28,785 nucleotides of DNA from Pseudomonadota bacterium (GTDB lineage Bacteria; Pseudomonadota; Gammaproteobacteria; Beggiatoales; Beggiatoaceae): NCBI GenBank assembly GCA_039797505.1, contig JBDKHS010000215.1:1-28785 (forward strand). The letters are read 5' to 3'. The notes under the pieces are model-generated. The model did not search any database and was not told the DNA's origin. It worked only from the letters and a program-made list of their open reading frames with translations. Within the stretch, counting starts at the first letter, position 1. The number at the start of each line of letters is the position of its first letter. Shown here piece after piece: positions 1-28,785 of this stretch. Position numbers and translations under genes: made by a program.

Positions 1-195
1 AGCACCGCCGCCGACTGGTGTTTATTTGAACTGCATTATGATAAGAAGCCCAATTGGCACACTTATCAACAATTGTTAGCGTTTTCGCAATATCTCAAAC
101 AAGAATTAGTCGATATGCAGCCGCGTGATATGCTAGATATTTATATTTTTCTGGCTTTGGTGACAAACCATTTATCGAATACGCCCGCTGCCTAA
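1..195 (+). CDS. 3' end of a hypothetical protein (5'-partial)
   Basis: Frame 1 is open from base 1 to TAA at 193-195 (...LHYDKKPNWHTYQQLLAFSQYLKQELVDMQPRDMLDIYIFLALVTNHLSNTPAA*). Absent from the ORF track because it has no start in the window. Confidence 0.65.
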   Translation, partial: STAADWCLFELHYDKKPNWHTYQQLLAFSQYLKQELVDMQPRDMLDIYIFLALVTNHLSNTPAA

Positions 196-228
196 TTTTA
201 TCATTAAGATTTATAAGGAAATATAAGC

Positions 229-528
229 ATGCTGTATGCAATTTTTGGGGAAGATACCCCGAACAGTTTAGCAACCCGTCTTGAAATTCGTCCTGCTCAC
301 CTTGCCCGTCTCGAAGTTTTGAAAGACGAAGGACGCTTGATTTTGGCAGGCCCACATCCTGCGGTAGACTCGGTAGACCCCGGAAATGCAGGTTTTACAG
401 GCAGTTTAGTCGTTGCAGAATTCAGCAATTTGGAAGCCGCAAAAGCTTGGGCTGAGGCAGACCCGTATGCAGAAGCAGGGGTTTATGCTAGGGTCACGGT
501 GAAGCCTTTCCGCAAGACCTTACCATAA
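229..528 (+). CDS. yciI: YciI family protein
   Basis: 99 aa with the YciI motifs [20 protein letters not shown] and ADPY. The stop overlaps the bolA start (TAATG). Confidence 0.92.
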
Positions 529-806
529 TGAGTACGGATCGTATCGCACTGATTAAGGCGCAATTAAACGTTCTTGAGCCTAGCCATCTTGAATTACGCG
601 ATGACAGTGCACAACATAGGGGACATGCGGGTGCTGCGGCAGGCGGGGGACATTTTGCCTTGCTGATTGTCAGTGCTCACTTTGTTGGCAAAACACTTTT
701 ACAACGTCAGCGTTTGGTGTATAGCACTTTAAGCAGTTTGATGAATACGGAAATTCACGCACTGAGTATTAAAGCCTGTACGCCAGATGAGTTTGCGAAG
801 TTTTAA
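528..806 (+). CDS. bolA: BolA family protein
   Basis: Motifs DDSAQHRGHAG, GGHFALLIVSAHF, RQRLVY and IHALSI. Sits in the familiar yciI-bolA-PPIase order. Confidence 0.92.
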   Translation: MSTDRIALIKAQLNVLEPSHLELRDDSAQHRGHAGAAAGGGHFALLIVSAHFVGKTLLQRQRLVYSTLSSLMNTEIHALSIKACTPDEFAKF

Positions 807-1050
807 AGCGGCTTCTAAATCCCCTGAAGGGGACTTTAAAGATTAAATATTTGTCTTTAGCTCCTGTTAGGGGAGGAGAGTCCCAAAGTTGCTTTAAAGA
901 AAGCCCCCAACCCCCTAAAGGGGGCTAAACCTAAAAGATTTTGTCTTAAAAGTCCCCTTTAGGGGATTTAGGGGCTTCTTTAAGCAGTTTGATGAATACG
1001 GAAATTCACGCACTGAGTATTAAAGCCTGTACGCCAGATGAGTTTGCGAA
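727..1050 (+). repeat. Perfect 73-bp direct repeat of the bolA 3' end (727-799 and 978-1050)
   Basis: The sequence ctttaagcagtttgatgaatac...gatgagtttgcgaa occurs at both positions, separated by a 178-bp insert. Confidence 0.95.
811..977. repeat. Inverted doublet of REP-like 'CCCCTAAAGGGG' elements (family A)
   Basis: 901-977 (aagcccccaaccccctaaagggggctaaac...gtcccctttaggggatttaggggctt) plus a degenerate reverse copy at about 811-875. The same core recurs in reverse at 12069-12154. Confidence 0.85.
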
Positions 1051-1081
1051 TAAGCCTTTAACTATTTGAAGACAAAATTAT

Positions 1082-1265
1082 TTTTTCGTCCCCACGCCCC
1101 TGCGTCACAGCCATTAAGTTAGGCGTGGAGTTTTGTATAACACGGAGATGTAAGGACTGGCAGTGCTCAATCACGCTGAACCCAAGACCTGCTAGGTTTT
1201 AAAAACCTAGCAGGTCTAATGCTCGATACTTAATGGCAGTGACGCAGGGGCATGAGAACGAAAAA
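1082..1265. mobile_element. MITE-like composite repeat (family B) with 38-bp terminal inverted repeats
   Basis: 1082-1119 matches the reverse complement of 1228-1265 at 34/38 positions. Interior has aggactggcagtgctc and the palindrome agacctgctaggtttt-aaaaacctagcaggtct (1185-1217). Confidence 0.8.
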
Positions 1266-1350
1266 TACTTTGATAGTCTTATCCTCTCAGAGGATTTAAG
1301 GGCGCAGTTTTTCAATTAAACCTATTTTCCACAACCAAGGAACACCGTGT

Positions 1351-2280
1351 ATGTTAAAGCCTTTAATGCGTAGTTGTTTATTATCTTGTGCGGTGATCAG
1401 TGCCGCTTATGCCGCAGACAGCCAACCTGTTGCGGTGGTGAATGGTAAAGTGATTACAGAACAAGAGTATGATAATTACCTGAAAACCTTGTCCGATCAA
1501 AATCGTAATCCTGCCGAAATCGATGCCAAAACCTTAATTGACAATTTGGTAGAACGTGAATTGGCATTGCAAGATGCCATGAGTCAAAAACTCGATAAAG
1601 ACCCGATGTTTGCACGCAAGTTGGAAGAAATGCGTAGCAACTTATTGGCTGCCACCGCGCTGAATTTGTATCTTGAAAAGCATGCGCCCACCGAAGCCAC
1701 TTTGAAACAGGAATATGACCGTCTCACGGCAAACAAGCCTAAGGAATTCAAAGCAAAACACATTTTGCTGAAAACCGAAGACGAAGCCAAAGCCGTGATT
1801 GAAGAATTAGGCAAGGGCAAGGCTTTTGATGAATTGGCAAAAACCAAATCGACAGATGCAGCGTCTGCCAAAACTGGCGGGGATTTAGGCTGGGTGCGTA
1901 AAAACCAAGTGGTTGCCGATTTTGCTGATGCCTTATTGCACTTGGAAAAAGGCAAAATCACTCAGAAGCCTGTGAAAACGGAATTCGGTTTTCATGTGAT
2001 TTTGTTGGAAGATTTACGTGATGTCGCCGCGCCTGCTTTTGATGGCGTGAAAGACCAAATCAAGAGCATGTTGCAAGCCGGTCAAATGCAAACCTATTTA
2101 GAAGGTTTGAAGAAAACCGCTAAAATCGAAATCTTGAAAAAGATTGATGAAAAAGCCGAAGTGACCGCGCCTGAAACTAAGAAAGTTGAAGCCAAACCCG
2201 CTGACGCTGCAAAAGCTGAAGTGAAAGCGGAAGCAACACCTGCGGAAGCTAAAACTGAAGATAAGCCCTCCGCCAAATAA
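1351..2280 (+). CDS. Exported parvulin-type peptidyl-prolyl cis-trans isomerase (PpiC/PrsA-like)
   Basis: N-terminal signal peptide (...ISAAYA|ADS), VAVVNG, rotamase motifs KAKHILL, FDELAK, GGDLGW and KTEFGFHVI, and an Ala/Glu/Lys/Pro-rich tail. Confidence 0.92.
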   Translation: MLKPLMRSCLLSCAVISAAYAADSQPVAVVNGKVITEQEYDNYLKTLSDQNRNPAEIDAKTLIDNLVERELALQDAMSQKLDKDPMFARKLEEMRSNLLAATALNLYLEKHAPTEATLKQEYDRLTANKPKEFKAKHILLKTEDEAKAVIEELGKGKAFDELAKTKSTDAASAKTGGDLGWVRKNQVVADFADALLHLEKGKITQKPVKTEFGFHVILLEDLRDVAAPAFDGVKDQIKSMLQAGQMQTYLEGLKKTAKIEILKKIDEKAEVTAPETKKVEAKPADAAKAEVKAEATPAEAKTEDKPSAK

Positions 2281-2295
2281 GCGCGTGGTTTAAAC

Positions 2296-2347
2296 ACGCC
2301 CCCATGCTCTTTATTTAACAAGAGTTTGGGGGCGTTTTCATTTTTTT
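2296..2347 (+). terminator. Possible intrinsic terminator or hairpin after the PPIase gene
   Basis: Stem acgccccca...tgggggcgt with inner ctctt/aagag pairing, followed by tttcattttttt. Confidence 0.45.
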
Positions 2348-2366
2348 AAAATATAGCAAAATAATC

Positions 2367-3494
2367 ATGTCCCCAACCCTAGATTTAAGCCTTGATTTAT
2401 TACAACGCGCCTCACTCACCCCCGATGATGCAGGCTGTCAACCACTGCTTGCGGAACGTTTACGCCCTTTAGGTTTTAAGATTGAACCCTTGCGTTTTGC
2501 CGATGTCGATAATTTGTGGGTGCGTTTTGGTGAGACCGCGCCTCTGTTTGTGTTTGCAGGGCATACCGATGTTGTGCCCACGGGCGATGCCAGCGCGTGG
2601 AAATATCCCCCCTTCACTCCCACCATTGACAACGGCATCTTATACGGACGTGGCGCGGCAGACATGAAAGGCGCGATTGCAGCGTTTGTCACAGCCTGTG
2701 AACGTTTTCTTGCCAAACATCCCCAGCCCAAAGGCTCAATTGCGTTATTAATCACCAGCGATGAAGAAGGGCCGTCGATTAATGGCACGGTGAAAGTGGT
2801 TGAACATTTGGAAGCGCGTCATGAAAAAATGAACTGGTGTTTAGTCGGTGAACCCACCAGCGGCACACAATTGGGCGACGCCGTGAAAAATGGACGGCGT
2901 GGCTCATTAACAGGCTATTTAAGCATCGAAGGCGTGCAAGGACATGTTGCTTATCCGCATTTAGCCGACAATCCAATTCACCGTTTTGCGCCCGCCCTGC
3001 AAGCCTTGTGTGATGAAGTTTGGGATCATGGCAATGAATTTTTCCCGCCCACGACTTTTCAAATTTCCAATATTCACGCGGGCACGGGCGCAACTAATGT
3101 GATTCCGCAAACGCTGGATGTGGTGTTTAATTTCCGTCACAGCACCGCCGTCACCAAGCCTGAATTGCAAGCACGGGTGGTGAAAATTTTGGAAACTGCG
3201 GGCTTGAAATATCAGTTGAAATGGGTCAATTCTGGTGAAGCTTTTCTAACTGCCAATGGCGAATTATTAGCAGCAACGCAGCAAGCCATTCAAGAAATCT
3301 GTGGAATTGAGACGGAGTTATCCACCAGCGGCGGCACATCTGACGGGCGTTTCATTGCCCCCACAGGCGCACAGGTTTTGGAGTTAGGTGTGTTAAATGC
3401 GACGATCCACAAAGTGAATGAAGCGGTTGCGGTGCAAGATTTAGAGAATTTATCGCGGATTTATGAACGTATTTTGGAAAAGTTGTTGGGATAA
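2367..3494 (+). CDS. dapE: Succinyl-diaminopimelate desuccinylase
   Basis: 375 aa M20 peptidase with [49 protein letters not shown] and HKVNE. Confidence 0.97.
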
Positions 3495-3652
3495 CCCAAA
3501 ACAGCGACCGAACATATTAGTCTTTCAATGTTCATGTGATGGTCACACGACTCTTGTAAGCTGGGTTTGATGTCAGAAACAGGTTCAAGGTGCGCTCTGT
3601 TTTTAGGCGACAGCATTCACGGTTTTTAAGGTCTTCCATGTGAGTCCGAAAG

Positions 3653-3738
3653 CTGTTTTACAGACTGTTTACAGACTGATTTCCAAGATATTTTTGTGGA
3701 AATATGCAATATTCTGAGACTAATAAATATGTTATACT
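3653..3738 (+). promoter_or_regulatory. Candidate promoter: tandem direct repeats plus an extended -10 element
   Basis: tttacagactg occurs twice (3657-3678). TG-t-TATACT at 3730-3738 lies upstream of the 3912 ORF. No good -35 hexamer. Confidence 0.35.
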
Positions 3739-3911
3739 TCAAAGCAGGTAAGATATTGTTTTTGTCATTTCAAAGTGACAGTATATTTTCAGAAAAAACC
3801 ACGATTTAACTATATAAATTAAGCGTTAAATCGCTTCCCCCTTGACTTACATTGATTGCTGAGTGGGAACTGCCAGTTAATGCTTAATCTTCACAGCATA
3901 GAGTCAACAAA

Positions 3912-4604
3912 ATGGACACAGTAACCAACACGCCGCGTCTCGTTTATACGACACCTACGGGAGAAAGCCAAATGGGCAATGAACAAACGTATGCCAACAC
4001 CTTGGATAAACAATTGCGCGTTGCTGAAGTCAGCTTACGTCAAGACGAACCCGCTGAAAAGCTGACCGCAGAAAACGTGCTGGATAATGCAGGCACAGTC
4101 GGCAATATCGACAAAATCCGCGATATTCTCTTTGGCGGACACATGCGCGATTATGACAAGCGTTTCAAGCGCATGGAAGATCGTTATTCGCAAGAAACCA
4201 CACACTTACGCGATGATTTAGCGCAACGCATCCGCGCCCTTGAAGAACTGTTAAACAGCGAAGTGGATGGTCTCACGGAAAAAGCGAAAACGGATCGTCA
4301 AGAACGTCAAGCCGCTCATCAAGAAGTGCTGTATACCGTCAACAGCCTGAAAAATGAATTGAATGCGCGCGTCACCCAATTAGATGAACAATTTGCTAAA
4401 GACGTGAAACAAATGCGTCAGCAAATGCACAGCAAGTTTCAAGAACTGGTGACGCAAATGCGTCAGCAAAATGATAACTTGGTGGGCATGGTTAAGCAGG
4501 AAGTTGGACATTTACAAGAAGACAAAGTCAGCCGCACTGATCTCGCTTCTTTCTTCAGTGAATTCGCCCTGCGTTTGAACAAAGACCCCAAAGCCGATAA
4601 GTAA
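3912..4604 (+). CDS. Uncharacterised long coiled-coil protein
   Basis: Heptad-rich helical sequence after a NIDKIRDILFGGHMRDYDKRFKRME motif, with no TM segment. The true start may be ATG 3972, which has GGAG about 8 nt upstream. Confidence 0.85.
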   Translation: MDTVTNTPRLVYTTPTGESQMGNEQTYANTLDKQLRVAEVSLRQDEPAEKLTAENVLDNAGTVGNIDKIRDILFGGHMRDYDKRFKRMEDRYSQETTHLRDDLAQRIRALEELLNSEVDGLTEKAKTDRQERQAAHQEVLYTVNSLKNELNARVTQLDEQFAKDVKQMRQQMHSKFQELVTQMRQQNDNLVGMVKQEVGHLQEDKVSRTDLASFFSEFALRLNKDPKADK

Positions 4605-4615
4605 GTTTTATCCCC

Positions 4616-4650
4616 CCGCTGCACACAGTTTGCATGCTGGTGTGCAGCGG
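4616..4650. other. Intergenic GC-rich hairpin
   Basis: Perfect 11-bp stem ccgctgcacac (4616-4626) / gtgtgcagcgg (4640-4650) between the coiled-coil gene and the next ORF. Confidence 0.6.
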
Positions 4651-4705
4651 CGAAAATAATTTTTTCCATTCTCTGCCTGACCGCCCCTATTTTTGACTAC
4701 GCCCA

Positions 4706-5713
4706 ATGGATGAATACACCCAACTACGCTCCTTGCTCTTACACGATGATCAACAACGTCTGGCGAATTTAGAGCAACAGCTTGGGAATTCTAAAGCCCT
4801 GAGCCAATCCATCGCGGCGGTTTTACCGACTGCCTTGCAAAATGCCGATACTGTCCCGCTACAATCTGCCCTCCAGCAACCTGTAGAAACCTGTATTAAA
4901 GAGGCAATGCAAAAAAATCCACAAAGTTTCGTCAGACCCTTACTCCCTGCAATGGTCGCACCCGTTAGAACAGTCGTTGCCGAAGCCTTACGCTCAATTC
5001 GTGAATATTTAAATTTACAACAACAGCAATTGACAGGCTTAGACGAGAAATCAGCCGCACTGACTCAGCAGCTTACCGAGCTAAATGATCGATTATTGCC
5101 CTTAGAGGAAACTCTGATTCGCTTTGCTGAATTAGAGCAACGCTTGAATGACACCGAGCACCGTACCCGTGACTTGGCTGACATCTTGCCCAACGCGATT
5201 CGCCAAGTGACCCAACAGGCAAATGTCCAACTTTCATCGCAACCGATGAAAGCCGAAGAATTAGCCGACTCGCTGAAAATTCCCGTCGAGCAATGTTTAA
5301 GACAATCGGTGAATGATGATGCACAAACCTTAGCCGACGCGCTGTTTCCCGTGATGGGGCCTGCGATTCGTAAATCGATTAACGAATCGATGAAAGCGAT
5401 GGTGGAAAAAATCAATGTCGCGGTTGAACAAAGCATTTCCCCGCAATCGGTGGCGTGGCGCATTGAATCCATTCGTCACGGCGTGCCGTATTCACAAATT
5501 GTGATGAAAAACACCTTGGTGTATCGGGTTGAACAAGTGTTCTTAATTCATCGCCAAACGGGTTTACTGATGCAACACGTCTCGCGTGAAGAAAGCGAAG
5601 TCACCGACAGCGATGCGGTTTCTGCCATGTTGACTGCGATTCAAGATTTTATTCGTGACTCGTTTTCATCGAATAAAAGTGATGAATTAGAACGTGCTGA
5701 AGTGGGTGAATAG
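4706..5713 (+). CDS. N-terminal cytoplasmic part of the OmpA-domain protein (helical repeats, coiled coil, start of a longin-like domain)
   Basis: 335 aa ending at TAG 5711-5713 in the middle of an apparent domain (VEQVFLIHRQTGLL...DAVSAMLTAIQDFIRDSF...ELERAEVGE*). Confidence 0.75.
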   Translation: MDEYTQLRSLLLHDDQQRLANLEQQLGNSKALSQSIAAVLPTALQNADTVPLQSALQQPVETCIKEAMQKNPQSFVRPLLPAMVAPVRTVVAEALRSIREYLNLQQQQLTGLDEKSAALTQQLTELNDRLLPLEETLIRFAELEQRLNDTEHRTRDLADILPNAIRQVTQQANVQLSSQPMKAEELADSLKIPVEQCLRQSVNDDAQTLADALFPVMGPAIRKSINESMKAMVEKINVAVEQSISPQSVAWRIESIRHGVPYSQIVMKNTLVYRVEQVFLIHRQTGLLMQHVSREESEVTDSDAVSAMLTAIQDFIRDSFSSNKSDELERAEVGE

Positions 5714-5716
5714 ACC

Positions 5717-7372
5717 GTGTGGCTGGAACGCTCACCCTTTGCCGTGCTGGCATGTGTGGTGCGCGGCATTGCGCCTTACGAATATAAAACCACGATGCGC
5801 GTCACTTTAGAAGCGGTGCACGCACGTTATGGCTTTTTGCTGGAAAATTTTGAGGGCGACAGCACGCCTTTAGAACCTTGTCGCCCCTTATTGCAACAAG
5901 CATTACAAGTTGAAATCAAGAAAAAAGATCAAGAAGGCAAGCCGCAAAATCGTTATTTTTCAAAATCTTTTATTGTGGTGCTGGTGCTTGTCGCGGGTGG
6001 TTTTGCGGCGTGGAATTATTGGCGATGGCAACAAGCGCAACAGTTTAACGCTTATTTAGAAACGCTGCGCCACAGCACAGGCATTACTATTTTAGAAAGC
6101 AAAATCGAAGGCGATCATATTCTGTTACGTGGTTTACGTGACCCACTCGCGCCAGACCCTGTGCAAATGGCAGCGCAATATAATTTGAATGCAGAACAAG
6201 TCAGCAGTCAGTGGGCGTTTTATCAGGATTTAAGCCCAGAATTTGTATTAAAACGTTTAACAGCCGCATTAAATCCTCCTGCTAATGTGAAATTCAATTT
6301 AACTAACGGGATTTTACAAGCCACAGGGCATGCTGATAAAAATTGGATTGATCAATTAAAACATACTGTACTGTTGATGGCGGGGCTGACCAAGCTCGAT
6401 GATAGCCAATTATTAGATAATAATGCGTATTTAGAAAAAACACGGGAACAATTTGAAGTTTTCTTGCTGACTTTGAAAGCCACGCAGGGCATTGTGGTGG
6501 TGTCTTCAGAAGTGAAAAATGGACATCGTGAAATAACAGGCTTGCGAGACCCGATTGCAGAAGACCCCGCGAAGTGGTTGCCTGATTTTCAGCTAGAAGA
6601 CATCGCGATGAATTGGACTCCGTATCAGGATTTAACGCCGTCTTTTGTGGAAAAACGCGCCCGTTTGCGTTTGGCTGTGCCTGAAACCGTGCAATTGAGC
6701 GTGAAAGAAGGGCGCATGAGCGTACAAGGCTACGCGCCTAAGGCATGGATTGAGCATGTGCAAACGGCTTGGCAAGGTATTGCAGGCGTAGAACAAGCGG
6801 ATTTCAGCCAGTTGTTAGAACGTGATGCTTATTTGCTGGCGTATGCGCAGCGTGAATTGTTGCCGCCCAAGAGTTTAAAATTAGAAGTTAAAGAGGGTAT
6901 TTTAAACTTTGATGGCTGGGTTGAAGATGCAGGCTTTGCCAAAATGCAGCAACAAGTGAAAGCTTTAGAGGGCTTTGAGTCGATTAAGTTGCAGAATTTA
7001 TTAAGCCGTGAAAAATTCCGTCAGTTGACGGTGCAACGCTTAGAAAAAATCATGGTTTATTTCAATCAGGATGCGGGTTTTGGCGATCATCAAGAAAATA
7101 ATTTGCGCGGGGTTTTGGATTTGTGGCAAAGATTATTGACGGTAACGCCCACGCCACCGCGTTTACAATTGATTGGGCATACTGATGGTATTGGTACGCA
7201 AGAACAAAATCGTCGCTTAAGTATTCAACGTGCTGAGGCAGTTTATCGTTGGTTGGTGAATCAAGGGCTTGCTGAGGCAAAGTTAGAACCTGCTTATCCC
7301 AGTCATATTCCTTTTGGGGAAACTGTGGTGAACTTTAAGGAGCGGCGTGTGAGTTTTAAAGTTTTGTTTTGA
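5717..7372 (+). CDS. C-terminal part: TM helix, periplasmic repeats and OmpA-like peptidoglycan-binding domain
   Basis: Same frame as 4706-5713. TM helix FIVVLVLVAGGFAAW, duplicated GLRDP...YQDL repeats, and OmpA_C motif GHTDGIGTQEQNRRLSIQRAEAV. Confidence 0.8.
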   Translation: MWLERSPFAVLACVVRGIAPYEYKTTMRVTLEAVHARYGFLLENFEGDSTPLEPCRPLLQQALQVEIKKKDQEGKPQNRYFSKSFIVVLVLVAGGFAAWNYWRWQQAQQFNAYLETLRHSTGITILESKIEGDHILLRGLRDPLAPDPVQMAAQYNLNAEQVSSQWAFYQDLSPEFVLKRLTAALNPPANVKFNLTNGILQATGHADKNWIDQLKHTVLLMAGLTKLDDSQLLDNNAYLEKTREQFEVFLLTLKATQGIVVVSSEVKNGHREITGLRDPIAEDPAKWLPDFQLEDIAMNWTPYQDLTPSFVEKRARLRLAVPETVQLSVKEGRMSVQGYAPKAWIEHVQTAWQGIAGVEQADFSQLLERDAYLLAYAQRELLPPKSLKLEVKEGILNFDGWVEDAGFAKMQQQVKALEGFESIKLQNLLSREKFRQLTVQRLEKIMVYFNQDAGFGDHQENNLRGVLDLWQRLLTVTPTPPRLQLIGHTDGIGTQEQNRRLSIQRAEAVYRWLVNQGLAEAKLEPAYPSHIPFGETVVNFKERRVSFKVLF

Positions 7373-7405
7373 TTAAGAAAGAGTAGAAAATTGAGTAGTC
7401 GTAGT

Positions 7406-7454
7406 AGTCGTAGGGTGGAATAGCGTAGCGTATTCCACCAAGAAACGTGATAAC
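7406..7454 (+). repeat. REP-like GTAG hairpin repeat (family D)
   Basis: agtcgtagggtggaatagcgtagcgtattccaccaagaaacgtgataac, with an identical 49-bp copy in reverse orientation at 14421-14469. Confidence 0.85.
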
Positions 7455-7561
7455 TTTTAAATGCAACATTTAAAGACTAAACAAGTGTTTAGCCCTAGGA
7501 CGTGTCATCAATTAAGTGAAGTGGTCTGTTTCAGCGGCGTGTAGCGCAGATTTAAATCTGA

Positions 7562-7820
7562 AACTGCGCCCCCAACTCCCTAAAGGGGAGAGCTAGTGCA
7601 AGAAGCATAATGCTTTTTAAAACATAGGATTACGCTAGTTTTTCTTTTTCTTAATTTCATATATTTGTGTATTTAGCCGCTTATTTTGTCTATTTACGAC
7701 CCTTTTTTAACTTATTTTTATAACGAGTCTTTTATAAAAATAGCAGACTAAATATTATAACTATATGATAATAAATTATTCTTCTTGCATTGGCTCTCCC
7801 CTTTAGGGGATTTAGGAGCT
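7562..7820. mobile_element. Long family-A element with an AT-rich interior (MITE-like)
   Basis: Inverted ends ccctaaaggggagagctagtgcaagaag and cttcttgcattggctctcccctttagggg, sharing terminal motifs with 901-977. Confidence 0.75.
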
Positions 7821-7830
7821 TGTTTAAGCA

Positions 7831-7947
7831 TAGGAGTTACGCAGTTGAATCGGTAACTGTTTGATTTTACTAGAAACATGATTGTGCGGCGCACAATAAT
7901 AACTCATTGTAAATAAAAGAATTAATATTTCAACTGCGTAACTCCTA
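7831..7947. mobile_element. 117-bp MITE (family C) with 19-bp terminal inverted repeats
   Basis: taggagttacgcagttgaa (7831-7849) / ttcaactgcgtaactccta (7929-7947), a perfect match with TA ends. A half copy lies at 10913-10950. Confidence 0.85.
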
Positions 7948-7965
7948 GGGTTGGGCGTTTTTCTT

Positions 7966-8039
7966 AGACCTGCTAGGTTTAAAAAACCTAGCAGGTCTTG
8001 AATCAATCATGATGCAGGACTGCGAGCACTGCCAGTCCT
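7966..8039 (-). repeat. Family B core (palindrome plus AGGACTGGCAGTGCTC)
   Basis: agacctgctaggttt-aaa-aaacctagcaggtct (7966-7998) followed by gagcactgccagtcct. This is the 1153-1219 layout in reverse. Confidence 0.85.
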
Positions 8040-8063
8040 ATGACCATCCAAGTTACGAAAACC

Positions 8064-10484
8064 TCAAACCCTCACCTCATGCTGCCAAACCCGCAACACC
8101 GAATACTCCTGCAACAAACGACTAAACACCGCCCCCTGCAATTCATAAACCGTGACCGCCGTCACCGCCCGATAACTCACAGGACACACGCAAGGCTGCA
8201 ATAATGCCTCCTCACCAAAATAATCCCCCGCCATCAAAGTTCCATAATCCAATTGGGCGCGTGAAATCCGAATCACCCCACGCGTGACCAAATATAAACT
8301 GTGGGTTAAATCGCCCTGTGCACATAGATATTGACCGCTGCGCAATTCTCGGCAGCATAATTGCTGGGTGATTTGTGCACAAACTTCCCGCGAGAGCTGT
8401 TTAAATCCCTGTAAACTTTGCAATAAATCCAACACGCTTAAATGCGGTGGAACAATACTTTGTTGCGTGGTTTGTAATTGTTGCTGCAAAGCTTTTAACA
8501 GCGGGTGCGCCAAGCTGGGCGACAAAATTCCGCGTTGCACTTGCGCGGTAATCGCTTCATATTCCGCATGTAGCACCAAACGCGCCGCAACTTGTTCCTG
8601 CATTGCACTGACAAATTCCGCAAATTGTTCGGTGGTGCTATCGAGCCGCGCCCGTGCCGAATCTTGCCAACGCCGATAATTCGAGCGCACTTTTTCCACC
8701 ACTTCAGGACGCGCCATATTCACCGCCGCAATTTCTTCTAAACGCGCCATCACCCGTAAATTGCCTTGATGTCGCCCCCAAGCTTCTTCATATTCACGCG
8801 CAGTTTCCCGCGCCCGCCATGCGATAACGCCTTGCTTTATCAGTGGAATCAGCTGCAATAAATTCAAGCAACGTTGTTGAAAACGTTCATATTCAGGCGA
8901 GTGTAAAGTGACACGCGGCAATTTGCCCTCGTGCTGCAAACCATCAATTTGCAAGGCGACGGAATAGCTCAAATTACGATACGCCGCCTCCGACAATTGC
9001 CCATACAAAAACATGTCGTGATAAAAGGCTTTTTCCGTGGCAAAGGTTTGAATAAACAGCAAACATTGTGCGGCTTCCGAGCTGGGAACGCTTTGCCACA
9101 ATTCCGCTAATTCCATTTGTTGAATGCGGAGCGCGTTTTCACAGCGTTGGCGTTGACGTTCTGCAATCCTGGTGGAAAATAAGCCGCCTTGTTGCAGTTG
9201 TGGAATCGCTTGTAAAACTTGTTGTTTTGCAGTGAGTTGGCTTTCCAAAATTGCCATTTTATCAATCAAACTGGGCTGGTTGAATTTTTGCCACGCAAGC
9301 AACGCGGGCAAACTCACGCCCTGAATTAATAAGCTTAAATAACAGACGCTTAAGCTAATCGCTAATAATTGGGGAAAATAACTGAGTTCTGCAAAACTGC
9401 TGACAATGACAAGCGGCATCACTCCATGAATGCCTGACCAAATCAACACGGGGCGATATTGTGGCGCGTAACGGACATAAGGCGGTAAGCCTTGCAACAA
9501 GGGTAACAGCAGTGATAATAGCAAGCCGCGCATCACCCAACCTGCGACAAGAATCGCGACACTCAGGGGTAATAAATCAATGACTAATAAAATATCCACT
9601 TGCAAGCCCGCCACCAAAAACAGTAAAGCACTCATCACTTGGCTGATGTAGCGCAGTTGCAGGCGAATATAGCGTTTAGTCGCGGGGTCGAGCCGATTAT
9701 GTTCCCAAGTGCTGAGATGCAAGCCGACACTGATCACCGCAAAACTGCTGCTGAGTTGAATCGCTTCGGCAAACCACGCGCTGCCATACAGCAATAATAA
9801 AATCAGGCTGATGCTGAAAAAAGGATGTTGCGGCAATTGTTTAGAAAAAATCGCGGCAAGACTGGCTAAACCCCAACCGCCAATCATGCTGCCTGCAATT
9901 TGCCAGGCTAATTCACTGGGTAATTCGGGCGCGTGAATGCCGTATTGAAATAGCGTATGAATTGTCACGATGGCAAACGCGCTGTGTAATAAACTTTCGC
10001 CTGCTAATAAATGCTGGAAACGCGGGCTGAAACTGACTTGGCGTAAATTTTTTAAGGCAATCGCACTGTCACTGATACTTAACACCAGCGCGAGCATAAC
10101 AATTGCCATCGGGTTTAAGCTGTGCCAAAGCTCAGATAAACCATACTGCAAAACTCCCATGCCCAGCCCCATGCCGCCTAAGCCAATGCACAGAATTGGC
10201 ACTAAATAACGCCGCAAATGTTGAGTTTCTAAACCAAAAGCAGCGGTGAAAAGTAGTGTCGGTAAAAATAATTTATTAACAACAAATCCCGTAATAAATT
10301 CATTGTCTTGAACTAATTTAATCACCACAGGAAAAATATTCCAGGTCGCCAAACTTAGCCCAATCAGCGGTAATAACAAATAAAAATACAGCCAGTTGCC
10401 GCGACTGAGCAACCAGCTCAACATAATGATGAGTAAAGAGGTGAGCAGTAAATTTTCACTGAAGAACAGATTTAAAATCGTCAT
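8064..10484 (-). CDS. CPA1-type cation/proton antiporter-like protein with C-terminal cyclic-nucleotide-binding domain
   Basis: Multi-TM N-terminal half with FLPTLLF, GESLL and WSGIHG, a helical linker, and CNBD motifs QGD...LYLVTRG and GDYFGEEALL. ATG 10484 is preferred over the track start 10562. Confidence 0.85.
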   Translation of the reverse strand: MTILNLFFSENLLLTSLLIIMLSWLLSRGNWLYFYLLLPLIGLSLATWNIFPVVIKLVQDNEFITGFVVNKLFLPTLLFTAAFGLETQHLRRYLVPILCIGLGGMGLGMGVLQYGLSELWHSLNPMAIVMLALVLSISDSAIALKNLRQVSFSPRFQHLLAGESLLHSAFAIVTIHTLFQYGIHAPELPSELAWQIAGSMIGGWGLASLAAIFSKQLPQHPFFSISLILLLLYGSAWFAEAIQLSSSFAVISVGLHLSTWEHNRLDPATKRYIRLQLRYISQVMSALLFLVAGLQVDILLVIDLLPLSVAILVAGWVMRGLLLSLLLPLLQGLPPYVRYAPQYRPVLIWSGIHGVMPLVIVSSFAELSYFPQLLAISLSVCYLSLLIQGVSLPALLAWQKFNQPSLIDKMAILESQLTAKQQVLQAIPQLQQGGLFSTRIAERQRQRCENALRIQQMELAELWQSVPSSEAAQCLLFIQTFATEKAFYHDMFLYGQLSEAAYRNLSYSVALQIDGLQHEGKLPRVTLHSPEYERFQQRCLNLLQLIPLIKQGVIAWRARETAREYEEAWGRHQGNLRVMARLEEIAAVNMARPEVVEKVRSNYRRWQDSARARLDSTTEQFAEFVSAMQEQVAARLVLHAEYEAITAQVQRGILSPSLAHPLLKALQQQLQTTQQSIVPPHLSVLDLLQSLQGFKQLSREVCAQITQQLCCRELRSGQYLCAQGDLTHSLYLVTRGVIRISRAQLDYGTLMAGDYFGEEALLQPCVCPVSYRAVTAVTVYELQGAVFSRLLQEYSVLRVWQHEVRV

Positions 10485-10571
10485 GATAAGTACACAAGTG
10501 GCAGGCGTATCCTGCGCCCCATTTGAGAATGAGAGGGTTCTCGCTATAGTTATGAAACCCAAATAAAAGAA

Positions 10572-10913
10572 TCAATTAGAAACCGTGACTGACATAAATT
10601 TACAGCCGTCAGGTACAGCGCGGTCTAATATAAGTTTAACCTTGCCAATTTTTTCCAGTCGAATGGAATTAGAATTTAGGGTAAACTTTTGATTTGGCAA
10701 ACGATAACTCTGCCGTGAATCACGATTTTTAAACGAAGGTCGCCCTAACTTTTTCTTGCGCGTTTTAGAAAAATAGTTTTTCTTAAACGCTTTAAAGTCT
10801 ATTTCCTTTTGTTGCAACGCTGCTGCACTGGCTTCACTCATCCATTCAAACTTTTGCGTAAGTTGCGTACTGCTCAGTGATTGTGTTTGTTCAAGTTTAT
10901 TTTTATCATATTT
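10572..10913 (-). pseudogene. tnpB: Internal fragment of an IS200/IS605-family TnpB
   Basis: ...FEWMSEASAAALQQKEIDF...KKKLGRPSFK...SYRLPNQKF...IRLEKIGKVK...FMSVTVS. No N-terminal HTH and no RuvC/zinc-finger C-terminus. The 5' side abuts a family C repeat. Confidence 0.8.
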
Positions 10914-10950
10914 AGGAGTTACGCAGTTAAATCGCTAACTATTTAATTTT
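10913..10950 (+). repeat. Truncated family C element (left end only)
   Basis: taggagttacgcagttaaatcgctaactatttaatttt, closely similar to 7831-7868. Confidence 0.75.
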
Positions 10951-10970
10951 GTTGTGCAGCTCGTAGGGTG

Positions 10971-11172
10971 TATAGAACCGATTTGAAATCACCCTTATTC
11001 TGAAGTTAAGCTTCAAACTGAATAGTTGATGTTGTCAAAAAAGTTAGGTGTAGGTACAAATTTATTCGCATGCGTTTTTAATTCGAGAGCGTTGTGCGAA
11101 TAAATTTGCACCTACAACCAGCTCAACCTCGTAAACTTAGCTTAAAATGTAAAATTCCAAATCGGTTCTATA
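10971..11172. mobile_element. 202-bp MITE with TATAGAACCGATTTG ends and a nested GTAG hairpin
   Basis: tatagaaccgatttgaaat (10971-10989) / attccaaatcggttctata (11154-11172), 18/19 match. Nested inverted repeat gtaggtacaaatttattcgca...tgcgaataaatttgcacctac at 11050-11115. Confidence 0.8.
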
Positions 11173-12069
11173 ACCCTATCTATATCAAAATTTCAGAGGG
11201 ATATAAAGATGGTTTTTATAGACATGATGATAAAGACGGTAGGGGGTTGTATCAATTAGCAGATATGGCTAGCCCCAATCCTCGTCCTAATATGATGTAT
11301 AACTGGATTGGTTTTTCTTATCCAGTTAAAGGTTGGCGTTATGAAATGAATACTATGCAAAAACTGCACGATGAAGGTAGAATTCACTATCCAAAACAAA
11401 AAGATGGTTCTTTTGATTTAACAAAGAGACCGCGTCTTAAACGATATTTAAATGAGCAAAAAGGGAAATTATTGGGCGATGTTTGGACAGATGTTCAAAA
11501 CGTACAAGCCCATGCTAAAGAACGCATAGGTTATCCCACCCAAAAGCCAGAATTGTTGTTTGAACGCATTATCAACATGGCCAGCAATGAAGGCGACATA
11601 ATCCTAGACCCGTTTGTAGGCGGGGGAACAACTGTGGCAGTTGCAGAGAAACTTAAACGTCAAGGGATAGGGATAGACCAATCTGTACAAGCGGTAAAAG
11701 TTTCACAGTTTCGACCCGATAAACAACGTGATTTATTTTCACAACCCTTTGTTGTGCAACTGCATAAATATGATTATGACACGCTGAGATATTCGGACGC
11801 TTTCGAGTTTGAATCTTTCATTGTCACGCAATACGGCGGCACGCCAAACACAAAACAGCGTGGTGATTTTGGAATTGTTGGAATTTTGCCTATGAAGAAG
11901 AAGCGGGCTTCAAAGCGGACGTGATGATCGATAAGGAAGGCAAGCAAGCCCACAAGTTTAGAGCAGGCAATCACTCGATAGCGGTGAAAGTCGTTGATAA
12001 TGACGGTTTAGAAAGTTTGGAAGTGGTTAAACTAAAAGTGAATGGGGTGTGAAAGTTACTGAGAGCTAA
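11173..12069 (+). pseudogene. Truncated beta-class N6/N4 DNA methyltransferase with internal deletion and frameshifted C-terminus
   Basis: GDVWTD, YPTQKP and ILDPFVGGGTT (motif I) are present but the N-terminal DPPY is missing. The reading switches frame at about 11875 to WNFAYEEEAGFKADV...IAVKVVDNDGLESLEVVKLKVNG. Confidence 0.8.
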
Positions 12070-12154
12070 ACTGCGCCCCTAAATCCCCTAAAGCGGACTT
12101 TTAAAGACAAAATATTTTATGTTTAGCCCCCTTTAGTGGGTTGGGGGCGCAGTT
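12069..12154 (-). repeat. Family A REP-like element
   Basis: The reverse complement matches the 903-975 core with about 5 differences. Perfect 11-bp ends aactgcgcccc / ggggcgcagtt. Confidence 0.85.
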
Positions 12155-12412
12155 AAAGGGCTTAAAAATACTTTACTCCCGCGATGGAACGAAATAAGGT
12201 TATAGAGATTTCTATCGCCGCAAATCAGCACATTGTACATCAAAACAATGTTATGTTATATTATAACTATATAGTGCTTAGCAAAAATACGGGGTATTAA
12301 AATTATCTGCTTGATGAATAAACCCCCATCCAAGGCTGCTGATTATTAACGAGTCAGGCTATAATAAGCAACTTCACGAAATTGCCGTTATTATTGAGGT
12401 CGCAAGCCAGTC

Positions 12413-13852
12413 ATGCTAATTTTTGAACACCGTCACCGCACCACCCCCACCCATTACAACGCGCAAATTGCCCCAATTAGCGATTTACCCGCCAATTTGT
12501 TACGCAAACAACGCGCCGCCTTGCCCGAAGCCTCAGAATTACAAGTGGTGCGTCATTACACCCGATTATCACAAAAGAATTTTTCCATCGACACCCATTT
12601 TTATCCGTTGGGGTCGTGCACCATGAAATACAATCCACGGGTTTGTAATACGCTGGCGATGTTGCCCCAACTTTTAGCGCGGCATCCGCTCACGCCCGAT
12701 TCTCACAATCAAGGCATTTTAAGCTGTTTATACGATTTACAAGAAATGCTCAAAGAAGTCACAGGAATGCGCGGGGTTTCGCTGGCATCTGCCGCAGGCG
12801 CACAAGGTGAATTCGCAGGCGTTGCCATGATTCGCGCCTATCACCAAGCACGCGGCGACGTTGATCGTGTCGAAATGCTCGTACCTGATGCCGCCCACGG
12901 CACCAATCCCGCCTCTGCGGTAATGTGTGGTTTTAAAGTGCGTGAAATCCCCACCAATGCGGAAGGCGATGTGGATTTAGTCGCCTTACGCGCCGCTGTG
13001 GGCAAACAAACTGCGGGGATTATGTTGACCAATCCTTCAACCTTGGGCGTGTTTGAACGCAATATTCAAGAAATTGCTGCTTGTGTACACGAAGCAGGCG
13101 GCTTGTTGTATTACGACGGCGCGAATTTAAACGCAATTCTCGGCAGAGTGCGCCCCGGCGACATGGGTTTTGACGTGATTCACATGAATTTGCACAAAAC
13201 TTTTTCCACGCCCCACGGCGGCGGTGGACCGGGTGCAGGCCCTGTGGGCGTGAGTGAACGTTTATTGCCCTATATGCCCGTGCCCGTGGTTGCCTACGAT
13301 GGTGCAACTTATCGCTGGTTGACCGAGCAAGATTGTCCCAATACGATTGGGCGTTTGCTCACTTTTGCGGGCAATGTCGGCGTATTGTTACGGGCGTTTG
13401 TGTATGCGCGTTTATTGGGGCGCGACGGAATGCACCGCGTGGCAGAATTTTCGACCTTGAACGCCAATTATTTAATGGCAAAACTCAGCGCGGCAGGTTT
13501 TGAAATAGCGTTTCCCAATCGACGCGCCAGCCACGAATTTATCGTGACTTTGAAAAACCATGCAAAACAATATCATGTGAGTGCCATGGATGTAGCGAAA
13601 CGCTTGTTAGACAAAGGCTTTCACGCGCCGACGACATATTTCCCCTTATTAGTGCCTGAATGCTTGTTGATTGAACCCAGCGAAACTGAAGATAAAGATA
13701 CTTTAGACAGTTTCGTCAGCGCATTGCAGGAAATTTTTGTAGAAATGCAAACCGACCCTGAAATGTTGAAAAAAGCTCCCTACACTTTACCCGTGCGGCG
13801 TTTGGATGATGTGAAAGCCGCTAAGGATTTGGACATTGTCTGGAACGGCTAA
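12413..13852 (+). CDS. gcvPB: Glycine dehydrogenase (decarboxylating) subunit 2
   Basis: 479 aa with [30 protein letters not shown] and the PLP-lysine motif [18 protein letters not shown]. Confidence 0.96.
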
Positions 13853-14192
13853 CAGCTGGAAACGGCTTTGGAAGGCTTGCGGGTATTCGCTCGCAGGTCT
13901 TCATTCCGCATGGCAGCAGGAAGCGGCGTTTCGCTTGGAAATTTATTTGTTAATTCCGCTGTTGCCTGCGGCATTATTTCTCGGAAAAACGCGTGTCGAA
14001 AAAGCGATATTAATCGCAAGTTTGCTGCTGGTTTTGATAATGGAATTGTTGAATTCTGCAATTGAAGCTTTGGCGGATCGTTTTGGCGCGGAATGGAATG
14101 AACTCATCAAACGTGCTAAAGATTGTGGCTCGGCTGCGGTGCTGATTGCGGTGGTGCAAGTGGTCATGGTTTGGGGATTGGTATTATTTTGA
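13836..14192 (+). CDS. dgkA: Diacylglycerol kinase (DAGK_prokar)
   Basis: [26 protein letters not shown] and [12 protein letters not shown], with three hydrophobic helices. Overlaps the gcvPB end by 17 bp. Confidence 0.93.
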
Positions 14193-14268
14193 TATGCAAC
14201 CCAACGCCGTTATAACTAATCAGCCTACTGATTTAGCACTACCATTCTGTGAATCCTGATTCAGACAA

Positions 14269-14509
14269 TAATTAACCTGAGTTCGGGATAAGAGAAGTTG
14301 TTAAGCAGTCATAACTCAATGATGAGGTTAGCCTTTTGTATTGTGCTAACGCTCCAGCGGCGAGGATTTTACAAGCTTATGCCGTACAAGGAGAGCCTTA
14401 TCGATTGCATCATGTCTAGCGTTATCACGTTTCTTGGTGGAATACGCTACGCTATTCCACCCTACGACTAAATTATCTACTCTTTCTTATCCCGAACTCA
14501 GGTTAATTA
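14269..14509. mobile_element. MITE or deleted IS with 25-bp perfect inverted ends, carrying a nested family D repeat
   Basis: taattaacctgagttcgggataaga (14269-14293) / tcttatcccgaactcaggttaatta (14485-14509). Family D copy at 14421-14469. Confidence 0.85.
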
Positions 14510-14675
14510 GGCTAATTCCTGACTTAATTGATAATTCCTTTATGGACAGCACGTTAAAATATTCCCAATTTTGGGACTTTCCTCTTGCCCTCATTTCAAC
14601 GGGGCGCACCTCTCATAATCCAAATTGAACTCACTTTATAAATTACGCTTCAGACATCATCAGGAGTTTTCAAGC

Positions 14676-15710
14676 ATGAAGTTAAAAAGTTTGTTATGGC
14701 TCAGCTTATTAATCAGCAGTTTACTGAATTTAGCACAAGCCGCCCCGCTGCAAGTGGTTGCCAGCAATCCCGATTTAGGCAGTTTGGTGCAAGCGGTGGG
14801 CGGTGACAAAATCAGCCTCACGGTGTTGGCAAAAGGCACAGAGGACTCGCATTATATCGAAGCAAAACCCAGCTTTATCAAAGCTTTAAATCAAGCTGAT
14901 TTATATGTGCAAATCGGTTTAGAAATGGAAGTCGGTTACGCACCTTTATTACTGAACAACGCGCAAAATCCCAAAATTTTGCCCAATGAAGCTGGGCATT
15001 TGGATATTTCAGGCTACATTAAACCGCGTGCAGTGCCGACTGAAGTCATCGATCGCTCGATGGGCGACGTGCATCCCTTTGGAAATCCACATTATTTACT
15101 CGACCCCTTGAATGGTTTGAGTGCGGCGGCGGCAATTCGGGATCGCTTAAGCAGTTTGCGCCCCAGTGAAGCAGAATATTTTAATCAGCATTATCAGCAA
15201 TTTGCCAAGAAAATGGCGACGGGCTTACTGGGCGAAAAATTAGCCGCGATCTATCAGCCTGAAGATTTACCGAAATTAGCTTTATTATTTGAACGCGGCA
15301 CTTTGGCAGAATTTCTCAAAAACCAAGGACAAGAAAATTTATTAGCGGGCTGGTTTGGCATCATGCTGCCATTTTACGGCACGTTAGCAGTGGATGACCA
15401 TGATTTATGGATTTACTTTACTGCACGTTTTGGAATTAAAGTGATTGAGCATTTAGAACCCAAACCAGGCATTGCACCCACCACCAAACATCTGGGCGAA
15501 GTAGTAGAAAAAATGCGGGCAGAGAAAGTTAAGTTAATCTTAACCACGCCGTATTATGATCCCAGTCATGCGCGTTTTGTCGCCGAACAAACCGGGGCAA
15601 AAATTGCAAAAATGGCACATCAAGTTGAATCTTTATCCACGGTGACAGATTATTTTAAATTGGTTGATCACAATGTTCAAAAAGTGGTGGCGATTCTTAG
15701 CGTTCGCTAA
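14676..15710 (+). CDS. Metal (Zn/Mn-type) ABC transporter substrate-binding protein
   Basis: AGGAG RBS before ATG 14676 and a signal peptide. Motifs DSHYIEAKPS, GDVHPFGNPHYLLDP and LEPKPGIAPTTKH indicate the ZnuA/TroA-like family. Confidence 0.9.
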   Translation: MKLKSLLWLSLLISSLLNLAQAAPLQVVASNPDLGSLVQAVGGDKISLTVLAKGTEDSHYIEAKPSFIKALNQADLYVQIGLEMEVGYAPLLLNNAQNPKILPNEAGHLDISGYIKPRAVPTEVIDRSMGDVHPFGNPHYLLDPLNGLSAAAAIRDRLSSLRPSEAEYFNQHYQQFAKKMATGLLGEKLAAIYQPEDLPKLALLFERGTLAEFLKNQGQENLLAGWFGIMLPFYGTLAVDDHDLWIYFTARFGIKVIEHLEPKPGIAPTTKHLGEVVEKMRAEKVKLILTTPYYDPSHARFVAEQTGAKIAKMAHQVESLSTVTDYFKLVDHNVQKVVAILSVR

Positions 15711-15765
15711 AAGTATTTGCCCTGTAGAACAGGGTGTAAACTCCGAAATTTCTCAGACAAATCCA

Positions 15766-16494
15766 ATGCCGTTGTTACAGGTTGAAAATTTAAGTCTTGC
15801 GTATGGCAAGCGCGTGATTTTGGAAAATGTGAGTTTCGAAGTGCAGGCGGGCGAGTTTTGGTTTTTGCTGGGCGGCAACGGCATGGGAAAAACTAGCTTT
15901 TTGAATTGCCTGCTCGGTTTAATTCCTGCCCAACACGGCGCGTATCATTTACACCCCGTGCTACGTTCACGGGCGCGGATTGGGTTTGTGCCGCAACAAT
16001 GTAGTTTCAATCCGTCCTTGGCAACTTCGGTGCGCGAATTTGTGAGCCTTGGTTTGGTGGGCATTGAAACCCATAAAACGGAACGCGAAGCGGCGTTACA
16101 TTTTGCGCTGCAACAATTGAATTTAACCGCTTTTGCACAACGTAACTATTGGTCACTTTCGGGTGGACAGCAGCAACGGGTTCGGGTGGCGCGGGCTTTG
16201 GTACGTCGCCCGTATTTTTTGTTAATGGATGAGCCGACTAATGGTTTAGATTTGGCGGTACAATCTGCATTATTGGAAGATTTGGCGCGTTTACAGCAAG
16301 AGGGTTTAACGATTTTGTTGGTTTCACATGATTTACAACTGGCAACGCAATATGCCACCCATGTCGCGCTGTTCAATGCGGGCAAAGTTCAAGCGGGAAC
16401 AGCCGCCGATTTGCTCACCGCCCCGATTTTGAAACAGTTGTATGGCACGCAACAATTGCCACACTGCCTTCATTGTTTAACTGCCCATGTTTAA
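15766..16494 (+). CDS. Metal ABC transporter ATP-binding protein
   Basis: Walker A GGNGMGKTS, GFVPQ, signature LSGGQQQR, Walker B LLMDEP and VSHD. Start placed at MPLLQVENL. Confidence 0.92.
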   Translation: MPLLQVENLSLAYGKRVILENVSFEVQAGEFWFLLGGNGMGKTSFLNCLLGLIPAQHGAYHLHPVLRSRARIGFVPQQCSFNPSLATSVREFVSLGLVGIETHKTEREAALHFALQQLNLTAFAQRNYWSLSGGQQQRVRVARALVRRPYFLLMDEPTNGLDLAVQSALLEDLARLQQEGLTILLVSHDLQLATQYATHVALFNAGKVQAGTAADLLTAPILKQLYGTQQLPHCLHCLTAHV

Positions 16495-17323
16495 TGATTT
16501 TATCAGTTCTTGGGGCTTATTTTATCCAAGTTATATCACAGGCTGGCTGGTGGCATTTTCGCTGTCTTTGGTGGGCGTGTTTGTGGTGGCGCGGGATCAG
16601 ATTTTCATCAGTGCGGCAGTGGCACAGGCTTCAAGTTTTGGGGTGGCGTTGGGCTTGTGGCTGAGTTTAGCCACGGGAATCGCGTGGTTTGGCAGCGATG
16701 TCGCCTTGATGAATAGCGCAGTATTATTTGCAGTATTGGCGGCGTTATTTTCATCGCACAGCATTCGGCGTGACAGTGTCGAAGCAGTCACAGGCTGGAT
16801 TTTCCTCAGTGCCAGCAGCGGCGCAATGTTGCTCTTAACCCACAGCCCACACGGTACAGAAGAAGTGCATCGCCTGCTCGCCTCAAGCCTCATCGGCGCA
16901 ACACTGTTTGATATGTGGGTGTTTGTGGGTTTTGCCGTGTTCACAGTGGGAATGTTGCTGCGCTATTGGCAACCGCTATTATTATTCACACTTGACCCGC
17001 GCATGGCTGCGACCACAGGTTTATCGGTGTGGCGTTGGGGCGTGTTTAAAGCTTTGTGGCTGGGTTTGGCGGTAGGTTTGTCAATTCGGGTGTCAGGCAT
17101 GTTATACGTGTTCGCCTGTTTGGTCTTGCCTGCTTTAGTGGCGAAGCGGTTGTGTGGTGAAATTGCGCATTTACTTTGGGTCACGCCAATTATCGCGCTC
17201 TTTGCCAGTGGTTTTGGATTTGTGTTTGCCCATCATTACGATTTCCCGCCCGGACAAGTCACGGTTGCGGTCTTATGTAGTTTATTAGTCTTGGTGTGGT
17301 TATTGCCTATCAATAAAGATTAA
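16487..17323 (+). CDS. Metal ABC transporter permease (ZnuB/ABC-3 family)
   Basis: Multi-TM protein with SLVGVFVV, AVAQASSFGVALG and VFACLVLPALVA. Overlaps the ATPase stop. Confidence 0.9.
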   Translation: MFNDFISSWGLFYPSYITGWLVAFSLSLVGVFVVARDQIFISAAVAQASSFGVALGLWLSLATGIAWFGSDVALMNSAVLFAVLAALFSSHSIRRDSVEAVTGWIFLSASSGAMLLLTHSPHGTEEVHRLLASSLIGATLFDMWVFVGFAVFTVGMLLRYWQPLLLFTLDPRMAATTGLSVWRWGVFKALWLGLAVGLSIRVSGMLYVFACLVLPALVAKRLCGEIAHLLWVTPIIALFASGFGFVFAHHYDFPPGQVTVAVLCSLLVLVWLLPINKD

Positions 17324-17633
17324 AACTTTTTTATAAGCTTATACGGTTTTTTTCTATCCTAAAGTCACCATCTATTCATATTTCCCCCGTAAAATAATCA
17401 GCAGCTCGGTTTTTTAAGTAAAAGCTGCTGTTTATTTTTGAAGTATGAACATCTTATCTTGATTAAATACACCGCATTATAAAATTCAGTGTGTAAATTC
17501 TTGGGTATTTAGCTTTTTATCCAAAGATAGATATTATTAAAGTTTTTTGGATTTTTAAAAGTTTTCGATTTTAGAAAAATACGCTACAAAATTTAAATTT
17601 ATTGCGCTGCATCATCTGGCGTGACAGGAGTTT

Positions 17634-18068
17634 ATGAGTATGGCAATGACAATTCATGTCGATATTGTGAGTGCGGAAGGCGAAATTTTTTCAGGTTTGG
17701 CAGAAATGGTTATCGTGCCTGCATATAATGGCGAAGTGGGCATTTTACCGCGTCACGCCCCGTTTTTATCGACTTTGCGGGCAGGCACGGTGATGTTGCG
17801 CATGGCAGGTGGGCGAGAAGATTGTTTTTATGTTTCTGGCGGAATTTTGGAAGTGCAGCCGCACATGGTCACAGTGCTCGCTGACACCGCATTACGGGCG
17901 AATGATATTGATGAAGCGGCGGCGATAAAGGCAAAACAACATGCTGAGCATTTGTTAAACGATCATCAAAGCAATTTTGAATATGCCAAAGCGCAAACAG
18001 AATTAGCAGAAACCGTGGCGCAGTTGCAAACTTTGACCTGCATGCGCAAACGTAATACGCGGCAATAA
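17634..18068 (+). CDS. atpC: F0F1 ATP synthase epsilon subunit (stand-alone)
   Basis: TIHVDIVSAEGEIFSG, GEVGILPRHAP, VSGGILEVQP, VLADTALRANDIDEAAA. ACAGGAG RBS upstream. Confidence 0.95.
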   Translation: MSMAMTIHVDIVSAEGEIFSGLAEMVIVPAYNGEVGILPRHAPFLSTLRAGTVMLRMAGGREDCFYVSGGILEVQPHMVTVLADTALRANDIDEAAAIKAKQHAEHLLNDHQSNFEYAKAQTELAETVAQLQTLTCMRKRNTRQ

Positions 18069-18090
18069 TTGAAAGAATAAGTCTCTACAT

Positions 18091-18172
18091 CCCCTAAAGA
18101 GGGCTAAACACCAACAACTTCTCGGCGCGCATGATTGAGGACTGGCAGTGTTACGAGCACTGCCAATCCATC
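18091..18172. repeat. Partial family A and family B repeats between the convergent atpC and yhdP
   Basis: cccctaaagagggctaaac (18091-18109) and the hairpin aggactggcagtg-ttacgag-cactgccaatcc. Confidence 0.65.
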
Positions 18173-18212
18173 CCCGTGTTATGTGAGAATACGCAAGCCC
18201 ACGCTAAACGCT

Positions 18213-21200
18213 CTATTCCCCAACCCCTCCGACAGGCGTAATCACCGGTTTTTCCCAAGCTCCCGTAATGTGATATTGATAATTAATCGCCTGTTCGATT
18301 TCAGATTGCAGCAATTTTTGTACGATTAACACCGCAGCCCCCACGCCCAAGCCGCCCACCAATGCCCCCGCTACAGGAATCGTGTTGGATACATGCGGAA
18401 TTACTGTAACTGTTTGATCATATTGACGCGCCGTTAAATCGGTACGCCCTTGGATTTCAATTTTTGCAGCAGGCGCAATCAATTGCAGATTTTGTGTGTC
18501 CGCAAAACCCTTGCTAAAATTAAAATCTCCGATAATTTTAGAAAAACCAAAGCCTTGTGAAAATACATCGCTGAAATCTAAAATTAAACGGCGCGGCAAG
18601 GTTTGTAAATCAAACAAACCCAACACCCGCCCCAAACCCGGCTCAAAATCCACGATTTGCCCTTCTGCAATCGCAAGATGTAATTTCCCACGCAATTTTT
18701 TCACTGAAAAATCCAAGGGACTGCCTTCCCAATAACTTTCCCCCGACAATTCCGTTTCCCCTCCACGCAAGGGCGGCGGTTCATAGCCAAACGCTTGTAA
18801 TAATTCGCCCAAATCATCACTGCGCACTTTCGCCTGCAAATGGGTATACTGCGGCAGCGTTGCCAATTGCCACAAACCATTAGCAAACCATTGAAAATGC
18901 GGATGAATGACCTGTAAATTATCCAATTCCCAACCCGCCACGCTGGGACGCAATGCCAGTTTAAGCTGCCCTAACACACGTTGATCAATTTGTAATTGCT
19001 CAATATTGCCCTCAACAATGGGCAAAGGACGCGGATCGTTGAATTTTGCAGGAGTGTTTTCAACCAATTTTTCAGGAAGTTTTAAATGCAGCTTTTTGAA
19101 ATTGAAACTAATTTTTTCAGGCGTAGTTTTTAAGAATTGGATTTTACCGTGTAGCGCATCGCTTTTAAAAGAGGCATCGATTTGTTCTGTTTGGATTTTT
19201 GCCTTGAGTTTCACTTGATTAAAAACTTGTCCTAAGATTTCTAACTTATTGACTTGCAAACTAATATTCTTTGCAATTTTTGAGGGCTTGAGTTGCGGAG
19301 CTTCTGAAAACACCTTGTGCCACGCGCTCAGCGACAATTCGGGTAAATTGCCATCCACAGTCAAGCCCTGCATTGCCGTCAATTGCGGATTGAGTGCGTT
19401 CAATTTCACCGTGGCGCGACTCAATTTGCCCGCTTGCAACTCAAACGCGCTGTGTAACCAATTCCCATATTCAATCCATAAATTATCTTGCTCAGTTTCT
19501 GAAAGCCGCGCCGTCAGAGTAAATAATTGGCTTTGCTCAGATTTTTTCTGAAATGGAAAGGGTAAATCGCTACTTAAGCCTTTTAAATCACTGGATAAAT
19601 ATAAATAGGTGTCCCTGACCGTGGGCGCGGCATTGGGGCTGTGGCGCGGCAATTCTAAACGCAATTGCCACGGACTTGCACCTTGCAAATGCTTGTAAAA
19701 TGGCAAGTTTCCAAAATCTGCATCGATTTGGCTCAATTGTTGTTTGATAAAATCCGCATCCGCCTTGCCTGCCAAATTCACTTGAACGATGTTGCGCCCT
19801 TGCACGTGCGTGGTTTTCAGCCCCAAAGTCACGGGTTTATTAAATAATAAAGCTTTTAATTGTTCCGCATTTAACTGCTTATTATCAAACAGTAAGATGC
19901 CTTTGACTTGTTGTAAAGTAATCCCTAATTGCGTATTTTTAATTTTTAGGTCTTTAAAATTTAATTTTCCCCAGACTTTTTCTTCATCATGCGAAGCCTC
20001 TGCCAACGGGATAAGCAGCTTTAACTCAAGCTCCATCGCGCCACTGAGTTCGACATGCCCTTTTTTTAAATCTACATTATTTTTTAACGGACTTTCTTGT
20101 AAATAACGCGCCCCATCTTGTGCCGTGCCTATTAATTTGCCTGTAATATTCAAAAATGGAAAATCTGCGGATAAATCAGGAATTTCAGCTAAAACTTGTT
20201 GTAATTGGCTTTGAAAAATGCGCCCTTGTTGTGCAGTCACGTTGAGTTTACGCCCGACGATGTCCACGGTGGCGGCAATTTCGTGAATTGGGGGATAGCG
20301 CGGGTCGAAATTTAACTGTGCATTTTTCGCTAAGCCTTTGAAAATAAAATTTTTAGTGTTTTCATCGAATAATTTATCTACTGCGCCTTCCAAAGTGGCA
20401 GAGGCTTCGCTGATGTCGCCCCCGACCAAAGCTTTTTCCAACCACGCAACCGTATCGGGTAGATATTGTTCAGGTAAGTAACTGTGCACACGGGCAATTT
20501 TTCCATTGCGCAATTCTGCCCGCAGATGCAATTGCGGCATGGCTTGCTCGGGTAAATCCACGCTGCCACTGAGTTTCACTTGCATTCCGTGTTCAACCGC
20601 CTGAATTGCTTCGGTATGAATTTGCCAAGATTTTTCCAAACGTTGCCAATTGAGCTGTCCCTGCATTTGCGTCAACATCATCGGTAAACGGTACAATTTT
20701 GGCGCGGTTAAGGTGAATTGCGAGTTTTCCAATTGGAAACTGCCCTGCTGCGGGCGCAAGGTTAAACTGCCTGTGATGCCGCTAATCCCAAATTGCGCCG
20801 CCTGTGAATGCGCCCCGATTTGTACACAACGCGCTTGCAGATTCCAGTCTTGCGCATGGTGATATTCCAGTTGTAGCCGCGCACATTGCCCCTGGACTTG
20901 CCAAGTCGCCGCAGTTTGCAATATTGGCAAATGCAAAGGCGTGGCTAAGGCACTCAGATAGGGCGGCAACCATGCCAGAGATAAATTGTCGGTTTCTAGA
21001 CTGAATTCGCCCGTCGCCTGCCAACGCGCCCGAAAACTGCTTAACACCTTGTGATGATTGGCGACTTTAATCTGGGGCTGCACTTCGATAGCCCAGTTTT
21101 CAGCCTGTGCCATGCCGTGAAAATTTGCAATTAAATGGGTGGCGGGCGCAGTGAAGGTTTGTAATTGCAGTTGTCCTGCCACAGTTTTCAAGGCGTTATC

Positions 21201-21899
21201 TTGCCAATGTAGTGCGGCATTGAGTTCTAAATGGCTGGTGTGCCCTGTTTTGGCAGCCAGTAATTTCGCCGCCAGCTTCCAATGTTGCACCGCATCGGCA
21301 TGTTTTTCGATAGCCCATGAAACTGCTTGTAATTGTAGCGGGGCTTGCTGGGGCAGGGTGAAATTAACGCGGTCTAAATTCAGAATTAAATCCGTGCGTT
21401 GCAACCATGCACTGAGCGCGTTTTCAAATTTGGAAGGGCTGGCGGGTTCGGGCGGAACACTGGGAATAATCGGGAGGAAAAAACCTTGGAGCTGTAATTG
21501 CCCCGCACTGTCAGTGAGTAGGTTTAATTCAGGGGCGCGTACATGAACTTGATGTGTGACCCATTGGCGTTGCCACAGCGATTCCCACAAATCAAGGCTG
21601 ACTTCGACTGAGTCGAGCGTAAAAGTAGTATTAGGCTGTTGGGCGGAATGTACGGTTAATTTTTGCAGTGCCAGCGTGGGCTTGCTGCCCAGCCAGTAGG
21701 TTTCGAGCTTTGCAAACTGCAATTTGTGCTGCCAATGGCTGTTAATCCAAGTCAGCAACGCGGTTTGATGGTCAGCAAGCCGGGTAAATGTCCACAGCCC
21801 CAACACGAAACCTAAACATAGCAGCAGTAAAAATATTCGTGCGACACGCCAAGCGGTGTGTAAACAACGAATATAAAAGCACAAACACGAGTGCACCAT
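18213..21899 (-). CDS. yhdP: YhdP/AsmA2-family envelope (phospholipid-bridge) protein
   Basis: 1228 aa with an N-terminal TM anchor, beta-rich body, WLEKALVGG, and C-terminal GRVLGLFDLQTLPRRLILDFSDVF...YHITGAWEKP. Directly downstream of rng. Confidence 0.9.
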   Translation of the reverse strand: MVHSCLCFYIRCLHTAWRVARIFLLLLCLGFVLGLWTFTRLADHQTALLTWINSHWQHKLQFAKLETYWLGSKPTLALQKLTVHSAQQPNTTFTLDSVEVSLDLWESLWQRQWVTHQVHVRAPELNLLTDSAGQLQLQGFFLPIIPSVPPEPASPSKFENALSAWLQRTDLILNLDRVNFTLPQQAPLQLQAVSWAIEKHADAVQHWKLAAKLLAAKTGHTSHLELNAALHWQDNALKTVAGQLQLQTFTAPATHLIANFHGMAQAENWAIEVQPQIKVANHHKVLSSFRARWQATGEFSLETDNLSLAWLPPYLSALATPLHLPILQTAATWQVQGQCARLQLEYHHAQDWNLQARCVQIGAHSQAAQFGISGITGSLTLRPQQGSFQLENSQFTLTAPKLYRLPMMLTQMQGQLNWQRLEKSWQIHTEAIQAVEHGMQVKLSGSVDLPEQAMPQLHLRAELRNGKIARVHSYLPEQYLPDTVAWLEKALVGGDISEASATLEGAVDKLFDENTKNFIFKGLAKNAQLNFDPRYPPIHEIAATVDIVGRKLNVTAQQGRIFQSQLQQVLAEIPDLSADFPFLNITGKLIGTAQDGARYLQESPLKNNVDLKKGHVELSGAMELELKLLIPLAEASHDEEKVWGKLNFKDLKIKNTQLGITLQQVKGILLFDNKQLNAEQLKALLFNKPVTLGLKTTHVQGRNIVQVNLAGKADADFIKQQLSQIDADFGNLPFYKHLQGASPWQLRLELPRHSPNAAPTVRDTYLYLSSDLKGLSSDLPFPFQKKSEQSQLFTLTARLSETEQDNLWIEYGNWLHSAFELQAGKLSRATVKLNALNPQLTAMQGLTVDGNLPELSLSAWHKVFSEAPQLKPSKIAKNISLQVNKLEILGQVFNQVKLKAKIQTEQIDASFKSDALHGKIQFLKTTPEKISFNFKKLHLKLPEKLVENTPAKFNDPRPLPIVEGNIEQLQIDQRVLGQLKLALRPSVAGWELDNLQVIHPHFQWFANGLWQLATLPQYTHLQAKVRSDDLGELLQAFGYEPPPLRGGETELSGESYWEGSPLDFSVKKLRGKLHLAIAEGQIVDFEPGLGRVLGLFDLQTLPRRLILDFSDVFSQGFGFSKIIGDFNFSKGFADTQNLQLIAPAAKIEIQGRTDLTARQYDQTVTVIPHVSNTIPVAGALVGGLGVGAAVLIVQKLLQSEIEQAINYQYHITGAWEKPVITPVGGVGE

Positions 21900-21919
21900 A
21901 GTCGCAGGCGGTGGCTATC

Positions 21920-23482
21920 CTAAGTCAGGACAATGTCATATTGTTCTTGTCCATAAGAACTTTCTACTTGGAAACGGATTGGGCGGTTAATAAATTCTTC
22001 TAATTGGGCAACGCTGGCAGATTCTTCATCCAGCACCATGTCCACCACTTCTTGCGAGGCGATGACTAACACCTGCTGATTTTCGATTTCAAACTGGCGG
22101 GATTCACGCAGAATTTCTCGGAAAATTTCATAACAAATGGTTTCAGGAGTTTTAATTGTGCCGCGCCCGCTGCAAGTGGGGCAGGTTTTACACAACACAT
22201 GTTCCAAGCTTTCGCGGGTACGTTTGCGGGTCATTTGCACCAAGCCCAGCGAAGACACCTCGCTAATATGGCTCTTGGTGTGGTCGCGTTCCAAACATTT
22301 TTCCAAGGTGCGCAACACTTGCCGCCGATGTTCTGCGTCGGTCATGTCGATAAAATCGAGAATGATAATCCCGCCCAAATTGCGGAGGCGTAATTGGCGG
22401 GCGATGGCTTGCGCGGCTTCAAGATTGGTTTTAAAAATCGTTTCTTCTAAATTGCGGCTGCCCACAAATGCGCCCGTGTTCACGTCAATCGTGGTCATGG
22501 CTTCGGTTTGGTCAACCACCAAATAACCGCCTGATTTTAATTGTACTTTGCGCTCTAAAGCTTTGGTAATTTCGTCTTCAATATTGTAGAGATCGAAAAT
22601 GGGACGCTCGCCCGGATAATGTTCAATCAGCGGAATTAAATCGGGGATAAATTTCTGGGCAAAACTGATCACTTCGACGTAAGTTTCTCGGGAATCAATC
22701 CGCACTTTTTCAATGGTTGTGCCCATCAAATCGCGAATGGTGCGAATCACCAGTGATAAATCTTCATAAATCAAGGAGCTGGGTTTTGCCGTCTGTTCTT
22801 TTTCTTTGATGTCTTTCCACAAGCGTGTCAGAAAGTCCATATCCGCACACAGCATTTCTTCAGTGCAACCTTCGGCGGCAGTGCGAATAATAAATCCGAA
22901 ATTTACTTTTCCCGTGCGTGATTGTGTGCTGGAAAAAGTTTCTAATTTCACGTTGGCATCATCACTGCTCTGTTCGACCGAACTTTGTCCCGTATAACCC
23001 AAGTGTTTGAGCACGATTTCTTTCAGACGATGCCGTTCTTCTTCGCGCTCAATACGGGTAGAAATGCCGATGGTATTGGGGGAATAGGGCAAAATCACCA
23101 CGTAGCGCGAGGGAATTGAAATCTCGGTGGTCAGCCGCGCCCCTTTGCTGCCGAGCGGGTCTTTAATCACTTGCACTAAGGAAGTTTGCCCTTCGTGCAT
23201 TAATTCATTAATCGATGCTTCGGTTTTATTGCGCCCGAATTCCATTTGTGATTGCAAGGTGACGATGTCGGAGGCGTGCAAAAATGCGGCACGTTCCAGC
23301 CCAATATCCATAAACGCCGCCTGCATTCCGGGTAAAACTCGGCAGGCACGTCCTTTGTAAATATTGCTGACTAAGCCGCGTTTGCTGGTGCGTTCAATCA
23401 TCATTTCTTGCAATACGCCATTTTCCACCATCGCAACCCGAATTTCTCGAGGTGTAATGTTGATGAGAATTTCTTCACTCAT
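21920..23482 (-). CDS. rng: Ribonuclease G
   Basis: GNIY-like SNIYKG S1 start, DPLGSKGARLT, TEAMTTIDVNTG, IARQLRLRNLGGIIILDFIDM and the zinc-link CPTC. Confidence 0.96.
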   Translation of the reverse strand: MSEEILINITPREIRVAMVENGVLQEMMIERTSKRGLVSNIYKGRACRVLPGMQAAFMDIGLERAAFLHASDIVTLQSQMEFGRNKTEASINELMHEGQTSLVQVIKDPLGSKGARLTTEISIPSRYVVILPYSPNTIGISTRIEREEERHRLKEIVLKHLGYTGQSSVEQSSDDANVKLETFSSTQSRTGKVNFGFIIRTAAEGCTEEMLCADMDFLTRLWKDIKEKEQTAKPSSLIYEDLSLVIRTIRDLMGTTIEKVRIDSRETYVEVISFAQKFIPDLIPLIEHYPGERPIFDLYNIEDEITKALERKVQLKSGGYLVVDQTEAMTTIDVNTGAFVGSRNLEETIFKTNLEAAQAIARQLRLRNLGGIIILDFIDMTDAEHRRQVLRTLEKCLERDHTKSHISEVSSLGLVQMTRKRTRESLEHVLCKTCPTCSGRGTIKTPETICYEIFREILRESRQFEIENQQVLVIASQEVVDMVLDEESASVAQLEEFINRPIRFQVESSYGQEQYDIVLT

Positions 23483-23883
23483 GAGACTGTCCTAAAATTT
23501 TTCAAAAACTTATTCCCAAGGCTTGGGGTTTGCGAATAAATTCTTAAGTAAAGGCTGTGTAACATACCACGCGCCCACATAAATGGGGCAGTTCTTGTAG
23601 TAAAAATCTTTTATTTTGTTTGAAGCCCGCTGCTACTTGGGCAAAGTATTTGCATTCTTTTCGGTGAGTGCTGCGTGCAACTACATAAATTTTCAAGTAA
23701 AGTATGGGGGAGTACACCGCAGGATGAGGAATGCTTTTTCTTTTATAGCCGCAAAACTTCGTTATAATATCAAATGATGAGCTTTAATTAACGCTATTAT
23801 CATATCTCTCATTGCAGTAACCCGCCTGTTTTATCTTAAATACTTCAAAATTTTCAGCGCGGCAGGTATATTCACTTCATTCA

Positions 23884-24483
23884 TTGGCAACACGGGACAG
23901 CATTGTGGAAGAATTTATCCAAAACTATGGATATTTAGCGATTTTTATCGGTACTTTTTTTGAAGGCGAAACGATTTTAGTGGTGGGAGGAATTCTTGCT
24001 CAACAAGGTTTACTCGAGTTACCCCTTGTAGCACTTGCGGCGTTTGTGGGGAGTTTTTCGGGTGACCAGTTATTTTTCCAAATTGGGCGAATCAAAGGTA
24101 AAGCACTGTTAGATAAACGTCCTTCGTGGAAAGCGCGTGCTGAAAAAATTAACGATTTATTAGCACGTTATCGTGATTGGATCGTGTTGAGTTTCCGCTT
24201 TTTCTACGGTTTACGAAATCCCACGCCGTTTGTGATTGGCATGAGTAGCATCTCTACGATACGTTTCATGACGCTAAACGGTATTGGTGCATTCGTTTGG
24301 GCATTCACCATCAGCACCTTGGGCTATGTATTTGGTAACGCGATGGAAGCTTTTATGGAAGACATGAAACATTATATGCTCGAAGCGATAGCGGTGATTT
24401 TCATTATTGCAGGCTTGGTGTGGTGGTATGTTAATCGTAAACAATCTATCGTCTCTCCTCCCTCGCCGCCTGAAGAAAAATAA
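23884..24483 (+). CDS. DedA family membrane protein
   Basis: GTFFEGETILVVGG, GDQLFFQIGR, RFFYGLR and FMTLNGIGAFVW. GTG at 23905 is a plausible alternative start. Confidence 0.92.
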   Translation: MATRDSIVEEFIQNYGYLAIFIGTFFEGETILVVGGILAQQGLLELPLVALAAFVGSFSGDQLFFQIGRIKGKALLDKRPSWKARAEKINDLLARYRDWIVLSFRFFYGLRNPTPFVIGMSSISTIRFMTLNGIGAFVWAFTISTLGYVFGNAMEAFMEDMKHYMLEAIAVIFIIAGLVWWYVNRKQSIVSPPSPPEEK

Positions 24484-24523
24484 TTTTAAATAACTGCGGT
24501 GATTTCACCTTAAGGAATTGGTA

Positions 24524-24892
24524 ATGTTGAACCCGTTTTCACGTTTTTTAATCCTTCTGGGCTGTGGTTTATTCTTAGTTGCTTGTGCTGCAACGCCTGT
24601 ACGTCATGTGGGTTGTTATGTGGCTGATCCCGAATTGCGCGGTAAATATGTCGGGGCATGTCAAAATGGCAAAGCCCATGGTAAGGGAACTTCTGTGGGA
24701 CGTGACCGTTATGAAGGGCAATTTGTGCGGGGCGTTGTGCATGGTAAAGGTACTTATTACTGGCATGATGGCGACCGCTATACGGGCGATTTACGCAATG
24801 GCAGAGCGCAAGGCAAGGGCGTATTTATCAGCAAATCGGGTGAACGGAAGTCAGGAATTTGGGTCAATAATGTGTTGCAAACACCTGAATAA
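24524..24892 (+). CDS. MORN-repeat lipoprotein
   Basis: Lipobox LVAC, then YVGACQNGKAHGKG, YEGQFVRGVVHGKG and YTGDLRNGRAQGKG repeats. Confidence 0.85.
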   Translation: MLNPFSRFLILLGCGLFLVACAATPVRHVGCYVADPELRGKYVGACQNGKAHGKGTSVGRDRYEGQFVRGVVHGKGTYYWHDGDRYTGDLRNGRAQGKGVFISKSGERKSGIWVNNVLQTPE

Positions 24893-24909
24893 TCATAAGT
24901 TTACCGAAA

Positions 24910-25087
24910 TTAATGGCAGTGATGCGAGAGCAGCATGCGGTTTAAATCGTGTGAGACCTTCTAGGTTTTTAAAACCTAGAAGGATTTTGAATCCAGCGTA
25001 ATGAGGACTGGCAGTCCTTAAAATTCACACATTCCACGACTTAACACACTGGCTATCAGCTTAACTTAATAGCGGTGACGCGGGAGC
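24910..25087 (-). repeat. Family B composite repeat (reverse orientation)
   Basis: Palindrome ccttctaggtttt-t-aaaacctagaagg (24957-24983), aggactggcagtcct (25004-25018), and ttaatggcagtga-like motifs at 24910 and 25066. Confidence 0.8.
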
Positions 25088-25156
25088 GCGAAAACAAGGA
25101 AGTTTATCTTAAAATCAAAGCATTATAGGCTTGTGCAGCCTGTCAAAGCAGCGCAT

Positions 25157-25453
25157 TCAATTTGGCTCAAGCAATACCCGCACCGCTTCAAGTTTGTCAT
25201 TTTTTTGAACGACTTCATAAGAAACCGCTTGTCCCTTACGCACCACTTTAGACACCCCCTCAATCATGCTCACATGAAAAAAAATTTGTTCGGGTTCATC
25301 AGGGTTTGCGGGCTTGATAAAACCAAAGCCTGAATGGGGATTAAACCACTTCACTTTGCCTTGATGTAATTTTGTTGCCGCAACACAGCCTAAACTGAAT
25401 AAAATCAGGGTCAATGTCAGGCAAATCCTCCTCCAATAGCCTTGTGATTTCAT
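25157..25453 (-). CDS. Cold-shock-domain protein with N-terminal export signal
   Basis: [11 protein letters not shown]1-like SGFGFI and RNP2-like IFFHV, preceded by [30 protein letters not shown] overlap with the tsaD stop. Confidence 0.82.
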
Positions 25454-26493
25454 TTTATTGCCATCCTTGGAATTTGCAAATTGTGCAAGGCCCAGCGAGG
25501 TGTGGCATTAAATCCTAAGCTTGTGCGTTCACCGGCCGCCAAACGACAGCAACCTGCATAGGCGATCATCGCCCCGTTATCAGTGCAAAACTCAGGGCGA
25601 GGATAAAATACTTTCACTTTCATGCTGCTGGCAAGGGCAGATAACTGTTGACGTAAACGTTGATTTGCACCCACCCCCCCCGCAATCACTAAACGGGTCA
25701 AATGAGTTTGTTGCAAAGCACGACGGCATTTAATCACCAAAGTATCAACCACGGCATCTTCAAAAGCGCGCGCCACATCGGCACGAGTTTGTTCATCTTG
25801 CGAGGCTTGAGCTTTCCAAGTCGTCATGACCTGCGTTTTCAGACCGCTAAAGCTAAAATCCAAACCTTGCCGATTCACCATCGGGCGCGGAAAAGTAAAA
25901 CGCTTAGGATCGCCCTGTGTTGCCAACTTTGCCAACACCGCGCCACCGGGATACCCTAAACCCAAAAGTTTGGCTGTTTTATCAAAAGCCTCGCCCGCCG
26001 CGTCATCCACCGACTCGCCAAGAATTTGATATTGCCCCAAGCCCAATACTTTGATTAATTGAGTATGCCCCCCCGACACTAACAGCGAAAGAAAGGGAAA
26101 TTTCGGGGCAGGTTCTTCGAGCATTGCCGCTAATAAATGCCCTTCCAAATGGTGTACGCCAATTGCAGGCACGCCATAAGCCCATGCCAAACTGCGTCCA
26201 ACCGCCGCGCCCACCAATAATGCGCCAACCAGCCCCGGTCCTGCCGTGTAAGCAATGCCATCTAGTTGTTGGGGCAGGGTTTCGGTGGCGGTCAAAACTT
26301 CACGCACCAAAGGCAAAATTTTACGAATATGATCCCGAGAGGCCAATTCAGGGACAACACCGCCATATTGCGCATGAAGTTCGACCTGACTGTATAAACG
26401 ATGCCCTAATAAACCTTGTTCCAAATCATAAACTGCAACACCCGTTTCATCACAAGAAGTTTCAATTCCTAATACGCGCATATCTTTTTCCAT
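25450..26493 (-). CDS. tsaD: tRNA N6-adenosine threonylcarbamoyltransferase TsaD
   Basis: [55 protein letters not shown] and [10 protein letters not shown]. Confidence 0.97.
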
Positions 26494-26815
26494 TTCAATC
26501 AGCTAGATTGGGAAAAGTATAGCAACCTTAAGTGCTTACGTCATGTAAACCTTACAATAAAACTATGTTATTTAGACCTCATCTGCGTTATCATTTCTGG
26601 CTTTATCATTAAAACTCAGCAAAGTTATAGAATATCTCTTGGTTATTTTCAGCAGATTATGGACTAATATCTTGTTTTATCATGATTAAGCCCACGCGGG
26701 AGATATTTAAAAATAGATATACAAGCGGGGTGGTTTTGCTTATGCTTTAAACAAGTCTTTTCCCCTCCTAAAACCTATTTACCCAAAAAATTTAGGCTCA
26801 TAACTTTGCAAAACG

Positions 26816-28785
26816 ATGGCGCACGCTGCAATGAATGATTTCTTCATGCAAAGCACAAGCTTACTGAGTGTTTTAAACTTTGAAACACAATGGATAGCTC
26901 ATAATCCTGCGTGGCAGGCGGTTTTCGCTCAGGATGCGCTGCCCGCTTCGGTATTTTGCCATGTGCATCCCGCCGACCAGATTGCGTTGGGTGAGACATT
27001 ACAAACTTTAATAAAGGCTAAAGTCACCACTCAGCAGCTGAATCTGCGTTATCAAACAGTGAATCATGATTATCAATGGGTACAATGGGAACTCAATGCG
27101 CATGCTCACAGCGCACGACTGTATCTCACGGCACGCTTGCTAGAGATACCCAGTGAAATAGTGGCTTATCATCATTTACTCACACATTTACCGTTTGCTG
27201 CTGTGATAACCGATTTAACTGGTTATCCGCTTAGGATTAATACAGCCTTTACTCAGATGTTAGGTTATGAATTATCTGAATTGCAGCAATTGGGATTTAA
27301 AAAAATAACCCATTCTGAAGATGCGGTTTTTGAGCAGACACAATTCGACAGCTTGGTGCAGCGTAAACACCATTTTTTTCAGATGGAAAAACGCTATTTA
27401 CATAAAGATCAGCATCCACTGTGGGGACAGGTCACCATTTCCACCTTGGATGATGTCCAAGGGCAAGCCCGTTATTTTCTGATTCTGATTGAGAATATCA
27501 ACACTCGTAAATCCATCGAGGAGACTTTACGCCGCCGAGAAGAACGTTTCGATCTCGCAATGCGTGGGGTCAATCATGGGGTGTGGGATTGGAATCTGGA
27601 AAAGCAACAAATTTTCTTTTCGGCACATTGGAAGCGGATGCTGGGTTATAGCTCTTATGAAATTGGCAATCAGCTCATCGATTGGCAACGCCATATTCAT
27701 CCCGATGACTTGCCGATTGTGATGAATGATTTAGAAACTCATCTAAAAAATCATACCTTGCGCTATGAAAGTGTCTATCGGGTGCAACACAAACGTGGGC
27801 ATTATCTCTGGGTATTAGATCGTGGTGCGGCATTGCGCCAACCCGATGGTACGCCCTACAGAATGCTGGGCACGTATGTCGATATTACCGCCTACAAACA
27901 AAATGAAAAAATTTTAGAAGAAGCACGCACCTCGCTAGAACAAATTATCAATGCGTTACCGTTGGCGATTTTATTAAAAGATCGACAACATCACTGGCAC
28001 TTTTTCAATAATACCTTTTGTGAATTAACGGGTTATTCGCACGAGTTTCTGCTGGGTAAAACCGATTATGACATGGTGCCTGATGAAAACGTGGCAACCC
28101 AGTGTTGGCAGCAAGATGAAGAAATTTTTCTCACGGGGCGAGAAGTGACTTATGAGCAGCCCTTAATTGATTCACATCAGCAATTACACAATATTCTGGT
28201 GAAAAAAACGCTATACCGTGACCAATTACGGGGAGAAGATTTCGTTTTTTGCTGCATTACGGATATAACCCAGCGCAAACATAGTGAAGAACGTTATCGA
28301 CGCTTATTCAACAGCAGCAATGATGCCATTTTTGTGTTTCCTTTGAATGAGTTAGGCTTGCCCGAAGTTTTTATTGAAGTCAATGATATTGCTTGCACAT
28401 ATTTATGGCGTAGTCGTGAAAGTTTAATGACCCTCTCTTTACTTGATCTATTACCCACGGTCAGCATCAGCACGATTAGCCAGCATTTAAAAACGCTACT
28501 GCTGGAACAACACGCGCTTTTTGAATGCGATTTGATACGTGCCGACGAGCAAAGCATCGCGATTGAAATGAATTGGCAATTATTCGAGTTGGAAGGCAGG
28601 CAAACTGTGCTCGCGGTGGGGCGCGACATCACCAAGCGTAAAGCCGCAGAACGCAGTATTCAAGAGCGGGATCGCATTTTAGAAGGCATCGCCAATATTA
28701 CCCAGAAATTGCTGACCACTTTGGACTATGAGCAAGCGATTCGCCATGCTTTGGAGACGGTCAGTATTTTAATTGATGTCGATCG
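26816..28785 (+). CDS. Multi-PAS sensory protein (3'-partial; output domain beyond the window)
   Basis: Open frame from ATG 26816 to the window end, translated by hand. Five PAS/PAC units (HVHPAD, KITHSED, WDWN...HIHPDD...YVDIT, LGKTDYD...ITDITQRK, GRDITKRK), then a GAF-like start (ITQKLLTTLDYEQAI...DVDR). Confidence 0.92.
   Translation, partial: MAHAAMNDFFMQSTSLLSVLNFETQWIAHNPAWQAVFAQDALPASVFCHVHPADQIALGETLQTLIKAKVTTQQLNLRYQTVNHDYQWVQWELNAHAHSARLYLTARLLEIPSEIVAYHHLLTHLPFAAVITDLTGYPLRINTAFTQMLGYELSELQQLGFKKITHSEDAVFEQTQFDSLVQRKHHFFQMEKRYLHKDQHPLWGQVTISTLDDVQGQARYFLILIENINTRKSIEETLRRREERFDLAMRGVNHGVWDWNLEKQQIFFSAHWKRMLGYSSYEIGNQLIDWQRHIHPDDLPIVMNDLETHLKNHTLRYESVYRVQHKRGHYLWVLDRGAALRQPDGTPYRMLGTYVDITAYKQNEKILEEARTSLEQIINALPLAILLKDRQHHWHFFNNTFCELTGYSHEFLLGKTDYDMVPDENVATQCWQQDEEIFLTGREVTYEQPLIDSHQQLHNILVKKTLYRDQLRGEDFVFCCITDITQRKHSEERYRRLFNSSNDAIFVFPLNELGLPEVFIEVNDIACTYLWRSRESLMTLSLLDLLPTVSISTISQHLKTLLLEQHALFECDLIRADEQSIAIEMNWQLFELEGRQTVLAVGRDITKRKAAERSIQERDRILEGIANITQKLLTTLDYEQAIRHALETVSILIDVD

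Follow-up and report, generated by a model that had tools for sequence, protein, structure and literature searches.

The longin fold is a eukaryotic means of docking and activating Rab-type small GTPases. In bacteria, the proteins closest to eukaryotic Rab, Ras, Rho and Ran are the Rup1 GTPases, which published trees place next to these families (PMC4316618; bioRxiv 10.1101/2024.02.28.582541). The Group 1 Rup neighbourhood, delineated by computation (Wuichet & Søgaard-Andersen 2014, PMC4316618), comprises a coiled-coil protein, a protein in which an unknown domain is followed by a transmembrane (TM) segment and an OmpA domain, the Rup GTPase and a signalling output. No fold was assigned in that work to the unknown domain or the periplasmic linker, and it was proposed that the Gln missing from the G3 motif of Rup is supplied in trans by an invariant Gln in the N-terminal domain of the output. 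In the literature we searched, no Rup system, Group 1 included, had been studied experimentally.

Here we analysed a stretch of 28,785 nt from a Pseudomonadota bacterium (GCA_039797505.1 JBDKHS010000215.1:1-28785; hereafter the window), focusing on the region 3912-7372, which holds two genes, A and B. The source genome is a MAG that is 65% complete and comprises 408 contigs. We conclude that A and B probably supply two of the four components of a small-GTPase signalling system of the Group 1 Rup (Rup1) type. Because the layout in related loci matches the description of Group 1 Rup point by point, the system is not an undescribed one, and the original prediction that no characterised system has this architecture is not supported, the neighbourhood having been described in 2014, by computation only. 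On its own the window is of modest significance: it adds a further copy of a system already described, and the in-frame TAG in its gene B is probably a private nonsense allele or an error in the consensus.

Gene layout and an in-frame TAG

The original prediction, made from the sequence alone, was of a soluble coiled-coil gene followed by one long reading frame. Both are present at the positions predicted (Table 1), and the frame of gene B is open only when an in-frame TAG is read through. Gene A lies upstream of gene B on the same strand, with 101 nt between them, and there is no GTPase gene within the window. Between 7373 and 8063 the plus strand has no ORF of at least 60 aa and the minus strand has a single one, of 60 aa; beyond this interval lies an antiporter gene on the reverse strand. 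The REP-like palindrome downstream of gene B belongs to a family of 154 copies within the source genome and may serve as a transcript-end hairpin.

Table 1. Positions of the features of the locus, numbered from the first nucleotide of the window.
Feature	Position	Strand	Residues	Remarks
Gene A	3912-4604	+		ORF, 230 aa
Gene B	4706-7372	+		ORFs 4706-5713 and 5717-7372, same frame, joined by TAG; 888 codons
Helical motif, copy 1	4856-5029	+	51-108	PVETCIKEAMQKNPQSFVRPLLP...
Variable coiled-coil spacer	5030-5257	+	~109-184	between the two helical motifs
Helical motif, copy 2	5258-5431	+	185-242	PVEQCLRQSV...LADALFPVMGPAIRKSINES
Longin-like domain	5516-5920	+	271-405	AF2 model and structure searches
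Amber codon	5711-5713	+	336	initial residue of beta4, longin-like domain
TM helix	5969-6022	+	~422-439	FIVVLVLVAGGFAAWNYW; from the translation
Periplasmic unit 1	6035-6442	+	444-579	tandem BON-like pair in the model
Periplasmic unit 2	6443-6850	+	580-715	HMM unit match
Half unit	6851-7030	+	716-775	second BON-like subdomain only; HMM positions 69-127 of 128
OmpA-like domain	7043-7369	+	~780-888	PF00691
REP-like palindrome	7410-7439	+		38 nt past the gene B stop codon

The product of gene A is a soluble, helical/coiled-coil protein in which we found no signal peptide, TM helix or hydrophobic helix. Its conserved core spans residues ~60-227, with R70, F74, G75 and R208 invariant in the homolog alignment, and searches of Pfam, NCBIfam, PADLOC and the PDB returned nothing beyond matches at the level of coiled coils or amphipathic helices. 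It corresponds to what was described for Group 1 Rup as the 'coiled-coil cytoplasmic protein'.

The TAG in gene B stands at a position that is occupied by Tyr or Phe in all homologs, and the ancestral codon is TAC (Tyr). Codon 336 is TAC in two sister species, and position 5713 is a C in metagenome assemblies (contigs of four runs from four studies). The presence of TAC in these four other assemblies and two sister species indicates that the TAG is either a nonsense allele private to this genome or an error of the consensus; if real, the TAC-to-TAG change would inactivate gene B. It is conceivable, and in our view a serious though less probable possibility, that gene B of this genome is a pseudogene in a decaying system and that the two ORFs are functionless remnants. 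The TAG lies within the most conserved domain of the protein, TAG serves elsewhere in the window as a normal stop, and TAC is kept in all relatives and in the four other assemblies, all of which favour such decay. However, the TAG is the sole lesion across 888 codons, and the other differences from the four assemblies between 5200 and 6200 number three, all of them synonymous third-position changes. Moreover, an error in the consensus is possible in a MAG of this completeness and fragmentation, and restart at a candidate GTG at 5717 is conceivable.

Domain architecture of the gene B product

Gene B belongs to a family with 6076 representatives at 50% identity (E<=1e-3). Its product is predicted from the translation to be a bitopic inner-membrane protein. 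From the N terminus, the cytoplasmic part consists of a helical region and the longin-like domain; after the TM helix, the periplasmic part consists of dual-BON-like units and ends in an OmpA-like domain of the peptidoglycan-binding kind. A duplicated helical motif, a single TM helix, periplasmic repeats with GLRDP at nt 6131 and again, 136 aa further on, at nt 6539, followed by a partial third copy, and an OmpA_C domain retaining the Asp and Arg that bind peptidoglycan had all been predicted, and each of these elements was recovered.

In the helical region, the two motif copies align with a local score of 82, compared with 26.3 +/- 4.9 for 500 shuffled sequences, none of which reached 82 (z 11.3). 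Copy 2 is the one conserved throughout the family; in five other genomes a further stretch, upstream in the same ORF, fits the motif profile as well. The spacer between the copies differs widely in length among homologs, with large insertions and deletions in the alignment. In the AF2 model, copy 2 forms two helices (model residues 4-25 and 27-62), for which the confidence is low to medium. Apart from a sub-threshold match to DUF445, residues 1-440 of gene B had no match in Pfam or NCBIfam.

Conservation across the family is highest in the longin-like domain, where YRVEQVFLIH..GLL, D.DAVS.M.TAIQDF.RDSF and TVWLE.GP.AVLA.V.RG are invariant or near-invariant. Its AF2 model, built with 78 sequences (core pLDDT ~80-95, mean 73), has the DSSP order beta-beta-alpha-beta-beta-beta-alpha-alpha, and the domain models as a longin fold. 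When the model was compared with the PDB using Foldseek, the top matches were all longin or roadblock structures, including AP sigma, zeta-COP, Sec22b, Mon1-Ccz1 and TRAPP, with modest E-values (best 4e-4). In a wide search with VIA-align, all 50 of the matches listed were longin/SRX or roadblock domains. The longin matches had Z scores of 10-12.9 and rmsd values of 2.6-3.4 over 117-132 aligned residues, the best being VAMP7 (4afi_B; Z 12.9, rmsd 2.6, 119 aa). Roadblock chains, whose alpha-beta-beta-alpha-beta-beta-beta fold is related to that of longins, scored lower (Z 7.9-8.9 over ~100 residues), with MglB (3t1r) and a Streptomyces roadblock protein (3kye) both at Z 8.6; given the kinship of the two folds, these scores draw no sharp line between them. 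The earlier guess of a compact domain with a longin- or roadblock-like fold was thus supported by the AF2 model and by two independent structure searches. The structural matches share only 6-15% of their residues with the domain (about 10% overall), and gene B was not matched by any longin or roadblock model of Pfam. Likeness of fold is not by itself proof of likeness of function.

The predicted topology of this domain resembles that of the eukaryotic longin platforms (VAMP7/Sec22/Ykt6, the N termini of AP sigma and mu, Mon1-Ccz1, TRAPP, DENN and SRX), and gene B is likewise associated genomically with a Rab/Ras-like GTPase. The likeness is at the level of the fold; GEF activity and common descent are speculative for gene B. 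In contrast to those platforms, to which its sequence identity is low, the gene B domain has no Pfam match and shares its polypeptide with a TM helix and a wall-binding periplasmic part. The related fold predicted here also recalls the MglB/Roadblock-LC7 proteins, including CvnB and MfpD of the actinobacterial conservons, in which a bacterial small-GTPase module is likewise coupled to a histidine kinase. However, the GTPase here is Rup, which is Ras/Rab-like rather than MglA-like, the gene B domain fits the longin fold better and has two C-terminal helices, and gene B is membrane-anchored, whereas proteins of the MglB type are small soluble dimers.

The TM helix is the only one in gene B, and the KKK...R..K stretch preceding it indicates an N-in topology. 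In the periplasmic part, units 1 and 2 align with a score of 236 (shuffled sequences 27.5 +/- 4.9; z 43), and the half unit is related to both (z 11 to unit 2 and z 6.8 to unit 1). The AF2 model of the unit, based on 109 units, has a pLDDT of 94.7, and Foldseek matched it to BonA (1.8e-6), OsmY (3.2e-6), DolP (2.6e-5) and CdsD (2.6e-5), with VIA Z scores of only ~6 per half. Each unit models as two BON-like alpha/beta domains, as in the dual-BON proteins OsmY, DolP and BonA. Unlike in those proteins, the unit is repeated in tandem, with 2.5 copies here and as many as 7 in relatives, and the protein also has a large signalling domain on the cytoplasmic side. The window's own copies were not matched by Pfam BON (PF04972), which scored 27.3 and 31.1 bits in two gene B homologs (cut-off 27). 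Typical family members of 580 aa have one unit, and the long gammaproteobacterial forms have 2 to 7. The terminal domain matches PF00691 with 38.1-38.5 bits (cut-off 27.2) over profile positions 21-75 of 98 only, and D827 (in GHTD) and R842 (in LS..RA) are invariant in the homolog alignment. The same order of TM helix, BON-like and OmpA-like domains is found in ArfA (Rv0899) of Mycobacterium tuberculosis.

A peptidoglycan-anchored subunit encoded next to a coiled-coil protein also brings to mind the stator pairs of Zorya anti-phage systems or MotAB, and weak matches exist for both gene A (NCBIfam ZorA_2, 30 bits; PADLOC ZorA1, 28 bits) and gene B (ZorB, 22 bits). The ZorA matches, however, cover only the coiled-coil tail and fall far short of the curated cut-off of 100 bits, and those to ZorB are limited to the OmpA-like motif. 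Gene A has no TM helices and hence no channel domain of the MotA/ExbB type, the TM helix of B (FIVVLVLVAGGFAAWNYW) contains no Asp, and relatives have genes for a GTPase and signalling enzymes next to the pair instead of ZorC and ZorD. A stator of this kind, contradicted by the sequence in both the absence of a multi-pass domain from A and that of a TM Asp from B, is extremely improbable.

Genomic context and association with Rup

We surveyed the neighbourhood in 80 related loci from several phyla. The gene order is A, B, a Ras-family GTPase and a variable signalling protein; A lies directly upstream of B, on the same strand, in 71 of the 80 loci, in agreement with the predicted conservation of the pair, and the GTPase follows B directly in 67, with ORFs that often overlap or nearly abut. 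These GTPases match PF00071 with E-values of 1e-28 to 1e-32. The gene after the GTPase is always that of a signalling enzyme; examples are a PAS protein, a hybrid kinase, an HD_5 protein of the HD-GYP type and an adenylate/guanylate cyclase.

The source genome encodes a 166-aa Ras-family GTPase (PF00071, 3.4e-29) that is 63% identical to an in-operon Rup from a related locus and has the G3 motif WDIAGN, lacking Gln. Directly after rup lies the gene for a HisKA-HATPase-REC hybrid histidine kinase, the N-terminal domain of which has kept the Gln (Q114, invariant in an alignment of 13 sequences). All four components of Group 1 Rup, namely the coiled-coil protein, the TM-OmpA protein, the Rup without Gln and the output with it, are thus present in this genome. 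In contrast to the described arrangement, rup is not in the A-B neighbourhood, and the rup-kinase pair is on a different contig (C184). In a 99%-complete genome of the same genus, an intact 888-aa B and the Rup-kinase pair are likewise on separate contigs (C5 and C11), and its flanking genes are not syntenic with the window. The cassette is therefore split in this genus into two two-gene units, A-B and Rup-kinase.

Among 55 genomes of the taxonomic family to which the window belongs, 43 have the B core, 45 have Rup and 36 have A, and 10 have none of the three. Rup is present in all 43 genomes with B, and B in all 36 with A, counts that come from related genomes and overstate independence. Rup and B lie within 3 kb of each other in no more than about half of the genomes that have B. 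The suggested link to a small GTPase thus stands as co-occurrence with a Ras-family member both here and in the wider survey, but the partner is Rup and not MglA.

The separate A-B unit of this genus, with no GTPase nearby, and the ability of A, B and Rup to stand apart within the family would also suit the envelope scaffold or landmark of the original prediction, a cytoplasmic coiled-coil assembly tied through the membrane to the wall, for example at poles or septa, if it acted independently of a GTPase and its longin-like domain were only a dimerisation module. Longin and roadblock domains do dimerise, and BON-like domains resemble the ring-building motifs of the inner-membrane rings of secretion systems (CdsD, YscD and PrgH). 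Nevertheless, B never occurs without Rup in the family, outside it the GTPase directly follows B in most loci, and the fourth conserved gene always encodes a signalling enzyme; we consider such a scaffold improbable. The conserved partners being signalling enzymes points to signal transduction rather than to a static scaffold.

Proposed role of gene B in Rup signalling

We infer all protein contacts among A, B and Rup, the direction of signalling and the action of B as a GEF, GAP or recruiter. The predicted longin fold in the conserved membrane partner of Rup leads to the hypothesis that B, through its cytoplasmic domain, binds Rup and alters the nucleotide state of the GTPase. By analogy with Mon1-Ccz1, TRAPP, DENN, Ragulator and MglB, this domain may dock Rup and set its nucleotide state or location. 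The product of gene A would bind the helical/coiled-coil region of B, and the dual-BON-like and OmpA-like periplasmic modules, which would tie B to peptidoglycan and perhaps also to lipids of the envelope, suggest that the system senses the condition of the cell envelope. The expected target of Rup, in turn, would be the N-terminal domain, with its invariant Gln, of the output enzyme; in the source genome the output would be the hybrid histidine kinase. The signal could thus pass from the envelope to B (with A), then to Rup and on to the kinase phosphorelay.

A bolder proposal is that B spans the membrane as an exchange factor or docking platform that couples a Rab/Ras-like GTPase to the cell wall, forming a bacterial relay of the receptor-to-G-protein kind, and in its strongest form that its longin-like domain shares ancestry with those of eukaryotic Rab GEFs. 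We regard this as unlikely. If the common ancestry were true, the partnership of longin and Rab would be older than eukaryotes and could have been acquired along with Rup1-type GTPases.

Compared with Group 1 Rup as described, gene B here differs in its duplicated N-terminal helical motif and coiled-coil spacer, in having 2.5 periplasmic units instead of one, and in carrying the TAG; in addition, the unknown domain and the linker are here modelled as longin-like and dual-BON-like. This lineage thereby brings natural variation to the system, in that the cassette is split yet its parts are retained together, and the periplasmic unit has been amplified.

Membership in the Group 1 Rup neighbourhood

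The gene pair A-B of the window is a further case of the already described Group 1 Rup system, Rup being a bacterial Ras-like GTPase. More than 1100 relatives of gene B were scored among the 8000 candidates scored from a 90%-clustered protein set; with its core (residues 180-410) as query, 6076 representatives clustered at 50% identity matched at E<=1e-3, of which 2293 at E<=1e-30, and a scan of species-representative genomes confirmed at least 584 matching stretches. From the matches listed, 80 loci were kept, which belong to Gammaproteobacteria, Acidobacteriota, Desulfobacterota, Alphaproteobacteria, one cyanobacterium and one planctomycete, and gene order was obtained by clustering every ORF of these fetched loci. 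A gene A homolog lies immediately 5' of gene B, on the same strand, in 71 of the 80 loci. Gene B, usually about 580 aa in these relatives, is followed in 67 of the 80 by a protein of about 168 aa that Pfam assigns to the Ras-family GTPases (1e-28 to 1e-32), and then by a variable larger protein; this last gene encodes a hybrid histidine kinase, a PAS protein, an adenylate/guanylate cyclase or an HD-GYP-type enzyme (Pfam).

The same layout, including a coiled-coil cytoplasmic protein and a membrane protein that joins a conserved unknown domain to a C-terminal OmpA domain, was reported by Wuichet and Søgaard-Andersen in 2014 as the Group 1 Rup neighbourhood (PMC4316618); the original prediction had regarded the pair as a candidate undescribed system, a claim that this publication removes. 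The Group 1 GTPase lacks the G3 glutamine, the output enzyme carries an invariant glutamine in its N-terminal region that was proposed to be supplied in trans, and the authors knew of no characterised Rup member at that time (PMC4316618). They report transcription of a Group 1 Rup in the cyanobacterium Nostoc punctiforme. Our literature search found no later experimental work on Rup systems and no published longin/roadblock or other fold assignment for the unknown domain of the Rup partner. Lineage-specific relative to Group 1 Rup are the split cassette and, in the window's gene B, the 2.5 periplasmic units, the duplicated N-terminal helical motif with its coiled-coil spacer, and the in-frame amber codon (private, or a consensus error).

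Coordinates of the genes and repeated elements considered here
Feature	Position	Strand	Remarks
Gene A	3912-4604	+	230 aa; same strand as gene B; lacks both signal peptide and hydrophobic helix
Gene B	4706-7372	+	One frame, broken by a single TAG at 5711-5713
REP-like palindrome	7410-7439	+
Exchanger ORF	8064-10562	-	832 aa; Na+/H+ exchanger-family membrane domain fused to C-terminal cyclic-nucleotide-binding domain
Methylase-matching ORF	11094-11924	+	276 aa
REP-like palindrome	14436-14465	-
ATP synthase epsilon-subunit gene	17634-18068	+	After ZnuABC-like transporter genes
Hybrid histidine kinase	C184 (L082:2-1450)	-	Gln-bearing N-terminal domain, HisKA, HATPase, REC
Rup GTPase	C184 (L082:1492-1992)	-	Contig of 3167 nt

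Co-occurrence was surveyed in 55 genomes of the window's family, which are related, so that the counts are not independent: the gene B core is found in 43, Rup in 45 and gene A in 36, and 10 have none of the three. Every genome with gene A has gene B, and every genome with gene B has Rup; Rup stands alone in two genomes, both incomplete. Rup lies within 3 kb of gene B in no more than about half of the genomes that have gene B; even so, the three genes are kept together across these related genomes where they are unlinked. The proposed link to a small GTPase thus holds, both in the neighbourhoods of relatives and in the B-positive genomes of the family. Because co-occurrence with Rup is strict, it is less likely that A-B forms a scaffold working independently of a GTPase.

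Among relatives in the family (loci L004, L009 and L010; genomes G039, G040, G043 and G044), several large ones have a tandem pair of gene B paralogs before a single Rup gene; in other relatives (G005, G023 and G047), A, B and Rup each lie on separate contigs or hundreds of kilobases apart.

Predicted folds and a possible mechanism

All sequence features listed in the original prediction were recovered, and its interpretation is partly supported. The two copies of the helical motif in gene B align with each other (z 11.3 versus shuffles), as do the 136-aa periplasmic repeats (z 43) and the partial third copy (z 11 versus repeat 2, z 6.8 versus repeat 1), and the OmpA-like domain scores above the Pfam cut-off and retains Asp827 and Arg842. 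For the cytoplasmic part of gene B, Pfam and NCBIfam gave nothing above threshold (DUF445, 20 bits versus a cut-off of 33.8). An AlphaFold2 model built from residues 180-410 and 78 homologs has a mean pLDDT of 73, and of about 80-95 over the compact domain (residues 271-405), whose topology is beta-beta-alpha-beta-beta-beta-alpha-alpha. Nearly all chains that Foldseek returned from the PDB were of the longin type (AP sigma, zeta-COP, Sec22b, Mon1-Ccz1, TRAPP, VAMP7) or the roadblock type (LAMTOR, MglB, MglC, Rag C-terminal domains), with a best E-value of 4e-4. In an independent all-against-all structure search the top 50 were entirely longin/SRX and roadblock chains, longin being ahead (VAMP7 4afi_B, Z 12.9, rmsd 2.6, 119 aa) and roadblock lower (MglB 3t1r, Z 8.6). 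The model and both searches therefore support the longin/roadblock fold that had been guessed for this domain, and the predicted structure leans toward longin.

A repeat-HMM finds one periplasmic unit in ordinary 580-aa members of the family and 2 to 7 in long gammaproteobacterial forms; this repeat is therefore an ancestral module, amplified in the window's gene B. AlphaFold2 modelled one unit with 109 sequences as two alpha/beta subdomains (pLDDT 94.7), for which the top Foldseek matches were BonA, OsmY, DolP and the CdsD periplasmic domain (1.8e-6 to 2.6e-5); the second structure search gave a Z of only about 6 per subdomain. Pfam BON is just over its cut-off in two homologs and not on the window's units, which have no Pfam match even at E 10. 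We regard the unit, with moderate confidence, as dual-BON-like.

Gene A matches other proteins only at the level of coiled coils and amphipathic helices, and an ESM Atlas search returned only unnamed bacterial clusters. An apolipoprotein-like identity was rejected: the matches, to Pfam PF01442 (23 bits; cut-off 90) and to ApoA-IV among PDB profiles (2.9e-10), are read as common amphipathic-helix periodicity rather than homology, and at most hint at membrane binding. The reading of A-B as a Zorya-like or stator-like (MotAB) pair is contradicted, because gene A has no membrane domain.

Beyond the observed architecture, predicted folds, gene order of relatives and co-occurrence, we infer a mechanism in which gene B would be an inner-membrane protein whose OmpA-like and BON-like parts are attached to the envelope. 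Its longin-like domain would dock Rup and set the nucleotide state or position of the GTPase, with gene B acting as an exchange factor, a GTPase activator or a recruiter; its helical part would be the binding partner of gene A, and Rup may target the hybrid kinase at the latter's N-terminal, Gln-bearing domain.

The in-frame TAG of gene B

In the AlphaFold2 model the TAG coincides with the residue that opens strand beta4 in the compact domain, a position at which all aligned gene B homologs have Tyr or Phe. Two other window genes (18213-21899 and 21920-23482) terminate with TAG, which is thus an ordinary stop in the window. Two sister species carry TAC at this position, a 99%-complete genome of the same genus encodes an uninterrupted 888-codon gene B, and all four public assemblies compared (four runs from four studies, labelled wastewater, groundwater, freshwater and, in one case, an unlabelled metagenome) have C at 5713, giving TAC. 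The window's genome is a MAG, 65% complete and in 408 contigs. Therefore, the stop either arose by a TAC-to-TAG change private to this genome or reflects an error in the consensus; that gene B is a pseudogene in the window's strain is possible. Recoding or programmed read-through of TAG was rejected, as TAG ends two other long window genes and relatives carry TAC.

Over the 1001 bases compared (5200-6200), the only other differences from the four assemblies are at 5731, 5737 and 5764, all synonymous. The four sites (window/assemblies: 5713 G/C, 5731 C/T, 5737 C/G, 5764 C/G) fall within 52 nt, all at third codon positions, and this cluster may reflect a small patch specific to the strain or a consensus of mixed strains. 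Sixteen runs labelled wastewater, sludge, groundwater and freshwater are listed with near-identical 5200-6200 sequence (word share 0.90-0.92), which was confirmed in four of them; because none of these 16 good matches exceeded a word share of 0.92, the window's allele was not seen elsewhere.

A split cassette and the surrounding elements

There is no GTPase gene in the window. Contig C184 of the same genome encodes one (166 aa; PF00071, 3.4e-29; G3 motif WDIAGN) that shares 63% identity with an in-operon Rup. The hybrid kinase gene comes directly after rup, both being unlinked from genes A and B; its N-terminal domain can be aligned with the outputs of other loci and retains the invariant Gln. 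C184 terminates in a REP element, and the assembly therefore breaks there; when this contig was compared with the window's downstream spacer for a possible join, a 34-nt REP element was the only common sequence. In the 99%-complete genome of the same genus, A-B and Rup-kinase are likewise on different contigs, and their flanks show no synteny with the window. Therefore, the split of the cassette is real in the window's genus.

Across the 2.19-Mb MAG there are 154 copies of the REP-like palindrome GTAGGGTGGAATA-N(8-11)-TATTCCACC, 88 of them forward and 66 reverse, against 0 for the reversed control pattern. Many of these are located no more than about 80 nt from a contig end (C122:1-30, C135:1-30 and C184:3119-3151 among them), and the element probably fragments this assembly. 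Promoter and terminator counts across 3450-8100 were not above those of shuffles, and an Rfam search of 3400-8200 gave no match.

The ATP synthase epsilon-subunit gene is the only one with an ATP synthase family match among the scanned window ORFs. The exchanger ORF is convergent to gene B. Of the 221-position N6/N4 DNA methylase profile, the 276-aa ORF matches positions 120-219 alone, and it may encode a truncated or divergent methylase.

Follow-up and report, generated by a model that had tools for sequence, protein, structure and literature searches.

The stretch of DNA analysed here (the "window", 28,785 nucleotides) contains a two-gene unit on its minus strand, in which a short cold-shock-domain gene, called "csp" below, follows tsaD. 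The features needed to follow the analysis are these (window coordinates; in sequence motifs throughout, a slash marks a predicted cleavage position):

25450–26493, minus strand: tsaD, encoding tRNA N6-adenosine threonylcarbamoyltransferase (Pfam PF00814, E = 2.6e-97), the upstream gene of the two-gene unit
25464–25468, minus strand: Shine-Dalgarno-like AAGGA, 10 nt 5′ of the csp ATG and within the 3′ end of tsaD, built on an AGG arginine codon
25450–25453, minus strand: ATGA overlap of the csp start codon and the tsaD stop codon (TGA), an arrangement for translational coupling
25157–25453, minus strand: csp, pre-protein gene (predicted signal peptide plus cold-shock domain), 98 aa, stop codon included in the coordinates
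25376–25453, minus strand: predicted Sec signal peptide, codons 1–26, with n-region MKSQGYWRR, an h-region and c-region VAA; predicted cleavage before T27
25385–25387, minus strand: TGT codon of Cys23, a possible lipidation site (SLG/C), invariant in the genus and absent in the relative P0011
25175–25363, minus strand: cold-shock domain (CSD), residues 31–93, a five-stranded barrel with RNP1 GFGFI and RNP2 IFFHV
24957–24983, no strand assigned: palindromic GC/AT hairpin in the gap where csp and the MORN-lipoprotein gene converge; no other terminator-like site follows csp

An earlier note, made from the window sequence alone, had placed the csp start on the tsaD stop codon, and the ATGA overlap is indeed there. 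It had also stated that no ATG or GTG lies between the leader and the first β-strand, which is correct for codons 2–33 but needs two qualifications: a conserved in-frame TTG is present at codon 14 within the hydrophobic run of the leader, and a GTG at codon 34, the sole in-frame ATG or GTG 3′ of the csp start, sits in strand 1 itself. The window's GTG is preceded by AAGG, and gene callers have chosen shorter starts for relatives (P0008, P0009 and the Thioflexithrix protein P0170), so that the product might be read as a cytoplasmic Csp that really starts close to or at the domain, or as one with a hydrophobic extension that plays no part in targeting. However, codon 34 is GTG in the window only and GTT in both congeners examined (loci L007 and L008), so it is not the conserved start, and initiation at the domain (V34) was rejected. 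The shorter calls all begin inside the hydrophobic segment and are therefore artefacts. The ATG, the ATGA overlap and an AAGGA/GAGGG box on the AGG codon are kept in the window, L007 and L008, the same arrangement is found in three metagenome contigs (L078, L079 and L080), and down to 61% identity the 30 leader codons remain in frame, free of stops and hydrophobic. In addition, the cytoplasmic Csps of the window's genome are separate genes whose products have acidic to neutral pI values. We consider a protein that stays in the cytoplasm very improbable.

The leader and the domain evolve differently. Among the three genomes compared (the window and the two congeners), the variable codons of the leader include 13 nonsynonymous and 5 synonymous ones and those of the CSD 7 nonsynonymous and 26 synonymous ones, and the leader has no indels, no stops and preserved hydrophobicity. 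Such fast but composition-constrained change looks like the pattern usual for signal peptides.

The regulatory surroundings of csp are otherwise plain. A promoter-like match at 25480–25452 ends on the csp ATG itself and therefore cannot serve csp. No cspA thermosensor, cspA-type 5′UTR or any other Rfam RNA was matched in positions 24400–26900, and a search for a terminator directly 3′ of the csp stop found that the 76 nt there fold no better than shuffled sequences. The convergent gene at 24518–24892 (plus strand) encodes a MORN-repeat protein of 124 aa that has a classic LVAC lipobox in addition to its N-terminal signal, and by these features it is predicted to be exported. A 22-nt element, TTAATRGCRGTGAYGCGRGAGC, is present in three copies on the plus strand (1230–1251, 24910–24931 and 25066–25087; 0 expected in shuffles), two of which lie in the intergenic region downstream of csp, and it may be a small dispersed intergenic repeat.

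Bacterial cold-shock domains are known from textbooks as chaperones of RNA and ssDNA in the cytoplasm, and the identity of the domain in the csp protein is clear. Pfam CSD (PF00313) matches residues 31–93 with E = 5.5e-17 (61.8 bits, the cutoff being 27), and no domain besides it was found by Pfam at E up to 0.01. The AF2 model has strands at residues 30–38, 43–48, 57–60, 76–84 and 87–95 with pLDDT 91–96 over residues 30–95, and Foldseek gives TM scores of 0.82–0.87 to CspC, CspA and CspB (0.87 to CspC, 8h1i_B; 0.84 to CspA, 1mjc); sequence matches in the PDB were CspB and CspD at 2e-11, and an ESM Atlas search returned only sub-threshold CSD clusters and no structure. Like CspA, CspB and CspD (PF00313; 1csp, 1mjc and 6t00), with which it shares 38–45% identity, the protein has a single five-stranded CSD barrel of about 65–70 residues, which retains the GFGFI of RNP1 and the F-x-H core of RNP2. 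Unlike them it has a 26-residue Sec-type leader and, between strands 2 and 3, an insertion of 3 residues rich in Pro and acidic residues, and unlike CspA it lacks a cspA-type 5′UTR and is coupled to tsaD. No NCBIfam model was reached (the best, TIGR02381 cspD, gave 47.5 bits against a cutoff of 115.4), all NCBIfam Csp equivalog cutoffs (115 or more) being far above its score, and with this score and its hydrophobic leader of 26–30 aa it falls outside the CspA-family equivalogs (CspA/C/D/E/G). A retron or defence effector was considered and rejected: NCBIfam retron_eff_Se72 scores 26.6 bits against a cutoff of 82, and the PADLOC CSD_V match is a generic domain match (4.5e-9). The neighbours of csp are tsaD, the MORN lipoprotein gene and a gene for a VTT/DedA protein. 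The best structural match, CspC, was co-crystallised with the phage endolysin PlyGRCS (PDB 8h1i/8xyf), so CSDs can engage envelope-acting proteins.

To compare binding faces we transferred Bs-CspB numbering onto the csp protein through a collinear cytoplasmic Csp used as a ruler, with a list of contact positions that we take to be those of the CspB-dT6 and RNA complexes. The csp protein retains W36, F43, F45, F58 and H60, the nucleic-acid-binding aromatics and histidine that had been noted earlier as kept, but the equivalents of three further contacts are lost: F30 is V61, R56 is D86, and no aromatic stands in place of F38, where the loop is one residue shorter. In motif terms, RNP1 (SGFGFI) has kept its aromatics and lost its Lys (the K13 equivalent), and in RNP2 (IFFHV) the last Phe is replaced by Val. 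Since the binding face is thus only partly kept, a single-stranded nucleic-acid binder is plausible but remains a proposal.

The N-terminal leader has the three regions of a signal peptide, as the earlier note had described. Scored by a home-made n/h/c heuristic, which is not a trained signal-peptide predictor, it agrees with a Sec/signal peptidase I substrate (positive n-region, hydrophobic h-region, small residues at −3 and −1): the n-region MKSQGYWRR has a charge of +3 and is followed by an 18-residue uncharged hydrophobic run and a small-x-small site, VAA/TK, at residue 26, which is 7 residues before the VKWF of strand 1. Because lysines 28, 33 and 35 come after the run, the charge bias across it is less pronounced than that of the sister groups described below. 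The leader is kept in all eight full-length orthologues (P0002–P0007, 82–97% identical; L007, 87%; L008, 85%), and an exhaustive HMMER search found a further full-length relative, P0011 (95 aa, 61% identity), that keeps it too (MKCENLWRIGFLTLCLISSSFA/...) with an SFA/AS-type site and without a Cys at the Cys23 position. A Tat signal was rejected because the RR pair, which the twin-arginine motif (S/T-R-R-x-F-L-K) requires, is not conserved; it is present in the window, P0002, P0003 and L007, but P0004–P0007 have R-M and P0011 has R-I.

Two features of the leader would also suit an uncleaved signal-anchor, that is, a single N-in helix in the inner membrane with the CSD at its periplasmic face: the uncharged run of 17–19 residues in the csp protein and its close relatives (group A) is at the upper end for signal peptides, and the AF2 model, built on a 38-sequence alignment, has a helix over residues 4–17 (pLDDT about 58) that is detached from the barrel. 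Nevertheless, every member has a small-x-small site (VAA or AAA) immediately after the run, a helix-breaking S-L-G/S motif precedes that site, and sister groups have canonical ASA, AVA and AHA sites, all of which make an anchored form improbable.

A lipoprotein is a more serious alternative. Here signal peptidase II would cut SLG/C, Cys23 would be diacylglycerol-modified, and the CSD would sit on a very short tether of 8 residues; with Val or Ile at +2 the membrane would probably be the inner leaflet of the outer membrane. Nine of nine close homologues, as well as L007 and L008, have kept Cys23 unchanged amid an h-region that varies, and position −1 is G or S, both of which are allowed; it is these two observations that keep the lipoprotein in consideration, and the invariant cysteine would fit it at least as well as it fits a signal peptidase I substrate. 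F-S-L-G-C also matches a permissive PROSITE-style lipobox pattern, and related lineages do switch signal type (P0172 has LVAC where its relatives have AHA/G, and P0194 and P0200 have lipoboxes). On the other hand, the strict lipobox consensus is [LVI][ASTVI][GAS]C, which Ser at −3 and Leu or Val at −2 fail; a tether that short would be unusual; the nearest outgroup, P0011, lacks a Cys at this position; and the nearest sister groups (B–E, J and K) all have signal peptidase I-type sites. The sites of P0011 and these sister groups, and their lack of the Cys, make cleavage at VAA/TK the most likely outcome, so that signal peptidase I is favoured over lipidation for the csp protein, although we judge that lipidation retains something over a one-in-four standing among the possibilities, in words a distinct but minority prospect.

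The CSD of csp has exported relatives. Leader-bearing CSDs were found in 8 of the 27 sampled genera of the GTDB family Beggiatoaceae, including Thioflexithrix (G023, Thioflexithrix psekupsensis), and were sorted into groups; metagenome proteins added members to each group and three further groups, G, H and I, of which H and I have clear lipoboxes. According to the same heuristic, the n-region charge is 0 to +4 in all groups (0 only in group J), the uncharged run is 17–27 residues long (11 in group G), and an AxA-type site or a lipobox precedes the CSD in every group. This site lies 4–8 residues before strand 1 in groups A–E, H, J and K and 18–30 residues before it in groups F, F2 and L, again as scored heuristically. 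Like the csp protein, sister groups B–L (for example, at loci L009 and L004) have a signal peptide directly before one CSD, and most are basic; unlike it, they have clear AxA sites and no Cys, and they are only 28–35% identical to it. About a dozen sister groups have a signal peptide of classical form in this position, with textbook AxA-type examples in B–F, H, J, K and L, and together with the leader kept by the orthologues this makes the csp leader more than a chance pattern.

The window's own genome contains a second exported CSD, which belongs to group F (G000 contig C171:5656–5976, equivalent to L004:1495–1815, minus strand). Its predicted signal peptide ends in an AHA/G site (MKKIVFRISLVSALLIGMPVLAHA/GGE...) and is followed by a linker of roughly 20 residues and then the CSD.

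A maximum-likelihood tree of the CSDs only places 25 rows, from groups A–F, F2, H, J, K and L, on one side of a branch with support 93/79, and 28 cytoplasmic Csps together with groups G and I on the other; group A is nearest to group E. With an alignment of 66 columns and long branches, this support is suggestive and not firm, and fast-evolving exported CSDs may have been drawn together by long-branch attraction. Groups G and I nest among the cytoplasmic Csps, G keeping K13 and I keeping both K13 and the aromatic at position 38, which would fit a recent, independent gain of the signal. In a sample of 400 genomes of the class (321 genera), searched at E up to 1e-22, the only leader-bearing match was in the window's own genome; four candidates without in-frame stops are ordinary Csps with over-long open frames. 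At the sensitivity used, the lineage is therefore concentrated in this family.

The mature exported CSDs differ from cytoplasmic Csps in charge and in their contact residues. Their pI is 7.0–9.9 in 28 of the 34 validly scored proteins (about 9 for the csp protein), compared with 4.4–6.7 for 16 cytoplasmic Csps that include the three of the window's genome. Members of the main exported lineage retain W8, F/Y15, F/Y17 (Q in group D), F27 and H29; K13 is gone from every group but one, and the aromatic at 38 from every group. In group A, F30 has moreover become V/I and R56 D/N. From these comparisons the csp protein appears to belong to an undescribed lineage of basic exported CSDs in filamentous sulfur bacteria. 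The earlier suggestion of an exported or membrane-tethered Csp thus gains strong comparative support from the conserved ATG, the rejection of the internal start, the manner in which the leader evolves and this signal-peptide-bearing sister lineage, and we regard export of the csp protein by some route as very probable.

The genes around the exported CSDs were compared to see whether the link to tsaD extends beyond csp. The ATGA overlap of tsaD and csp that the earlier note pointed out is present in six of six group-A contigs with readable context, but all of these are from one genus, the sister groups are never beside tsaD, and a metagenome contig scan with P0011 as the query gave no match. 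In group B the CSD gene of Thioflexithrix lies tail-to-tail with comEC, in one genome only. In group F the CSD gene on C171 is directly upstream of a lone gene for type II secretion protein F (gspF), which is followed by a phytase-like gene, an order kept in two congeners and found only within the window's genus. Other groups adjoin genes for LptF/G, a TraB/GumN protein, a secreted trypsin-ricin protein, a resolvase or a phasin. No functional neighbour shared across the exported CSD groups emerged, and competence or nuclease genes are not consistently adjacent. Since exported CSDs stand in unrelated neighbourhoods, the coupling to tsaD says nothing about function. It is a genus-level accident of gene order, and it would explain the expression of csp (housekeeping and translationally coupled) and not what the protein does.

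Taken together, these observations suggest the following course of events. The csp pre-protein and TsaD would be made from one transcript, their translation coupled through the ATGA overlap. The 26 N-terminal residues would act as a Sec-type signal peptide that carries the chain across the inner membrane; its hydrophobic h-region may steer it to the co-translational SRP route, which would be appropriate for a domain that folds very fast. Signal peptidase I would most likely cut at VAA/TK and release into the periplasm a basic (pI about 9) single CSD of 72 aa with an N-terminus like that of an ordinary Csp. This mature domain would most likely bind single-stranded nucleic acid or another polyanion through W36, F43, F45, F58 and H60, with a footprint that has probably changed, since the contacts equivalent to K13, F30, F38 and R56 are gone. 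We give this reading as a whole (a Sec-exported periplasmic CSD, cleaved by signal peptidase I, with a nucleic-acid or polyanion ligand) a probability of roughly 0.55, judged from sequence and model comparisons.

With respect to the ligand, the loss of contact positions means that it may not be nucleic acid at all. The exported barrel could have been repurposed to bind another envelope ligand, such as an anionic glycan, LPS, polyphosphate, a peptide or a partner protein, as unrelated periplasmic OB-fold proteins do; this alternative is about the ligand alone and could hold under either processing route. The lineage-wide losses at K13 and position 38, those at F30 and R56 in group A, the systematic shift to basic pI, branches that are long relative to those of cytoplasmic Csps and the inconsistent presence of competence or nuclease genes nearby are all in line with such a change. 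A basic surface favours nucleic acid binding as well, however, and nearly all groups show strong purifying selection on the platform of W8, F/Y15, F/Y17, F27 and H29, which is most simply explained by continued base stacking. We therefore hold a wholly different ligand to be a tentative proposal, less probable than a nucleic acid or similar polyanion.

A broader suggestion, which we put forward as speculative, is that the family keeps dedicated periplasmic single-stranded nucleic-acid chaperones, in the form of these exported CSDs, that handle DNA or RNA outside the cytoplasm. If so, they might, for example, bind single strands that come in or are scavenged and keep them at the envelope while nucleic acids are taken up or extracellular ones are used, and both the compartment and the role would be ones never shown for bacterial cold-shock domains. 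Two kinds of periplasmic protein offer a functional analogy only. BOF/YgiW proteins are small periplasmic OB barrels, whereas Pfam gives CSD alone for the csp protein, and ComEA is a periplasmic DNA receptor that binds dsDNA through helix-hairpin-helix motifs. Full-text literature searches found no paper on a Sec-exported bacterial CSD, the matches being to secretion of eukaryotic YB-1/DbpA or unrelated. The lineage implies either a periplasmic nucleic-acid or polyanion task that nobody has looked for or an ancient fold re-used for a new ligand, and the question is cheaply testable, as the mature protein is 72 aa long, contains a Trp reporter and should express easily.

The exported CSDs carry public names of the form "cold shock (domain-containing) protein". 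The NCBI record of P0170 (locus L009:1483–1779, minus strand, in Thioflexithrix psekupsensis) is a 78-aa "hypothetical protein TPSD3_04335" that starts in the signal peptide, while the full open reading frame encodes 99 aa; P0008 and P0009 likewise begin inside the signal peptide, and the feature is therefore hidden in annotation.

Two further arrangements of cold-shock genes were seen during these searches. Two complete genomes of the family have tandem arrays of at least eight nearly identical 70-aa csp genes (G015:C2:4104596–4106666 and G046:C1:3814029–3815790). In another genome of the same class, a 226-aa open frame (L024; G032:C17:41973–42179) has N-terminal hydrophobic segments and a C-terminal CSD and adjoins an ordinary csp gene, and it is possibly a membrane-anchored CSD of another kind.
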